Assembly: GCA_965216875.1 (NCBI GenBank)
Contig: OZ244207.1
Coordinates: forward strand, 2,656,001 to 2,720,000
Length of the DNA: 64,000 nt
Reading direction: 5' to 3'
Origin: Rubripirellula sp.
GTDB taxonomy: Bacteria > Planctomycetota > Planctomycetia > Pirellulales > Pirellulaceae
Shown: piece by piece, positions 1 through 64,000 of the stretch
How positions within the stretch are numbered: the first letter of the stretch is position 1
Layout: the number at the start of each line of letters is the position of its first letter
The notes under the pieces: generated by a model
Told to the model about the DNA's origin: nothing
The model's database searches: none
Seen by the model: the letters and a program-made list of their open reading frames with translations, nothing else
Made by a program: the position numbers and the translations under genes

Positions 1-1
1 A

Positions 2-730
2 CAATTGGGTGGCGTTTATTCAGCAACTTGGCGTATCTCTTCTGTCTACCTTGGCCTCATCTTTGCCACAACAACGAGTTACTTCTATCCAACGATTGCC
101 CGGCTTGGTTCACAGAAGGACATTGGGCTTGAGATTGGCAACACTCTGCGGCTCTTTCAAATTGCAATCTGCCCTTTGATCGTCGTCTTGATCGTCTTTC
201 ACGAGCCCATCATGCGACTCCTCTTGTCAGAGCGATTCCAGCAATCGGGCGAACTCCTCGCCTACCAACTCCCTGGTGACATGTTGCGATTGGCATTCGA
301 TGTTTTTGCGTTGGCGCTACTTGCGCGTGGAAAGGTTCGAGCGTTCATTTCGTGTTATGTCGCCTGGTTTGTTGTTTACATCGCCGCAATCACCACTGCG
401 ATCGAATACTCAAATTGGCTACCATCGTGCAGCATCGCTCATAGCTCGACGTACTTCTGCTTCGGAATCGCATCGTACATCTTGGTTCCTAAGCTCAATG
501 GCTGGTCACTTGGCCTCGCCCCCTACCGAACTTTGGTGCTTGCCTGCTTTCACATTGCGGCAGCAAGCTCAATCTCCGTTTTTGTCGAACCGATGTTCGC
601 AGCCTACTTGCTTGGCGCACTCGTACTGACCAGCTGGCTGTGTATTCACCTTCGCGACCCCATAGCGAGGACACTCATCGACCGCGTCACACGAAAGTTG
701 GTTCTCGCCAAGAATGACAAATATGGCTGA
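2..730 (+). CDS. wzx: Wzx-type oligosaccharide flippase/O-antigen translocase (5'-truncated by window)
   Basis: Multi-TM hydrophobic ORF open from the window edge; G.YSA.WRISS.Y and YFYP motifs typical of MOP/Wzx C-terminal half; polysaccharide cluster context. Confidence 0.7.
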   Translation, partial: QLGGVYSATWRISSVYLGLIFATTTSYFYPTIARLGSQKDIGLEIGNTLRLFQIAICPLIVVLIVFHEPIMRLLLSERFQQSGELLAYQLPGDMLRLAFDVFALALLARGKVRAFISCYVAWFVVYIAAITTAIEYSNWLPSCSIAHSSTYFCFGIASYILVPKLNGWSLGLAPYRTLVLACFHIAAASSISVFVEPMFAAYLLGALVLTSWLCIHLRDPIARTLIDRVTRKLVLAKNDKYG

Positions 731-1625
731 ACAAGTAACAACCTTAGACAGCTTCGTTCGGACGCTGTGCACCAACCGAATGCTTCCGCGCCGCATACGT
801 TCGATCGTTGCGCGCAGACTAATTGGACTGGAACAGGAATGTGGTAGCCGCGATTTCGAAGTCCCCTTCTTTGAAAAGAAGTACTTCGGAAACATCCAAT
901 CGCACATCGACTGGCATGTCTTTTTCTTCGGATGCTACGACCCACTTGGATTAAACCTGCTCCGTCACGTCGCCAACCGAATTGAAGACGCCGTCGCACT
1001 GGATGTGGGTGCGAATGCAGGAAACCATATGCTGTTGCTATCTCAATGCTGCAGCCAAGTGCACTGTTTCGAACCCTACCCAAGAATCCTTCCTCAGCTC
1101 GAGCGAAACATAACGCAGAATCAATTGACGAATGTGTCGCTGCACAAGTTTGGGCTCTCTGATCACACCGCAGTAGCCCAGTACTTTGAAAATGAGGGAC
1201 AGAATCTCGGAGCGGGCTCATTCGAGTCTTCACACACCAACACGAAGGACCAGCCGTCGTTCGAGTTACAAATCTACAATGCTGACGAAGCATTGTCAGA
1301 GATTGGTATCAAACGATTTGATCTAATGAAAATTGATGTCGAGGGACACGAGATTTCGGTATTGCGAGGGATGCGCAAATCGATTGATGCTTCCCGGCCC
1401 GTGATCTTTATGGAGCATGGGCCAACCACGCATAACCACGTCAATTCCGAACAAGAGTTTCGTTCGTTGTTTCCTGAAGACTACAAAATGTATCGTCTGG
1501 CACACCGAAATCGTTGGACACGAGAGAGCCCCTGTTTAATGCCATTTCAATACACAGACAATTGCAACATCTTACTCATCGCGGATGAAAAACGAGCACT
1601 CGCTGAAGAGCTGATCGTTCAATAG
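714..1625 (+). CDS. FkbM-family methyltransferase
   Basis: LDVGANAG, CFEP and MKIDVEGHE motifs. Confidence 0.9.
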   Translation: MTNMAEQVTTLDSFVRTLCTNRMLPRRIRSIVARRLIGLEQECGSRDFEVPFFEKKYFGNIQSHIDWHVFFFGCYDPLGLNLLRHVANRIEDAVALDVGANAGNHMLLLSQCCSQVHCFEPYPRILPQLERNITQNQLTNVSLHKFGLSDHTAVAQYFENEGQNLGAGSFESSHTNTKDQPSFELQIYNADEALSEIGIKRFDLMKIDVEGHEISVLRGMRKSIDASRPVIFMEHGPTTHNHVNSEQEFRSLFPEDYKMYRLAHRNRWTRESPCLMPFQYTDNCNILLIADEKRALAEELIVQ

Positions 1626-2530
1626 TGTCAACTTCCATGCATCACCGAACGACGCCTTCCGAAACCGCCAGTGAGAACACACTCAACGAGCCCAACCCGC
1701 GGGTAGTCGTGAGCCTCGCTTACGTTAGCGTTGCTGCCGTTCTGTTTTTTGTCGTCCTTGCTATTGCATTGGGTCGGTCGGTGACGGAGAAGATTGCGAC
1801 GGAAATGGCCATGCCTCTGGGGTTATTGTGCCTTTTGCTCTTTATGTGCATTGTTCATGCCGCACGTTCACGAAACTGGAAAATGCTCCTGGTTTCGGGA
1901 GTTGGCACACTATTGTTGCTTCTCGCTGGCAACCGAATCGTGGCCAATCGCTTTGTGGGTTCTCTCGAATCACGCTTCGCGTCCGTCGATCCTTTTCAAC
2001 GGTCATTTGACAAAGCTGTTCTGCTAGGCGGAGCAGTTCGCGAAAGCCCTAGTGGGCTACCACAGCTCAATGAAAATGGTGATCGATTGGTGATCGCGGC
2101 GCGAATGTACCACAAGGGCCTCGTTAAAGAACTTTATTGCTCTGGAACGAAGAGCGAGGGAATCTCAAAGGCGATCCTGAGCGAAAGTGAGCTTTCAAGA
2201 CGCATCTTGATCGAGCTGGGCGTCGCCCCCGACGCAATTCACATCATCGAGGGACGCAACACCCAGGAAGAAATGCAGTCGATTCATTCGACCTTCGGAG
2301 ATGAAGAAGTCGGTATCATTACCTCGGCATGGCACTTGCCACGAGTGATGCGTTTGGCGACAAAGATGAACGTTAACGCGATTCCGATCCCTTCCAACTA
2401 CATCGGCGACAATGCGGTGACAGACCTTCCTTTAGCAACAATGATTCGCGATTGTGTGCCGGGGCATAAGGCATTGTCGATCAACTCACGTGCACTGCGC
2501 GAGTACCTTGCGGGGATTGTGGGCCGATGA
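1625..2530 (+). CDS. YdcF/ElyC/SanA (DUF218) membrane protein
   Basis: N-terminal TM helices; VLLGG, GRNTQEE, ITSAWHLPR motifs. Confidence 0.85.
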   Translation: MSTSMHHRTTPSETASENTLNEPNPRVVVSLAYVSVAAVLFFVVLAIALGRSVTEKIATEMAMPLGLLCLLLFMCIVHAARSRNWKMLLVSGVGTLLLLLAGNRIVANRFVGSLESRFASVDPFQRSFDKAVLLGGAVRESPSGLPQLNENGDRLVIAARMYHKGLVKELYCSGTKSEGISKAILSESELSRRILIELGVAPDAIHIIEGRNTQEEMQSIHSTFGDEEVGIITSAWHLPRVMRLATKMNVNAIPIPSNYIGDNAVTDLPLATMIRDCVPGHKALSINSRALREYLAGIVGR

Positions 2531-5112
2531 CCGGATGCCGTATTCTGCATTGCCTTGTATTGATTGTCACCTCGTGCGTGGTGGCCGTCGAGGTGGACGC
2601 GGAGTTCTCGATCGTACGCAATCGCCGCCCCGTTGCACAAGTCTTGGTCTCGGCCCCCGGCGCACATGCCGCTGATCTTCACGCGATAGACGAGGCGATT
2701 GATCTGCTAGTCGACACCGTGAACCGTTCGACCGGTACCACCATTCCTGTTACGGATACGATTCGATCAGGCCGGCGGCGGCCAACGATTCGCTTGATAC
2801 TACAACGCGATACGGCGTCGACACCGCCCGAACAATATGAAATCTCAACATCAAAAACCGATCTGACGATCACCAGTCCGAGTGGACAAGGCATCCGCAA
2901 TGGAATCGCGCGATTGCTGGACCACATCGGCTTTCGTTTCTACGCTCCCTCGCCGAAGTGGCATATCGTCCCGCGTCAGCGCGACCTGAGGGCCGACCTA
3001 AACACCGTTGAGGCGCCGAAACTACGATTTCGGCGCATTTGGTACGCATATGGTGTACCCGGGGATGACCTGCGAGAGCTTTCTAACAATTATCGTCGGT
3101 GGGTGATTGCGAATCGGCTCTCCATTGACAACACCGTCCAGTGCGGGCACAGCTACGGCAATATCATTGGACGTAACCAGGAGGTCTTTCAACAGCACCC
3201 CGATTACTTTGCGTTGTTAGAGGACGGGACACGCGACACTCAACAAGCCATCAACGCTCGCAAGTTCTGCTTCAGTAATCCTGAGTTGGTCAAACTGGTT
3301 TGCGCCGATCGTGTTGCCTTGCTGAAAGAGAACCTTGCCAAGAACCCCGCCTTAACGATGGTCTCGGTTGACCCGTCAGACGGCCCGGGAACGTGCCACT
3401 GCGCAAACTGCGAATCGCTGGGAACAACCACCGATCGGGTCTTTTCGCTCGCGAATGCTGTTGCACGGTCCGTCCGCGAGGTTCATCCCGATGCCCGCGT
3501 CGGATTGTACGCCTACAGCAGCCATCGACTGCCACCGACAATCGATATCGAGCCGAACGTGTATGTCCAGGTTGCAATGGGGTTCAACCGAACGCCATAC
3601 AAATTCACCGAGTTGATCGAGCGCTGGGCCGACAAGGTCACAGCGATCGGCCTTCGTGAGTACTACGGTGTCGAAGCCTGGGATTGGGGATTGCCGGGAC
3701 GGATGCGAGGTGGCGACGCGACCTATCATCGCAAATGGATCCCCTACTACTCAGCGCGGAACCTGGATGCAATCAACGCAGAGACCAATGCAAACTGGGG
3801 CGGTCAAACGATCGGTTTGTACCTTGCCGCCAAATTGATGTGGTCCCCGATGATCGAAACCGAAACAAGTGAAACACAATTCTATGACCAGTGTTTCGGT
3901 GACGCCGCTGAACCCATGCGAGAGTTGTACGCGTTGTTTGATACTCGTCCAGAGTTGAGAAGTCATACCATTGTGCAAATGTACAAACATGTCCTCGCGG
4001 CATGGGAGCTGGAGTCGGACTCAGAAGTTCGCGGTCGAATCCAAGACCTTATGGCTTACTTGGTGTACGTTGCCAAGTTTCGGCAATTTGAATTGATCCG
4101 AGATCAACAAGGCAAACGCAACGATGTGTATTACCAAGCCCTCAAGCCGCTGATGAACTATGCATGGCGAATACGACATCGCGATGTTGTTCATTACTAC
4201 GCACTCGCCAGGCGACTATGCAACGGTTTGCCCTTAGAGGATGAGCGCGAAGATTTTTGGTTTGCTCGGAAAGGCTCCCCACCGGTTTGGCAATACGGCG
4301 ACGACTACAGTGACGCCGAGATTGTTCAGCAGTTTTATGCCACTCTCGAGGCGTTGCTCGACGATGACGATCCGACAATTAGCTATTCGCGACTATTTGA
4401 GCCGCTCGTAGCGCCAGGGGCAGACTCCGGCCCTAGTCGGGTTGCTGGCCAACCAGTCCCCGAGGGCGTCTTTCCAGGCGAAAAAGTTGCTCATGCGAGG
4501 CTGCGAGGCCCCGCGACTGGCTTCCTCTTTGCCTCAGGAAGCGAGACGGTAAAACTCGGTATCAAGCCAACTTCCCGGGAAGTCGCGATCAAGGTTTCCT
4601 CGACGCGCGATGTGCTGTTGGAAAAGGTGCTCGATCAGTCAGACGCGTTCACCGTGGTCGAGATCGACTTACCCGCAGCCAATGAATACCGCGTCGAATT
4701 TCGGGGCGACTTCGAACTAGTGGTTACAGACCAAACACCCTTCCTCGTTGAGGCTTCGCCCGCCAAACCGGTGTTTGTTGACTACAGTGGCCCATTTTAC
4801 TTTTTTGTTCCAAACCAGTGCCAATCGATATACGCCGATGGTGATCCTCGCTTGAGTCTCGATACGAGCAAGGCAACCGGCGAACGAACGGACTTGACTC
4901 GAAACACCCGCTTGCCTGGCAAAGGCTATTCGACCTTCAAAGTCCCCTCAGACTTTTCCGGACGCGTCTGGAGCACTTCACAGCAAACCCGAGGCAAAGT
5001 TTCCTTGTGGAACATTCCGCCACTGTTGAGTTTGCATCGAAACACGTTGCTCCGACCTCGCGAAGTTCCAAACGCAAACGAAACTCGACGCATTGAGAAT
5101 CGCGTTCCGTGA
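2527..5112 (+). CDS. Exported DUF4838-like (glycoside-hydrolase-like) protein
   Basis: Signal peptide; GH20-like N-terminal domain (EQYEI...LTI); HPDYFAL, FCFSNP, DG...CHC..C, GLYAY...PP motifs. Confidence 0.65.
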   Translation: MTGCRILHCLVLIVTSCVVAVEVDAEFSIVRNRRPVAQVLVSAPGAHAADLHAIDEAIDLLVDTVNRSTGTTIPVTDTIRSGRRRPTIRLILQRDTASTPPEQYEISTSKTDLTITSPSGQGIRNGIARLLDHIGFRFYAPSPKWHIVPRQRDLRADLNTVEAPKLRFRRIWYAYGVPGDDLRELSNNYRRWVIANRLSIDNTVQCGHSYGNIIGRNQEVFQQHPDYFALLEDGTRDTQQAINARKFCFSNPELVKLVCADRVALLKENLAKNPALTMVSVDPSDGPGTCHCANCESLGTTTDRVFSLANAVARSVREVHPDARVGLYAYSSHRLPPTIDIEPNVYVQVAMGFNRTPYKFTELIERWADKVTAIGLREYYGVEAWDWGLPGRMRGGDATYHRKWIPYYSARNLDAINAETNANWGGQTIGLYLAAKLMWSPMIETETSETQFYDQCFGDAAEPMRELYALFDTRPELRSHTIVQMYKHVLAAWELESDSEVRGRIQDLMAYLVYVAKFRQFELIRDQQGKRNDVYYQALKPLMNYAWRIRHRDVVHYYALARRLCNGLPLEDEREDFWFARKGSPPVWQYGDDYSDAEIVQQFYATLEALLDDDDPTISYSRLFEPLVAPGADSGPSRVAGQPVPEGVFPGEKVAHARLRGPATGFLFASGSETVKLGIKPTSREVAIKVSSTRDVLLEKVLDQSDAFTVVEIDLPAANEYRVEFRGDFELVVTDQTPFLVEASPAKPVFVDYSGPFYFFVPNQCQSIYADGDPRLSLDTSKATGERTDLTRNTRLPGKGYSTFKVPSDFSGRVWSTSQQTRGKVSLWNIPPLLSLHRNTLLRPREVPNANETRRIENRVP

Positions 5113-6290
5113 AAATCCTCTACATCGCATCTGGCTCCATTCACGAGCCGTTGATCGAAAGCCAAGTGCTACGGTACTTGGAAAAAAACGCGCAGCGTGG
5201 ATGTGCATTCGATTTGATCACCTTCGAGCGCCAACCCACCGGACGAGAACGCGCAGAACGGCTTTCGGCGAGACTAGAAGCGCAATCCATCAATTGGATG
5301 CCGCGAGCGGTCACCAAGGGCCGGCGCAGCCTCGGAATGATTCGCGACATCCGCGAAACCGCGGCTTGGCTTGGCTCTCAATTGCCCATCCAAGACTACG
5401 ATCTCGTGCATTGCCGTAGCTTCTTGCCGGGAAACATTGGCCGTCTACTCAAGAAGCGCTACGGCCTGCCGTTACTCTATGACATGCGTGGGTTTTGGGC
5501 GCGCGAGAAATTTGCTTACGGCCACATTCGATTGCCAGCGGCGAAGTGGTTTGCCCAAAAACTGGAAGATCGCGTCGTCGGAGCGGCCGACCACCTTGTG
5601 TCCCTTACCGATGCGGGGATAGCGTTTTTGCGCTCACAGTCAATCCAACAACCGATCACGTGCATCCCCTGCTGTGTTGATCTTGAGGCGTTTGTTCCAC
5701 TTGGGAAGACCAGCGATGGTGATGGCTTGAAGCTTGTGTCGGTGGGTAGTTTGGGGCGTGGCTACCGTTGTGATGCCGTGCTTCAAATCGCGGCCGCCGT
5801 TGCGAAGCTGCGACCTGGCACCACAATCGATTTGATTTCGCGGACCGACCCACGCGTGGTGGAGGAAACTGCGAAACGACTAGGAATCGATTCGTCACTT
5901 TATAAGCTTCACGCGTTGCCTCACGAAGAGGTTGCCCCTGCAATCGCCAAAGCGGATGCAGGGGTATGCATGGTTGCCGTCAGCGAAGCGAAAATCGCTT
6001 CCTGCCCGACCAAACTTGGCGAATATCTCGCTTGTGGATTACCCGTCATCGCAAACATACCCATTGGCGATGTCGAAGCGACCCTCAAACAAAGCAAGAC
6101 AGGCGTTACGGTAGAATTGGACCGAGACGATCTGGACACATCCGCAATGCAACTATGCGAGTTGATCGAGGACCGAGATGTGGGAACACGTGCCAGAGAA
6201 ACAGCCGAGAGAACTTTCAGTGTCGCCGATGGCGCGGCCAAGTACTTTGAAATCTATCAATCCATGACGAAGCACGATTCTCGTTTGTAG
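5109..6290 (+). CDS. GT4 glycosyltransferase
   Basis: YDMRG, PTKLGEYLACGLPVI motif. Confidence 0.9.
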   Translation: MKILYIASGSIHEPLIESQVLRYLEKNAQRGCAFDLITFERQPTGRERAERLSARLEAQSINWMPRAVTKGRRSLGMIRDIRETAAWLGSQLPIQDYDLVHCRSFLPGNIGRLLKKRYGLPLLYDMRGFWAREKFAYGHIRLPAAKWFAQKLEDRVVGAADHLVSLTDAGIAFLRSQSIQQPITCIPCCVDLEAFVPLGKTSDGDGLKLVSVGSLGRGYRCDAVLQIAAAVAKLRPGTTIDLISRTDPRVVEETAKRLGIDSSLYKLHALPHEEVAPAIAKADAGVCMVAVSEAKIASCPTKLGEYLACGLPVIANIPIGDVEATLKQSKTGVTVELDRDDLDTSAMQLCELIEDRDVGTRARETAERTFSVADGAAKYFEIYQSMTKHDSRL

Positions 6291-6310
6291 CTACCGTCGC
6301 CCGACGGTGG
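6287..6310 (+). repeat. GTAG-type REP-like palindrome (single copy in window)
   Basis: GTAGCT-ACCGTCG-CC-CGACGGT-GG; its TAG is the stop codon of the upstream gene. Confidence 0.45.
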
Positions 6311-6407
6311 AGTCCGTCAACCTGCCTTCTCCGTCGTGGCCTTGCTTTGTCGAGCCTGACTGCGATGTAATCGACTCTTCTACTGGTTAACCACCTTTGC
6401 AAATACG

Positions 6408-7547
6408 ATGTCTGATTTGAAACCGATCCAAGTCCTTTCACCCAAGTTTGAAGTTGACGAGTGCCTCGCTGAAATCCGCCAATGCCTCGAAAAAGGTTGG
6501 ACGGGCATGGGATTCAAGACCGTCGAGCTTGAACAGGAATGGTGCAACTACACAGGGCATGCGCATGCGCACTACCTGAACTCAAACACCTCCGGGCTCG
6601 AGCTCGCTTTGCGAATTCTCGCCGACACCGAGGGCTGGGATGAGGGCGACGAAGTGATTAGCACGCCCTTCACTTTCGTATCAACCAACCATGCGATTCT
6701 GCATCAGCGCTTGACGCCTGTTCTAGCAGACATCGACGAGTACCTTTGCCTTGATCCGGAGGCCGTTCGATCGCGCATCACGCCAAAGACCAAAGCGATC
6801 ATGTACGTCGGTCACGGCGGCAACACTGGAAAGTACGAAGAGATTCGCGAGATCGCACAGGAAGCTGGGGTCAAACTGATTCTCGACGCAGCACACATGG
6901 CAGGAACGCGTTGGAACGGCGCACACGTGGGTCCCGAATCCGAAGTCGCGATCTACAGCTTTCAAGCCGTCAAGAACTTGCCTACCGCCGACTCGGGGAT
7001 GATCTGTTTTCAAGACGAGGCACTCGATGCTGCAGCCAGAAAATACAGCTGGCTGGGGATCGACAAAGACACCTTCAGCCGCACAAGTAAACAGGGCAGC
7101 TATAAGTGGCACTATGACGTGGATGTTCCCGGATTCAAATTCCATGGAAACTCGGTCGTTGCCAGTCTTGGATTAGTCGCACTGAGATATCTCGATCGCG
7201 ACAACGCCTATCGGCGCGAGCTGGCTGACCTTTACGCCAACGGCTTGAAAGACATTGACGACATGAGCATTGTTCCGACTTCGCCCGATTGTGTCCCTTC
7301 ACGACACCTGTTCCAGATTCGTTCGAAGCAACGGAACAAAATCTACGAACATCTGGTCAACCAACAGATTTTTGCTGGCGTTCATTACCGGAACAACTGC
7401 GAGTACGCAATGTATGCGGACCAAATGCAGTTCTGCCCCAATGCCCAGGCAGCAAGTGAAGAGATCCTTTCTCTGCCGCTCCATCTCAACTTGACTCACA
7501 ACGATGTTTCCCGTGTGATCGCCGCCGTCAAAGAGGCGGTCGCGTGA
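6408..7547 (+). CDS. DegT/DnrJ/EryC1/StrS sugar aminotransferase
   Basis: GDEVI.TPFTF.ST, LDAAH, SFQAVKNL (PLP Lys), ILSLPLH. Confidence 0.92.
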   Translation: MSDLKPIQVLSPKFEVDECLAEIRQCLEKGWTGMGFKTVELEQEWCNYTGHAHAHYLNSNTSGLELALRILADTEGWDEGDEVISTPFTFVSTNHAILHQRLTPVLADIDEYLCLDPEAVRSRITPKTKAIMYVGHGGNTGKYEEIREIAQEAGVKLILDAAHMAGTRWNGAHVGPESEVAIYSFQAVKNLPTADSGMICFQDEALDAAARKYSWLGIDKDTFSRTSKQGSYKWHYDVDVPGFKFHGNSVVASLGLVALRYLDRDNAYRRELADLYANGLKDIDDMSIVPTSPDCVPSRHLFQIRSKQRNKIYEHLVNQQIFAGVHYRNNCEYAMYADQMQFCPNAQAASEEILSLPLHLNLTHNDVSRVIAAVKEAVA

Positions 7548-8074
7548 GTGATAAGCTCGAATCATTAGTCGTAGGCGACGTTCGCATCCGCGCTCTGCAC
7601 GAATCGGATCTGGACATGACGCGTGCTTGGCGCAATCACCCGGAAACTCGAAAGCATTTCTTCTATTGCGAAGAGGTTTCGCAGGAACAACATCGAGCAT
7701 GGTTCGAGCAATATCGACAAAAGAATGACGACTACGTCTTCATTGTTGAATTTGGCGATCCATGGATGCCCGTTGCCCAGACTGCAATCTACAAAGTCGA
7801 CCCCAAAAGCCGGTCCGCGGAATTCGGGCGTTTTATCGTAGACCAAGGTCAACGCGGCCGCGGCCTCGGCCGCAGATCATTGCACGCAACATGCAAAATC
7901 GCGTTCGGTTCGCTCCGACTCGCGCGGCTGACTCTTGAAGTAAAGCCTGATAATGAAGCTGCGATTCGAAGTTACCAAAAAGCAGGGTTCGCGAGGCTCG
8001 CTGAAGACGAGCGGAGCATTCAAATGGAACTCACGTGCCAAGATTGGCAAAAGACATGCGAGTCCTTTTCCTAA
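7544..8074 (+). CDS. GNAT acetyltransferase (PseH/RimJ-like)
   Basis: WRNHPE, QRGRGLG acetyl-CoA loop, N.AAI..Y.KAGF. Confidence 0.85.
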   Translation: MSDKLESLVVGDVRIRALHESDLDMTRAWRNHPETRKHFFYCEEVSQEQHRAWFEQYRQKNDDYVFIVEFGDPWMPVAQTAIYKVDPKSRSAEFGRFIVDQGQRGRGLGRRSLHATCKIAFGSLRLARLTLEVKPDNEAAIRSYQKAGFARLAEDERSIQMELTCQDWQKTCESFS

Positions 8075-9183
8075 CCAAATACCCGCCCAGCCAAGCGAGC
8101 AGTCGGTATTGCGTCTATCAATACCTACCGTACTTTCGCTCCCAAGGTCTTGAGTGCGAAGCGTCTCCTTTTTACGACGACGACGCTTTTGCGAAGATCT
8201 TTCGGGGCGCGAGTCTGTTGGCAAGATGCATCGCGTTTGTTCGATGCTTGGTGATTCGCCTTCTCTGGCTCGTCAAGCTCGGGCGGTTTGACCTGGTCGT
8301 TGCGCACCGTGAATGCGTGCCGGTCGGGCCCATTCTTTTCGAACGTCTGATCAAGCTCCGTCGCACGAAGTTTGTTTTCATCTACGACGACGCTCTCTTC
8401 GTCTACAAACGAAGTTCGAAGAGCCGTCTGTACGATCTGTTCAAGTCGCCTCGCAAGTTTTTCACGATTTTCAAGCTCGCCGACTTGGTCATCGGAGCAA
8501 ACGAGTATCTGGCTCAAGTGCCTCGTGAACGGGGTGCCAACGCTCGTGAGCTACGAATTGGTGAGGACCTTCAGCGGTACACCGACCGAAACGACAATCG
8601 GACACAGAGCGAGCCTCACACGATCACACTTGGCTGGATTGGTTCTCCCTCAACCGAAAAGTACCTCAAGCTGATTGCCGAACCGCTCGATTCACTTGCA
8701 AAGCGGTTCCCAAACACAGAGTTAATGATTGTTGGAGGCGGGAGCTTCAAACTCGATCGCATGCCGGTGCATCACCACCCGTGGTCACAAGAGACGGAAG
8801 TGTCCAACTTGCACAAAATGGATATTGGATTGATGCCGCTTCCGGATGAGCAATGGTCGCTTGGCAAGTCGGGGGGCAAGGCGCGACTCTACATGGCTGT
8901 AGGGATTGTACCGGTTGCGACGGATATCGGATTCAATCGCGACCTCATCGATGACTACGAGACGGGGCGTTTGATCGAGAACATTGACGATTGGGAGGAG
9001 TCGCTTGCGGAACTAATCGACAATTGCGAGCTTCGTCACTCGCTTTCGAAGGGAGCGCGAGCAAAAATAGAAGCTCGCTACTCAGTGACAGTGACCGGCA
9101 AACAATATCTAGAGATGTTGCACGAAACCGCCGGGATAGCTTTGCCCCATGAAGATCGCGTCACGGACACGGTTGCCCGCTAA
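8056..9183 (+). CDS. GT4 glycosyltransferase
   Basis: ASSRY, YDDA, GWIGS.ST, DIGLMPL...GKSG.K...YMA.G. Confidence 0.9.
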   Translation: MRVLFLTKYPPSQASSRYCVYQYLPYFRSQGLECEASPFYDDDAFAKIFRGASLLARCIAFVRCLVIRLLWLVKLGRFDLVVAHRECVPVGPILFERLIKLRRTKFVFIYDDALFVYKRSSKSRLYDLFKSPRKFFTIFKLADLVIGANEYLAQVPRERGANARELRIGEDLQRYTDRNDNRTQSEPHTITLGWIGSPSTEKYLKLIAEPLDSLAKRFPNTELMIVGGGSFKLDRMPVHHHPWSQETEVSNLHKMDIGLMPLPDEQWSLGKSGGKARLYMAVGIVPVATDIGFNRDLIDDYETGRLIENIDDWEESLAELIDNCELRHSLSKGARAKIEARYSVTVTGKQYLEMLHETAGIALPHEDRVTDTVAR

Positions 9184-9186
9184 CGA

Positions 9187-9765
9187 ATGAATATCGAAAC
9201 AACGCCCATTCAAGACGTTCTGCTGATCGTCCCCCCGGTCTATGAAGATTCCCGTGGGTTCTTCCAAGAGCTCTACCACAAGGAACGTTACGCCGAAGCG
9301 GGCTTCGACGTCGATTTTGTTCAGGACAATTTCTCGCGTTCCAACCGTGGTGTCCTGCGTGGACTTCATTTTCAAACCGAAAAACCACAGGGCAAGCTGG
9401 TCCAGGTGCTGCGCGGCACACTACTCGATGTGGTGGTCGACATCCGACAGGACTCACCAACGTTTGGCAAATGGCACAGCTGGGAGCTCTCCGAGCACAA
9501 TCACCATCAGCTGTGGGTCCCGCCGGGTCTTGCCCATGGATTCCTCGCCCTCGAAGACGCTTGCGACCTACTCTACAAGTGCACCGAGCTCTACCAGGCA
9601 AACGATCAAAACACCCTGGCTTGGGATGACAAGACGGTAGGAGTCGATTGGCCGATCGACAAGCCCATCCTTTCTGGAAAGGACCTCGAGGGCGTCAGTT
9701 TCGACGCTGCGGTTCGTGCGGCACAACGCCCCCTTCACGATGGCCGACTCCGAACGGCCAAATAG
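9187..9765 (+). CDS. rfbC: dTDP-4-dehydrorhamnose 3,5-epimerase
   Basis: DSRGFF.E, FVQDN.S.S..GVLRGLHFQ, QGKLV, AHGF, YKCT. Confidence 0.95.
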   Translation: MNIETTPIQDVLLIVPPVYEDSRGFFQELYHKERYAEAGFDVDFVQDNFSRSNRGVLRGLHFQTEKPQGKLVQVLRGTLLDVVVDIRQDSPTFGKWHSWELSEHNHHQLWVPPGLAHGFLALEDACDLLYKCTELYQANDQNTLAWDDKTVGVDWPIDKPILSGKDLEGVSFDAAVRAAQRPLHDGRLRTAK

Positions 9766-9768
9766 CTC

Positions 9769-10905
9769 GTGACTGTCGAGAAAGACGCGTCTACTGAGAG
9801 CAAAGTGCGGCGAAGTGTGATCTTTGTCCACGGCTCACTCGGAATGGGCGGCGCCGAAGTGTTGCGGTTGTCGGTCCTCGAGGAATTGCGTGACCGACCT
9901 GAAATCTCGATACGCGTTTGCGTGTTGCGAGACCGCGGCGTTCTTGCGGACCAAGTCGAAGCTTTGGGTGTGCCCCTTGACGTCTTAGGCAATCGAGGTG
10001 GCCTGCTCGACATTCGAGGCATCTTTCGGCTCTCCCATTACCTGAGAACGCATCGTCCCAATGTGGTGCAATCGAGTCAGTTCTTGACCAACCTTCACAC
10101 TCGGCTTGCGTGTTGGTTCGCGCGCGGGGCCAAAGGCATCATCGAAGAGCATGGCATCTACAACTGGAAGAAGTGGCACCATCGATTACTTGATCGTACC
10201 GTCAATCGCCGAGCGGATGCGGTCATCGCCTGCTCTGAAACCGTTGCCAAGTCTGCCGCCAACCACCTAGCGCGCGATCTGTCGACGATCACCGTGATCC
10301 ACAATTGTGCTTCCAGCGAGCATTTCTCGGAGATCGAAAACGGGAGTCCCCGTAACGACGAAAGTTTTGTTGTGTGCGCAGTTGGAACGCTGCGATGGGA
10401 AAAAGGCTACGAGTTCCTGCTCGAAGCATGGCGTACGCTGCAAAGGGATGATCGCCTGCCCAAGCATGCCCGTCTTCAGATTGTTGGAACTGGCCCGCTT
10501 GAAAACGAACTCAAGAAAATGGCCCAGGACTCCGCCGGTGTCGAGTTTTTGGGACGCCGCGAAGACACTACAAGGCTGCTACGTGACGCCGATCTGTTTG
10601 TCCTCCCTTCGGTGAATGAGGGCTTTGGGATCGCGATTGTCGAAGCCATGTGCGCCGGATTGCCGATCGTCTCGACCACAAGCGGCGGCATTCCCGAAGT
10701 CGTTGATTCTGGTCGCACAGGGGTCTTGGTTCCGCCCAAGAATGCTGACGCGCTGGCTGATGCCATCGCTGAGCTGGCCAATGATCCGAAGAGACGCGCG
10801 CGACTTGGAGCGGCTGCGCGCACGGAAGCAACAGAGCGTTTTACTTCCGCCCGTTACTGTGACCAGCTAATGCGACTGTACGACCAAATCGAGGCTGCAA
10901 CATGA
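9769..10905 (+). CDS. GT4 glycosyltransferase
   Basis: GGAE, FVLPSVNEGFGIAIVEAMCAGLP. Confidence 0.92.
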   Translation: MTVEKDASTESKVRRSVIFVHGSLGMGGAEVLRLSVLEELRDRPEISIRVCVLRDRGVLADQVEALGVPLDVLGNRGGLLDIRGIFRLSHYLRTHRPNVVQSSQFLTNLHTRLACWFARGAKGIIEEHGIYNWKKWHHRLLDRTVNRRADAVIACSETVAKSAANHLARDLSTITVIHNCASSEHFSEIENGSPRNDESFVVCAVGTLRWEKGYEFLLEAWRTLQRDDRLPKHARLQIVGTGPLENELKKMAQDSAGVEFLGRREDTTRLLRDADLFVLPSVNEGFGIAIVEAMCAGLPIVSTTSGGIPEVVDSGRTGVLVPPKNADALADAIAELANDPKRRARLGAAARTEATERFTSARYCDQLMRLYDQIEAAT

Positions 10906-12068
10906 AAGTCATGCTTGTCAGCAATACGACCTGGAACATCTACAACTTCCGAATGAACCTCGCTGATGCATTGCGTGAGCGAGGCTGCGAGGTCATTACC
11001 GTCGGAGTTGCCGACGGGTATGAGGAGAGAATCCGCCAACTCGATTATCAGTGGGCCGAATGGAAAATCACCCGGCGCAGTATCAATCCGTTTAGCGAAC
11101 TCGGCGCGGTCAACAATCTTCGCAAGGTTTATCGCGAACATCGACCCGACATCGTACAGCACTTCACCATCAAACCCGTGCTCTATGGCACGATCGCAGC
11201 GAGGTTGGCCGGTGTTCCTTCAGTGGTGAATTCAATCACGGGCCTTCCCTTCTTTCTGACTTCCCGTGCCGACGGCGGTTTGGGAGGACTCGCCAAGCGC
11301 CTTTCAATGACTTGGTACGCCAAGTGTTGCCTGGGGAAAGGGCGACGCGCCCTTTTTCAAAACCCTGACGATGTTGCTCTGCTCGGGAAATATGATCGAC
11401 GAATCGCTGACAAAGCAGTGATGGTGCCTGGCAGTGGTGTTGACCTCGACCGATTCACCTACACGAGACCATGCGAGGACGCATCTCGCAAAATCCGGGT
11501 CGTTTGCGTCGCACGTTTGATTCGGGAAAAAGGGGTTTTTGATCTCGTTGAAGCGGCCAAAATCATAGGCAAACAACGTGACGATGTTGAGTTTCTTTTC
11601 TGCGGTTCGCCTGACTCGGGGAACCGAACAAGCGTTGACGCCGAGACGTTCGAGCAGTGGAAACGAGAAAAGAACTTGATCCTTCCCGGCCATGTCGATG
11701 ATGTGCAAGCAGAACTGCGAAAGGCGGACATTGTCGCCCTACCCTCATTCCGCGAGGGGACGCCTCGGTCCCTGCTAGAAGCTGCGGCCATTGGCCGCCC
11801 TATCGTCAGCACCGATGTGCCCGGATGTCGCGAAACGGTTGACGATGGTCAAACGGGCTGGCTTGTTCCTCCACGTGATCCTGTCAAGCTCGCGGAAGCG
11901 ATTTCCAAACTTGTCGACGACCCCGAAATGCGAAGCCGAATGGGCAAGGCCGCACGAGCAAAAGCTGAATCCCAATTTGATGAACAGATCGTTATCGAAA
12001 GAACCTTGTCGGTCTACCAAGACTTGGTTGGTTCCTCGCTCGCGCAAATCCAAGGAGCAAGGCAATGA
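10902..12068 (+). CDS. GT4 glycosyltransferase (CapM/WbuB-like)
   Basis: NFR, FTIKP.LYG, FQN.DD, LPSFREGTPRSLLEAAA.GRP. Confidence 0.92.
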   Translation: MKVMLVSNTTWNIYNFRMNLADALRERGCEVITVGVADGYEERIRQLDYQWAEWKITRRSINPFSELGAVNNLRKVYREHRPDIVQHFTIKPVLYGTIAARLAGVPSVVNSITGLPFFLTSRADGGLGGLAKRLSMTWYAKCCLGKGRRALFQNPDDVALLGKYDRRIADKAVMVPGSGVDLDRFTYTRPCEDASRKIRVVCVARLIREKGVFDLVEAAKIIGKQRDDVEFLFCGSPDSGNRTSVDAETFEQWKREKNLILPGHVDDVQAELRKADIVALPSFREGTPRSLLEAAAIGRPIVSTDVPGCRETVDDGQTGWLVPPRDPVKLAEAISKLVDDPEMRSRMGKAARAKAESQFDEQIVIERTLSVYQDLVGSSLAQIQGARQ

Positions 12069-12895
12069 GCTGCATTTTTTCGGTCGATGTCGAAGATTGG
12101 TTCCACATTCTTGACCTACCCTCTACACCTTCAATCGATCGCTGGAATTCACTCGAGAGCCATGTCGAGAAAGACTTTTTTGTTCTGCTGGACATGATGC
12201 AAAAAGCCGACGTAACATCGACCTGCTTTTTCCTGGGTTGGGTTGCCGAACGGTTTCCCGATTTGGTCAAGGCGGCGGCGGAGGCCGGCCACGAAATTGG
12301 ATCACACGGCTACGGTCACGAATTGGTCTATGAACTCGACGCTCAAGCGTTCCGCGACGACATCCAACGCGCAAAGGACGCGATTGAGTCTGCGTGTGGG
12401 CGCCAGGTGAAAGGGTATCGCGCCCCAGGATTTAGCTTCACGGCCGAAACACCATGGGTCTACGAACAACTTGCCAATGCGGGATACCAATACAGTTCGT
12501 CTGTTTTTCCTGCCTCACGCGGACACGGCGGCATCAGCGACGCAGAGATGGATCCCTTCTTCACCGACGAAGGTGTGGCTGAATTCCCAATCTCGGTTGT
12601 CAACAAATTTGGCAAACGCCTTTGTCTTTTCGGTGGTGGCTACCTGCGACTTTTCCCCGGCGGAATGGTCCGCAAGGCGGCACGCGGTGTCTTACGCTCT
12701 GGCAGAATCGTCAACTTCTACATCCATCCCAGAGAGATCAATCCAAGTCACCCTCGACTCGAAATGTCACGATTGCGGCGGTTCAAGACCTACGTCAACC
12801 TGACGACCACCGAAGGCAAGTTGAGCAAATTGTTCCACGAGTTTGATTTCACAACTTTCGAGCAAGAGCTCGCAAAGTTGAAAAAACCGGCATAA
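12065..12895 (+). CDS. Polysaccharide deacetylase (exosortase-associated type)
   Basis: SVDVEDWFH, HEIGSHGYGH, GYRAPGFS, GGGYLRL, YIHP.EI. Confidence 0.9.
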   Translation: MSCIFSVDVEDWFHILDLPSTPSIDRWNSLESHVEKDFFVLLDMMQKADVTSTCFFLGWVAERFPDLVKAAAEAGHEIGSHGYGHELVYELDAQAFRDDIQRAKDAIESACGRQVKGYRAPGFSFTAETPWVYEQLANAGYQYSSSVFPASRGHGGISDAEMDPFFTDEGVAEFPISVVNKFGKRLCLFGGGYLRLFPGGMVRKAARGVLRSGRIVNFYIHPREINPSHPRLEMSRLRRFKTYVNLTTTEGKLSKLFHEFDFTTFEQELAKLKKPA

Positions 12896-13080
12896 TCGGT
12901 GAGGTTGGATCATCGGGCCGACCCACTCGGATTTGACCAGATTCTCTCGGCGGGCAAGTTGACCTTTCCGACTTGTCTGGCAAGACTGGAATCTTCTTCG
13001 CCAGAGCTGCGTCTGACTGGTGAACAACCTTTTCCTTCCCATCCATTGACCACGCAACGTGGTCGTTTCCAGTGAGAACG

Positions 13081-13749
13081 ATGATGGCTACCGACGGTTC
13101 AAAACAGACCGCAGATTTCTTTCACTCCTACGCACATGACTTTGATGCAATCTACGGAACCAAACACACGTTCCTGAACAAAGCAATCAACAGTCTGTTT
13201 CGCAAGAGCATGCGGATCCGGTATGAGAGGTCTATCGTTGGCTGTGATCCAATTGACGGCAAGAGCGTGCTCGATGTCGGGTGCGGTCCGGGGCACTTCG
13301 CGATTGCGCTCGCCAAACGGGGTGCAGCCCGAGTCCTAGGGCTCGACTTTGCGGAGGGGATGCTTGACGTTGCCAAACGAAACGCCCAATCACAGGGTGT
13401 TGCTGATCAATGCGAGTGGCAATTTGGCGACTTCAACACCTACGAATTCAACGAGACGTTTGACTACACCATCGTGTGTGGGTTCATGGACTACATGGAA
13501 GACCCTAAGTCAGTAATCGAGAAAGTTCTGGCCCACACAAATCGCCGCGCCTTCTTTAGTTTTCCTGCTGACAGCGGCATCCTGGCGTGGCAACGCAAGC
13601 GTCGCTACGAGAGCAAGTGTCCACTCTACCTCTACTCGGAATCACGAATTCGCGAACTCTTTTCGTCGGTCACGGAGAACCCGTTTGACGTCGATCCGAT
13701 CAGCCGCGACTACTTCGTGACCGTCTACCAGGACGGGCAACGCGGATAA
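13081..13749 (+). CDS. Class I SAM-dependent methyltransferase
   Basis: VLDVGCGPG motif. Confidence 0.88.
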   Translation: MMATDGSKQTADFFHSYAHDFDAIYGTKHTFLNKAINSLFRKSMRIRYERSIVGCDPIDGKSVLDVGCGPGHFAIALAKRGAARVLGLDFAEGMLDVAKRNAQSQGVADQCEWQFGDFNTYEFNETFDYTIVCGFMDYMEDPKSVIEKVLAHTNRRAFFSFPADSGILAWQRKRRYESKCPLYLYSESRIRELFSSVTENPFDVDPISRDYFVTVYQDGQRG

Positions 13750-13779
13750 CAGCCGTCAGCATCCAATTTTGAAGCCAAT

Positions 13780-13821
13780 GGCCCCAAACGCGCCGAAAGC
13801 GGTTTGGGGCCTTTCGTTTTT
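13780..13821 (+). terminator. Rho-independent terminator
   Basis: GGCCCCAAAC...GTTTGGGGCC followed by TTTCGTTTTT. Confidence 0.75.
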
Positions 13822-14133
13822 CATAGCGAATCAGCTAGGGAAGAATCACCATTCCTTGCGTGCAGGGCTCACCACCCAGGTGGCGATTTGCGAGGAACTT
13901 GAGGGAAGCCCTGGGCATCAAATAAGTGACCGAATCGGCTTTGCCGGTTGTATCGGTCCGACCTGGAATGGCCCATTTTCCACACTCGGCGACGGGGATT
14001 TTTGCTATTCCCAATCAAACGCCGGCTATAAACTGAATCTCTCGAGACGCCCCTCGCGGCGCAACCTACCGATCTCCATTGTTGGCTCCGTTTCTTGGCT
14101 GCCAGCGGCAATTGGTCCCACACTCATCTACCT

Positions 14134-16608
14134 ATGAACTCACTGTCAAATACACAGAGAATTCTCGCAAGCTCGTCCCAACCCGAGGCGGATTCTGGCG
14201 CTGCTGGGCAAACGCCAGACATCTTGAGCGCTCTGTGGCGTTACCGCTGGGCGGTCGTCCTTCCGTGTGTGGTTTCGACGTTGATCGCGTTTCTGATCTA
14301 CAGCCGCACTGCCGAAGTTTTTGAATCGTCGAGCCGGCTCTTGATTGAGTCCAATCGTCCCGCCGTGCTCGATCAAGTCTCGGGAGATGTTGTGGGTGGA
14401 GTCCCGGAAGTCGAGATCATTCAATCGCAGCTCTTTAGCGATATCGTGCTGCAGACGGCGTTTGAAGCCGAGGTGATGCAGCCCTTTCGAGAGCGAACGT
14501 TTAACAACGACCCCGCCCAGTTTGCTAGCCTGACTCATCGGTCGCTGAGTCTTGTTTCCAACGCCAACGCCATGCCCCTCGCCTCAGCAAGGGTCATGGT
14601 TTTGAGGTTCAAGCACGAAGACAAAGACCTTGCCAAGGCAGCGGTCGAATCGTTCAGTGGCGCACTGCAGAAGCTTTTCGACAATCGTCAAAAGGCGTCA
14701 CGCCAGAACCTGATTTCGTTCGTATCGGGAAAGGTTGACGAGATCCGAACGGAAACCTCGCGACTTGAGAGAGAGTATGCCTCCTTCCGAAAGGACGCAG
14801 ACCTCATTTGGGATGCCAACGGCCAAGCTGTAAATCCTCATCGCGAACGCCAGCTCTTTTTGACGAAACGCAGGAGCGAACTCAAAGAGGTCGTCGGCCA
14901 GAAGGCAATGGAATTGGCCGCCATCAAGTCGATCGCCGAAAAGACAAAGGATCACGAAGTTGCCGCTGGCGTGATCGGTCAACTCATGAACGTCGAGCTC
15001 GACTTGCCATCGGCGAAATTGACCGAGCAAAACCTTCGCGAAGCGGATGCAGAACTCGCGCAATTGCGGCTCGACCAGGAACTGGTCCCGCTCATGATTC
15101 AACGAAACAAATACGCTGCCCAGTTTGGCGAAGAGCACCCTACCGTGCGTGAGCTCGATGCGGAACTGGAAATGATGAAGAGCGAGCTCAAGCGAATCGT
15201 CGCCCAGCAGACCGAGCGAATCATCGAACTGATGGACGAGAAACGCAGCAACGACCTCGACCCCAAACAACTCGCTAGAGAAGCGATTCTCACGGTTGTT
15301 AACGCGACTCAAGCAGAAATTGGTCTGTTGGATCAAAAGATCGCGGCGATTGATGAACAGATTGCAGCAGAAAAGGTGCAAGCGACAGCACTCGCTCAAG
15401 CGGAACAACGAAATGAAGCGATGCTTCGTGAGATCGAAGCAAACTCGAAGCTGCTCGATCAGTTTATCGACTATATGAAACGCACGCGTTTGACCGATGA
15501 AACCGGCGGGACGCGCGTTGAAGTTCTGACGCGTCCGAGTCCCGGCACTCGCGTGGCCCCGATGCTCGCAAAGTACCTGGCAATCGGCTGTTTCCTCGGC
15601 CTGGGCCTCGGTTTCGGACTCGCCTTTTTGCTCGAGAAGAACGCCAACACGTTCCGAGACCCCGAGGAAGTCTCCGAGTTGCTCGGCGTTCCGGTTCTTT
15701 CTCATCTGCCTTTCTTCAAAGGGCGGACTCGCAAAGTCAAACGGGGTGAGATCGATCCTTTCGAAAAACTCGATCCGTACCTTTCGGTCGTCCACCAGCC
15801 GGCATCGATTGCGGCCGAGGCAATCCGCAGTGTGCGCACGTCGCTGATGTTTGAACTCGCAGGTGAGGGTGGCAAGATCGTTCAGGTGACCAGCCCGCTT
15901 CCTGGTGACGGGAAAAGTACGATTGCAGGAAACCTGGCTTGCTCGCTCGCACAGAGCGGTAAACGCGTTCTCGCAATCGACTGTGACCTGCGACGACCTC
16001 AGCTGACCGACAACTTCTCATTCAGCGAGGAGTTGGGCCTGACCAACGTTCTCAACGGAGAATGCGAGCCACAGGATGCTAGCCATCAAACACCGTTGGC
16101 AAATCTTCGGGTCATGCCCAGCGGCCCAATTCCCTCAAACCCCGCCGAAGCACTCACCTTGCCCGAAATGGCGGAACTGCTTGAGCTGCTACGTGAGCAA
16201 TACGATTACGTTGTCCTGGACACCCCGCCGCTGCTTGTTGTGACCGACCCAAGCATCACGGCCAGCATGGTCGACGGCGTTCTGTTGGCTCTTCGAATTC
16301 GTCGCAAAAGTCGCCCCAACGCAAAGGAAGCGGCAAACATTTTGCGTGCCGTTGGCTCCAGGTTGATGGGGGTCGTCATCAACAACTCCGACGAATCCGG
16401 GTCAAGTGATGGCTACCGCGGTTACGGATATTACCGCTACGGACGCTACACCAGCCGCTACTACCGAGCTGGCGGCAGCGGCAACAACTCGAACGCGGCG
16501 AGCAAAGCCCCGATGGTCGTTTCGGGGCGTGGGCTAGCCAAGCTTGGTCGGGCCGAAGAAGACCCCTCGGCCGCGTATGAAGCAAGATTGGATGACGTGA
16601 TTGAGTGA
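14134..16608 (+). CDS. wzc: Polysaccharide co-polymerase/tyrosine autokinase (Wzc)
   Basis: Two TM segments, coiled coil, HP.V motif, Walker A SPLPGDGKST, DCDLRRP, LDTPP, C-terminal Tyr cluster. Confidence 0.92.
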   Translation: MNSLSNTQRILASSSQPEADSGAAGQTPDILSALWRYRWAVVLPCVVSTLIAFLIYSRTAEVFESSSRLLIESNRPAVLDQVSGDVVGGVPEVEIIQSQLFSDIVLQTAFEAEVMQPFRERTFNNDPAQFASLTHRSLSLVSNANAMPLASARVMVLRFKHEDKDLAKAAVESFSGALQKLFDNRQKASRQNLISFVSGKVDEIRTETSRLEREYASFRKDADLIWDANGQAVNPHRERQLFLTKRRSELKEVVGQKAMELAAIKSIAEKTKDHEVAAGVIGQLMNVELDLPSAKLTEQNLREADAELAQLRLDQELVPLMIQRNKYAAQFGEEHPTVRELDAELEMMKSELKRIVAQQTERIIELMDEKRSNDLDPKQLAREAILTVVNATQAEIGLLDQKIAAIDEQIAAEKVQATALAQAEQRNEAMLREIEANSKLLDQFIDYMKRTRLTDETGGTRVEVLTRPSPGTRVAPMLAKYLAIGCFLGLGLGFGLAFLLEKNANTFRDPEEVSELLGVPVLSHLPFFKGRTRKVKRGEIDPFEKLDPYLSVVHQPASIAAEAIRSVRTSLMFELAGEGGKIVQVTSPLPGDGKSTIAGNLACSLAQSGKRVLAIDCDLRRPQLTDNFSFSEELGLTNVLNGECEPQDASHQTPLANLRVMPSGPIPSNPAEALTLPEMAELLELLREQYDYVVLDTPPLLVVTDPSITASMVDGVLLALRIRRKSRPNAKEAANILRAVGSRLMGVVINNSDESGSSDGYRGYGYYRYGRYTSRYYRAGGSGNNSNAASKAPMVVSGRGLAKLGRAEEDPSAAYEARLDDVIE

Positions 16609-16679
16609 TCCACGCGCCCGGAAAAGTGACCATTCTGTGAGCCCGTGCGTCGCGAACATTCCGTTAAAAAAAATCAACA

Positions 16680-18428
16680 ATGACTTCAGCTGACCTTCTC
16701 GAACAAAGCTTGCATGACCGCGAGGTGGCGTCACCGACAAACAAGTACTGGGCAGTCTTTTGGCTTGGGCTGTTTGCGAGTTGCGTCCCAATGCTGCTGG
16801 TCTACATGAAGCAAATGTGGGCGCTGGATCAGTATCAATACTTTCCCTTCGTTTTCGTCGTCGTTGGCGCCCTTCTTTACAAACGCTTCCCAGGGATCTT
16901 TCGCCCGCCTGCCAACTGGTACCGATGGACGCAAATCGCATTGGCGATGCTGATGGTGGCCGGCTCCATTCTAGTGAGGTCGCCCTGGCTCACTGGAGTC
17001 GGATTCGTCCTGCTTGCCTCAAGCTTTCTTGGATCAAACTTTGGACGTGATGGTCGCGTACTTAGCCCGCTGATCCTCCCGCTGATCATGCTGATCCGCT
17101 TGCCCCTTGGGTATGACAAGCTGCTCGTCATCCGCCTGCAGAGCATCACGACCGACCTGTCGAGCGTCATGCTCGACATCATCGGAATCCCTCACGATGC
17201 ATCGGCCAACATCATTCGCCTGGCCAATAAAGAGCTGTTCGTAGCTGAAGCATGCAGCGGAATCCAATCCGTCTTTACTCTCGCATTTATCGCGATCGCG
17301 TTGGTGACCCTATTGAATCGACGCATTTGGCTAGCCCCCGTCTACATCCTCATCGCAATCTTCTTGGCAGTGGCGGCCAACGTCATGCGAGTCACATCGG
17401 TTGCAGTCGGCCAAGCGTGGTATGGCGTCGATTTGTCGGAGGGTTGGTTGCACGACTTGATTGGCTATGTCGCATTGCTAGTCGCAGTACTTTTCCTGCT
17501 GTCCTTCGATCAATTGGTAATGACACTGCTGCATCCGGTTGATCCGGCCGAAGACGAGTCCGTACCTAACCCCCTGATCACCGCCTGGAATTGGCTCGTC
17601 AGCAGCGAAGACCAGCAGAAGTCCGACCAGGCGGCCGAGAGACTTCCACAATCATTCTCTTTCGAACTTGCCCCGCCCATGATTCGGATTGGGTTCGTAT
17701 TGCTGATTGGATTGGTATCGCTGGGTGGCGCCGCGCAAGCGACGCGTCTTACATTCTTCAACGACGCGGCAAATCTCGCGCCAGCTCGCGCCATGGTCAT
17801 GGCCACCTCAAGCGAACTGCTCGAAAGTCCTTCCTACCAACACATCAGCGTCGGCAACCATCAAGTCAATCGCGGAGGGTCGAACGAACGGCTCGGCGAC
17901 AACGCCGACCTGTGGGAGTTCCAGCTTGACGAAATCACTGGGCAACTCGTGTTGAGCCAGCCCTACCGCGGTTGGCACGAGCTATGCATCTGCTATGAAA
18001 TCCGGGACTGGATCCTGATCAATCGCCAGGTTGCCTTTCCCAATCCAGACATCACCGATAGCGACGACCCAAGCGATTTTCCGATCGCGTTTGCAAGATT
18101 AAAAAGCGGCAACAACTTTGGATACCTGATGTACACCTGCGTCGGATCCAACGGAGATGTTATCCAACCTCCACCGAAGCCGGGGCGTCTGGGAACAAGG
18201 TTCGATGACTTGGTGTACTCTGGCGACGCCTATGATCGGGATGACCTGATGATGCTGCAGCTTTGGGTCGTTAGCGACAAGAAACTCTCGCTGCCGCAAA
18301 TCGCGGCACTTAAAACCGATTTCCTCGTTGCCCGACAAACGGTTGTCGACGCGGCGAAACACAACAACGCTCACTCCAGTGGCGAACTCGAAGCGAACTC
18401 GGGCGACCAGCAGGAGGGCTCACGATGA
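16680..18428 (+). CDS. Exosortase (exosortase U-like) with C-terminal periplasmic domain
   Basis: Multi-TM; VAEACSG (Cys), ANVMR (Arg), HDLIG (His) catalytic motifs. Confidence 0.85.
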   Translation: MTSADLLEQSLHDREVASPTNKYWAVFWLGLFASCVPMLLVYMKQMWALDQYQYFPFVFVVVGALLYKRFPGIFRPPANWYRWTQIALAMLMVAGSILVRSPWLTGVGFVLLASSFLGSNFGRDGRVLSPLILPLIMLIRLPLGYDKLLVIRLQSITTDLSSVMLDIIGIPHDASANIIRLANKELFVAEACSGIQSVFTLAFIAIALVTLLNRRIWLAPVYILIAIFLAVAANVMRVTSVAVGQAWYGVDLSEGWLHDLIGYVALLVAVLFLLSFDQLVMTLLHPVDPAEDESVPNPLITAWNWLVSSEDQQKSDQAAERLPQSFSFELAPPMIRIGFVLLIGLVSLGGAAQATRLTFFNDAANLAPARAMVMATSSELLESPSYQHISVGNHQVNRGGSNERLGDNADLWEFQLDEITGQLVLSQPYRGWHELCICYEIRDWILINRQVAFPNPDITDSDDPSDFPIAFARLKSGNNFGYLMYTCVGSNGDVIQPPPKPGRLGTRFDDLVYSGDAYDRDDLMMLQLWVVSDKKLSLPQIAALKTDFLVARQTVVDAAKHNNAHSSGELEANSGDQQEGSR

Positions 18429-19894
18429 GATTCCTCAACCCCGTACTGTGGGGACGCTGGCTTGGAAACTTCCTCGTCCAATACACGCTATCGATTCCCT
18501 GGGGACGCGTCTCCCATGGCATTCCCGCCTTGCTCCTCGTCGCCTTACTTGGCAGCGGCTTGCTCATCACACTCGGCGATGGCACAGACTGGCGAAACCG
18601 TTTGCTCGACCAACGATTGGAAACCGCCTGGGAAAGTGACGACTATGAAACCACCGAGCTTATCGTTCGCCGGAAACTTACGCATGATCCTGATGACTCA
18701 GATTCGGTCTTTCAGTTGGGACTAACATTATGCGCAAAGGGCGACTATGAAAAAGGAACGCTTTTGCTGCGGCAGCTCGTCGAACACCACAAGCACGATG
18801 AAGCAGCGCTCTGGCTCTTAAAAGAAGAATATGACGGCAAGCCCTGGAAAGATCTCAGTGAGCAGCAGCGAGAGGAGCTCGGGATCATCTTATCCGTCTT
18901 GCATGGAGCGAATCCAAACGACTTTGGCGTCCAGACGATGTACGTCGAATACCTGATCGCGACCCAGCGTTACCCTCAGGCACTTCCGATCTTAGAAAAG
19001 CTTGCAATCACCGAACCGATGCGCGGACTGCAGGGAGCTGCGATCGCACGGCACCTTGGTCGCAACGCTTTAGCCGACCGGCTTGCAAAACGCACCCTTG
19101 AAGAGATGGCCAAGACTTCGCGCGAAGAACCGACCAATGCGAGCCTGGCCATGTCGGTTGCACAAAATCAATTGTTCCTTTTGCGACACGAAGACGCGAT
19201 CCAAACCTTGGCAATCGCAATTCGACGAGCGAAAAACAAGAACGATGAAAACAAGCTCCGATCGGCGATCGGCGATTCGTACGTCGCCTGGGTGCAGCAC
19301 ATTGAAACCACGCCATCTGAAAGCATCGCTGCGAAGCTCCGAATTCTGAAACTGCTCCAACAGGCACTTCAATTCGCTCCGCAAAATCAACGTGTCCTCG
19401 CTCTTGTCGCTGACCGCGTCCTGGCAAGTGCAGACGAAGACGAAGAAGAAATCGCAGAGATACGACGAGCCCTGATTGAAGGCACATCACCTGGAATTGC
19501 GCATTTCATTCAAGGCACGACCGCATTGCTCAAGGATGACAGCGCCAAGGCGATGACCCATCTCAAGATCGCTGCTGAGCTACTGCCAAACAGCGGCGCA
19601 ATCTTGAACAACCTCGCAGTCGCTCTGACCAAGCAAGGGGATGAGCATCTCGAAGAAGCCCTCAAGCTGTCCGACCAAGCGGTCTCGACGCTAAAAGTTC
19701 CGCCACCACACTTCTACGAAACACGCGGCCAGATCCGACTTCGCCTGGGAAAACACCTCGAAGCGATCCCTGATCTCGAACGCGCGCTTCAGCATCCCGA
19801 CCTCGCTCAAAAGGCACATGCGGCTTTGGCGGAGTGCTATGAGGCAATCGGCGATGAAGATCTCGCCAACGAACACCGCAAAAAGGCTGGGTAG
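18425..19894 (+). CDS. Membrane-anchored TPR protein
   Basis: N-terminal TM; TPR-like repeats (ILNNLA, YETRGQI, AIPDLERAL). Confidence 0.8.
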   Translation: MRFLNPVLWGRWLGNFLVQYTLSIPWGRVSHGIPALLLVALLGSGLLITLGDGTDWRNRLLDQRLETAWESDDYETTELIVRRKLTHDPDDSDSVFQLGLTLCAKGDYEKGTLLLRQLVEHHKHDEAALWLLKEEYDGKPWKDLSEQQREELGIILSVLHGANPNDFGVQTMYVEYLIATQRYPQALPILEKLAITEPMRGLQGAAIARHLGRNALADRLAKRTLEEMAKTSREEPTNASLAMSVAQNQLFLLRHEDAIQTLAIAIRRAKNKNDENKLRSAIGDSYVAWVQHIETTPSESIAAKLRILKLLQQALQFAPQNQRVLALVADRVLASADEDEEEIAEIRRALIEGTSPGIAHFIQGTTALLKDDSAKAMTHLKIAAELLPNSGAILNNLAVALTKQGDEHLEEALKLSDQAVSTLKVPPPHFYETRGQIRLRLGKHLEAIPDLERALQHPDLAQKAHAALAECYEAIGDEDLANEHRKKAG

Positions 19895-20046
19895 CGGGTG
19901 TTTCGTGACCATCTGTTCATGGTCAATTTGCTCGGATGCCGTTCCGTTGCCATTCGCAAGACTGGCTAAACAGCGTACGATCTCGTTTTTCGAGAACCGT
20001 TGTAAAACGAGCGCAAGCAACCAGAACGAGAACGGACATAGATTCA

Positions 20047-21036
20047 ATGAGCGGAGCAACAGACGCAACGGCACTCAAAGGCGCTCGGTGTTTGGTCACC
20101 GGCGGAGCTGGATTTATCGGGTCGCACATCGTCGATATGCTGCTCAAGCAAGGTGCCGATATTTCCGTCCTGGACAACTTCAGCACCGGCTACCGCAAAA
20201 ACCTTGATCACATCGATCCTGCCAAGATCAACTTGATCGAAGGGGATGCCGCCGACGAATCGATCGCGTCCACCGCAACCGAACGAGTCGATTTTGTTTT
20301 TCACCTCGCAGCAATGGCGAGCGTACCGCGCAGCATGCGCGAGCCCAGCCTTTGCCATGCGTGGTGTGCTACCAGCACTGTCAATCTGCTCAAAGGAGCA
20401 TCCGATGCTAGAGCCAAGCGGTTTGTGTTTGCCTCAACGAGCGCCGCGTATGGTGATTCAAGGTTTGTTGCCAAACGGGAGAGCGACCCGACGGCGCCAC
20501 TATCGCCTTACGCCAGCTCGAAGCTGTCTGGTGAATCCTATTGCAAGGCGTTCTCGCAAGGCTTTGGTTTGGAAACCGTTGTCCTTCGCTACTTTAACGT
20601 GTTTGGACCTCGGCAAGATCCAGAAAGCGAATACAGCGCGGTCATCCCACGTTTTGTTGCGATGATTTTGGCTGGGCAAGACCCAATCATTTACGGTGAT
20701 GGACAACAATCGCGAGATTTCGTTTTCGTGACCGATATCGCAAAAGCGAATCGACTTGCCGCGACCGTCGAAAGTGCGGCCGGCGGCACCTTCAACATCG
20801 GACGAGGTGAACGAACGACGCTGCTCGAATTGCTTAATGACCTACAAGAGATTCTCGGCCAGAAGATCTCACCCCAACACCACCCGCCGCGAGCTGGTGA
20901 CGTTCGTGACTCTTTGGCGGACATCACCGAGGCGCGTTCACGTTTGTGCTTCGAACCTGACGTGACGGTCAGGGACGGACTCAAGCAAAGCGTTGCCTAT
21001 TACCGCAGCCTCGTTGAGACCTCAGTTTCCAGCTAA
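20047..21036 (+). CDS. NAD-dependent nucleotide-sugar epimerase (extended SDR, WbpP-like)
   Basis: VTGGAGFIGSH, Y...K (YASSK), LRYFNVFGPRQDP. Confidence 0.92.
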   Translation: MSGATDATALKGARCLVTGGAGFIGSHIVDMLLKQGADISVLDNFSTGYRKNLDHIDPAKINLIEGDAADESIASTATERVDFVFHLAAMASVPRSMREPSLCHAWCATSTVNLLKGASDARAKRFVFASTSAAYGDSRFVAKRESDPTAPLSPYASSKLSGESYCKAFSQGFGLETVVLRYFNVFGPRQDPESEYSAVIPRFVAMILAGQDPIIYGDGQQSRDFVFVTDIAKANRLAATVESAAGGTFNIGRGERTTLLELLNDLQEILGQKISPQHHPPRAGDVRDSLADITEARSRLCFEPDVTVRDGLKQSVAYYRSLVETSVSS

Positions 21037-21247
21037 CTTGCCTGAAAAACGCCGGTTTCCTGTGAGCCTGGGTCTGAAAAGGGTGTCTCGTATTGCAGGC
21101 GACCCCTAGATTCGGAACAAAAGGATGGGGATCGGGACGAAAAGTGCGAGAGCGGAATTGCCGCGTTGACCAAATCCAACTCGCCCGATAAATTTGCGTT
21201 CCGATTCGAAGGGGCAGCGACCCAAACGGTCGCATCCCAAGTATCGC

Positions 21248-21322
21248 GGTGGCTGTAGCTCAGTTGGTTAGAGCGTCGGATTGTGGTTCCGAAAGTCGGG
21301 GGTTCGAATCCCCTCAGCCACC
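21248..21322 (+). tRNA. tRNA-His(GTG), prophage integration site
   Basis: Cloverleaf with G-1, acceptor GTGGCTG/CAGCCAC, anticodon arm TCGGA-TTGTGGT-TCCGA, GTTCGAATC T-loop, C73. Confidence 0.95.
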
Positions 21323-21326
21323 CTTG
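21278..21326 (+). repeat. attL core (49 bp, 3' part of tRNA-His)
   Basis: GGATTGTGG...CAGCCACCCTTG identical to 59607-59655. Confidence 0.95.
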
Positions 21327-21354
21327 AAAACACGGCATTTCTGGCATGCTCAAT

Positions 21355-22560
21355 CTAGGCAGCTGCCAGCTGGTCACAAACTTGGTCACAAAGAATCGGC
21401 CCCAGATCCAGGCTCGGGGCCGACTCCCAAGCTTCTCGAATGGCGATCGCTGCAGCATCGGCATTCGAACCGACGTAGTATTTCATCGTCGTCTGAATCG
21501 ATTGGTGGCGCATCAGATGTTGAAGAATGGGCGGCATCACACGACTCGCCCAACGCTGTGCAAACGAGCGTCGCAGGTCGTGCGCGGTGGCATATTCACC
21601 AGCGGCCGTGATCACTCCTGCCGCCTCTCCCGCGTTTCCGAATTTTCTGCCAACCGCGTTGCTTGTCTGGTAGCGCCCTCTCAACCCCCTCGGGTTGAAA
21701 TACCATCCATCGACAGGCCTCGACCTTCGGAGGAACTCTGCGAAATCCGGCGTAATAGCGACCATTTGGTCCTTTCGATTCTTCTGCGAATTCAAGAACA
21801 TGATCGCGGGTCTATCAGAATCAAGATTCACAGGCCGGTGACAATCAGCGTTTGTAGCGTGCAATTGCATTGCCTCGCTGATCCGAAGCCCACTGAGCCA
21901 AAGCCCCTGGGCCATGTGCTGCCAACTTTCGACGTGATCAGCAATTTGCTTGTCATCAGAGAAGCTGGCGATGATCGCCTTAAACTCTACTTCCGTGATC
22001 GGACGCCCTCGCATTTCGCCGGACTCTTCAACGGCCCTTCCACGCCCCCTCGGCGTCGGGATCGTTGCCATCAGCCCAATACCTGCCGCCCAGGAAAGAC
22101 CAGACCTGAGCGTCGCCATTGCGCTGTCGACGGTATTTGGCTTGTTGCCCTTATCGAACAGTCTCTGCTCAACAGCTTCGAGCAACTCTGCAGTAACGTC
22201 ATCGAGCAGGGGCGTTTCAATTCCTCTCGCCTCAAATTCAGCGTCAACTTGGGCAACCACACCGGTCCACTTGTAGCGGTTGGATTTGGACGTGTGCCGC
22301 AGATAGCTCTTGGTGTACCTGGTTGTAAACGCATCCCAGCTCGTGCCCCTGGTCGGTTTGCGTTTCATGGGCTTGTCGATCGGATCCCCACCGTTGAGCC
22401 TTTCTTCAATCACGCCCGCCTCTCGGTATGCGGCCGATCGAGTCGATGCAGACGCTCGTTTTTGTCTCCGCCTGCCGGTTCTGGGGTCATCCCAACGCAA
22501 AACAAATCCACCTCTGTCTTTGCGTGCAGAAACCCAGACCCGAATTGGGTCGTCGTTCAT
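21355..22560 (-). CDS. int: Phage integrase (tyrosine recombinase)
   Basis: SGLRISE, HDLRRSFA, LMRH.SIQTTMKYY; adjacent to attL. Confidence 0.93.
   Translation of the reverse strand: MNDDPIRVWVSARKDRGGFVLRWDDPRTGRRRQKRASASTRSAAYREAGVIEERLNGGDPIDKPMKRKPTRGTSWDAFTTRYTKSYLRHTSKSNRYKWTGVVAQVDAEFEARGIETPLLDDVTAELLEAVEQRLFDKGNKPNTVDSAMATLRSGLSWAAGIGLMATIPTPRGRGRAVEESGEMRGRPITEVEFKAIIASFSDDKQIADHVESWQHMAQGLWLSGLRISEAMQLHATNADCHRPVNLDSDRPAIMFLNSQKNRKDQMVAITPDFAEFLRRSRPVDGWYFNPRGLRGRYQTSNAVGRKFGNAGEAAGVITAAGEYATAHDLRRSFAQRWASRVMPPILQHLMRHQSIQTTMKYYVGSNADAAAIAIREAWESAPSLDLGPILCDQVCDQLAAA
21371..21392 (+). promoter_or_regulatory. Putative integrase arm-type sites (2x TGGTCACAAA, 12-bp period)
   Basis: Same tandem motif with same spacing recurs near attR at 59486-59507. 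Confidence 0.7.
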
Positions 22561-22583
22561 TGGTCACCTCGTTTAATTTGGCT

Positions 22584-22814
22584 TCAGCTACCTGCCTTGT
22601 CTTCTCGTCGTTGCTTGTGCGTTTTGGCTCTAAGTCGCATCGCCACTCGCACATCTTCGCCAGCCATCCACCAAACTTTCCCCCGCGGCTCATACGGGAT
22701 ATCCATCTCGTCGACCCAGTTCTTCATCGCTCGTTCAGTTGTGAACTCGAGCGGAACCATCAGATCGAGATGCGAATACGTTTCGCCATCCTTAATTGGG
22801 AACAGAAATGCCAT
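22584..22814 (-). CDS. Small protein upstream of int, possibly Xis/AlpA-like winged helix
   Basis: 76 aa; YS..DL...L......NW....IPY...GK.WW pattern resembles HTH_17/MerR-like folds; co-oriented with int. Confidence 0.45.
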   Translation of the reverse strand: MAFLFPIKDGETYSHLDLMVPLEFTTERAMKNWVDEMDIPYEPRGKVWWMAGEDVRVAMRLRAKTHKQRREDKAGS

Positions 22815-22861
22815 GAGCTAAATCCATTTGATAAAGCCGCCGACAAGTGCTACCTTGGTGC

Positions 22862-22992
22862 ATAGCTTCAGCGGCCACCCTTAATGGGCTGGTTTGTTGA
22901 GGTTCTCAAAGCTGATCGTGGTCCTTCACTACGACGATCTGCTGCGAATTGCGTTAATCAGGGGATGTCGCTTGTCGGCGTGCCCTTTTTTT
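22862..22992 (+). ncRNA. Candidate structured small RNA antisense to the int-operon leader
   Basis: Upstream TTGATA-17-TACCTT with extended TG (22828-22856); three hairpins with G-U pairs valid only on + strand; ends in U7 terminator. Confidence 0.5.
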
Positions 22993-23388
22993 GTGCGCGC
23001 AGCGATCTGGGGGTCCGCGAGAATGCGGTGAGATTGTGGCTGTGCGCAGTACCGCGCACGGCGAAACATCCATCATCTTTAACCTTCCGCTAGTGCAGCT
23101 AGTGGATGGTGATTTGGTGGGTGGGCTGGGTGAGCAGGTCAGAGCGCTCCCCAGCCACGCCGTCATTTCGACGCGATCCATGTTCTATCCGCCAATTGAC
23201 TCATGTCAACTATTGCCCCTGGCGGCATGAAGAGTTGGTCTGCCTAACCAACTAATCCGGGCCATCCGTTGCCCACCTTTGCCTTTCAGGTTTCGTGAAG
23301 ATACCGATTGGAAATGCTTGCATCAACTGTTTTTTGCGAAGATACTGCACGTTGTCGCGCAGAAACTGCAAATACTACAGGGGGCAAG

Positions 23389-23919
23389 ATGGACACTCTT
23401 ACAGCCGAAAAGGCCGCTGCACTCACCTATCCAAACGAGCCCGATGCCAACGGACGCGCCAAGCGATATTGGCAGAGACGAGCCTACTATTTTGGTGAGC
23501 ACAACTCTGCAAGAAGTTTCATACTGTTTGGGGAGTGGAAGCAGGAATTGATCGATACCGGTGAAGCGCCAGAAATGAAGCGTCTGCGCATTCGGATCGA
23601 TGCGCGGCATTCAACCGACACGGTATCGCACCTTCACAAATCCAAACGTCGCTGGCAAAAACTATTTGCTTGCGCTGTTGTAACCGTTTTCGGTATTGCG
23701 TCCATTCTCTTTTACTCATCAAGACTGCCCGCCGTTGTCGATGGTAAGGAACTGACAACGGACGAAGTTGTGCTCGTTCGAGGCATGCGAATGCACCGCG
23801 CCAGGGCCGATAAAAGAGAGGCCGATCCCGGACGGGCATCGCGCATCGCTGACAAACTACTGGCACTCAAGGAAGAGAGGCCAACAAATGAGCGTTTGCG
23901 GAAAACGAACGGTTCGTAG
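23389..23919 (+). CDS. Hypothetical membrane protein (moron)
   Basis: SD-like AGGGGG before ATG; one TM (LFACAVVTVFGIASILFY). Confidence 0.6.
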   Translation: MDTLTAEKAAALTYPNEPDANGRAKRYWQRRAYYFGEHNSARSFILFGEWKQELIDTGEAPEMKRLRIRIDARHSTDTVSHLHKSKRRWQKLFACAVVTVFGIASILFYSSRLPAVVDGKELTTDEVVLVRGMRMHRARADKREADPGRASRIADKLLALKEERPTNERLRKTNGS

Positions 23920-24220
23920 ATTCATCGTCGCCACAAGCCTACTTTTTGCTGGCTACGTATCGGGCGGCTCCACCTTGTCAGGTTCACCATCTGATAAAAT
24001 GCCGATTGAACAATTGCGGCTCCGATTCGCTCAGGAGCAAAGCAGCAGCCCAGATTGCTCGGCCGAAGCAGCCGCCGTGGCCATAGCAGAGGTCGATTAT
24101 GAAAACGCAAGAGACGACCTCTACGACGCGTATGACGCCTACCACCAATGCCTATACGGTGGCAGCGGTAGCAGCCAAGAAATCCACATCTCAGCTGAGC
24201 ACTCGGTCCTAAAACGCTAG
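23888..24220 (+). CDS. Hypothetical exported protein (moron)
   Basis: Basic-hydrophobic signal peptide; followed by terminator. Confidence 0.55.
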   Translation: MSVCGKRTVRRFIVATSLLFAGYVSGGSTLSGSPSDKMPIEQLRLRFAQEQSSSPDCSAEAAAVAIAEVDYENARDDLYDAYDAYHQCLYGGSGSSQEIHISAEHSVLKR

Positions 24221-24235
24221 CTGAATCCACTTCCG

Positions 24236-24272
24236 GGCCGCCTGGTTTCACTGCCGCTGGGCGGCCTTTTTT
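24236..24272 (+). terminator. Rho-independent terminator
   Basis: GGCCGCCTGG...CTGGGCGGCC + T6. Confidence 0.65.
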
Positions 24273-24288
24273 CGTTTCCGCGGAAACG
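24273..24288. promoter_or_regulatory. parS-like palindrome copy 1 (CGTTTCCGCGGAAACG)
   Basis: Perfect 16-bp palindrome, repeated through the prophage. Confidence 0.7.
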
Positions 24289-24295
24289 CTGACGG

Positions 24296-24643
24296 TTAGC
24301 GAATGAAGTCCTCGTACAATCGCCGACCGACAATCCTGGCGAGCTCAGCGGCATCGACCTTAAATGATGGTTCGTCGCCTTCGTCCTCATGCTCGAACAG
24401 GATCACTTCCCCCCGCTCTGAGCTGTCGACCACGGCCATCGACACCCTGTGCTCCCGGCAGACCTCGACCATGGCATCAATGAATTTCGACCTTCTGATT
24501 TGTGTGCCGTACACGTAGTCCTCCAAGCGGTCTGCGATGTCGGACAGATACGCAGCGGTCGTCTCGCTGATCTCAGATTCACTTAACCTCTTCGACCGCG
24601 ATGCGTTCCGCAGGTCTTCTATGACTTCTCGTGTGGACTTCAC
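24296..24643 (-). CDS. Hypothetical phage protein
   Basis: 115 aa, GGGAGGAG SD before GTG. Confidence 0.65.
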   Translation of the reverse strand: MKSTREVIEDLRNASRSKRLSESEISETTAAYLSDIADRLEDYVYGTQIRRSKFIDAMVEVCREHRVSMAVVDSSERGEVILFEHEDEGDEPSFKVDAAELARIVGRRLYEDFIR

Positions 24644-24788
24644 TTCGCTCCTCCCAATTGGAAAACGGACAGGGCCATAGTAGTCACGATGGAAGTCGAT
24701 GTTGCGAGTACCAATGCAGACTGCCTAAATTAAGCAGAAGAGAAACGGCGTCAGGGTCACCCCTGACACCGTCAAGGCGTCAAGTCTA

Positions 24789-24824
24789 GCCACACGACCA
24801 CCCACTTGGTCGTGTGGTTTTTTT
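24789..24824 (+). terminator. Rho-independent terminator
   Basis: GCCACACGACCA-cccact-TGGTCGTGTGGT + T-run. Confidence 0.7.
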
Positions 24825-24825
24825 G

Positions 24826-24845
24826 TGCGTTTCCGCGGAAACGCA
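24826..24845. promoter_or_regulatory. parS-like palindrome copy 2 (20-bp perfect)
   Basis: TGCGTTTCCGCGGAAACGCA. Confidence 0.7.
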
Positions 24846-24878
24846 AATGTGAAACGGTGATTCACCATTTCACAATTA

Positions 24879-25115
24879 CTAGGCGGAATCGCCGCCAACC
24901 CTTCGCAGGGCAGCCTCGAGGCCTTCCACGATCTCTTTGGCCTGTGAAATGGTCAGTTTCGCCGCCAGAATGTCTTCGGGCCAATCCTGCGCAGTTTGCA
25001 AGTAGATGTCGCCGTCATGCGTGACAATCTGTATATAGATCTTTTGCTTGGGATCATCATCTCCCAATTGAGCTTCGATACCTTCCGGACGTTGACCAAG
25101 GAAAATCAATGACAT
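24879..25115 (-). CDS. Hypothetical protein
   Basis: 78-aa protein-like ORF from MSLIFLG. Confidence 0.5.
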   Translation of the reverse strand: MSLIFLGQRPEGIEAQLGDDDPKQKIYIQIVTHDGDIYLQTAQDWPEDILAAKLTISQAKEIVEGLEAALRRVGGDSA

Positions 25116-25335
25116 GAGTGCTCCCCAAAACCTAACGCTCGTAGCGAAAGGGCCAAACTTGGTCGAAGCTGTACCGATCACGTCAGAGCGAGTGATTGAA
25201 CTGCGGCTTGGAAAGGAGAAAGTTCACCTCACAGCGACGGCAGCATCAAAGCTCGTCGACGACTGCATCAGCGCACTGGGAGTACACTTCCAATCGTTGC
25301 CCAACGAAACAACGCTGGTAGGCACACAAGCGTAG
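25114..25335 (+). CDS. Hypothetical protein
   Basis: 73 aa, AAGGA upstream, followed by terminator 25387-25419. Confidence 0.45.
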   Translation: MSAPQNLTLVAKGPNLVEAVPITSERVIELRLGKEKVHLTATAASKLVDDCISALGVHFQSLPNETTLVGTQA

Positions 25336-25386
25336 AGGGCTACACTATTAATGGTCGCGTTTCACACTGCATGGAACCGACTCCTG

Positions 25387-25419
25387 AAAGCCGCCCCCGC
25401 AACGGGCGGCTTTCTTTTT
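25387..25419 (+). terminator. Terminator hairpin
   Basis: GAAAGCCGCCC-7-GGGCGGCTTTC + TTTTT. Confidence 0.65.
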
Positions 25420-25503
25420 GCGATGACGATTAGACAACATGCGCGAGCCGTGGTCGAGCGGTGGGATGAAGAGGCTAGCTCTGGACCGACTCGCCTTGCA
25501 ATG

Positions 25504-25920
25504 CTAGCCGTCGCCGCGAAAAAGAGGTTGATCATGGCCTGTTTCGGGTCGCCCGATGACTGCGCGAATGCCATATCTGCCATTGAGTCGGCAAATATCT
25601 TTATCTTCGCTAATGATGTAGTCTGCGAGGTAATGATCTGCCGTCGAAACGACCAACGCGTCAGGTATTTTGAGCGTGAGGTCATCATTCTTTGCACGAC
25701 GACGCAGTTCCCCCGCTTCCATTGCAACGGGGACAGTCACGTCGAGTTGCTCGATCTCTGGCCGGTCAAGCATAGCTCGAAAATCGTGCAAATCGTCGCT
25801 GGGGCTGCATGCTATCTCTGCTGCGACAATCGCCGGAACGAGTAGAATTGCCTCACCTTTATCTACGCGTCGAACCCACCCACATATATGATAGCCCAAG
25901 TCTGCGTCAAGGTAGGTCAT
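25504..25920 (-). CDS. PIN-domain (VapC-like) ribonuclease, N-terminus possibly truncated
   Basis: VPAIVAAEI, A..AG.LR, KIPDALVVSTA, IISEDKD acidic PIN motifs. Confidence 0.7.
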   Translation of the reverse strand: MTYLDADLGYHICGWVRRVDKGEAILLVPAIVAAEIACSPSDDLHDFRAMLDRPEIEQLDVTVPVAMEAGELRRRAKNDDLTLKIPDALVVSTADHYLADYIISEDKDICRLNGRYGIRAVIGRPETGHDQPLFRGDG

Positions 25921-26024
25921 CGCAGGTACTTTTTCGCCCCTGATGGGCCAGGGGCCTACGGGAACACCCGAGCAAGTTCGCACACTTGCTTGCATGCTGC
26001 AGGCTCAAAAAAAGAGATACGCGA

Positions 26025-26435
26025 TCATTGCCGCGCACATTCGATCGCTTCATCGACCCAATGCGTCGCAACAACGCGATTGAAGCCCGGCAACATCTTC
26101 GCGACGCCGGCAATTTGACTGACGATCGTCGCTTTGTTTTCGATGCACCACTCGACACCGCACAGGTTGTACATCGTGAGGTATCCGTGGCATCGGCAGC
26201 CGCGCGAAGTTAAGAGTTTGATCACCAGCTCTGGTAGGTCGCGGTGAATGATTCGATGGAGCTCGGTCCCAACGCCTTCGGTTTCTGAGTAGATGACGCC
26301 AGGATGATCGTGGCCGCGCTCGTCAGAACCACACGTCTCGGTCGCGTGCTCGTACTGACACGAGCAGCGAAGAGGCAAGCCTTCAAACCTGGTTTGCACC
26401 GTGAGCCCACAATCAGGGCAGGTCAAAATCTGCAT
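26025..26435 (-). CDS. Cys-rich hypothetical protein at end of tail operon
   Basis: CPDC...CSC, GCRC; overlaps upstream gene end. Confidence 0.6.
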   Translation of the reverse strand: MQILTCPDCGLTVQTRFEGLPLRCSCQYEHATETCGSDERGHDHPGVIYSETEGVGTELHRIIHRDLPELVIKLLTSRGCRCHGYLTMYNLCGVEWCIENKATIVSQIAGVAKMLPGFNRVVATHWVDEAIECARQ

Positions 26436-27840
26436 AGGTTTTGCTCTGGATCATGCGGGCACCGCTGTAGGAAAAGTTCTGAGTTTCGTCTTGGATCTGA
26501 TTTTCGTTCTGACAACCTGGCGACATGCTCCCGTTGCAGGGGCAATGTCCATGGAGGCGTTTTGTGCGACTGTACGATCGCGTTGGGTAATCGACGGTCG
26601 CATCATCAAAGTCGTAATACTGCCAAGACTGCTCGCACAACACGTAGGGAAAACTGCAGTACCACGTGCCCGTTCTTGTTACTGGGTCAACATTGCTTAG
26701 GGACTCACTCACCAGATCGTGGTTGCAACCGGTGGGCACAAAGGAAGGAGTCCAGGGGTTTGCCATGTCGCTGACGCTATAGAACGTTTCAAGATCCGGC
26801 ACGCCACCGCTGCATAGGCTCAGTGTCAGGTTGATGTTCTCTATTAACTCGCCCGAGTCGTTGAAGAATGGTCCACCAAAGTCGCAGTTCGTCCACTCTT
26901 GACGAATAAGCAGCGTACTCTTCGTCGCTGCGAAGATCGGATCGTAGAAACGCCAGCCCCAACCGCTCACGATCGACCACCATTCGCAGTCCTTTGGCAT
27001 TGCTTCAACCTGGGCACGCAACACTGGGTCAACTGGATCGAAGTTGCTGTCGATGAGAGCTGCCGGCCAAAGCCCGTTGATGCCTCCCAGCCCGCTCCAC
27101 CTCACGTAGCCGATTCGATCGTAGTCGCACAGCGAACAGTTTGCGCCGCACGCTTTGTTGTAGTAGTGCAGCTCACCCTCCTGACTTGACGCGTAGCCAG
27201 TAATGGCGGTCGAGACGTCCGACACAATCCGCACTCGCCCGATGCAGGGCGTTCCGTTGTCGGTGCAATTGACCGGCGGGCATTTTTCGTCGTCCGCTTC
27301 CGTGTGTGTCCACGCGACTTTGCCAATCTCAACGCCACCATTGCCGTTTTCGATTTGGACTGTCACGTCGCCAAACGGCGGAGGCGTTACATCAGCGATC
27401 ACGCACGTCGAAAAGTCACCAGTCGAAACGAACTTCGTCAGAATGCCGTTGATGTAGGTTTGTGCGATCGTGATCGTTCGCTGCCCGTTCCACGATGGCG
27501 CCTTGATTATCATCGACTCCCTGCCGCAGACGTTTGTCCGCCAAACCCAAACTGCCTCGAAAGGTTCGTAGTCATTCGGGGGCGGTAGCAGCTCAAAACT
27601 GACTTCGATGCCTCCGGCACTGAATGTCGTTCCTGACGACGACGCAGCGTCGAGCATTTCGAAAGTTACAATCCAATTCGGCTGCAAGTTAAGAATGTCG
27701 AACTGTGCCGTTTGGCCCGGTGTGAATTGATTGCCCGTGCCGCTCGGCACGGAACCCGTCCAGTCGGTCCACTCTTGATCTTTCTGTCGAATGGTTGTTT
27801 CTGGACAACCGCAACAGTCCTTGCATCCGCGACGCGTCAT
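26413..27840 (-). CDS. Cys-rich putative distal tail/receptor-binding protein
   Basis: Start MTRRGCKDCCGC right after upstream stop; beta-rich; position after tape measure. Confidence 0.55.
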   Translation of the reverse strand: MTRRGCKDCCGCPETTIRQKDQEWTDWTGSVPSGTGNQFTPGQTAQFDILNLQPNWIVTFEMLDAASSSGTTFSAGGIEVSFELLPPPNDYEPFEAVWVWRTNVCGRESMIIKAPSWNGQRTITIAQTYINGILTKFVSTGDFSTCVIADVTPPPFGDVTVQIENGNGGVEIGKVAWTHTEADDEKCPPVNCTDNGTPCIGRVRIVSDVSTAITGYASSQEGELHYYNKACGANCSLCDYDRIGYVRWSGLGGINGLWPAALIDSNFDPVDPVLRAQVEAMPKDCEWWSIVSGWGWRFYDPIFAATKSTLLIRQEWTNCDFGGPFFNDSGELIENINLTLSLCSGGVPDLETFYSVSDMANPWTPSFVPTGCNHDLVSESLSNVDPVTRTGTWYCSFPYVLCEQSWQYYDFDDATVDYPTRSYSRTKRLHGHCPCNGSMSPGCQNENQIQDETQNFSYSGARMIQSKTYADFDLP

Positions 27841-27841
27841 C

Positions 27842-28570
27842 TTAGGCCCCACACACTGCTTGAATCGCGTAGAACTTGTTGACGATTTGAACGCACACAC
27901 CAACAGAGTCGACCGCCTGCTCGTCCATGAATCCGCGGTCGTCCTGCAGGTCAACGATGCCAGCACCGCCGGCCGCAAAAGCTGCAGAATCGTCCATTCG
28001 ATAGAGCTCGACTTCCTTGTCGGGATAGTACTGGTTGCGTTTGTATCCCCAATGAACGCTCGCTTGATGTCCGATCATCACCAGGCGTTTAGATACTCCG
28101 GATCCACCTGTACCGACGAGCTTCACTTCGCCGGTGTCACACGTTCGCAGACGAGTGGGATCGACCGGATCCGGAGCGGCACAGCGGTCGGCTGCTTGAA
28201 TGTGGTTCACATTCGCGACAGCAACACCTGAGAAGATCGCGAAGCCAAGTTTGCCGGCGGCGATCGCTTCCTGCAGGACGCAGAACGTCCCCAAAACACT
28301 AGGCCAAGCAGGAGCGTCAACGCCCATTGTTGGATCTCGCTGGCCCTGCGTGGTTGAATCTGGATCAATCACAGGCGAAGTGATCGCCGCGATCGCGAAA
28401 CGTTCCATGTCCGTGGCGCTCGTATTCTTGACGCGAATCAAAGTGCCAAGCGGAGCGCGGACGTGGTTTTCGCTTCGCGTCGCTCCCGTCTCGCGTTCGC
28501 GAACCGAGGCCTCGACTCGGTTCTGCAGGGCAGCATTGAGCGAAAGCGGGTCGCCTGGTAGGTGTTGCAT
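27842..28570 (-). CDS. Putative minor tail protein
   Basis: Synteny in tail operon; tight spacing. Confidence 0.55.
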   Translation of the reverse strand: MQHLPGDPLSLNAALQNRVEASVRERETGATRSENHVRAPLGTLIRVKNTSATDMERFAIAAITSPVIDPDSTTQGQRDPTMGVDAPAWPSVLGTFCVLQEAIAAGKLGFAIFSGVAVANVNHIQAADRCAAPDPVDPTRLRTCDTGEVKLVGTGGSGVSKRLVMIGHQASVHWGYKRNQYYPDKEVELYRMDDSAAFAAGGAGIVDLQDDRGFMDEQAVDSVGVCVQIVNKFYAIQAVCGA

Positions 28571-28572
28571 TT

Positions 28573-29178
28573 CTAGGGAACCAGAGTGCAGCGATAGTCA
28601 AAGAGCAGCGAATTGGTCAGGTCGGCCGGCGTGACCAGGTCGTCTGGTTTCCGCGGAACCGGATCGACGTTGCCAGCTCGACAAGCGAGCGCGACAGCGT
28701 GAGAACAAAACGGCGCCGTGCCCTTGTCCTCGATGTCTTTGGTGCTGGTTCGGAGGAAACGCCACAGGAACGGCACGCGCTGAGCTGCCAGGCGTGCGAT
28801 GCCCCAATAGCCATAATCTCGAGCGGTGAGCTCCCGCATCGCCTCAACCGCCTTAATGCGGTTGTAGTGAAAGAGCTCATCACGCGGCCGAAACACGTCG
28901 ATCCGGCCGGGGTACTTTTCGACTTCGCCGACAAGCGGCACAGCTCGGCCGCCTTTGAATTCGCGAATCTCGAGAACGTCGTGATGCTGAAACTCATCGA
29001 CGCGCAGCATCGCGCTGTGTGAGTGCACGCCATGCGTTGCGAAGCGGATCCACGACGAGATTAGACCGCTCCCGCGATACTGCAGAATGTCGCCGTTCTC
29101 GAGCTTGGCGTCACGAAATCGCATGTACGTTGGATTGTCGACGTCGAACGGCAAGAGTGAAGGTCGATAGATTTGCAC
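28573..29178 (-). CDS. Permuted papain-like amidase (YiiX/YaeF, NlpC/P60 superfamily)
   Basis: GDIL...G...IS..IR..T...HSH, Y.Y, FCS..VA, VTPADL (His before Cys). Confidence 0.8.
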   Translation of the reverse strand: MQIYRPSLLPFDVDNPTYMRFRDAKLENGDILQYRGSGLISSWIRFATHGVHSHSAMLRVDEFQHHDVLEIREFKGGRAVPLVGEVEKYPGRIDVFRPRDELFHYNRIKAVEAMRELTARDYGYWGIARLAAQRVPFLWRFLRTSTKDIEDKGTAPFCSHAVALACRAGNVDPVPRKPDDLVTPADLTNSLLFDYRCTLVP

Positions 29179-29191
29179 TGGTGATCTCTCC

Positions 29192-30052
29192 TTAGATCAA
29201 TAGCCCTAGGACCGAATGATCGGCCTCGGTGTAGATGCGTTCGACATAGGCCGCCCGCGGTTTCGAAACGGTGAACGCGTTGGCTCCGGATCCGGTGTCC
29301 TCGTCGTCATAGAGAACCCAAACGTAGTCGTGCCCTTTCTTGGCTACGTTTGCGATCGCACCGATCGAGAACTGAGCGTTTTTGCTCTTGGCCCAAGAGA
29401 ATTGGATCTCGGGATTCTTTTGGTTCCCGAAGTTGCCATCCATGCCGAGAAAGAGCAGTTCGCCAGGTTGGCTACCGAAGTAGGCAAACTGGTTGGTGGT
29501 CCCGGTGATCTCCGAAGCAATGTCGGAGTAGAGGATCGGGTCGACCGGCCTGGTCAGGCGGTAGTTGAGCGTGTACTTGATCGCCGGCAACACGCGATCG
29601 ATCCCGTTGGCGCGTCCATCCTTGACGTCGATCGCCGAGTTAAAGTCGGGAGCAGTCGCGCCGGTGGCCGCATGTGACGTCGTCCCAAACGAGTTTGTGA
29701 TCCTGATCGATCCACCCGAAGTGCTCACCGAGAGCGTCCATTCGTCCACATCGAGCTTTTCGAAAGAATACTCGGCGGTGAAGATGTAGGCTCGTTCGTT
29801 GCCTTCGACCGCTTCTCGCCACTCGTAGCTATCGAGCTTCAAGTACTTGCTCGACAGTGCACCGGGTGGCGTGAATTCGATCGTCGGCTCGGGGAGTCCT
29901 TGCCCGATCAGATAGGCCTCGGCCGCGTTTGCATCCGCTACACCTGTAACGAGCCACTCGATCGTACGCTTGTCGTTCCCATCGCGCGTGCGTGAACCGA
30001 TAAAGCCCGCAATCTGACGGTGGTTTGGTCCGTTGTGCGTTGGAAACGGCAT
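29192..30052 (-). CDS. Putative tail tip/distal tail protein
   Basis: Directly downstream of tape measure; PGELLFLG motif. Confidence 0.6.
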   Translation of the reverse strand: MPFPTHNGPNHRQIAGFIGSRTRDGNDKRTIEWLVTGVADANAAEAYLIGQGLPEPTIEFTPPGALSSKYLKLDSYEWREAVEGNERAYIFTAEYSFEKLDVDEWTLSVSTSGGSIRITNSFGTTSHAATGATAPDFNSAIDVKDGRANGIDRVLPAIKYTLNYRLTRPVDPILYSDIASEITGTTNQFAYFGSQPGELLFLGMDGNFGNQKNPEIQFSWAKSKNAQFSIGAIANVAKKGHDYVWVLYDDEDTGSGANAFTVSKPRAAYVERIYTEADHSVLGLLI

Positions 30053-32610
30053 TACGTAAACCTCGGCTGTGGTGCGTTGGCCGGCTTCTTGTTCTCAATC
30101 CGCTGCAGAATCTCGGCCGTCTTGCGAGTGTTGGTGGCCGTCTCTTCGGCTGCCGAGGATCCACCGAGGCCGAGCAGCTGGGCGCCGAGTGCTGAGAACG
30201 AGCCGGCAGTTGTCTTGCCGCTCTTGCCGGCAAGATCCTTGCCTTTGCCAAGTGCTTTAGCCTTCTGATCCTCGGCTTTGGCGACTTTGTCGTCGTCGAT
30301 CACCTTGGCCTCTTGCTTCGTGCGTTTCACAAGCGCGTTGAGCTGCGCCAGTGACGCGTCTTTAAGTTTGCCGACAGTGACGTCGCCGCCTTCCTCGTTT
30401 GCGCGGCGGATCAGCTCGTCGCGTTTCGCCTTGGCGTCTGCGGTGCGTTGGTGAATCGCGACCAGCTCTTTTTCGAATGCACGGTTGCGTGCGAGCCTTT
30501 CAGCGTTTCGCTGATCGTCAGCCGTCTTCTGCCGTTTAGCGAGCTCGTCTTGTGCCACATCGAACACGGTGGCCGTTGCGCCGAGTGCCGCTGCGAGTCC
30601 TTTGGCCGCGCCCGTCTTGTCGAACTTCGAAACCTTCGTGAGCACTTTTTGCAGCTTGCCGAACACTGATTCCATGACGTAGGCGAGCGTTGACACGATC
30701 GATCGAAAGATCGTGACGATCCCATGACCCATCGTCGAAAAGTGTTCTTTCAGACCGAACACAAACCGCATCCACAATTGCGTCAACAAACCGGTGCCGG
30801 CAGTGAAGTAAGTGGTGAGAGTTGCCCACAGGATTTGGCCGGCCAGGGCGATGTTGCCGCCCATCAGTGCCGATGCGATACCGCCGAGCGTTTCTTTGAT
30901 GAAGTTAAACGCCGCGCTAATGATGAATCCAACGCCGGCAAAATACTCGCCGATCGATTGGCCAACCGATCCAAGACGTGAGAGCACATTGCCAACCACC
31001 CCAGAGATCTTCGTACCAATGCTTTTGAGGATCCTAAAAACGGATGCTTTGAGCCAGTTAAAGGCCTCGATAGCTCCTTCGGCGCCTGTAAAAAAGATCG
31101 CTTGCACGCCGGCCCAGAGAACCGCGGCCGCTCCACTGAAGTCTCCCTCTTTGAGCACGTCGCCGATTCCGCCAAAGGTCGTTTTAACGATCGACCAGAT
31201 TTGGCCCATCACCTCGCGAACCGGTAGCAGTGCGTCCCAGAACGCCAAGCCCCACTGCATGATCGCTTCGCGGTTGTAGTAGGCGACGGCGGCGATCGAT
31301 CCGAGTACAGCGATCGCGATCGCGGCCGGTGCTGCCATTGCCAGGAGGAACTTTCCGACGGCAACCAGGCCGCCGACAACGATCGGAATTGCGACGCTGA
31401 GAGCGGTCGAAATAAACCCTAACGAGACGAGCCCCGCGCCGGCCGTCGCAACTGCGACCGCAACTCCGAAGAGCGTCGCAACCAGGCCGCGGTTTTCGTC
31501 GATCCAACTCGCAATCACTCCGAGTAGGCTCGTGGCCATCTTTGCGAGCTTTGAAAGTGGCGGCGCGAGTGCACCACCGATTGCAATCGCGACACCCTCG
31601 GCGGCTGATTTTAGGATCCTGAAAGATCCGCCTAGGCCTGAGTCCATTTGTTCGGCCGTCTCGCCTGCGATTCCGCCGGCCGCCTTGATGTCGTCTGCCA
31701 GCTTGGCGATGTCGCCGGCCGATCGACCGATTGCCGAGGCTCCGGTGATTCCGAGCAGGCCGAACGCTTCATTGAACTTTGCCGCACGCTCGGCGGATCC
31801 GAGGTCCTTTGTCGCTTCGTCCACTTCACCGAGCACATCGACCAACGGTCGAGCGTTGCCGGCAGCGTCAACGAATGACACGCCAAAGATCTTCTGCAGC
31901 TTTTGAGCCTCTGCGCCTGTAAGCGTCAGCAAACGGCGAACGGCCGTGCCGGCTGCGCTGCCCTGGATCCCGACGTTTCCGAGTCCGCCGAGAACGGCCA
32001 GGGTGTCTTCAAAAGACATATTGAAGTCGCGCGCAACCGGCCCGGCATAGCTCAGCGCTTCGCCAATCTGATCGACCGTGTTAAACGACATATTGGCCGC
32101 GGCCGTCAGTCCGTCCGCGACTCGAGTCGCTTCGTCAGCATCGAGGCCAAACTGACGAATCGAGGCGCTCATGATTCCCGACGCTGCCACCGCTTCGGTA
32201 CCGGTTGCTCGAGCCAGGCTAAGAACCGATCCCGTCATCGCGTCAATTTGCGTCGGATCGAATCCGGCACGGCCGAGCTCCGTCATCAGGCCGCCGACTT
32301 CGGTCGCGGTAAAACTTGTGGTTCGACCGAGCTCTGCAGCTAACGAGCTCATATCTTCGAATTCTTCGGCCGTTGCCCGTGTCACGGCGCGAGTTTGCAG
32401 CATCGCATCGTCGAAACTTGCAAACGTCGCGACAGCGAGTGCGAGGGGCGCAGCTGCAGCAGCTCCGGATCCGAGAATCCCTGCGCCGATCGCCGTTGCC
32501 GAACGGCCGAACGCTCGCAGCTTTCGTGTTGCCGCCTTGATGCCCTTGTCGAGCTTGGCACGTAGACCAAGTTCAACGTATGCGTTGCCGGCTCTGACTT
32601 GCTTCGTCAT
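30052..32610 (-). CDS. Tape measure protein (TP901 family)
   Basis: LGRTT.FTA.EV, L.RAG, GIQGS.AGT, Ala/Gly-rich helical repeats, TM region. Confidence 0.92.
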   Translation of the reverse strand: MTKQVRAGNAYVELGLRAKLDKGIKAATRKLRAFGRSATAIGAGILGSGAAAAAPLALAVATFASFDDAMLQTRAVTRATAEEFEDMSSLAAELGRTTSFTATEVGGLMTELGRAGFDPTQIDAMTGSVLSLARATGTEAVAASGIMSASIRQFGLDADEATRVADGLTAAANMSFNTVDQIGEALSYAGPVARDFNMSFEDTLAVLGGLGNVGIQGSAAGTAVRRLLTLTGAEAQKLQKIFGVSFVDAAGNARPLVDVLGEVDEATKDLGSAERAAKFNEAFGLLGITGASAIGRSAGDIAKLADDIKAAGGIAGETAEQMDSGLGGSFRILKSAAEGVAIAIGGALAPPLSKLAKMATSLLGVIASWIDENRGLVATLFGVAVAVATAGAGLVSLGFISTALSVAIPIVVGGLVAVGKFLLAMAAPAAIAIAVLGSIAAVAYYNREAIMQWGLAFWDALLPVREVMGQIWSIVKTTFGGIGDVLKEGDFSGAAAVLWAGVQAIFFTGAEGAIEAFNWLKASVFRILKSIGTKISGVVGNVLSRLGSVGQSIGEYFAGVGFIISAAFNFIKETLGGIASALMGGNIALAGQILWATLTTYFTAGTGLLTQLWMRFVFGLKEHFSTMGHGIVTIFRSIVSTLAYVMESVFGKLQKVLTKVSKFDKTGAAKGLAAALGATATVFDVAQDELAKRQKTADDQRNAERLARNRAFEKELVAIHQRTADAKAKRDELIRRANEEGGDVTVGKLKDASLAQLNALVKRTKQEAKVIDDDKVAKAEDQKAKALGKGKDLAGKSGKTTAGSFSALGAQLLGLGGSSAAEETATNTRKTAEILQRIENKKPANAPQPRFT

Positions 32611-33149
32611 CAGCTACCCCTTACGGCGTTGCGCCAAGAGGTTGCGATCGTGCCGGCTGCGATCTCTTGATCGAGCGCCTTGCTCATAAAGGGTCGAGCC
32701 GGGTAGATCGCAACGCGTTTGCGTTGCTGCAGTGCTTTGCCAGGTCGATGGAATCGGTTGGTCTGATACCACTGACCGCGCCGCCGGTAACGCACCTCGG
32801 TGATAGGAACGGCGCCGCCAAATTCGTGGAGCTGGGGAATAGTCAACCGACCACCGGACCGCCTCACACGGTTCAGCCGGACTGGCCCAACGACAACGCT
32901 TTGACTTTGCTTGTCGTAGAAAAACAGGATCGTTCGCAGCGACGCCCCTGAGTCGGTGTGTGTGCTCGGGGCCTGGTCAGGTCGCGCAACCCCTTTGCGT
33001 GGACGAAGAATTCGCCGCCGCGCTCTTGTGCGAATGAACGCTCCCTGGCGCGACAGAACGCGAACGCGAGCCTGGTCGACGCGCCGCATGACTTCGGCAC
33101 GGTCGAAGAACAGTTTCGAAACGCTGTAGGTTGGAGCGAGCGCGACCAT
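32610..33149 (-). CDS. Putative tail completion/neck protein (HK97 gp10-like)
   Basis: Basic; HEFGG and PARPFM..AL motifs. Confidence 0.65.
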   Translation of the reverse strand: MVALAPTYSVSKLFFDRAEVMRRVDQARVRVLSRQGAFIRTRARRRILRPRKGVARPDQAPSTHTDSGASLRTILFFYDKQSQSVVVGPVRLNRVRRSGGRLTIPQLHEFGGAVPITEVRYRRRGQWYQTNRFHRPGKALQQRKRVAIYPARPFMSKALDQEIAAGTIATSWRNAVRGS

Positions 33150-33163
33150 GTTTCCGCGGAAAC
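33150..33163. promoter_or_regulatory. parS-like palindrome (intergenic, abutting start codon)
   Basis: GTTTCCGCGGAAAC. Confidence 0.7.
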
Positions 33164-33168
33164 GTTTC

Positions 33169-33441
33169 TCAGGCGTCCCGCACTTGATCCGGTGTTACGT
33201 GAAGGATCGAAACGGGCCGCTTTTGGGCCAGCTTCTTAAATTCACCGGATACAAAGTCAGAGTCGAACTTGGTCGGCCGGCGACGTCGCTGTCGCTTCAT
33301 TGGGTTCCACTCGTCGGGCCTGGTCGCTGACGCTCCGGATCCCCGGTTTGCGTTGTAGACCAAACTCAACAGAGCGGCGGTGTGCTCCCACTGGTCGGAG
33401 CGTTTTGCGTTTGCCGCGTCGACCAGCTGCCCAAACGTCAT
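33169..33441 (-). CDS. Putative tail assembly chaperone, distal (T-like) part
   Basis: In -1 frame relative to upstream chaperone; W..TA.L....N and NPM motifs. Confidence 0.5.
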   Translation of the reverse strand: MTFGQLVDAANAKRSDQWEHTAALLSLVYNANRGSGASATRPDEWNPMKRQRRRRPTKFDSDFVSGEFKKLAQKRPVSILHVTPDQVRDA

Positions 33442-33476
33442 GCGCTGGGCAAAAGGATCAACGCCGGCGATCGCAC

Positions 33477-33989
33477 TTAGCTGGGCGACGATTGACCAGC
33501 CGTCGGCTGATCTTCTTCGTCGCCTTCGCCTACCAACTTGGCGAGTGCCTTTCGTCGCTTCGACGCGCTCTTGCGGAGTTGATTCTTTGCGATTCGATCG
33601 GCCTGGGCCCGATCGACCAGACGGTTTGCTTCCTTGCGATCGTCTCGATCGGCGGCGACCATTGCTCTTGCGAGCTCGGCCTGCGCAGAGCGACCGATCG
33701 AATCGGAAAAAGACGCGTAGGCTCGCAGCCAGCAATCCGAAACCTCGTCGAGCTTCGGTGTGATCTCGCGAATGAACTGATCTTCGTCGACGTCGCGGTT
33801 TTCGGCCTGCGGTCGAATCGAATGCCACACGTAGTGAGCAAAGTCGATCGGGTTGCCGATCACCTGTTGCATGCCCTCGTTCGTGACGATGTCGACACCG
33901 ATCTCGGCTCGAATGTCACGGACTCGGGGAAGGTCGTAGGCGATCTCGTAGTCGTGATCGCCCGCTGTGAAGGTGGTTTTGTTTGACAT
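33477..33989 (-). CDS. Putative tail assembly chaperone (G-like)
   Basis: Between tail tube and tape measure; acidic helical. Confidence 0.6.
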   Translation of the reverse strand: MSNKTTFTAGDHDYEIAYDLPRVRDIRAEIGVDIVTNEGMQQVIGNPIDFAHYVWHSIRPQAENRDVDEDQFIREITPKLDEVSDCWLRAYASFSDSIGRSAQAELARAMVAADRDDRKEANRLVDRAQADRIAKNQLRKSASKRRKALAKLVGEGDEEDQPTAGQSSPS

Positions 33990-34060
33990 GGTTCTCGGAA
34001 TTTACGTTTTGACGGAAAAGCGAATTTCGCTAAGCTGACAGACGCTACAGGTGCACTAAT

Positions 34061-34092
34061 GAGGTCGGCAAACCTTTCGGTTTGCCGGCCTC
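34061..34092 (-). other. Stable stem-loop (GAAA tetraloop), no U-tract
   Basis: 14-bp stem with one mismatch downstream of 34106 gene. Confidence 0.5.
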
Positions 34093-34105
34093 ACGCCTTT
34101 TGGGC

Positions 34106-34738
34106 CTAGAGCTTGCGTTTGCCTTTTGGGTCCGGCTTTTCGGTTTCGGCTTCCGCTTCGTCAGCTTCCGCTTCATCCTTTGCACGCTGCTCGAGCTCGG
34201 CTTGCTCGGCCTCTTCCCGCTCGGCTTGTTCGGCAGCTTCACGATCAGCCTTTTCCTTGGCTTCGCGTTTCTTTTTCGCTTCGGCCTTCTTTCTCGCTTC
34301 GCGATCGGCCTTTTCTTTGGCCTTACGCTGGGCCTCTTCGGCGAGCTTCTGCTTTTGTCGCTCTTTCTCGTCGGCTGCCTTGCGCGCTTGCTCGGCCTCG
34401 GCTTTTGCTTTGGCTTTGGATTCATCCGCTGCGGTGGCCGCATCCGCAGCGTCGCCCCGGTGCTCTTGCTCGAGCTTCTCGACAATTGCGTCGACGTGTT
34501 CGCTGTCGATCGATTCGTGATCACCGATCAGCTTTTCGAGCGTCACTCGCTGAACAGTCGTCACCATCGATGGTGGGAAACTCTCGAGCTTCTTGAGCGC
34601 TCGGATACTGGCGTCGGGATGCTCTGCGGCGAGCTTGATCAGTGGCAAGATGTCGGCCACGCGGATTTGAACGTTGACCGAGGCGCTGAGGAGCTCACGA
34701 ATCTTCTCGATCGTGGCTTTGGGCGTTAGTTTCTGCAT
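34106..34738 (-). CDS. Hypothetical protein with Glu/Lys/Ala-rich helical tail
   Basis: GAAGGA SD; low-complexity EAK repeats. Confidence 0.65.
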   Translation of the reverse strand: MQKLTPKATIEKIRELLSASVNVQIRVADILPLIKLAAEHPDASIRALKKLESFPPSMVTTVQRVTLEKLIGDHESIDSEHVDAIVEKLEQEHRGDAADAATAADESKAKAKAEAEQARKAADEKERQKQKLAEEAQRKAKEKADREARKKAEAKKKREAKEKADREAAEQAEREEAEQAELEQRAKDEAEADEAEAETEKPDPKGKRKL

Positions 34739-34805
34739 CGTTTCGATCCTTCGTGTGGATGCTTGGTTTGAGAGTGGATTGGTTAAGAGGGTTGCCAGCG
34801 ATCGA

Positions 34806-35300
34806 CTATGGAACGCTGATCAAGACCGGCTCGATCTCCCAAGGATCAGGAGCGTCGACCGGATGCTCGGCGTCGGCGAACTTGAGCAGCACGTCGACTT
34901 CGACAACGCCCTCAAAGGGACGCGATTCGTCGAACTTCTCGACGTTGAACGGACCGCGGAAACCGTTGGCACCATCGAGCGTGATGTCACGATCGACCGC
35001 GGTGTAGTCGACGCACATATCATCGCCCTCGTAGGCTGCCTTCAGCTCAGCGAAGATCAGGTCCGTACCTCGTTTGCGGCGATACTTGAAACCGATCGTT
35101 TTGGTTCGCACGCCGCGGATATTGCGGGTGAACCCTGAACCTTTGATCTTGAAATCGTTGCCGCCTCGGCTGTCGGGTAGATCGACGTCTTCGGTGCGAG
35201 TGATTCGAGTCCAAACCGGGTTTTGAAAGTCACCCGATAGGTTCAAGTACTCGAACGTGCTGTGGCCGGGGAATGCCCCTTTGTCGTCGGTAACTGGCAT
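34806..35300 (-). CDS. Putative major tail tube protein
   Basis: 164 aa, beta-rich, GGAG SD, position after tail terminator. Confidence 0.65.
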   Translation of the reverse strand: MPVTDDKGAFPGHSTFEYLNLSGDFQNPVWTRITRTEDVDLPDSRGGNDFKIKGSGFTRNIRGVRTKTIGFKYRRKRGTDLIFAELKAAYEGDDMCVDYTAVDRDITLDGANGFRGPFNVEKFDESRPFEGVVEVDVLLKFADAEHPVDAPDPWEIEPVLISVP

Positions 35301-35303
35301 CGC

Positions 35304-35852
35304 TTACTCCATGCGTTGGAAGGGGACAGTGATCACCGTCAGAAAGATTTGGTCAGAGTCGAGCAGCTCGTTGTCGAGCGTGGCCGGCTGTGTTGGTGTG
35401 CGGGCATAAAAGCCCTCGAATTGGCGATTGGCAAACATGCCTGCGTGCGACTCGTCTGGGCCGTCGTAGACGTCCGAGTCGACGCGACAAAATGAGTCAA
35501 AGATCTTCTCTGCGATCGTGTCGAGCGGATCGATCAGATCGACGTCATTGATCGCTTCGCCGTCGATGTTCGGCGGCAGTTTCCAAACCACTCCGATCTC
35601 GATCGACACATCGCGTGCGGAAACGCGGCCCTCTTCGCCGTTTCGGCCGCGACTTGCCGGCCGCACCGTCACGATCGGCTTGTCGAGCTCTTTCTTGGTC
35701 GCGAATGACGGGTGCCAAAGCGGACGCACGCCGACGGCCGCCGAGATCTCTTCATCGTTTCGATCGGTGTAGGTCACAGCCTCACCATCGAGAAGTTCAT
35801 CGGCGAGCCATGTGGCGACTTGGTTTGCGAGTCGTTTTGCGCGGCTTGTCAC
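35304..35852 (-). CDS. Putative tail terminator
   Basis: Acidic, synteny. Confidence 0.5.
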   Translation of the reverse strand: MTSRAKRLANQVATWLADELLDGEAVTYTDRNDEEISAAVGVRPLWHPSFATKKELDKPIVTVRPASRGRNGEEGRVSARDVSIEIGVVWKLPPNIDGEAINDVDLIDPLDTIAEKIFDSFCRVDSDVYDGPDESHAGMFANRQFEGFYARTPTQPATLDNELLDSDQIFLTVITVPFQRME

Positions 35853-36220
35853 GGATCAATCTTGTCGGTGTGGATTCGCATTCGAACCTCGCGAGCGTCG
35901 GTGTATCGAAACGCCGCGCCTCGAGGTCCTTTGCAAAGTTCGTAAACGTGTCCCGTATCTTCGAGCGTGATCGTCGCACCTGGTCGCGGTTCGACTTGCT
36001 CGCCTTTGTGCACCATGTCGGCCGACTCACAAAGGAAGTCGTTCGTGTTGGTGCCGATCTCAACCTCGCCCTCGCCTCTGGCTTCGGACGATTGACTATT
36101 GGCCGGTGTGACTTCTAGCCGGATCTTCACCGCGCCGTCTTGGTAGACGGCCCATCCACCAGCGACGCGGTTAAGCGTTCGCTGGTGCAATCGCAGTGCG
36201 GTCCGGAAGATGTCGACCAT
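35849..36220 (-). CDS. Putative head-closure (FII-like) protein
   Basis: 123 aa after capsid; P.PG..I motif. Confidence 0.55.
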   Translation of the reverse strand: MVDIFRTALRLHQRTLNRVAGGWAVYQDGAVKIRLEVTPANSQSSEARGEGEVEIGTNTNDFLCESADMVHKGEQVEPRPGATITLEDTGHVYELCKGPRGAAFRYTDAREVRMRIHTDKIDP

Positions 36221-36223
36221 GGA

Positions 36224-37150
36224 CTAGGCGGGTACAACCGCCTCCGTTTTTCGGACGCTCGATGTCGTCAGAATCGGCACGTTGTGAGCATCGTCTGGGT
36301 ACGGTGCCGGTGTGCCTGTTGAGTTGGTCGCGGTACGACTCTTGCGAAGAAGCCCACGGGCTTTCTTGTTCATCACGAGGTGCGTCGCCGGCGCTTCCTC
36401 AGGGAACAAGTCAAGCAGGTCGCTGATCATGTCGTCATCAAGCGAGTTTTGGATGTTCGCGAGACGGGCGACAGACTTGGTTGTGGCGATCTGCAATCCA
36501 AGCCAGCCGGCAATCGGCTGCGCGTAACACGGGAAGAGGTTGCCGCTGGCGTCCTCCATGAACTGCTCAAAGTACTCGGAGATCTCGATGTTACCGTTTC
36601 CAAGCACAACACTGACACCGGTTTCATCTGGCACCGTTCGGACAGCCCACACCGAGGTTTGTTGGTTCGCAGTGGCACCACCTGCACCGATCACCATCTC
36701 CTCGGATAGAGCGTTGAAGATGTCAGCAAGGCCTTCAAAGCCCTTGTTGTCATCTGCAACGCCATAGAGTGACTGCTCTTCCGCCTTTCGGAACGCAGCC
36801 CGAAGGTGGCGGTTTCCTTCGCGTGCCATGTGCCCCGACACGCCGCGTCTCTTGTCGATCTCGGCGACCATCTTGTCGACGTGGAATGATGCGTCGAGGA
36901 TCTTCAGGCTCAAGGTGACAAGTTCGTCGCCAGACTTGTCGTGTTCGCGACCTTGGTTTACTTCGCGGAAACCAACGACGGGCGCCTCAGTCTCTTTTAG
37001 AAACGAGTGCGATTGACCGTTGGTAGACTCGATCGCGTGCATCGCAGAGAACCACGGCGCGCCATTGAAGATCTCCGTCGCACCCGCATCGCGAGCGTTC
37101 ATGTCGTTGATTTTGGCCATGTCGGCCAATGTCTGCAGATCGTCTGGCAT
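36224..37150 (-). CDS. Major capsid protein
   Basis: 308 aa after protease/scaffold; P.VGFR.VN.G, YG..DD..GF.GL, TSVWAVR; strong AAGGAAG SD. Confidence 0.8.
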   Translation of the reverse strand: MPDDLQTLADMAKINDMNARDAGATEIFNGAPWFSAMHAIESTNGQSHSFLKETEAPVVGFREVNQGREHDKSGDELVTLSLKILDASFHVDKMVAEIDKRRGVSGHMAREGNRHLRAAFRKAEEQSLYGVADDNKGFEGLADIFNALSEEMVIGAGGATANQQTSVWAVRTVPDETGVSVVLGNGNIEISEYFEQFMEDASGNLFPCYAQPIAGWLGLQIATTKSVARLANIQNSLDDDMISDLLDLFPEEAPATHLVMNKKARGLLRKSRTATNSTGTPAPYPDDAHNVPILTTSSVRKTEAVVPA

Positions 37151-37307
37151 CTTCGCTTCCTTGCGGTTGGTGGACGGTCTCGATTGCTAAAAAAGGGTAG
37201 TCCTTCACTGCCGCAAGCCCGTCCCAGCAAACTGGGTACGGGCTCACAACTTGCTCATTCGACGGACGAAACCGGCAAACAAGCTCACCTGCTTGATCGT
37301 TGTCGCG

Positions 37308-38633
37308 CTAGCTCGCTGCGGATGCCCCCCGTTCCTTGAACAAGCTTGCCCATCCGCCCCCGCTGCTCGACTTGTCGCCGGAGCTGCCCTTGGCTGGTGC
37401 ACCGGTGGCAATTTCCTCCTCTTCACCGAGTGCAAGCGATTCGAGCTTCGCTTCCGCTTCGTCGGCCCGCTTGGTTTCGGCTTGCAGCTTCTCATCGAGA
37501 GCGACAATGTGAGTCTCGCAAGCGTCGCCCCAGTTCAGGCCGTCGGAGAAGTACTTCGCGCCGGTTTCGGTACCGAAGGCCTTCATGTATCGCTGCAGCT
37601 CGGCACGCGTTTCGAGCGCACCAGGCTTGCCCGCGTTCGATTCGCTGGCCTTTGGCTTATCCGATTCGTTGGTCGAATCGCTGGCCGTTTCCTTGGCGGG
37701 GGTTTCCGTCGACATGATCACCGTCCTTTTGGAGTTGGTGGATTGTTTGAGTGCCTCGAGGCTTTCAGAGAACGATTCGACTGAGTCGATCAGTGAGAGA
37801 TCTTTCGCGCGTTCCGCGACGTGCACGCGTCCATCGTTGAGCGACTTCACCGTCGACTCCGAGAGTCCGCGGCCGTTTTGAACCGCTTCCAGGAAGAAGG
37901 AATTCAGGCTGTCGATCAGCTTCTGTCGTTCCTCGAGCTGCGCGTCGGTCACTTCGGTGCCAGGTTGAAACGAACCTTTGAACTCGCCAGCTTTGACGAC
38001 GTGCACCTTCACGCCGAGCATTTCGGCCGCTTTGCTGTAGTCGTCGATCACCGCAAACGTTCCGATCGATCCGACCAGCGCCGTTGCGTTGGCCGATACT
38101 CGGGCTGCTTGCGATCCGAACCAGTAGGCGGCCGATGCGCCGAGATCTTCAAAGTGAGCGTGAACCGGTTTTTTCTTGGCTGCATTGGCGACTTCGTTGC
38201 CGAGCTCGCGCGTGCCAGCAACCGTTCCACCTGGTGACTCGATCCGCAGCATGATCGCGGAAACGTTTGGATCCTTTGCGGCCGTGCGAATCGATTGCCG
38301 CAGCATGACCGTCGACGCATTGCTCGAGAAACTTGCGCGGTGCTTCATCATCGCCCCGCGGCAGGAGACGATCGCCGTCCCGTCGCTGATTCGCGTGTAG
38401 GGGCTGTAGTAGTCGCCGGCACCAATATCACAGTCAGGGTGAGCAGCTTCGAGATCCTCGAGGCCGTTGGCTTCCACCTGTTGCAGATGCGATCGCAAGT
38501 TGAGCGATCGAATCGATTCGGTGAGTGCCTGCAGGTGGTCCGGTAAAATCGCCCACGGTCCGACCCACTGCTGAAAGTGTGGGACGTTTGCGACAGCTGC
38601 AGCGTCGAATTGAAGTTCGATCGGCTTGGTCAC
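37308..38633 (-). CDS. S49 (SppA/lambda gpC-like) prohead protease with C-terminal scaffold
   Basis: IESPGG, GASAAYW, VGSIG, KAGEFKG; GTG start with AGGAGG SD overlapping portal stop. Confidence 0.9.
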   Translation of the reverse strand: MTKPIELQFDAAAVANVPHFQQWVGPWAILPDHLQALTESIRSLNLRSHLQQVEANGLEDLEAAHPDCDIGAGDYYSPYTRISDGTAIVSCRGAMMKHRASFSSNASTVMLRQSIRTAAKDPNVSAIMLRIESPGGTVAGTRELGNEVANAAKKKPVHAHFEDLGASAAYWFGSQAARVSANATALVGSIGTFAVIDDYSKAAEMLGVKVHVVKAGEFKGSFQPGTEVTDAQLEERQKLIDSLNSFFLEAVQNGRGLSESTVKSLNDGRVHVAERAKDLSLIDSVESFSESLEALKQSTNSKRTVIMSTETPAKETASDSTNESDKPKASESNAGKPGALETRAELQRYMKAFGTETGAKYFSDGLNWGDACETHIVALDEKLQAETKRADEAEAKLESLALGEEEEIATGAPAKGSSGDKSSSGGGWASLFKERGASAAS

Positions 38634-40225
38634 GCGTCGCCCTCCTGTGGCACTGCCACATTGATCTCGGGATAAATCGCGTAATCGAGTTTCATCGCAT
38701 CCTCGTCGCCAAGAATCTCTTTCGAGATTTTGCGACACTCAGCGATCACGCGAGCGGTGGTGCGCATGTTGTCGTACACACTGCCTTTGCCTCGTTGCTT
38801 GCAGATTCGCTCCGGATTGTCGAAACCGGCGCCAACCGCTTCTTTGTCGCCTCGAATCTCTTTGGTTGGATCCCACCACGGCATTCCGCGGGGCACCCAT
38901 TCCGTCTCGACGTCGGTCACGATCATGCCAGGCGGCAATTGCAGGCGGCCGGCTTGAACGAACTGCCGCATCTTCCAGAGTCCGTAGTCCTCACGCATCT
39001 GGATCTGATCGTCGCGTTTGTCCAACGCCGCGCGGTCGTAGTGCATCCAAGCGGCGCGGCTGCCGAAAAAGTTCGTGTGAGACTCGTCGTAGAACGAGTA
39101 GGGGATATCGAGCGACTTCAGAGCGACACCGATCACCAGGCTGCAGAATTGCTGCATCTCGGTCGACGGTGTCTTACTCTCGAGGAACTCGGCGCGATCC
39201 TTGCCATCGAGCTCGAGGTGAACGGGACCGAGGCCAAAGTTAACCTCGTACCGCTTACCCTCTGGGCCATCTTCGTCGTCGCCTTCGTCGATCTCGGTGT
39301 ATTCACCCGCGCCATTCTTGGCGTCTGAGAAGATCGACAGCGCGAACAGCTGCGAGACTTTCATCTTCGCGAGTGCGTAGTCGATCCCGCTGTAGACGTC
39401 GCGCAGGTTATTGAGCGCGGCAACGATCGGCGAAACACCTCGCACCTGGTCCGATGCATATCGCAGAAAATGGCCGTAGTGGATCAGGTTGCGAGCAGGA
39501 ACGATTCGCTCGAGCTCGTAGCCACTGCCACCGCGGCCGCGGCGATGCAGTGCAAAGTCGAGGGCTCGGCCGGCGGGCCCAAGTCGCACGCCCGATTCCC
39601 ATTCACTGATGTCACCGTTTCCGCGGAAACGCTTGTCGCGGAGATCTTTGTCGGTGAGATTGCGAATCAGATCGCTTTCGATTCCCTGCATTCGGCCGTT
39701 TCGAAGCAACGCCAAACCGGTATCGCCGTCGATCGTCCGACGCAGCTCGGCCATGCGAAACATCTTTTCGCGAGTGAACCGGCCGCCGGCGTCACACTTG
39801 CCCGCTTTCGAGTCGATCATCATCTCGCGTTCGAGATCGTTGTCGAGTTTCTCGAGCTGCTCGGGTGTGAATCGCTGCAGCAACCTCTCCGAGTTGCGGT
39901 TGCGGCCGTGGAAGTCGAACAAAGCGACGTAGTCGAGGTGGCGACGAATCATCCAGCCGGCAATCGCAAAATTGCGCACCAGGTCTTGAGAGGCCGCGGT
40001 GAGTTTGGTTCGGCGGCCGTGATGCAACAATCGATCTTCGCGGACGATCGTCGAGGGGCCTTTTTTCCGTCGGCCTTTCGATTCGAGCGCGTCGTATCCG
40101 CCACCCGTGCCGACAACACCGCCCATCGATGAAGCTGCGACGGTCGTACCGGTAGCGATCGCCAACTGGTCGGTGCAGGCGTCGGCAGCGGTAAGCATGA
40201 GCAGGAATCCAATCAGGCGAATCAT
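38630..40225 (-). CDS. Portal protein, lambda family
   Basis: DLVRN, GV.LG..GR, Q.RGVSP, W.DP.KE motifs. Confidence 0.88.
   Translation of the reverse strand: MIRLIGFLLMLTAADACTDQLAIATGTTVAASSMGGVVGTGGGYDALESKGRRKKGPSTIVREDRLLHHGRRTKLTAASQDLVRNFAIAGWMIRRHLDYVALFDFHGRNRNSERLLQRFTPEQLEKLDNDLEREMMIDSKAGKCDAGGRFTREKMFRMAELRRTIDGDTGLALLRNGRMQGIESDLIRNLTDKDLRDKRFRGNGDISEWESGVRLGPAGRALDFALHRRGRGGSGYELERIVPARNLIHYGHFLRYASDQVRGVSPIVAALNNLRDVYSGIDYALAKMKVSQLFALSIFSDAKNGAGEYTEIDEGDDEDGPEGKRYEVNFGLGPVHLELDGKDRAEFLESKTPSTEMQQFCSLVIGVALKSLDIPYSFYDESHTNFFGSRAAWMHYDRAALDKRDDQIQMREDYGLWKMRQFVQAGRLQLPPGMIVTDVETEWVPRGMPWWDPTKEIRGDKEAVGAGFDNPERICKQRGKGSVYDNMRTTARVIAECRKISKEILGDEDAMKLDYAIYPEINVAVPQEGDA
39616..39631. 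promoter_or_regulatory. parS-like palindrome within portal gene
   Basis: CGTTTCCGCGGAAACG. Confidence 0.65.
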
Positions 40226-40434
40226 TAGCCATCCAGGCGATAGGTGGACGCGCGAGGCCGTAGATTTCGAAACTCTGGTAGCTGAGATTCGAGGTGCTTT
40301 AGCTGCCGGCGAAGTTCGTCGAGATCCAGAACGGTCGTCGTGCCATCGTCGGTGATGGACTTCACGCCGCTTTCGAGGATCTCGCGGATCTCGTTGGCTT
40401 TGGCTCGAATTTCAGAGATTTGTCGTTTGGCCAT
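40225..40434 (-). CDS. gpW-like head-tail adaptor
   Basis: 69 aa, G.KS...DG......DLDELR pattern, directly upstream of portal. Confidence 0.7.
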   Translation of the reverse strand: MAKRQISEIRAKANEIREILESGVKSITDDGTTTVLDLDELRRQLKHLESQLPEFRNLRPRASTYRLDG

Positions 40435-40472
40435 GAGGGCGACGTTACGTCACCGCAGGACGGGCCAGAATG

Positions 40473-40499
40473 CAGGAAATGCGGATCCCGCATTTCCTG
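40473..40499. promoter_or_regulatory. 27-bp inverted repeat upstream of head genes
   Basis: CAGGAAATGCGG-ATC-CCGCATTTCCTG. Confidence 0.5.
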
Positions 40500-40517
40500 T
40501 CAGATTTTTTTGCGCAT

Positions 40518-40556
40518 AAAAAAGCACCCGACGCAGGGGTAGATTCCGTCGGGTGC
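40518..40556 (-). terminator. Rho-independent terminator between packaging and head genes
   Basis: GCACCCGACG...CGTCGGGTGC + T6 on minus strand. Confidence 0.7.
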
Positions 40557-40740
40557 GAATCGATGAGGCAGCATCGATGTCGTCAATGTACCCATTCGCT
40601 AGGCAAAGTCAACCGAGCCGCGACGATGCCGAGCCGCGCAGCGTGTTCGGCTTCGGAGCGGCTCACCAAAGGCCATGACGGAGGTCGATCAAGTACGGAA
40701 GCGCAGCGGAGCAAGGTTCTTGAGCGACCGGAGGCCGCAG

Positions 40741-40974
40741 TTACCGTCGCGAACGAATCAGCGAATTCACCGCTTCGCTGGCCTTCCGCCAACATGCGTT
40801 CGAATCACAGAACCAGGCACCGCGGTAGATCTCACGTGTTGCCAGCTTCCCGCACACGCAACACGTTCGCGACTGCGACTTCATCTGCTCGATCTGATCG
40901 AGTGCGTCGTCGATCACTTCCTCGTCTGACGAACTTCCCAACCATCGCCAGAGACATTTCAGCTTTCCAAGCAT
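40741..40974 (-). CDS. Hypothetical protein (Cys-containing)
   Basis: 77 aa; CCVC...CDSNAC. Confidence 0.5.
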   Translation of the reverse strand: MLGKLKCLWRWLGSSSDEEVIDDALDQIEQMKSQSRTCCVCGKLATREIYRGAWFCDSNACWRKASEAVNSLIRSRR

Positions 40975-40980
40975 GGCGAA

Positions 40981-41364
40981 TCAAACCTCGTTTACGAGCT
41001 CGCGATCAACGCGTGACTGTCCGCAGTTCTCGCACGTTGTGTTGCGAAACATCACAGCGGTGTAAGGTCCAAACATCGGATCGTTACCAGCACACTCGAC
41101 GCGCCGAGTGTTGCTGTAGGGAGTGCGTTTGGTCGACTGGCACTTGCCGCACTTAGGCGGGTACCCTTCGCTCGATTGGCCGCTCGTTTTGCTGCCGGCC
41201 GGCCGCCCAGCTTTCTTTGCCGGCTTCGCGGGCGTTTTCTTCTTTGCCGGCTTCGAGGCGACCGGTTTCTTTTTGCGCGGCACCTTCTTGGTCGCCTTTT
41301 TCTTGGCGGCCTTCTTTCGCGGTCGAATCGGTTCAACCGGCTTTTTCTTTCTCGTGTTGCCCAC
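40981..41364 (-). CDS. Lys-rich protein with C-terminal Zn ribbon
   Basis: Histone-like KKPA N-half; CGKC...CENC; AAAGGAG SD. Confidence 0.65.
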   Translation of the reverse strand: MGNTRKKKPVEPIRPRKKAAKKKATKKVPRKKKPVASKPAKKKTPAKPAKKAGRPAGSKTSGQSSEGYPPKCGKCQSTKRTPYSNTRRVECAGNDPMFGPYTAVMFRNTTCENCGQSRVDRELVNEV

Positions 41365-41381
41365 GTTGCAGACTCCTTTTG

Positions 41382-43619
41382 CTAGGCGGCAAGTGATCCC
41401 GCGTAGCCGCGGCGTTTCTTCTTTTTCTTTGGCGGCTTCGGTAGCTCAACCAAGGTTGCACCTTCAATCGACGCGAGAACGGCGCAGTGCACCAGACAAT
41501 CGAAAAGGTGATTGTCCTTTCCTTTTTCTTCGGCCCAGATGTCGCCGCGTCGCTTCTCGCCAATGACGTGCGTTCGCTTCTCTGATCGGCAGTGCTCTGC
41601 GACCATGCGATGCTCGGTCTTGTATCGCGGTCGCGGCTTTGGAAGGCACAGAGATCCCTTGTCGCCGTCGCGAACGCCAAACCGGTTGTGGATGAACGTT
41701 TTCCAATAGTTCACGTCTGAGAGAACGTGACGGCCGCCTCCCTTTGTGCGGCGAACGATCCAGTGGTGGCCTTTCTTTTCGCCCTCGTGCTTTTTCCACG
41801 CCTCCATGGGCGCGTTGGTTGGCTTGATGCCTTGTCCGAATGTGGGCATCACGTTGGCAGCGTGGTCGCTGATCCTTCCAACCTCCTGGACGACGGTTGT
41901 CACTGGTCCCCATGCGGCATCGATTCCGATTCGTCGCACTCGATGGATGTCGCCGCCGGGCGTTTTGAATTCGCGATCGGCGAGCAGCTTGACCAAGTCG
42001 ATCAGCCCCGCCTTGGTTCGCCCCTCGAGCCCAGCGCCTTTGTACTTCTTGGCGAGCGTATGTCGAACTCCCGAAAGTTGGAAGTGTGCGACCTTCTGAT
42101 CGGGATAGGCACCGTAGTCGATGATCCAACCAGAGAAGTCCGAGCTACGCCATGCAACGACCATCCAATACAGGCATTTGCCTTGGATATCGACGAACGC
42201 TGTGAGCGTGTCGGCTGCCGGCGGGACGACACCACGCAGATAGCCGCTTTGCTTGGCGATCAATTCGTCGACGGTGAGCAGCTCGGTATCCTCGTGCGGA
42301 TCCCGCGGCTCATTCATGTACTCACACCAAAACGCGTTCTCGTCGCGCAGGAGCAAGTTGTAAGCGTGCTGAATCGCTGACAGCTCGCCTTTGCCTTTGC
42401 GGTAGCGTTCCTCCCAGCCGACGCGCGCACCGCGGTCCATCTTCTTGCGATGCTTGCGATAGAACTCGGTCGCTGCGTCGAGCCCGCGGCCGGATGCGAG
42501 CTCCTCGGCCAAGATCTCGGCGTATTGATCCCACAGCTCTTCGTTCTCGGGCCAATCGTAAACGAGTTTGAATCGTTCGCCCTGCCAATCGGGATACTCT
42601 TCGTGATCGAGCAGTCGATCGGCGACGTCACCTTTTCGAATGACGGTACAGAGCAAGAATCCGGCAATGTCTTTGCCGGGCCCAGCCAGGCCAAGAATGT
42701 CACCTTGAATCGTCTCGAGGCGATCGTCGCACTGCGTGTCGCTCTTGGCCGACTTCTTGGTTTGCGGATCGTCAATGATCACGATGTCCGGACGCAGCGT
42801 CTCGCCAGTGGGCGCCGCGTGCTGCATCCCGCGGATCGATCCGGTCATGCCAGCGATCTCGATGATCGCACCGCTGCAGGGTGCCTTTGGCACCGTCGCC
42901 AAAACGAGCGACGTTTTGGTCCATTCGATGTGCGTTCGCTCGCCACCGATCGTTTGACCGCGGCAACGGTTGGCGATTCCCTCGAGCCGGCGAACTGGAT
43001 AGCAGGCCTCGGGATAGAGCTCGAGCAGGCGATCGTTCGTTTCGAATGCGACTTTGATCGTCCGCAGGAGCTTTTTCGCGTGGCCGGCCGTCGGACCGAT
43101 CAAAGCGACGTAGCGACGTCGGCCGGTGACCATCGCCCAGATCACAGCGCAGATGATCAGCGTCGTTTTTCCGGATCCACGGGGCATCGACAGCGCAAAA
43201 AGCAGGCCGTCGACGATCGACGCCTCCATCTTGGCGATCGCCTTTTCGTGGTCGGGCGAAAAGTCCTTGTCGAACTTCTCGGGGAAGATCTCGAGGCAGA
43301 AGTACTTCAGCGACGCGTCGCACTTCTTTCGAATCGGTTTGTTCTCGGCAGTGATCGCCGGCATACCCGATTCGATGTCGCGACCCTCGGCCGACTGATC
43401 GGCTTGTCGCTGACGCTCGCGTTCTTTGCGAGCCTCGTATTTGTTGGCTGCGTCGTCGCTACTTGGCTTTTTGGGCGCCGAACGTTTGGCCGGCGAGCCT
43501 TCAGCTTTCTTCGATTTGGGCGCGGACCGTTTTGACGGCCGCGACTTGGCGACACTCTTTTCGGCCGGTTTCGATCGCCCGCGACGACTAGGCGCCTTCG
43601 TGGCTTTCTTTTTCGGCAT
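41382..43619 (-). CDS. terL: Terminase large subunit (GpA-like)
   Basis: Walker A PRGSGKT, Walker B IVIIDD, FVDIQ, IDAAW, DNHLFDC. Confidence 0.88.
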   Translation of the reverse strand: MPKKKATKAPSRRGRSKPAEKSVAKSRPSKRSAPKSKKAEGSPAKRSAPKKPSSDDAANKYEARKERERQRQADQSAEGRDIESGMPAITAENKPIRKKCDASLKYFCLEIFPEKFDKDFSPDHEKAIAKMEASIVDGLLFALSMPRGSGKTTLIICAVIWAMVTGRRRYVALIGPTAGHAKKLLRTIKVAFETNDRLLELYPEACYPVRRLEGIANRCRGQTIGGERTHIEWTKTSLVLATVPKAPCSGAIIEIAGMTGSIRGMQHAAPTGETLRPDIVIIDDPQTKKSAKSDTQCDDRLETIQGDILGLAGPGKDIAGFLLCTVIRKGDVADRLLDHEEYPDWQGERFKLVYDWPENEELWDQYAEILAEELASGRGLDAATEFYRKHRKKMDRGARVGWEERYRKGKGELSAIQHAYNLLLRDENAFWCEYMNEPRDPHEDTELLTVDELIAKQSGYLRGVVPPAADTLTAFVDIQGKCLYWMVVAWRSSDFSGWIIDYGAYPDQKVAHFQLSGVRHTLAKKYKGAGLEGRTKAGLIDLVKLLADREFKTPGGDIHRVRRIGIDAAWGPVTTVVQEVGRISDHAANVMPTFGQGIKPTNAPMEAWKKHEGEKKGHHWIVRRTKGGGRHVLSDVNYWKTFIHNRFGVRDGDKGSLCLPKPRPRYKTEHRMVAEHCRSEKRTHVIGEKRRGDIWAEEKGKDNHLFDCLVHCAVLASIEGATLVELPKPPKKKKKRRGYAGSLAA

Positions 43620-43839
43620 AGGTCCTGCGAAGTTCGGGCCCAGAGATCCCTTTCGATTCCGCAATCGCACACCACAGGCGTTCGCGATCTTCCTCGCAAT
43701 CTTCGAGCTTGGCTTTGGTGGCTTTGTGGTCAGCCAGGTGCATGCGCCACAGATAGCCAACCGCCGACGTGCAGGCGATCGCGTAGACTTCCGGTCTAAC
43801 GCCGGCGAGCATTTCGCCGGCGAGCATTAGCATTGTCAC
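43588..43839 (-). CDS. Small membrane protein (holin/spanin-like position)
   Basis: 83 aa, hydrophobic segment plus coiled coil. Confidence 0.45.
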   Translation of the reverse strand: MTMLMLAGEMLAGVRPEVYAIACTSAVGYLWRMHLADHKATKAKLEDCEEDRERLWCAIAESKGISGPELRRTYAEKESHEGA

Positions 43840-43878
43840 GGTGCCCCCCGGTACCGTTATCGAACGCTGTCGCGCGTC

Positions 43879-44739
43879 CTAGAGTTGCGGTCGATTGTGC
43901 GGCTGCCCCGTTCCGCCGATCAACGAACCATCGCGAGTGCCGACAGCTGGCGCACCATCGGGCAGCGCCTGCCCTTGGCGTGCGAGCTCCGCATCATCGA
44001 CCGGATAGGCTGCCAGGTTCGTCACGATCTCGTTTGCTGGGATCCCGCGGAACAACGGCCGCAGATCATCTTCGGTCGTTCGCGAGTGAATGGGGCCCGG
44101 TGTGTCGAGCGCCTCGAGGTTCATTGCGAACGGCGAGATATCGTAGGCGTTGTAGTGAGCCGTCTCGAATTTGAAACCTTCGGCAACTACCGTCTCGCGA
44201 GGCAACTGCAGCAGCTCGACGCCAATCAGGATCCGGATCTCCTGGAAGTACTTCCAGATGTCTTGGGCAAACTGTTGGGTGATCGTCAGCGCGAGATTGT
44301 TGTCCGAGTGCTGGTAGATGTTCGTTAGCGCGATCATCGTCAGCGTGTTGTATTCGATCAACCAATGGTTCCGAACTGCCGGCCCATGGAAGAACGGCAC
44401 AGGGTGAATGTTCCACGGCTTCGAATCCGCGGTTGCGTGGCCCTCCTCGAGCCGGATGTCGCTATCGACCTTCATACGGCTTTGCAGCTTCGTGTGAATC
44501 CGATTGTTCATCTGGCAGAGTCGCTCGACGGTGTTGCGGCTCGGCGGCTGCGTGCGCTGCGCGTCGATGTGCGTCATCACAAACAGCTGACCCTTCGAGA
44601 TCTCATCAGCCAGGCCGTGAATCGGCGTCGACAACGTTCCGTAATTATTGCCGAAGTTGGGCACCGCGAATCCCATCTCTGCCCACGGTGCGACGTTGTA
44701 GAGTTGCGGTCGATCGGATCCGAAAATCGTTCTGCTCAT
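43879..44739 (-). CDS. Hypothetical protein, 286 aa
   Basis: AGGAGG SD, typical codon usage; no motif recognised. Confidence 0.7.
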   Translation of the reverse strand: MSRTIFGSDRPQLYNVAPWAEMGFAVPNFGNNYGTLSTPIHGLADEISKGQLFVMTHIDAQRTQPPSRNTVERLCQMNNRIHTKLQSRMKVDSDIRLEEGHATADSKPWNIHPVPFFHGPAVRNHWLIEYNTLTMIALTNIYQHSDNNLALTITQQFAQDIWKYFQEIRILIGVELLQLPRETVVAEGFKFETAHYNAYDISPFAMNLEALDTPGPIHSRTTEDDLRPLFRGIPANEIVTNLAAYPVDDAELARQGQALPDGAPAVGTRDGSLIGGTGQPHNRPQL

Positions 44740-44751
44740 GGATTGGCCCTC

Positions 44752-46380
44752 CTAGGCCTGCTGGTTTTCGTCGGTCCAACCGACGGTCAACGGCTTTTCT
44801 GCTGGTACTTCGCCGGCGGCACGTTTGCCGGCGGTGATTTGCTCAGTCACCGAGCGCAGTCGCTTGATAATCGGCGAATGCTGTGGGAACCGTTCTTGCT
44901 CGCGTCGCATCGCCTCTTTCATGGCCTCAGCTTCCTGATCCACAACTGGGACGCGAACGGTTCGCACGGCCGGTTCCGCGGAAACGGCGCTCGGTGTCTC
45001 TCGGGGTGGGGGTGGCGGCGGCGCAGGTGGCGGCGGTGGATCACTTGCCGGATGCCAATCGTCAAAAGGGCGGCGGCGGGGTTCCTCCTCAGGATCCAGA
45101 TCACGCCGCCGGCGTCGATTCCAATACGCTTTCAGGGCCGAGAGCCCGATCATTCCGAACGCACCACCAGGCACAGCAAGGTTCAAACCGTAGGCGGCCG
45201 AGATCCTCGTCGCTGCTTCCACCCAACTAAAGCGGCCGCTCGCTTTCTTGTCGACCGATTCGATCGAGGCCTCGGCCGTTGTGAGTTTGGTTGTGAATTG
45301 ATCGAGACGCGACGCGATCGATCCCTGCAGCGAGTCGAGATTCGTGTTGGCCGCTGCGATCGCGTTCTTGGTGGCCATCAGATCGTGAGTCGTCGCATAG
45401 CCACTAAGCGAGTCGACCGGTGCCAGGTTGGTGACGATCTTTTCGAGCTCATCGCGTTTGACGAATTGCTCGAGCTCGTCGCGCGTAACGTAGCCCGATA
45501 GATCAGGTTGCTTGGCCGGAATCGATGCAGCTGGTAGCGACGGCGTTGCCATTGGCGAGCGATCGCCCCGGATCGGGCCGGCCGACGGGATGCTCCCGCC
45601 GGCCGGATTCACAGTCCGTCCCCCCCTAGGAATTGGACTTTGAATGATCTGCCCTCTGTAGACCGGTTGAGCGTTAGAGCAGTTTCCGAAGCTGTCGCAT
45701 TGGCCGTAGACGCTTTGAGCTTCGCGAGCGTCTCGTCGCTGTGACAGTCGTGGAAAGACGCGACGGAGTGCGTTGCGGATCCGCGACATTGGCACCGCCA
45801 GACAACCACGTTCACGAACAAGTGAGCTGTGCATCAGGCCGGCAACCTTGCCCGCATGATAGACCGGTCCGCCTGACATTCCCTGCGGAATCGTCTCTGA
45901 GAACTCGAGATGCCCTTGGTTGTAGGACGAGTGGCGAAGCTGAGCGTTTAGCACTCGCATCTCTCTGCCGTACGGATACCCGATCAGATTCACTGCGGCA
46001 CCTGGTGTCAGATCTGAATCGAGCAAAGGCACGGCCGGCGGCGGGTTGGCTGCGAGTCCGGAGATCACCGCAACATCGTCGCCAGCATCGGGATTGCCGA
46101 CGTAGTGCAGCTGATCGATCGAGACGGGCGCGTGACTCGGAAAGTAGCAAGTGCACGAATCACGCTCACGCACGAAGTCGCGGAAGTTGTGCGCGTTGGT
46201 GAGCACATAGACGCGATTGCCGTCGACGGCCACAGCGACCCCGGATCCAAAACCCGAACCACTTGGTTCGGCGCATTGGACTCGCGCGACAGAGTCAGTG
46301 AAGTTTGGTGGCGACGCGCCGGCTTTTGCCGCGACAGCAAAACAAAGCACTAGCGCGCCGCCGAGGGAATGACGATGCAT
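44752..46380 (-). CDS. Exported trypsin-like serine protease with coiled coil, TM and Pro-rich tail
   Basis: Signal peptide; LTNAH, DDVAV, GMSGGP catalytic triad. Confidence 0.85.
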   Translation of the reverse strand: MHRHSLGGALVLCFAVAAKAGASPPNFTDSVARVQCAEPSGSGFGSGVAVAVDGNRVYVLTNAHNFRDFVRERDSCTCYFPSHAPVSIDQLHYVGNPDAGDDVAVISGLAANPPPAVPLLDSDLTPGAAVNLIGYPYGREMRVLNAQLRHSSYNQGHLEFSETIPQGMSGGPVYHAGKVAGLMHSSLVRERGCLAVPMSRIRNALRRVFPRLSQRRDAREAQSVYGQCDSFGNCSNAQPVYRGQIIQSPIPRGGRTVNPAGGSIPSAGPIRGDRSPMATPSLPAASIPAKQPDLSGYVTRDELEQFVKRDELEKIVTNLAPVDSLSGYATTHDLMATKNAIAAANTNLDSLQGSIASRLDQFTTKLTTAEASIESVDKKASGRFSWVEAATRISAAYGLNLAVPGGAFGMIGLSALKAYWNRRRRRDLDPEEEPRRRPFDDWHPASDPPPPPAPPPPPPRETPSAVSAEPAVRTVRVPVVDQEAEAMKEAMRREQERFPQHSPIIKRLRSVTEQITAGKRAAGEVPAEKPLTVGWTDENQQA

Positions 46381-46386
46381 AGCGAC

Positions 46387-46836
46387 CTACTTCTCGCTAA
46401 TGAACGAAACCGATCCCGCTTTCTTGGACGGTTTCATGCCGCGAATGGACTTGAGCCAGGCGTCAGCCTCAGCACGAGCCAGCTCGCTGACGCCTAGCGT
46501 TTGTTCCAGTTGATATCGCTGTCGCAGCTTATACAGGAGCTTCTGACGCTTGGCCTTGGGCATCTCCTGCAGAACGGCTCCGAGGATCTCCGCGGCCGGA
46601 GCTGCTGAGTTTGCGGAGCCTTCCCAAGACGTGCCCACATTCAGATTGCCGCAGATTGGCACGTTGATTTTGAAGCGGCCGAATGTCCCGAGCAGCGCCC
46701 CTTTGATCGGGTACTGCTTGCCCTCTTGAATGTCGACGCGAACGAACTGCTTCTCGCAGAACTTCATCGCTGCAGCGAAGAGCTGATTCTTGTAATCGTT
46801 TCGCTGCAGGTCACGACTTACTGCCTTCGTGGCCAT
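46387..46836 (-). CDS. Hypothetical basic protein, first gene of late operon
   Basis: GGGGGGA SD before MATKAVS. Confidence 0.6.
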   Translation of the reverse strand: MATKAVSRDLQRNDYKNQLFAAAMKFCEKQFVRVDIQEGKQYPIKGALLGTFGRFKINVPICGNLNVGTSWEGSANSAAPAAEILGAVLQEMPKAKRQKLLYKLRQRYQLEQTLGVSELARAEADAWLKSIRGMKPSKKAGSVSFISEK

Positions 46837-46930
46837 GCCAATTCCCCCCACGTGCGCCAACACGCTGCGAGTCCGCATCCGTGCGAACCAGGACCGTCGA
46901 TCCATCGACACTCGCAGCGCGTTGGCGCAC

Positions 46931-46983
46931 AAAAAAACCCAAGGTCTTATGTCGGCGCATATTGCGCCACAAATGGCCCTGGG
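46931..46983 (-). terminator. Leader terminator upstream of late operon
   Basis: CCCAGGGCC...GGCGCA-ATA-TGCGCC...GACCTTGGG + T7. Confidence 0.6.
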
Positions 46984-47045
46984 AATTGAACCGCACCTTA
47001 CTGTACAGTCCGAAAACGCCGCAATAGGAATCAGGGAGGGGGACT

Positions 47046-47576
47046 ATGTTGGTGGAATTGATCGCTTTGATCGATTCGATTCCCGATTGGGAATCAAAGT
47101 CGATCGAAGACCTTCACGAATTGATCACGCGCGAAGATCCGCGGCGACTTCCAAAGGACGTCGCCCATCTCGATCTCGCGAATCTCGCTGATCGAATCGA
47201 CGTCGAAGTTGCCGAGACGTTGGTGGTTAAGATCACTGAGGCCGGAATGCCGGCAATGGCTCAATCACTCGTCGCGCGCGGTCTGGACTTTGGAAGTCCC
47301 AAGATCCAAAAGAAACTCGATGAACTTGCCGGCGCCGGTGTGCTGCCTGGTTCGTTAGCCGAAAAGCTAAGGAGCTTTGGTGTCGATCGTCGCTCCCAAT
47401 GGCAACGGATCAGCGACAAGCCTGATCCGAGTGTCGACGATGTCGAGGCGGCCGTCTTCTCGCTTCGCATGAATCGTCAGCTCGAGAACGCCAAGGCAAT
47501 CTTTGCACAGCGGATGGGCGTTGGCGATGATCCCGCCACGGTTTGGTCAGGCGCCTGGAAGGATGCCGAGCACTGA
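47046..47576 (+). CDS. Hypothetical protein (tail-fibre-associated?)
   Basis: GGGAGG SD; coupled (TGATG) to next gene. Confidence 0.65.
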   Translation: MLVELIALIDSIPDWESKSIEDLHELITREDPRRLPKDVAHLDLANLADRIDVEVAETLVVKITEAGMPAMAQSLVARGLDFGSPKIQKKLDELAGAGVLPGSLAEKLRSFGVDRRSQWQRISDKPDPSVDDVEAAVFSLRMNRQLENAKAIFAQRMGVGDDPATVWSGAWKDAEH

Positions 47577-48685
47577 TGCCATACGCGCACTATTATGTCG
47601 ACGCATCGATTGGCAACGATGATCTAGCCACAGGTCGCGGTGAGTCACCGGGTGACCCATGGGCAACCTACGAACATGCGGTAACTGCGTTGGGAACTCT
47701 ATCCCAGACGACGCAAGTGAACATCAAGGGAACGCAGAGTATCACCGCAACGCAACCGATGCCGGGTGGTATGTCCTTTAGTCGCGTCTTCGCGATCCGA
47801 GGCTACACGAGCGTTGCAAATGACGGCGGACTGTTCACCTTCGACATGCAAGGAAACAGCAACCCGATTATCGACACCACCGCAACAGGTTTGCACATTG
47901 CTGACGGTGATTTCTTAAACACTGGAGCAGCCGCATACGCCGTCAGGTTCCAGCAGTACAGCGCGGCGGCAAACATCTACGTCGCTGGTGGCGATGGCGA
48001 TGGCATTCGGCTTGGTGGTTCTTCTAGTGCGATTTGCTGCGGTGTTGAAAACATGGGCGGCTACGGGATCTACGCTGACTCAAGCAACGGCAGGGTTATG
48101 GGCTGTTGGCTGAAGAACGGAGCGAGCAACAAGTTCTCCTACGCAATTGGACTTGGCGGATCTGGTAGCCTCGCAGTCGGCAACATGGTTGCGATCGACG
48201 GGAGCTCAGTTGGAATCTGGCAATACTCATTCCCCGGTTACGTTGAAGGAAACAGCATTATCGGGATGGGTACAGGCACGCCAACAGGCATCCTGTGGAA
48301 CAACAACGCACTCGGCGGGATTTTGGCAAGCAACGTTCTCGATGGATTGAACATTGGAATCAATTCAAGCATCTCTAACCGATACGGCATCCTCTACGGA
48401 CACAATGCATTCGGAAACAATACGACCGATGTCAGCGGAGCCGTTTCCGATGTCTTCACAGTCGAAAAATCCAACGAGTTCCTCGGCGCAACGGCGATCA
48501 TCGGCCGAACGGGATCCAATGCATTCCGCAGTCACGAAGGCTATTGGGGGCTGAACGACGTCGGCACCGTCCGCACAAATGGTTACGGGCCAGGGCGAAG
48601 CATTGGGGCTGTTCATCATCAAGGTAGCGGCGGCGGTGGTAGTCCTTCTGTTTCTGGTTACTCACTCGCGAGACTTGTGCAATGA
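47576..48685 (+). CDS. Right-handed parallel beta-helix protein (pectin-lyase-like; putative depolymerase/tail spike)
   Basis: YYVDAS.GND...G.SP..PWAT N-cap; repeated GI/N ladders; C-terminal SIGA. Confidence 0.7.
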   Translation: MPYAHYYVDASIGNDDLATGRGESPGDPWATYEHAVTALGTLSQTTQVNIKGTQSITATQPMPGGMSFSRVFAIRGYTSVANDGGLFTFDMQGNSNPIIDTTATGLHIADGDFLNTGAAAYAVRFQQYSAAANIYVAGGDGDGIRLGGSSSAICCGVENMGGYGIYADSSNGRVMGCWLKNGASNKFSYAIGLGGSGSLAVGNMVAIDGSSVGIWQYSFPGYVEGNSIIGMGTGTPTGILWNNNALGGILASNVLDGLNIGINSSISNRYGILYGHNAFGNNTTDVSGAVSDVFTVEKSNEFLGATAIIGRTGSNAFRSHEGYWGLNDVGTVRTNGYGPGRSIGAVHHQGSGGGGSPSVSGYSLARLVQ

Positions 48686-50238
48686 GCGAAGTAGTTCAAA
48701 ACAGCACGCGAAAGTTCAAAGTGTTCATGGTCGACGCTACGACCAAAGAACCAATAGACGATCTCCTGCCAAGCGACTTTACGGTCTATCTCAACAAACC
48801 AGGCCTCTCCGATGCAACGACCATTCCGTCGATCGCAAATCGCGGACATGGTTGGTATGAGATCACCCCGATTGCGGCCGATCGCGATACGATCGGCGAG
48901 TCAGGTTGGACGTTCACTGCAACCGGTGCCGATCCCTACCCGCGGCTCGAGAACGTGATCGCGATCGATAAAGATGATCCTCAGCGCGCTGGATTGGGCG
49001 CACTGCCGGAAACTGACGTCGCCTCGACCGTTCCTGCGATGCAGGCCGTCGCTGACGACTTCAAAGCGACGGGGTTTGCGGAACCAGGCGACGCGATGAG
49101 TTTGATCGACGATGCAGTCGGCCGCGACCAAATCGAAGATGGCGCGATCAATGAAGACAAGATCGCTCCAAATGCGATCGGAGCTTCGCAGGTCTCAAAC
49201 GGGGCGGTCGCGAAATTCGAAGGTGCGCTGCTTAACGATGGCGACGGCTCTGCGCTATTGGCCGCGATTGTTGCGGCGATCGATGCGGCCGACATTGATG
49301 CAGATTTGCTTCCCGGCTTGATCGTCAATGCGTTGTTTGATCGCGTGCTCGCAGGCAACCACGAAACGGCCGGCACGTTTGGGCGAATCGTCCAAGACGT
49401 GCTGCAGCATACCGGCACCGCGATCCCCACGTCGATCAATGATGTTCCGAGTTTGGTCGTCGCTGCAATGCAGGCTGTTGCGGACAGCTTCAAGGCGGAC
49501 ACTGCAGGCCTCTCGACGCACTCAGCTGCCGATGTGTGGGCTGTTGTCGAAAGGACGCTCACCGAGGGCACACGGGACGCTCAGATCGACGCTGTGAAGC
49601 TAAAGTCAGATCAGATGCAGTTCTCCGGTGGATTGCTCGAGGTGATCGTTCACGACTTCCTGACGGCTGCTCTGCAGCAATTCATCACCGTTGACACCGG
49701 TTTCAGCTCGGCCGGCACGCGAAGCGTCGCAGCAATCAGCCAAGGATCCGGAGGCGGTGGAGGTGGCGGCGGACCGGTCACGATCGACTATGGGGAGATT
49801 TCCGCATCGCTCGCACTCACCCTCTCACGCCTGGTTGTGAAAGCGTCAACGCTGTCGAGCGTCGATCATGTCGTCGCGCGTGGCACAACTTGGCGGATCC
49901 CGATAGAAGAGTTGCCCGCCGCTTGGACAAAGGTCGAGATCACAGCGCGATCCAATCCCGACGCGTCGCAATCGTCGAGCCTCTTTCACGTGCGACTCAG
50001 CAATCCGACGGACGCCGAAGATGGTCTGCAAGTTTTCGCAGGATCCGGCGACGTCAACGCGTCCGATGGCGAGATCGACACGCTTGTCGATCCGCCGGTC
50101 TGTAACATCGCCGCGGCACTCACAGCAGACGCCGAGTCGTGCGAGTACTGCTACGACGTGAAAGTCTGGGAGGGTGAAGCGATCACTCGAACTTCCTACG
50201 GATTGATCACGGTTGAGAAGGACGTTACCCGGACATAA
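48682..50238 (+). CDS. Putative tail fibre protein
   Basis: Ala/Asp-rich fibre-like repeats (AMQAVAD.FKA x2, SAADVW), Gly linker, C-terminal Y.YDV...G.I.V..DVT beta domain. Confidence 0.6.
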   Translation: MSEVVQNSTRKFKVFMVDATTKEPIDDLLPSDFTVYLNKPGLSDATTIPSIANRGHGWYEITPIAADRDTIGESGWTFTATGADPYPRLENVIAIDKDDPQRAGLGALPETDVASTVPAMQAVADDFKATGFAEPGDAMSLIDDAVGRDQIEDGAINEDKIAPNAIGASQVSNGAVAKFEGALLNDGDGSALLAAIVAAIDAADIDADLLPGLIVNALFDRVLAGNHETAGTFGRIVQDVLQHTGTAIPTSINDVPSLVVAAMQAVADSFKADTAGLSTHSAADVWAVVERTLTEGTRDAQIDAVKLKSDQMQFSGGLLEVIVHDFLTAALQQFITVDTGFSSAGTRSVAAISQGSGGGGGGGGPVTIDYGEISASLALTLSRLVVKASTLSSVDHVVARGTTWRIPIEELPAAWTKVEITARSNPDASQSSSLFHVRLSNPTDAEDGLQVFAGSGDVNASDGEIDTLVDPPVCNIAAALTADAESCEYCYDVKVWEGEAITRTSYGLITVEKDVTRT

Positions 50239-50457
50239 ATCTCAGGACCGTGACTATACTCTTGGCGTCAAATGAGGTACCTGCGGACAAAGATTCAAAG
50301 CTGCTGTCTGAAGCCGATGAGGCAACACCTGCGAGCCCCAACGACTCTTCCTCTACACGTGGACGATCTTCCACTGTTTCGCGCCGCGAATCCAAACTAA
50401 ATTTACCACTACCGCGTGTTCTCGGCCGTCGGTTTCTTCGTCGCTTCCCACGCTTAT

Positions 50458-50688
50458 TCATGGCACCAACAATACTTCCCTTTCCACGCCACGGTGGCGT
50501 ATGAATACTTCACCACCCTGTTGGCTCTTTGAAATAAGTTTGTCGTAAACCGCAAGAGCACGCCGAATCACTTCGGTAACTGATTCGGCATCCGTTTCGT
50601 CCCGCAAAGTCTCAATGCGATCTCGCACGTCTTCCGACACCGCAAGATTAAGGCGGGTCATCTTCCGATTTGTTGATCGTCTTGGCAT
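50458..50688 (-). CDS. Ribbon-helix-helix (CopG-like) regulator
   Basis: RLNLAVSE...RIE.L......SVTEVIRRAL. Confidence 0.8.
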   Translation of the reverse strand: MPRRSTNRKMTRLNLAVSEDVRDRIETLRDETDAESVTEVIRRALAVYDKLISKSQQGGEVFIRHRGVEREVLLVP

Positions 50689-50944
50689 GGCCTCTGTGGA
50701 CCATGATTGAATGGACAAATGATACGCAGACTAGGCCAACCACTATTCCTATTCGCTCCAATCCCGCCAGCTCACACCAAGGTGAAATAGCAAAGATTGA
50801 AATCGCAGAGCAGGAAAGATTGAGCGACAAGGTTGCAAACTGAGGGGGGGCAATTCGGCTCAACCCTCGACCAACACGATCAGCATCAATCAGATCACGG
50901 TAGCTTTCAAAATCTGGACGTTCAGGTTCGTTTGGCTGCGTCAT
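50648..50944 (-). CDS. Hypothetical membrane protein
   Basis: Two hydrophobic segments; uncertain. Confidence 0.35.
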   Translation of the reverse strand: MTQPNEPERPDFESYRDLIDADRVGRGLSRIAPPQFATLSLNLSCSAISIFAISPWCELAGLERIGIVVGLVCVSFVHSIMVHRGHAKTINKSEDDPP

Positions 50945-51187
50945 AGCCCACTGTCACCTTTCCAGGGTGCCAGCGGACAAAACGCAAAGCTGGCGAAAGT
51001 CCAATCATCATGGACACTTCTCCCTGCTGCGTTCAGTCCCATGATTCGCCGCATCCCTCTACGCCGTGCGACTATGGAAACAGAACAGGTTAGTCTTGTG
51101 TAACACAGTCCGACTGGACACGAGAGACGCAAATAGCAGTGCGATCAGTCGGGAGTCGCCAGCTCCTCTGGCTAAACCCATGTGTGT

Positions 51188-51215
51188 ATTATAGGTGTAT
51201 CGCATCGGCTGTCAA
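51188..51215 (-). promoter_or_regulatory. Consensus sigma-70 promoter
   Basis: TTGACA-16-TATAAT on minus strand. Confidence 0.75.
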
Positions 51216-51227
51216 GCAGTTGGCCAG

Positions 51228-51434
51228 TCACCTACTCAGAAACGCTAAGGCCGCGATCGTGGTGATTGCCCCGGCGAAAACTGGCACGCCGATCACCACG
51301 GGAACAAACAGAATCAGCCCGGCGACGTTCGGTCCGCCGGCCGGGCTCCCTCCCCAACTCACGTTGATCAGCAACGCGAAAATCATCAGAGCGACGATCA
51401 TCCCGATGATCATCGACATTAGAACTCTGAACAC
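51228..51434 (-). CDS. Small two-TM membrane protein
   Basis: AGGAGG SD, highly hydrophobic 68 aa. Confidence 0.55.
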   Translation of the reverse strand: MFRVLMSMIIGMIVALMIFALLINVSWGGSPAGGPNVAGLILFVPVVIGVPVFAGAITTIAALAFLSR

Positions 51435-51560
51435 AATTCAATTCCTCCTGATCGAACTCTTCGATAAGTGGTGCGACTTTGAACAAGTGGATCAATACCA
51501 CCGCGCACACCACGTGACACCAAATGATCCCGACGCAAGTCAAAAACCCAGTCAACACGA

Positions 51561-51863
51561 TCAAACCTCGTGACTAAATGGATTGTGCGCGTAGCGAAAG
51601 AACGCCGACTTATGTGCGGAGTCCCAGTGATTCAGCGCTGCAACGACGTTGAACGTGTTGCCGTCTTCAACGAGATCGCAAACGAAACAGCGCGCGTAGA
51701 TCGCGGCCGGCTCCGTCGTTTCGAACGCCTTCAGCTCTTCAATGCTGAACGGCCGTTGCACGCGATCCTTATCGCAGAACGCTGCAAGCGTTGGAAACCG
51801 GCTGATCAGGTCGAACACTCTCGAATCGAACAGACTGATCGGCTCGCGTTTTTCTTCTTTCAT
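51561..51863 (-). CDS. Hypothetical protein
   Basis: GAGG SD, coupled in early operon. Confidence 0.6.
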   Translation of the reverse strand: MKEEKREPISLFDSRVFDLISRFPTLAAFCDKDRVQRPFSIEELKAFETTEPAAIYARCFVCDLVEDGNTFNVVAALNHWDSAHKSAFFRYAHNPFSHEV

Positions 51864-51865
51864 GG

Positions 51866-52078
51866 CTACCTCGCTCCCATTTCGTCTGCGATGCGAATCG
51901 AATCACTCAGCAGCCGCTCGAGAGCAGCTGCGTCGTCGGTTGTGAGCGTGACCGCTCCTGTGATCGCACTAAGCGCGATCGCACGGGCCAAGTGATCGCG
52001 AAGCTGGCGAGCTTCCTCGAGCTGGCTGGTATGTCCGCGACTGACTCGCGAATAGGTTTGTTCAACAACTGCGTTCAT
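51866..52078 (-). CDS. Hypothetical protein
   Basis: ATGA overlap with parB. Confidence 0.55.
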   Translation of the reverse strand: MNAVVEQTYSRVSRGHTSQLEEARQLRDHLARAIALSAITGAVTLTTDDAAALERLLSDSIRIADEMGAR

Positions 52079-53841
52079 CTTGCCCTACGCTTTTTGGTGG
52101 TTCGCTTTTTCTTTGGCTTCAACACGTCGGGAACGGGAAGCGGTTTCTTTTCGGTGTGAGCTGCGACGATCGATTCGACCTTCGCACGCTTCGTTTTGGC
52201 GTGCGAAACGTCGACGCTCCATTGTTTTGCCAGGTCGTCGAGCTGATCGTTTGTGTGAAAACGAACGTATTCGGCGACGAGCGAAGATTCGCCTTCATTG
52301 GCGATCTCTGCCCAATGGCCGCTCAGTGAGCAATCGGCAAACTTGAGCATCGTGTCGATATCGCTATCGTTGCCGCTCCATTGAACGCTCGACGCAAGAT
52401 CAGAGGGCGGTATTGGCGTGACGCGTTCCGGCATTTCGCGAGCGATCGAGCCGCATGGCCAGCAGGTTGCCTGGTTCCAAACGAGAACACGCCAAAGCCG
52501 GTCGACCACGGTGTACCCGTGCGGGACGCTGGCCGTGTTGGAAAGTGCGCCGAGGTGATCGGATCCATTCACGAAGGTGTCGTCGCTTGCCGCGATCATT
52601 CCGCCGAGTAGATCGAATGACCGCGGGTTGCCCGTAATGCCGAGCGTTTCAAGTGCCGCCTCGATCCACACCTCGCGATCGCGAGTCTGGCAGAGCCACC
52701 AAGCAAGGCTCGTCAAAATGACGGGGTGCATTGCTGGAGTCTGGCGTGCCAGGCATGAGCGCCGAAAACGCCGCGCCCAGATCTCGCTTCGTTTTGCGAG
52801 TTGCTTTTTGGCCTCTGCCTTTTTGCGTCGCTCCTCGGCTGCGGCCTCTTTGCCGGTAAGAGGCTTGCCGGATTTCGATTGCGATGTGCTCGACGCGTAG
52901 GCACTCTTTTTGACCAAGTGCGTCTCGTTCAATGAGTCGAAGAGCTCAGTGTTTTGAGCGACTTCGATCATGGCTCCGTCTTTTCCAAGTGGTAGCTCGA
53001 CGATCTGCAGACTTGCTCGAGTCTTGTCGTCTAGCTCGAATTTCCTCTTGGCCGGTTTGAACGAGTAGCCGGGTCTATAGGTTGTCTTGCCGTCAACCGG
53101 ACGCACGTCATTGTCGAGGTCCAGACTAAAGAATCCGCTGGGATTGTCGATCATGTCCCGCAGTGCCCAGCTGTCCTCGGCGAGCGCCTCGGCCCACTCG
53201 TCGACGATCACGGTCGCCTCAGCAAACGGCACGACGTAGCGAGCTGCTCGAGCCGGCACGGTCCCATCGGCGACGAGCTTTCGCATCGACTCGGGAAGCT
53301 TCAAGAGTCGCAGCGTGTTTTTCACCCCGCTTTCGCTTTCGAGTCCAAGCATGCGACCGGCCTCTGCGCGATCGATTCCCTCATCGATCATTCGCTCGAG
53401 CAGCTCGGCCCGCTCGATTGGGTTAAGGCCCTTACGCTCTGCGTTGCCGAGAAGTACATCACGCAAGGCCTCAGCGTCGCTGCACTCAACCACCTCGCAG
53501 CGGGCCGGCCGTTTCAGTTGACGCAGTGCTGCAGAGCGACGGTGGCCGCTTAGCACCTGGTACTTTCGCTCGGCAAGTTTGCGAACGCGAATCACTTCGC
53601 GTTGACCAAACTCTTTGATCAATGCGACCAGATCACGAATCGCTTCACGCTTGACGCGTTCCTTTGGGTTGGCCGGATGATCGCTCAACTGTGCGATCGG
53701 GATCTCGATAACCGTGTCGCTTCGATCGATCGTTTCCGCGGAAACCTTTTGCCGCGGTGTCTTACTCGCAGCGGCCGACGCACGCTGCAGGGCAGATCGC
53801 TTTTTGCGTGCCCTTCGGTCTGCTGTCGCTGTTGCAGTCAC
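52075..53841 (-). CDS. parB: ParB/RepB/Spo0J-family protein with long C-terminal extension
   Basis: P.NP, YQVLSGHRR (GxRR), N..R..LNPIE.A, HTH, LRLLKLP. Confidence 0.88.
   Translation of the reverse strand: MTATATADRRARKKRSALQRASAAASKTPRQKVSAETIDRSDTVIEIPIAQLSDHPANPKERVKREAIRDLVALIKEFGQREVIRVRKLAERKYQVLSGHRRSAALRQLKRPARCEVVECSDAEALRDVLLGNAERKGLNPIERAELLERMIDEGIDRAEAGRMLGLESESGVKNTLRLLKLPESMRKLVADGTVPARAARYVVPFAEATVIVDEWAEALAEDSWALRDMIDNPSGFFSLDLDNDVRPVDGKTTYRPGYSFKPAKRKFELDDKTRASLQIVELPLGKDGAMIEVAQNTELFDSLNETHLVKKSAYASSTSQSKSGKPLTGKEAAAEERRKKAEAKKQLAKRSEIWARRFRRSCLARQTPAMHPVILTSLAWWLCQTRDREVWIEAALETLGITGNPRSFDLLGGMIAASDDTFVNGSDHLGALSNTASVPHGYTVVDRLWRVLVWNQATCWPCGSIAREMPERVTPIPPSDLASSVQWSGNDSDIDTMLKFADCSLSGHWAEIANEGESSLVAEYVRFHTNDQLDDLAKQWSVDVSHAKTKRAKVESIVAAHTEKKPLPVPDVLKPKKKRTTKKRRAR
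53732..53745. promoter_or_regulatory. parS-like palindrome inside 5' end of parB
   Basis: GTTTCCGCGGAAAC. Confidence 0.7.
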
Positions 53842-54056
53842 GGGAGTAGAAACCTCAGATCAACGGGTGTATTTGGCGGTGGCAATTGCTCGAACAGTTC
53901 ACGTTGGAACTGAGAGCTGTCGTTGTCTTTGTGCACTGCGATGCGGTGCACGAACACCTCGCATTCTGTGCCTTCAGCCGTGACGCCTTTCCATCGCCGG
54001 CAGTGCACGCCGTCGATGATTGCGATGTCGGCCGTCGATTCAATCTGAACCTGCAT
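53838..54056 (-). CDS. Hypothetical phage protein
   Basis: 72 aa, GAGGTG SD, coupled to parB. Confidence 0.65.
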   Translation of the reverse strand: MQVQIESTADIAIIDGVHCRRWKGVTAEGTECEVFVHRIAVHKDNDSSQFQRELFEQLPPPNTPVDLRFLLP

Positions 54057-55155
54057 GAATCACCTCTTGGTTGGCAGAAAGCAGGCGATCGCCAGCCTCA
54101 CTGATCATTCGATCGAGCTCGGTGCGTGCCTGCGGTAGATACTTCAAGACACGACGCAATTCGCGCCGGCGCAACGTGTGAACGAAGACACCGACGCGGC
54201 TGCGTCTGACTTCACGATCGGGCATCTTTGCCGCGTAAGTCGCCACGGCCATCACCGTGATCAAGTGCGCCTCCGTGGAACCAGTCACGACCGGTTCAGG
54301 TGCACTCAACTGACGACGAAACCAAAGCACCATGGCCTTTGAGGAGCCGAGGTGTTCGTTCGTCAGCGCGGCAAACGCCCCCCTTATCAGCTCGCCTGCC
54401 GGCAGTGGATCGACCGAGCGAGTCAGCGACTCGGGGATCTCCGGCTGTGCGAGCAAGTAGTCGGGCAGTCCATCTCCCAAGAAAACCGGACCCTTCCCGG
54501 CTCCGGATACGGTGTCGGCCTCGGCTCCGGAGCTGCCGTGCGAACGTTCGTCCGCGGGGCGGACGCGCTCCGGTACCGGTACCGAGTCAGTTGTTAGAGA
54601 GTTAGATATATAAGAGGGAATCCGCGGGGCATACGAATCCGTCCGCCCCGCGGACGGTTCTGTGTGCGGGGCATACAGTGAGCTGTCTTCCCCGCGGACA
54701 GACTCGTCCGTGCGGCGGACGGTTCGCCTCCTTTTTCCCTTCGATCGATTGCCCAAGTAGGCCTGCTCGATCATCTGCTTTGTGAGTGCCGTCGGCTCTT
54801 CGCCAGCAACCCACCTAACGAGGCCTTCAACATCGATCACCAGCTGACCGAACTGGCCACGAATCGCACCGGCTTCGTGAGCCATTTTGAGGACCTTGTA
54901 ACAGCTCGATCGACCACACCAAAGTTGCTTGGCCCATTCGTCGACAGACCACTCAACAGGATCCAGGCCGTCTGGATAGGAGCGGGACGTTGAAAGCCTT
55001 GCAACGGCTCGGATCATCTCCTGCAGCTGCAGAGAGAGCTTGTTGTTTGCCACCGCGGCAATTTCATGGCTCACCTGCATCACATAAGTGATCAGCTTGT
55101 CGCGGTTCTGTTCAATCGCCGCGACTTGGTTGATTAGATCGAGCTGCCTTGTCAT
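54040..55155 (-). CDS. Putative replication initiator (wHTH, iteron-containing)
   Basis: WS..EWA..L..GRSS....L wHTH; internal iterons plus AT-rich tract. Confidence 0.6.
   Translation of the reverse strand: MTRQLDLINQVAAIEQNRDKLITYVMQVSHEIAAVANNKLSLQLQEMIRAVARLSTSRSYPDGLDPVEWSVDEWAKQLWCGRSSCYKVLKMAHEAGAIRGQFGQLVIDVEGLVRWVAGEEPTALTKQMIEQAYLGNRSKGKRRRTVRRTDESVRGEDSSLYAPHTEPSAGRTDSYAPRIPSYISNSLTTDSVPVPERVRPADERSHGSSGAEADTVSGAGKGPVFLGDGLPDYLLAQPEIPESLTRSVDPLPAGELIRGAFAALTNEHLGSSKAMVLWFRRQLSAPEPVVTGSTEAHLITVMAVATYAAKMPDREVRRSRVGVFVHTLRRRELRRVLKYLPQARTELDRMISEAGDRLLSANQEVIHAGSD
54550..54720. repeat. Iteron array / putative phage origin
   Basis: About 6 copies of a GTCCGCGGGGC(GG/AT)AC-like motif in both orientations around AT-rich GTTAGATATATAAG. 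Confidence 0.6.
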
Positions 55156-55194
55156 CGTTGCCTCCTTGCGCTACCCATCGCGAATGCCAGCTGT

Positions 55195-55473
55195 TCATTC
55201 ATCGCAGCTGATCTCCTCTTCGATTTCGTTGGCAAATCGAACGAGCTCGCAGTAGGTCTCGATCCTTATGTATTTGCCCTCCTTCATCGGCCAGCGCACT
55301 TCGAGCCGTTGGCGCATGAAGCCGCAAATCGCCTTCACCAGACGGCGTTTGTACTCTTCATGCTCACGACGATAGCGACGTCGCTGCCCGAACCACTCAA
55401 CGAAAGCAGCAACGATCGTGAACAACAATGCTGCGATCCAGATTGACCGCTCGATCCATTCGAGGTCGTGCAT
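55195..55473 (-). CDS. Hypothetical membrane protein
   Basis: GGAGG SD, one TM. Confidence 0.6.
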   Translation of the reverse strand: MHDLEWIERSIWIAALLFTIVAAFVEWFGQRRRYRREHEEYKRRLVKAICGFMRQRLEVRWPMKEGKYIRIETYCELVRFANEIEEEISCDE

Positions 55474-55475
55474 CG

Positions 55476-56060
55476 TTACACCTCCACCAACGGGACGCGA
55501 ACCTTCTTTGAGTAGTCAGGGGTGAAGTAGTGGACCGCGCACTTCTCATTGAAGGCGTCGACGTGCTTCATCAGCTTGTCGACTTCGGTCTTTGATGGCC
55601 AATCGACGTCCTCGTAGGTGTCGTCGAGCATGCACTCAATCGCTTGATCGAGGTCGAGTCCCTTCACGTGGTGTTCGCAGGTGTGGACGAACACAGGCTG
55701 CTCGATCGTTTCACCATCCTTGATGGCCCAGTAGATCGCATCGGCCACGTCATCAAGATCGTCGTAGTACCCATCACGACCGCCCGGTGCCAATTCGCTG
55801 TAGAGCATGCCGGTTGGTTCTTCGACCTCTTCGGCTTCCTCAAGCCACTGCTCGGATTGAGCTCGTCTCTGCTCGCTCCACTGTCGCTGCAGGCATTCTT
55901 GGCAGAGGGTGTGACCGGGCTTCTTTTCCTTTCCGCACTCAACACAACTAAGGCAGCATCGCCCAGCGACGTCTTTATCTCTGTGGACGCGCAAGCAACT
56001 GGAACATGCCCAGCCGTGCACGGGCGAGCCGCATGGGAGTCGTAACTGCATTGGCGTCAT
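55476..56060 (-). CDS. Hypothetical Zn-finger protein
   Basis: Several CxxC pairs. Confidence 0.65.
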   Translation of the reverse strand: MTPMQLRLPCGSPVHGWACSSCLRVHRDKDVAGRCCLSCVECGKEKKPGHTLCQECLQRQWSEQRRAQSEQWLEEAEEVEEPTGMLYSELAPGGRDGYYDDLDDVADAIYWAIKDGETIEQPVFVHTCEHHVKGLDLDQAIECMLDDTYEDVDWPSKTEVDKLMKHVDAFNEKCAVHYFTPDYSKKVRVPLVEV

Positions 56061-56063
56061 TGG

Positions 56064-56498
56064 TTAGACCTCATCTTCGAGGGTGATATCGCTCGGGTGG
56101 ACATTCAATTTCTGACCAGCAAAACGCGGAGCGTCGTCGTCAAAGAGGACGTCGAAATTTGCACTCGCGTTGTGGCCGACAATGATGCCGTGACTTCGAC
56201 CAACGATGACGCGTTGGCCACACTTGAGCGTTGGCATTCCGCGGTAGGCTGCGGTTCGCTGAAAGCCCTCGGGCGTGTGACAGCGTCCGACGCATCGAAC
56301 GCGTAGGTCTGTGAAGCGATAATCCCAACCAGCGTCGAGCAGATCGTTCAAGAACTCAGCTTTGGCTTTGCCCGCGGTTCGCGCGTTGATCGTCTTTCGA
56401 AACTCGGGTCGATCAGCGACCCAAACGTGATAGGCAAAACACTGGTTGAACGGTGTCGTTTTGCACGCTTCGACGATTCTCGACATTGCATCAGCCAT
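56064..56498 (-). CDS. Hypothetical phage protein
   Basis: Coupled ORF in early operon. Confidence 0.65.
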   Translation of the reverse strand: MADAMSRIVEACKTTPFNQCFAYHVWVADRPEFRKTINARTAGKAKAEFLNDLLDAGWDYRFTDLRVRCVGRCHTPEGFQRTAAYRGMPTLKCGQRVIVGRSHGIIVGHNASANFDVLFDDDAPRFAGQKLNVHPSDITLEDEV

Positions 56499-56835
56499 TC
56501 CAACACCCCGATCTCGCGTCGAACGATCTAAGCTGCGACTTCAACTTCTTGAGACGCTGACGATTTGCCCACGTGTTACCAAGCGTCTTGACGCATGCTG
56601 TCACCAGCTCAAGTGACTGCTCGAGCGATCGCTGCTTTGCGTCCGCAGCCTGTTGAACAACTGAGGGACGATGAAAGGAAACGATGCAGCCTCGGGGCAC
56701 CTTCGCGACGAAAGTGTTTTTGTTTTCGTCCGCGTAGATCGTCGCGATGTAGTCTCGCGAGCTGTCCCACACGATGTATGCACCGCGCGGGTACTCGGCG
56801 ACGACTCCGGTTTCGGTCACGATGTAAGCGGCCAT
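56491..56835 (-). CDS. Hypothetical phage protein
   Basis: Coupled ORF in early operon. Confidence 0.6.
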   Translation of the reverse strand: MAAYIVTETGVVAEYPRGAYIVWDSSRDYIATIYADENKNTFVAKVPRGCIVSFHRPSVVQQAADAKQRSLEQSLELVTACVKTLGNTWANRQRLKKLKSQLRSFDARSGCWNG

Positions 56836-56839
56836 TCAC

Positions 56840-58591
56840 TCACCCAAACTCAAAGAAGGTCTGTGTTTGCCCAGAGGGGGCGGTTTGAAATTGCGCGGGC
56901 ACTTGCACAAGCGGAGCCGCCTCGATCAGTGACGGCTCGGCTCGCATGTAATGGGCGTCGTTGACGTCGCGCGCAGCATGACCGAGAACCCAGCGGCCGA
57001 GGTCCTCACCCATCCCCGCACGCGTCCAACGAATGTTGGCGGTCGATCGAAGATGTTGTCGCCTAACATGCTCGAGGCCTGCTTGTGAGACGATCTTGGA
57101 CCACTCGTCGCGAAACCGATGCCCTTTGCTGTCCGTCCATTGAAAGAGGTTGCCACCGCGGCGACGAAGCAGCTCGTCGACGTGGATCCGGACGCATGGC
57201 GGAAGCGGCACGATCAAACGCGATCGCTTTTTGCGTTTCGTCTTGGTTGGCTGATAGATGAGCCAACCGTGATCGCTCGATCGGACACTGCGAGCCACTG
57301 GCGATTCAGGCTGCAGCCGAAAGTTGTCGGCCGACAACGTCGCGCAGTCGTTTACCCGTGGACCAAGCACCGAGCCGATCACCAGGAAGGTGCGCCACTG
57401 CAGTTGGGGCACCTCGCTTGGCCAGGCTGCCACCTCGCACGCGTCGTAGATGCGGCCGATCTGCTCATCGGTGACGTCCGCCGGCCCGCCGGCATCTTCG
57501 TCGCCGAGCTGCTCGACCAGGTCGCTTAGAGGCGACATGGCCGGCACGCGTGGAAGCAAGCAGAGTGCGGACGGGTTGCCCGATTCACGGGGACCAACCT
57601 TTCGCAGAATTGCTCTGATCTTCTTCCACTGCTTGCCGGCCGAGTCGATCGACAATTGCGCCCCATTGTCCGCCATTAACCAGACGCCGAACTCATTCAG
57701 GATCGAGTCCGAAATCTGAGAAACTGGGAGGGTTGCGGCGGTTTGCTGGGGCAAAGTTTGCGCGCGAGTACTTCTAGTACTCGCGCGCTGCTCAAGGAAT
57801 CGTTCCCAGTGATCAAGCGCTGTGAAGTACTGCGTTGTCGTAGATCTCGCCCTTGCGCGAAAGATGAGAGGGTGCAAGTGTTCGAGGAAACAATCACGTA
57901 GCGTGATGTCCATCGGATCGGACTCGTCGCCCGGGTCATACATTCGAAGTGCGGCGGTCACGTTGGGATCCTCCCAGCTCGAGGCAATCGCGTCGGATGC
58001 TGGGACCATCCAACTAAACAGAAACAACAGTGCTGCCGCGCGGGTGAGAGCTTGCAGACGCTTGATTGCGTCGCGTCGATCAGATTGCCTGTTGGTTTCG
58101 CTGATAGCGACCGAGACGCGAGATTCGCTGACTTTGAGTTGCTTGCCGACGTCTTTCATCGAGTGGCCTTCGCACCGCAATAGGATTGCCCGAACTGCCA
58201 ACGATTCGGTTGCACACTTCCGCTTCAGTTCTTCCCATTCGATTGCGCCAAGATCATCGTGGCTATCTTCGATCTGAACGCAGTGCCTACCGTTCTCGTC
58301 AACCATTGAGTCGAGAGACCCAGCGAAGTCATCGACCCGTCTCGGCTTGCCGTGTCGCGTATCGTGTCCGTGCTTTCTCCAGAGATCCTTCGCTCGCAGT
58401 GGCAATACGCGCCAGATGTACGTTTTCCATTGAGCTTTGTCGGGGTCGAATCGCAATGCCAACCGCCAAACCTCCATCCTTAGTTCTTGCTCGATGTCGT
58501 GGATATCCAGGGCACCGATCTTCCGCGCTCGCGAGGCCAAGGTCAGCACGCACTTTTCAGCCTGCGCCAACAACTCGTCGACGTCGTTCAT
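56840..58591 (-). CDS. Sigma-70-like factor / tyrosine recombinase fusion protein
   Basis: N-term region 2 (RFDPDK.QWKTY...RAKD.WR), SLD, region 4 (SMKDVGKQLKVSESRVS); C-term LGPR, TKT, QHLRST, LGH, HY. Confidence 0.8.
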   Translation of the reverse strand: MNDVDELLAQAEKCVLTLASRARKIGALDIHDIEQELRMEVWRLALRFDPDKAQWKTYIWRVLPLRAKDLWRKHGHDTRHGKPRRVDDFAGSLDSMVDENGRHCVQIEDSHDDLGAIEWEELKRKCATESLAVRAILLRCEGHSMKDVGKQLKVSESRVSVAISETNRQSDRRDAIKRLQALTRAAALLFLFSWMVPASDAIASSWEDPNVTAALRMYDPGDESDPMDITLRDCFLEHLHPLIFRARARSTTTQYFTALDHWERFLEQRASTRSTRAQTLPQQTAATLPVSQISDSILNEFGVWLMADNGAQLSIDSAGKQWKKIRAILRKVGPRESGNPSALCLLPRVPAMSPLSDLVEQLGDEDAGGPADVTDEQIGRIYDACEVAAWPSEVPQLQWRTFLVIGSVLGPRVNDCATLSADNFRLQPESPVARSVRSSDHGWLIYQPTKTKRKKRSRLIVPLPPCVRIHVDELLRRRGGNLFQWTDSKGHRFRDEWSKIVSQAGLEHVRRQHLRSTANIRWTRAGMGEDLGRWVLGHAARDVNDAHYMRAEPSLIEAAPLVQVPAQFQTAPSGQTQTFFEFG

Positions 58592-58866
58592 CGCTTGGCA
58601 CCTCGCAGAACGGCCGAAACGATCGCCTTTGCCTCGGCCGGGTTTCCGTGGAAACGATCGCCAAGCGCTTCGACGATCTCCGCTGCGACTTTGTCGACGT
58701 GGTTACTCGCCGCGTTCACGCCGATCGGCTGATTTCCACGCGATCGCAATACCAGCACGTTCTTTGGGGCAAATACCCCAATCCGTGCTCGGTCGAAAAA
58801 GAGCACTCTTGTATCGTGTCCGATATGAACGAAATGGCCGGCCTGACCCGTAAGGCGTAACATCAT
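58588..58866 (-). CDS. CsrA-like RNA-binding protein with helical extension
   Basis: ML.LT...G..V.IG.D..V......RIG..AP..V.V.R; AAGGAG SD. Confidence 0.65.
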   Translation of the reverse strand: MMLRLTGQAGHFVHIGHDTRVLFFDRARIGVFAPKNVLVLRSRGNQPIGVNAASNHVDKVAAEIVEALGDRFHGNPAEAKAIVSAVLRGAKR

Positions 58867-58940
58867 CTCTCCTTGATGGGCCGCCGGCCGCTCACTCCTG
58901 CGGGGCACTAGCAGGAGCGAGCAAGCCGGAGGCTACGCGG

Positions 58941-59192
58941 TTAGAAATACTGCGTGACACCTTCCATTGATGGCCGGCGTCGGTTCCGTTTGGTTGCTGG
59001 AGCAGGTGTTCTCCGCTCCATAAACCGTTCGATCTCTTTTCGATCGATCCTGTACCGGGCGACTTTCTTTCCGCGCCCAACGTTGCTCGCTTTCAGAGAG
59101 CGATCCATGATCAATGCGCGAACGTGGTCAACGCTCATGCCCATGATCAAAGCTGCTTCCTTCGGCGTGACATACCTCTTTGATTCCAACAT
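58941..59192 (-). CDS. xis: Excisionase-family HTH (HTH_17)
   Basis: YVTPKEAA..MGMS...V..LI....LKA......YRI....IERF; next to attR. Confidence 0.8.
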   Translation of the reverse strand: MLESKRYVTPKEAALIMGMSVDHVRALIMDRSLKASNVGRGKKVARYRIDRKEIERFMERRTPAPATKRNRRRPSMEGVTQYF

Positions 59193-59207
59193 CACCTGTC
59201 TCCCAAT

Positions 59208-59252
59208 AAAAAAGACCGACAGCCTGCGATGCGACGCGCAAGCTGCCGGTCT
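59208..59252 (-). terminator. Leader terminator directly upstream of xis
   Basis: GACCGGCAGCTTGCG-loop-CGCAGGCTGTCGGTC + T-run; G-U pairs fit minus strand. Confidence 0.6.
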
Positions 59253-59485
59253 CTCGGTCGAGGTGACCAATGCTGGAATTGTGTGTCGCATTTCGGCGTG
59301 AATCCTAGGCCTGAAAAGGACTCACGCAACAAGCTTTTCAACGATCAAAAACGGATTGTGCTGACACAGCACTAGCACGACATTGAAACAGCATTCGCAC
59401 GACAGAAAAACTAATTTGCCAGAACCCAGATTGGGTCAAGCCGGATGAACTAGCAACGATTGGAGCCGGTGAACTCAACTGGAGT

Positions 59486-59507
59486 TGGTCACACTCCTGG
59501 TCACAAA
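59486..59507 (+). promoter_or_regulatory. Putative integrase arm-type sites (2x TGGTCACA)
   Basis: Matches tandem at 21371-21392 with same 12-bp period. Confidence 0.7.
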
Positions 59508-59606
59508 ACCGACATTGAATCGTTAACAACGACGCGCAGTACGAATCGCAAAAACAGCTGGCGCTTTGAAACGACATCGCCAGCGCATCGCCACGACAAA
59601 GCAGCT

Positions 59607-59655
59607 GGATTGTGGTTCCGAAAGTCGGGGGTTCGAATCCCCTCAGCCACCCTTG
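59607..59655 (+). repeat. attR core (duplicated 3' part of tRNA-His)
   Basis: 49-bp identity to 21278-21326. Confidence 0.95.
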
Positions 59656-59668
59656 GATTTACCTAATT

Positions 59669-59699
59669 CCGCCCATTCACCCGAGTGGGCGGTTTTTTT
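59669..59699 (+). terminator. Displaced native tRNA-His terminator
   Basis: CCGCCCATTC-accc-GAGTGGGCGG + T7 just after attR. Confidence 0.8.
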
Positions 59700-59746
59700 A
59701 TGCGCCGCGCTGATCTTCTGAAAACGCGGCGCGGCTGTTCACTCGG

Positions 59747-60268
59747 TTAGCCATCGACGCTGTACTCGATTTGGGTGAACCCACCCAGCTCCGTGGCTGA
59801 CGTCTGGGTGAGGTAAAGATGCTTCGGCAAGACATCGACCAGCGGGCAACCTTCGAACAGGAGGATCGGCATCACCGCGACGCTCAAATGAGTCAGACGA
59901 CCAGCCTGAATCAACGCGTTCACCAACTTGCCACCGCCGACAACCCAGAGTTTCTGCAGGCCCATCTGCTCAGCCGCCTCAATCGCCTTGACCAAGTCTT
60001 GCTCTGGCTGCAAGTCGCATCCTTCCATCAACGGAACTTCTTGACGGCTGCAAACCCAAGTGGGCTTGTTTTCGTAAGGCCATTGTCCGTAGTCAAACAC
60101 AAAATCGAAGGTCTTTCGCCCCATCAGCAATCCGTCGACGCTGTTGAAAAACGACTGGTAGCTTGCGGTGTCGGGTCTGATTCGAATCTTCTCCAACCAA
60201 TCAACGCCGTCATCCGAGTCCGCGATGAATCCATCCAAGCTCGAGGCAACGTAGTAAACGATCTTCAT
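59747..60268 (-). CDS. Dihydrofolate reductase/RibD C-terminal family protein
   Basis: YVASSLDGFIAD, LMGRKTF, WVVGGG. Confidence 0.88.
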   Translation of the reverse strand: MKIVYYVASSLDGFIADSDDGVDWLEKIRIRPDTASYQSFFNSVDGLLMGRKTFDFVFDYGQWPYENKPTWVCSRQEVPLMEGCDLQPEQDLVKAIEAAEQMGLQKLWVVGGGKLVNALIQAGRLTHLSVAVMPILLFEGCPLVDVLPKHLYLTQTSATELGGFTQIEYSVDG

Positions 60269-60431
60269 ACTGTCGCGAATCCTTTGTCGTGAGCCGAATG
60301 CGCTAGCATTGGGTCCTACAGCATTTCGGGGCCCTAAAACACATCGGGCCCCACAGCGTTTCTGACCCTACACGGGCGATGTCTTGAATTGTCTGCGGCT
60401 AGCGGCTTGCCGCTCACCTGTGGGACCATCT

Positions 60432-60842
60432 CTATTCCAGCAGCCATTTCATCGCTTCTTCGCTGCTGTTGAAGACTCGAAAATTGAATCCTCGGTTCTT
60501 CGAATAGGTTTCCCAAAACCTTGCAGCGTCCGGGCGTGAAGTGCCATCTACAATTGCGACTTGAAGCGTGCGGATGTCTCCGCTCGCCTCATCGGCTCCC
60601 ATTTCAGAGTCATACATATTGACGACTTCAACTTGGTCAAACGTCCCGGTGGGAAAGGTGAGCTTGCGAACGTCAATCAACACACGTGGCTTTTTCTCGG
60701 CGACGATTTGCTCGTAATAGCGATGTTGAAGCTGTCGGTACTCGTCGCGTGATTGGAGATTGCCGCTTGCAACGATGTGACAGATCAATTCGTGCGGAAG
60801 AATCTGTAGTTGCAAGTCCACGGAAATCTCCCCGTCTATCAA
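60432..60842 (-). CDS. Hypothetical protein (SpoIIAA/STAS-like); start possibly GTG 60821
   Basis: VLIDVR, FWET...NRG...RVF.S.EEA..WL. Confidence 0.6.
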   Translation of the reverse strand: MIDGEISVDLQLQILPHELICHIVASGNLQSRDEYRQLQHRYYEQIVAEKKPRVLIDVRKLTFPTGTFDQVEVVNMYDSEMGADEASGDIRTLQVAIVDGTSRPDAARFWETYSKNRGFNFRVFNSSEEAMKWLLE

Positions 60843-61861
60843 AACCCGCGTTGCAGTCCGGGAGTGATGTCGAGATCCAACGGTGCAAATTCGTTGCGTT
60901 TGATCTTTTCCAACGCAATCGCTCCCATCACAGCGTTGTCGGTGCAGAGATTCATTGGAGCGATCACAAGCTCAAAACCGTTTCTCTCGGCCTCTTTCTC
61001 TAGTTCGCCACGAAAGTAGCGATTCGCAGCAACACCGCCGCCAACGATCAAACGCCCACTGCTGTATTGGTTGACAGCCCGAACGCTCTTTCCAACCAAG
61101 ACGTCGACGACCGCTGCTTCGAACGAAGCGCACAGATCGGCCTTTTCCTGGTCTGGCATCTCCACTTTCGAAAAGTCCTGCTGGCCGGGACCGACGATGG
61201 CGTAGCGCACGGCAGTCTTGAGACCGCTGAAACTGAAATCGAAGTGATCCTCGTGAAGCATCGAGCGAGGGAACGCGTGAGCTTTTCGGTCGCCGCCCGC
61301 AGCCAGCTTCGAAACGGCCGGCCCGCCGGGAAATCCAAGCTGGAGCATCGCCGCGACCTTATCGAATGCTTCGCCGGCAGCATCGTCGATCGTCCCGCCG
61401 AGGTATTCCAAATCAAGTGGCGACACACAGTGATACAAGCTGGTGTGCCCACCGGATACCACCAGCCCAGTACAGGGGTAGACCGGGTGATCGCTGGCAA
61501 GCTGACAAGCATAAAGATGAGCGTGCAAATGGTTCACGGCGACGAGAGGTTTTTGCCAAGCGATCGCGAGCGTTTTGGCCGCGACCAAACCGACCAACAG
61601 TGAACCAGCCAACCCCGGACGGTCCGCGACCGCGATGGCACTCAAGTCGTCACGTCCGATCTGTGCCTTTTCAATCGCCGTATCGATCACGGGAAGGATT
61701 CTCTCGAGGTGGGCGCGAGCGGCTACCTCGGGGACAACGCCACGGAATTGTTCGTGCAAAGACTCCTGAGTCGCAACGCATTGGCCCAAAACAGCACCAT
61801 CTTCGCTAATTACGGCAGCTGCAGTCTCGTCGCAGGTCGATTCGATAGTTAGTATTGGCAT
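60839..61861 (-). CDS. tsaD: tRNA N6-adenosine threonylcarbamoyltransferase
   Basis: IESTCDET, GVVPEVAARAH, NHLHAH, VSGGHT, DDAAGEAFDK, FSFSGLKT, CTDNAVM. Confidence 0.96.
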   Translation of the reverse strand: MPILTIESTCDETAAAVISEDGAVLGQCVATQESLHEQFRGVVPEVAARAHLERILPVIDTAIEKAQIGRDDLSAIAVADRPGLAGSLLVGLVAAKTLAIAWQKPLVAVNHLHAHLYACQLASDHPVYPCTGLVVSGGHTSLYHCVSPLDLEYLGGTIDDAAGEAFDKVAAMLQLGFPGGPAVSKLAAGGDRKAHAFPRSMLHEDHFDFSFSGLKTAVRYAIVGPGQQDFSKVEMPDQEKADLCASFEAAVVDVLVGKSVRAVNQYSSGRLIVGGGVAANRYFRGELEKEAERNGFELVIAPMNLCTDNAVMGAIALEKIKRNEFAPLDLDITPGLQRGF

Positions 61862-62101
61862 CGCCTGACTTTGCCCTATTTTGCTGCCGAGCAAAAGGGC
61901 GGGCCTATTCCATCATTCGATTTTTCGGCCAATCGCCGGCAACCAATCCTCCGCTCCATTCCATCCTCCCGTTGAAGCGTCCGACGCGTTGACCGCACAG
62001 TCGTCATTCAACTCAGACATTGGAAAGTGCGAAGGGCAAGGTGCTGTGGCGGGCCCCCATCCGAGATGCCGACCTTCCATTCGAGCTTTCCCGACCTTCG
62101 C

Positions 62102-64000
62102 ATGATCTCGAGCCCTCCTCGACTCGCAATTGTGGTCCTATTGGTAGCCGCAACGATCGCGGCGTCTTCCCTCGCCGGTGCCCAGCCGCCAAACGCCGCG
62201 GATGATCAAGCCGAACCCCCACCCAGCACGTCGGTTGGAGTCGTTCCGACTGGTGTGGGGCGGTTCAACCGCGGCCGTTGGGCAGCACTCGCAGTCAACG
62301 GCACCAATCCCACGGCGTCCGACACCGAAGAAGTCATCGCGGTCTACATGGGCGACGACTCGAACCTTCAGTTCTCCAAGACCTTCTGGTTGCCAGCTGG
62401 CGCGAAGCGAAAAACTTGGATGCCAATTCTCGTCCCAGATTCGCTTTCGTCGGATGAGAAATCGGTCATCGCATCGACCATGCGATTACAGCAGACCAAC
62501 GGAACGGAATCATTCACCAACAACAAAGTTGGCATGCCCATCTCGAAGCGTCCCCTGATGCTAACGGACGGCGAAGCCAACACGGCGGTGATCGGCGATT
62601 ACGTACGTCCCAACGATGTCGAGCAAGCGTCGGCCAACAACAAGGCCGTCTCCAAAATGCTTCTGATCGGTCGCGACAAGGTTGTGCGTTCGCCAATCGA
62701 TCTCGGCTTGATTGACTTGCGTCAAGACTTTCTTCCGCCCACGCCCTATGCACTCGATGGGTTGCACCAACTGATCATCGCGAGTGATCGTATCCGCCAA
62801 GACTCAAGCGGGATCGCGAGAATCCGGTCCTGGATTCATCAGGGCGGCCGTGCTTGGATCATGCTCGACCAAGTCGATCCTACGTTCGTTCGGGAGCTGC
62901 TTGGCGATTCGGCCAGCTACACACCGATTGATACGGTCGAGCTAAACGAGTTCACCATCAAGAACCACGCCTCACTGTCGACGCCGGCAAACGAGGAAGT
63001 GTGGAGTCAAGAAGAACCGGCGACGCTCCACCGCGTGATTGTCGAGTCAGCTGAAGTCACTTCATCCGTCGACGGTTGGCCGATTGCCTTCTGGAAACGA
63101 GTTGGAAAAGGTGAAGTCGTCTTCACAACGCTCTCGCATTCCGGATGGGTCGCCGACAACGGTTTCCCCACCGATGCCCATTACCGCTTGGCGGTGCGGT
63201 TCTATCAGGAAGCTGACCCGGTCGAGCGTCAAGCGTGGAAACTCAAGCCAATCCTGGACGACCAAATCGGCTACACCATTCCTGGCCGCGGATTTGCAAC
63301 CGCAGTTCTTGGACTCAACGCAGCCTTGATCTTGCTGGCAGGTATCTGGTGGGCCCGTTCGCGACGGCTCGAACGGATGGCAGCTCTCCTTCCAGTGACA
63401 GCTTTGTTGACCGGAGGCATTCTGATCGGCGCAGGCAACCGGCAAGTCAAAGCCGTTCCGTCCACCGCAGCCACCGGTCAAATCATCCGTGTTGATGGCT
63501 CCATTGGCGAGGTTCACACTTCAAGCGTGTCGGCAATGTACCGGCAATCCGAAGGTGACATGCCAATGGATTCCGCTTATGGCACGATCACGATTCCCGA
63601 AGGTGCCGACGAAGGCAGCCAGCTCAAGCGGCTTCGCTGGAGTGATGAGGGTACGAGCCAATGGTCGGGACTCAAGCAACCGCCGGGCGCCATCCGCTAT
63701 TTCTTCTCCGAGTCGGTCGCGGCGCTCGAAAGCCCCATGAACGTTCGTGGCACATTCACCGAAGCGGGCTTCACCGGCAGCCTCTTCGGCATGAATGGCG
63801 CCGAGTTGTCGGATGCCTTGGTCCTTTCCGTCCCAGGTATTCCTTCGGCTGCATCGATCAGCACCAACGGTAACTCAACCACCATCCAATCGGGCAATGA
63901 CGATCGTCTCGCCCAAGGTCAATTCGTTCCTGGCGCATTGGTTTCCGACGACCAACGGCTCCGTCAAGAGTTTCTTCGCCAAGTCATCTCGGACCCGGAA
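62102..64000 (+). CDS. Large exported/membrane protein, 3'-truncated by window
   Basis: Read by eye (absent from ORF track as it has no stop): MISSPPRLAIVVLLVAATIAASSLAGA signal peptide, later TM segments near 63.3-63.4 kb. Confidence 0.65.
   Translation, partial: MISSPPRLAIVVLLVAATIAASSLAGAQPPNAADDQAEPPPSTSVGVVPTGVGRFNRGRWAALAVNGTNPTASDTEEVIAVYMGDDSNLQFSKTFWLPAGAKRKTWMPILVPDSLSSDEKSVIASTMRLQQTNGTESFTNNKVGMPISKRPLMLTDGEANTAVIGDYVRPNDVEQASANNKAVSKMLLIGRDKVVRSPIDLGLIDLRQDFLPPTPYALDGLHQLIIASDRIRQDSSGIARIRSWIHQGGRAWIMLDQVDPTFVRELLGDSASYTPIDTVELNEFTIKNHASLSTPANEEVWSQEEPATLHRVIVESAEVTSSVDGWPIAFWKRVGKGEVVFTTLSHSGWVADNGFPTDAHYRLAVRFYQEADPVERQAWKLKPILDDQIGYTIPGRGFATAVLGLNAALILLAGIWWARSRRLERMAALLPVTALLTGGILIGAGNRQVKAVPSTAATGQIIRVDGSIGEVHTSSVSAMYRQSEGDMPMDSAYGTITIPEGADEGSQLKRLRWSDEGTSQWSGLKQPPGAIRYFFSESVAALESPMNVRGTFTEAGFTGSLFGMNGAELSDALVLSVPGIPSAASISTNGNSTTIQSGNDDRLAQGQFVPGALVSDDQRLRQEFLRQVISDPE

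What the first reader, a model, noticed from the sequence alone, without database searches (positions are those of the whole stretch)
56840..58591. Single-ORF fusion of a sigma-70-like factor and a tyrosine recombinase
Seen: one uninterrupted 583-codon ORF. Residues ~1-185 carry sigma-70 region 2, SLD and a FliA/WhiG-like region 4 HTH. A hydrophobic linker (AAALLFLFSWM) follows, then a core-binding and catalytic recombinase domain with R (GPR), K (TKT), a variant HxLR (QHLR), H (LGH) and Y (HY). The phage already has a separate att-linked integrase. Established: both domains normally occur as separate proteins, and I know of no characterised fusion. Inference: a protein that couples promoter recognition to DNA rearrangement (inversion, dimer resolution or excision), or a recombinase-fold domain repurposed to target a phage sigma to late promoters. 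It lies third in the early operon after xis and csrA.
Basis: partly seen in the sequence, partly recalled or inferred. Interest (0 to 1): 0.88.

Follow-up and report, generated by a model that had tools for sequence, protein, structure and literature searches.

The report
Phage sigma factor fused to recombinase
A prophage in a planctomycete genome carries one intact gene that joins a small RNA-polymerase sigma factor to a second, non-integrating tyrosine recombinase; related phages keep these as separate neighbouring genes, so the fusion is real and so far unique, but nothing yet shows that it works in a new way.

Summary
Window 56840..58591 (-) is one uninterrupted 583-codon ORF, third gene of the attR-proximal early operon of a 38.3-kb tRNA-His prophage. 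Contigs of two runs reproduce it with 0 differences.

Residues 1-185 are a complete small FliA/WhiG-like sigma (sigma2 + sigma4). It ends where ~190-aa stand-alone homologues end. Residues 213-583 are a divergent tyrosine recombinase with a confident fold model, and R412, K450, R515, H538 and Y548 are conserved across 83 relatives. A weakly hydrophobic segment (185-203) joins the two halves.

No other listed protein among 1.84 billion cluster representatives combines both halves. The recombinase family is an accessory recombinase of planctomycete phages. It occurs alone, with an N-terminal membrane-anchor-like segment, or fused to CsrA. In two related elements a recombinase and a small sigma sit in the same gene cluster as separate genes.

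The ORF is therefore a lineage-specific fusion of operon neighbours in a fusion-prone module. A strong ribosome-binding site (GGGAGGA) lies 8 nt before in-frame GTG codon 211, where short homologues start, so free recombinase is probably made as well.

Coupling of promoter recognition to recombination, or membrane tethering of the sigma, is not excluded and not supported.

The parts
56840..58591 (-). Whole 583-codon ORF (P0001), sigma-recombinase fusion; stop codon at 56840-56842
   Evidence: Single copy in the 8.26-Mb genome. Identical in independent contigs.
58037..58591 (-). Residues 1-185: complete small sigma-70-family factor (sigma2 + sigma4, FliA/WhiG-like, no region 3)
   Evidence: Pfam, NCBIfam and PHROG hits. 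The 23-sequence family profile matches FliA with E 1.9e-13 and WhiG with E 4.4e-12 in PDB. AF2 pLDDT 85.4. The top Foldseek hits are all sigma factors, but the best E is only 7.5e-3. Most stand-alone homologues of ~180-200 aa end within a few residues of the RLxxL motif, which corresponds to residue ~183 here; seven rows carry longer C-terminal tails.
57983..58039 (-). Residues 185-203: hydrophobic junction segment AAALLFLFSWMVPASDAIA
   Evidence: Kyte-Doolittle 19-residue mean is 1.62, weaker than most in the family, where most anchored relatives score 1.8-2.8. AF2 pLDDT is below 50 with no secondary structure. The layout matches the N-terminal hydrophobic segments of relatives L018 and P0031.
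57959..57975 (-). Candidate internal ribosome-binding site GGGAGGA (57975-57969) and in-frame GTG codon 211 (57961-57959)
   Evidence: GGAGG occurs only twice in the ORF, and GGGAGG 6 times in the 38-kb prophage strand. By my comparison with the ORF table, at least 5 of the 26 GGAGG sites precede accepted gene starts. Codon 211 aligns with the start Met of short homologues and with the internal Met of the L018 protein.
56843..57955 (-). Residues 213-583: divergent tyrosine recombinase (core-binding plus catalytic domain)
   Evidence: Family alignments A1 and A4. Profile match to lambda Int, Tn1549 Int, XerD and XerA. AF2 pLDDT 87.8, pTM 0.82. Foldseek hits XerH, Tn1549 Int, lambda Int, Cre, IntI and Flp.
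57356..57358 (-). Codon of Arg412 (GPR, Arg-I)
   Evidence: Nearly invariant in 83 sequences. Aligns to lambda Int GQRVGDL.
57242..57244 (-). Codon of Lys450 (TKTK)
   Evidence: Invariant in 83 sequences.
57047..57049 (-). Codon of Arg515 (HLR, Arg-II). The canonical His-II position (residue 512) is Gln here and varies across the family.
   Evidence: Invariant R. Aligns to lambda Int HELR. Variability at position 512 was read from alignments A1 and A2.
56978..56980 (-). Codon of His538 (LGH)
   Evidence: Nearly invariant. Aligns to lambda Int LLGH.
56948..56950 (-). Codon of Tyr548 (HY), the putative nucleophile
   Evidence: Invariant in 83 sequences.
58588..58908 (-). Upstream CsrA-like gene. 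Its stop overlaps the fusion's ATG (ATGA). The likely true start is ATG 58866, preceded by AAGGAGA.
   Evidence: Pfam CsrA E 7e-4, below the cut-off. Sequence read.
58941..59291 (-). xis-like HTH_17 gene, first of the operon. The likely true start is ATG 59192, preceded by GGGAGA.
   Evidence: Pfam HTH_17 E 3.2e-10. Sequence read.
59607..59655 (.). attR: 49-nt exact repeat of the tRNA-His 3' end (attL at 21278-21326)
   Evidence: family D5; tRNA-His at 21249-21323.
21355..22560 (-). Canonical att-linked integrase at the other prophage end
   Evidence: PF00589 E 1.4e-10. Only distantly related to the fused recombinase family: hhalign probability 92.6%, 12% identity.

Best explanation
The ORF is a genuine, lineage-specific in-frame fusion of two early-operon genes of a temperate planctomycete phage.

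The N-terminal 185 residues are a complete small FliA/WhiG-like sigma factor. I infer that it redirects host RNA polymerase to phage promoters.

Residues 213-583 are the phage group's accessory tyrosine recombinase, which is distinct from the att-linked integrase. I infer that it performs site-specific recombination on phage DNA, for example multimer resolution or an excision-linked step. Its target site was not found.

Both halves keep every residue that is invariant in their families, so each most likely still does what the separate proteins do in relatives.

The fusion arose in a gene module whose tightly packed genes fuse often. I infer that free recombinase is also made from internal GTG codon 211, which has its own strong ribosome-binding site. 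The main consequence of the fusion would then be that the sigma always carries a recombinase domain. No new coupled mechanism is shown.
For: The ORF is real and error-free.

The sigma half is complete. It aligns end to end with stand-alone ~190-aa homologues, and it contains all 9 invariant columns of the 23-sequence family by construction of the alignment. The family profile matches FliA and WhiG in both region 2 and region 4.

The recombinase half has a confident fold, a profile match to lambda Int, and conserved R412/K450/R515/H538/Y548 in 83 sequences.

Relatives are split. All 10 close homologues match only residues ~210-583. None of the 20 recombinase-type proteins scanned has a sigma domain.

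The same kinds of gene sit close together elsewhere. L025 carries CsrA, a canonical PF00589 recombinase that the query's C-terminal half did not match in tblastn, a small hydrophobic ORF, a small ORF and a sigma. L005 (Bremerella cremea) carries HTH_17, a recombinase, a CsrA-like ORF (by eye), two ORFs and a sigma.

The module is fusion-prone. CsrA is fused to the recombinase in P0101 (Pfam E 5.6e-9) and P0005 (BLASTP E 4e-6). Sigma homologues carry other C-terminal extensions in P0076, P0104, P0115, P0128 and P0154.

The related provirus L018 also has one PF00589 integrase at one end and the CsrA-recombinase module at the other end.

Against: There is only one example, so selection for the fusion cannot be shown.

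No expression data exist. No RNA run holds the locus, which says nothing either way.

No recombination site or invertible segment was found in the prophage, and no sigma-dependent promoter motif was identified (one search gave nothing above chance).

P0001 alone fails Pfam PF00589, and it falls below the TIGR02937 and Sigma70_r4 cut-offs.

The canonical His-II position is Gln.

The internal start rests on one motif. The other GGAGG in the ORF (58475) also precedes an in-frame TTG and is probably chance.

If the hydrophobic segment spans the membrane, as its counterparts in relatives appear to, the two halves would lie on opposite sides, and this reading would be wrong for the full-length protein.
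Confidence: 0.55

Rival explanations
1. Recent, neutral or mildly harmful accident. The sigma gene lost its stop and ran into the recombinase gene. The recombinase is made mainly from the internal GTG 211, and the sigma works despite, or is impaired by, the 400-residue tail. The fusion has no adaptive role.
For: It is a singleton among 1.84e9 representatives. Fusions of neighbours are frequent and patchy in this module. A strong internal ribosome-binding site sits exactly where short homologues start. The sigma homology ends at the natural C-terminus of stand-alone forms.
Against: The prophage looks intact: exact 49-nt att repeats and a full set of morphogenesis genes. Both halves keep the family-invariant residues. 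C-terminal extensions on sigma homologues are tolerated elsewhere.
Confidence: 0.2
2. Membrane-tethered sigma. The hydrophobic segment is a transmembrane helix, so the sigma domain sits on the cytoplasmic face and the recombinase-like domain outside. The sigma would be held or released as in sigma/anti-sigma fusions. The CsrA-TM-recombinase proteins would be the same design with a different regulator.
For: Seventeen of the 27 family members scored carry a hydrophobic segment N-terminal to the recombinase domain, with a Kyte-Doolittle 19-residue mean of 1.4-2.8, most 1.8 or above. By eye, several are followed by Cys in lipobox-like contexts. In L018 a strong GGGAGG ribosome-binding site precedes the hydrophobic N-terminus. 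Cytoplasmic-type domains (CsrA, sigma) always lie N-terminal to that segment. By eye, a conserved DPRDYEP-like motif in the linkers argues that the linkers are translated.
Against: The segment of P0001 is among the weakest in the family (1.62, with Pro, Ser and Asp inside), and AF2 does not model it as a helix. Most of the wider family, and members 56-62% identical to the query (P0002, P0003, P0006), have no such segment. An extracytoplasmic domain that keeps the full R-K-R-H-Y set of a DNA enzyme is hard to rationalise. No transmembrane predictor was available.
Confidence: 0.12
3. Functionally coupled protein. The recombinase domain binds specific phage DNA sites and thereby aims or gates the sigma, or transcription initiation is mechanically coupled to a recombination step (inversion, resolution or excision).
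For: Rosetta-stone logic: a sigma and a recombinase recur in the same early module as separate genes in L025 and L005 and are fused here. Both DNA-interacting halves are intact.
Against: The prophage contains no candidate site with tyrosine-recombinase architecture and no invertible segment. The catalytic residues are conserved rather than degenerate, as one would expect for a purely DNA-binding repurposed fold. Co-occurrence in one early operon is expected for co-timed genes regardless of interaction.
Confidence: 0.08
4. Sequencing or assembly artefact joining two genes.
For: All relatives found are split.
Against: Contigs assembled independently from two runs at word depths 119 and 347 span the whole ORF with no difference or gap. 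A contig from another study is identical over most of the junction.
Confidence: 0.03

Closest known systems
FliA / WhiG-type (sigma-28-like) and small phage sigma factors (PHROG 1740)
   Same: Both have a sigma2 and a sigma4 domain. The family profile matches FliA with E 1.9e-13 and WhiG with E 4.4e-12, and region 4 carries the LGVSESRVSQ-type helix-turn-helix.
   Different: It is only ~185 residues with no region 3, which is the size of an ECF sigma. It is phage-borne and here continues into a 400-residue recombinase. Promoter specificity is unknown.
Tyrosine recombinases: lambda Int, Tn1549 Int, XerH/XerD/XerA, Cre
   Same: It has the two-domain core-binding plus catalytic fold and the Arg-I, Lys, Arg-II, His-III and Tyr residues.
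   Different: It is very divergent: no PF00589 hit and 11-15% identity to solved structures. The His-II position is not conserved. It is not the att-linked integrase of its phage. Many relatives carry an N-terminal membrane-anchor-like segment or a fused CsrA domain. Its substrate is unknown.
ECF sigma factors with fused C-terminal regulatory extensions (for example ECF41; reviewed as non-canonical ECFs)
   Same: The architecture is a small sigma followed by a large C-terminal domain on one polypeptide. I saw these papers only as search listings and abstracts (PMC3426412, PMC8999054). In the main text of the ECF re-classification paper PMC7826278, a term search found 0 occurrences of 'integrase' or 'recombinase'.
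   Different: From recall, the known extensions are sensor or regulatory domains (SnoaL-like, TPR, zinc-binding, transmembrane), not a DNA recombinase. No intramolecular contact is supported here.
Recombinase-controlled sigma genes (skin element / sigK)
   Same: They link site-specific recombination with sigma-factor activity in a mobile element. I saw only the listing and abstract of PMC5025042.
   Different: There the recombinase rearranges the DNA that encodes the sigma, and the proteins are separate. Here the two are one polypeptide and no rearranged substrate is seen.

Membership tests
Sigma-70 family (small sigma2+sigma4 type) | Sigma2 domain (region 2) recognisable by the family model | tested here: met
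   PF04542 scores 25 bits against a cut-off of 24, at residues 26-75. The family profile matches FliA region 2.
Sigma-70 family (small sigma2+sigma4 type) | Sigma4 domain with the region 4.2 helix-turn-helix | tested here: inconclusive
   P0001 alone scores PF04545 14.6 bits, below the 24.1 cut-off. Homologues at 33-40% identity pass it (P0051, P0104). The family profile matches FliA and WhiG region 4. AF2 models helices at 119-163 with pLDDT above 90.
Sigma-70 family (small sigma2+sigma4 type) | NCBIfam TIGR02937 (sigma70-ECF) trusted score | tested here: not met
   32.9 bits against a cut-off of 42.9, although E is 4.5e-8 over residues 5-165.
Sigma-70 family (small sigma2+sigma4 type) | Binds RNAP core and directs promoter-specific initiation | not testable with these tools
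   Needs a pull-down or in-vitro transcription.
Tyrosine recombinase / phage integrase superfamily | Catalytic-domain fold plus core-binding domain | tested here: met
   AF2 pLDDT 87.8, pTM 0.82. All 10 Foldseek PDB hits with E <= 1e-3 are tyrosine recombinases.
Tyrosine recombinase / phage integrase superfamily | Catalytic residues R-K-H-R-H/W-Y | tested here: inconclusive
   R412, K450, R515, H538 and Y548 are present and conserved in 83 sequences and mapped on lambda Int. The His-II position (512) is Gln and varies in the family. Active-site geometry could not be inspected.
Tyrosine recombinase / phage integrase superfamily | Pfam PF00589 gathering score | tested here: not met
   P0001 has no PF00589 hit at E <= 10. 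P0005 scores 20.4 bits, below 27.1. Distant family members P0097, P0122 and P0150 pass.
Tyrosine recombinase / phage integrase superfamily | Cognate recombination site and strand-exchange activity | tested here: inconclusive
   No inverted-repeat pair with recombinase-site architecture was found in the prophage. Activity is not testable here.
ECF sigma factors with fused regulatory extension | C-terminal extension that contacts and regulates sigma2/sigma4 | not tested
   No test of an intramolecular contact gave a result. The one folding job is listed under Tried and rejected.
Membrane-tethered sigma (sigma / anti-sigma-type fusions) | A transmembrane helix between the sigma domain and an extracytoplasmic domain | tested here: inconclusive
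   The hydropathy mean is 1.62 over 19 residues, borderline and weaker than most anchored relatives. AF2 confidence is low there. No dedicated predictor was available.

The most novel reading that the evidence does not exclude
The recurring design 'cytoplasmic regulator (sigma here, CsrA in P0101 and P0005) - hydrophobic anchor - tyrosine-recombinase domain' is a previously undescribed phage switch. The early regulator would be held at the membrane, or on specific phage DNA, by a recombinase-fold domain. It would be released or activated in step with a recombination or envelope event, so that one polypeptide couples the choice of transcription programme to a DNA or membrane transaction.
Probability: 0.12. 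Interest if true: 0.85.

Novelty: new variant of a known kind. Interest (0 to 1): 0.55.

Why it matters
Sigma factors and tyrosine recombinases are both thoroughly studied, and I found no description of them on one polypeptide. If the full-length protein is active, it is a natural test of how much C-terminal load a sigma can carry on RNA polymerase, and of whether a recombinase can be delivered to promoters.

The wider result may matter more. Planctomycete phages carry a second, very divergent tyrosine recombinase in their early module. It often has a membrane-anchor-like N-terminus and repeatedly fuses to post-transcriptional (CsrA) or transcriptional (sigma) regulators. That family has no Pfam assignment and no known role, and phage biology in this phylum is almost unexplored.

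If the fusion is only an accident of tightly packed genes, it remains a clean example of how Rosetta-stone fusions arise.

Tried and rejected
1. Complex prediction of the sigma half against the recombinase half returned 'no answer' (score 0.00, controls not run). It counts neither for nor against a contact.

2. A combined alignment of both families misplaced the sigma proteins on the recombinase domain. The halves were therefore folded separately and no full-length model exists.

3. The search for related loci with the sigma alignments A3 and A5 failed for lack of a conserved stretch. With single sigma proteins it found no close relative in viral contigs. Smaller alignments gave only distant loci, apart from L025.

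4. The sigma half found no match at E <= 1e-6 in 300 other genomes of the order. The recombinase half found only 7 of 300 at E <= 1e-5, at 27-33% identity.

5. tblastn of P0001 against 50,697 GenBank phage records gave no match.

6. No RNA holder is listed for the locus. Runs X5 and X6 hold only short pieces, some identical and some under 90% alike, and tell nothing about architecture in relatives.

7. The consensus promoter and terminator scan of 51500-59700 gave nothing above shuffles.

8. The inverted-repeat search found no invertible segment.

9. By BLASTP, the N-terminus of P0012 is not detectably similar to the window's CsrA-like protein. I do not count it as a CsrA fusion, although it looks like one by eye.

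10. The look-up of earlier findings of this scan by sequence returned nothing.

11. A mis-set coordinate for a comparison in L025 gave stop codons. Pfam on the proper ORF replaced it.
Full report
**The observation**

Window 56840..58591 on the minus strand is one open frame of 583 codons. It lies in a prophage bounded by an exact 49-nt direct repeat, at 21278-21326 and 59607-59655. The repeat is the 3' end of tRNA-His, whose gene is at 21249-21323.

The prophage carries lambda-like morphogenesis genes: terminase, portal, S49 protease, capsid, head-tail joining and tape-measure-type tail protein. A PF00589 integrase sits at 21355..22560 (-), next to the tRNA.

The ORF is the third gene of the attR-proximal operon. 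The first gene is an HTH_17 xis-like gene (E 3.2e-10). The second is a weak CsrA-like gene (E 7e-4, below the cut-off) whose stop overlaps the ORF's ATG.

Logan contigs of two runs (X1 and X4, the same sample, possibly the genome's source) span 56700-58950 with no difference and no gap. A 282-nt contig from another study is identical over 57975-58256, which covers most of the junction but stops 4 nt short of its lower edge. The gene occurs once in the 8.26-Mb genome. An assembly artefact is therefore very unlikely.

**The N-terminal half**

P0001 passes Pfam Sigma70_r2 (25 bits against a cut-off of 24). Its hits to region 4, TIGR02937 and PHROG 1740 are sub-threshold but consistent.

The exhaustive HMMER search listed 22 proteins that match only residues 2-183. 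Of these, 15 are stand-alone proteins of 155-200 aa. In the 23-sequence alignment the query covers the family from end to end. Most stand-alone members stop a few residues after the RLxxL motif, which is query residue ~183.

The family profile matches FliA (E 1.9e-13) and WhiG (E 4.4e-12), in both region 2 and region 4. AlphaFold2 gives pLDDT 85.4. The best Foldseek hits are all sigma factors, although the best E is only 7.5e-3, as expected for two loosely connected domains.

**The C-terminal half**

P0001 itself does not hit PF00589.

In an 83-sequence alignment, K450, R515 and Y548 are invariant, and R412 and H538 are nearly so. The profile matches lambda Int (E 4.9e-7), Tn1549 Int, XerD and XerA, with the Arg-I, HxxR and GH motifs in register; Tyr548 lies just beyond the printed end of that alignment.

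The AlphaFold2 model (pLDDT 87.8, pTM 0.82) has 10 PDB hits with E <= 1e-3, and all of them are tyrosine recombinases.

The canonical His-II position is Gln in the query and varies in the family, by my reading. The att-linked integrase of the same prophage is only distantly related to this family (hhalign probability 92.6%, 12% identity). This is therefore a second, accessory recombinase.

The related provirus L018 has the same layout. CheckV rates it 100% complete. It has one PF00589 match near one end and the CsrA-recombinase module near the other.

**Uniqueness**

The search covered 1.84 billion representatives and found 367 hits with E <= 1e-3. Of the best 150 listed, 127 match only within residues 197-583 and 22 only within 2-183.

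The 16 rows with two matched stretches are all 484 aa or shorter, too short to hold both halves. None of 20 recombinase-type proteins scanned with Pfam, including 15 with long N-terminal extensions, has a sigma domain.

Four literature searches found no description of such a fusion. Three were full-text searches, plus a term search in the main text of the ECF re-classification paper, which has 0 occurrences of 'integrase' or 'recombinase'. I saw listings, abstracts and matched passages only.

**The family context changes the reading**

The recombinase family comes in several forms:
- alone, at 340-390 aa
- with an N-terminal hydrophobic, anchor- or signal-like segment, often followed by a Pro-rich linker
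- with a CsrA domain fused in front of that segment (P0101, Pfam E 5.6e-9; P0005, BLASTP E 4e-6)

In L018 and in L002/L003 a CsrA or CsrA-like gene directly precedes the anchored recombinase, with overlapping stop and start codons.

Two elements carry a tyrosine recombinase and a small sigma in one cluster as separate genes:
- Metagenome contig L025: CsrA, a canonical PF00589 recombinase (E 3.5e-19; not matched by the query's C-terminal half in tblastn), a small hydrophobic ORF, a small ORF, and a sigma with regions 2 and 4.
- Bremerella cremea locus L005: HTH_17, a recombinase homologue, a CsrA-like ORF (by eye), two ORFs, and a sigma. The sigma's region 2 matches the query's sigma family at hhalign probability 96.7%.

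Sigma homologues themselves carry varied C-terminal extensions (P0076, P0104, P0115, P0128, P0154).

The window's gene is therefore a fusion of habitual operon neighbours in a module where fusions are common.

**The junction**

The hydrophobic segment (residues 185-203) scores 1.62 on a 19-residue Kyte-Doolittle mean. That is borderline and weaker than most anchored relatives, most of which score 1.8-2.8. AlphaFold2 leaves it unstructured with pLDDT below 50.

Its layout (hydrophobic run, then PAS, then about 10 residues, then TAALR) resembles the N-termini of the L018 protein and P0031.

Immediately after it, GGGAGGA lies 8 nt upstream of the in-frame GTG at codon 211 (57961). That position corresponds to the start Met of short homologues and to the internal Met of the L018 protein.

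GGAGG occurs only twice in the ORF. By my comparison with the ORF table, at least 5 of the 26 GGAGG sites on the prophage's minus strand precede accepted gene starts, so this phage uses such sites. I infer, without expression data, that a 373-residue free recombinase is made in addition to the fusion.

In L018 the equivalent strong site instead precedes the hydrophobic N-terminus, so the anchor is genuinely translated there.

**How it most likely works**

Shown:
- an intact fused ORF
- two complete, conserved domains
- relatives with the genes separate but clustered

Inferred:
- The sigma half redirects host RNA polymerase to phage promoters.
- The recombinase half, and the probable free recombinase, act on phage DNA in a role other than integration.
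- The fusion mainly enforces co-expression.

Rivals, in order of likelihood:
1. A neutral recent accident.
2. A membrane-tethered sigma with the recombinase-like domain outside the cytoplasm. This would also explain the CsrA-anchor-recombinase proteins, but it is hard to square with a conserved DNA-enzyme active site and with unanchored close relatives.
4. An artefact.

Folding the two halves as a complex gave no answer, so it is not used either way.

**Verdict**

The architecture is new, both parts are known kinds, and there is only one instance.

The accessory, often anchored recombinase family and its repeated fusion to regulators is the more general lead.

Noticed in passing
window 24274, 24829, 28647, 33150, 39617, 44972, 53732, 58642 (14-nt sites); ParB-like gene at 52075..53841 (-): The palindrome GTTTCCGCGGAAAC occurs 8 times with at most 1 mismatch, all inside the prophage; 0.01 are expected by chance. 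The extended form is CGTTTCCGCGGAAACG. All 5 exact copies in the 8.26-Mb genome lie in this 38-kb prophage. From recall, the half-sites GTTTC/GAAAC resemble chromosomal parS. The phage encodes a 588-aa ParB_N + HTH_ParB protein, so these are probably phage-specific parS-like sites.
   Followed up: partly
proteins P0101 and P0005 (and possibly P0012); loci L002, L003, L018: The accessory recombinase family often carries an N-terminal membrane-anchor- or signal-like segment, and in at least two cluster representatives a CsrA domain is fused in front of it. By eye, a conserved DPRDYEP-like motif sits in the Pro-rich linkers. The topology and role of an anchored tyrosine recombinase are unexplained.
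   Followed up: partly
protein P0115 (477 aa): A homologue of the sigma half is followed by a Pfam RNA_pol_A_CTD domain (E 6e-7) and, by eye, a C-terminal tail shared with P0076, P0104 and P0154. This is a sigma fused to an RNAP alpha-CTD-like domain.
   Followed up: no
locus L007 1115-3949 and 4001-4948: In a Planctomycetaceae MAG, a 945-aa ParB_N + HTH_ParB protein lies directly upstream of a distant homologue of the recombinase. This echoes the ParB-like gene 3 kb downstream of the fusion in the window.
   Followed up: no
window 58861-58872 and 59190-59205: The longest-ORF starts of the CsrA-like gene (GTG 58908) and the xis-like gene (ATG 59291) are probably too far upstream. AAGGAGA precedes ATG 58866, and GGGAGA precedes ATG 59192.
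   Followed up: no
window 25504..25995 (-): A PIN-domain gene (E 4.3e-10) sits in the attL-proximal accessory region of the prophage. It may be a toxin of a toxin-antitoxin pair.
   Followed up: no
runs X1 and X4 laid on window 56700-58950: The contig that carries the locus in run X1 is 38,340 nt long, almost exactly the att-to-att distance of 38,329 nt. This may only reflect the assembly graph breaking at the 49-nt att repeat, or it may reflect an excised circular form. In X4 the contig is 32,758 nt.
   Followed up: no
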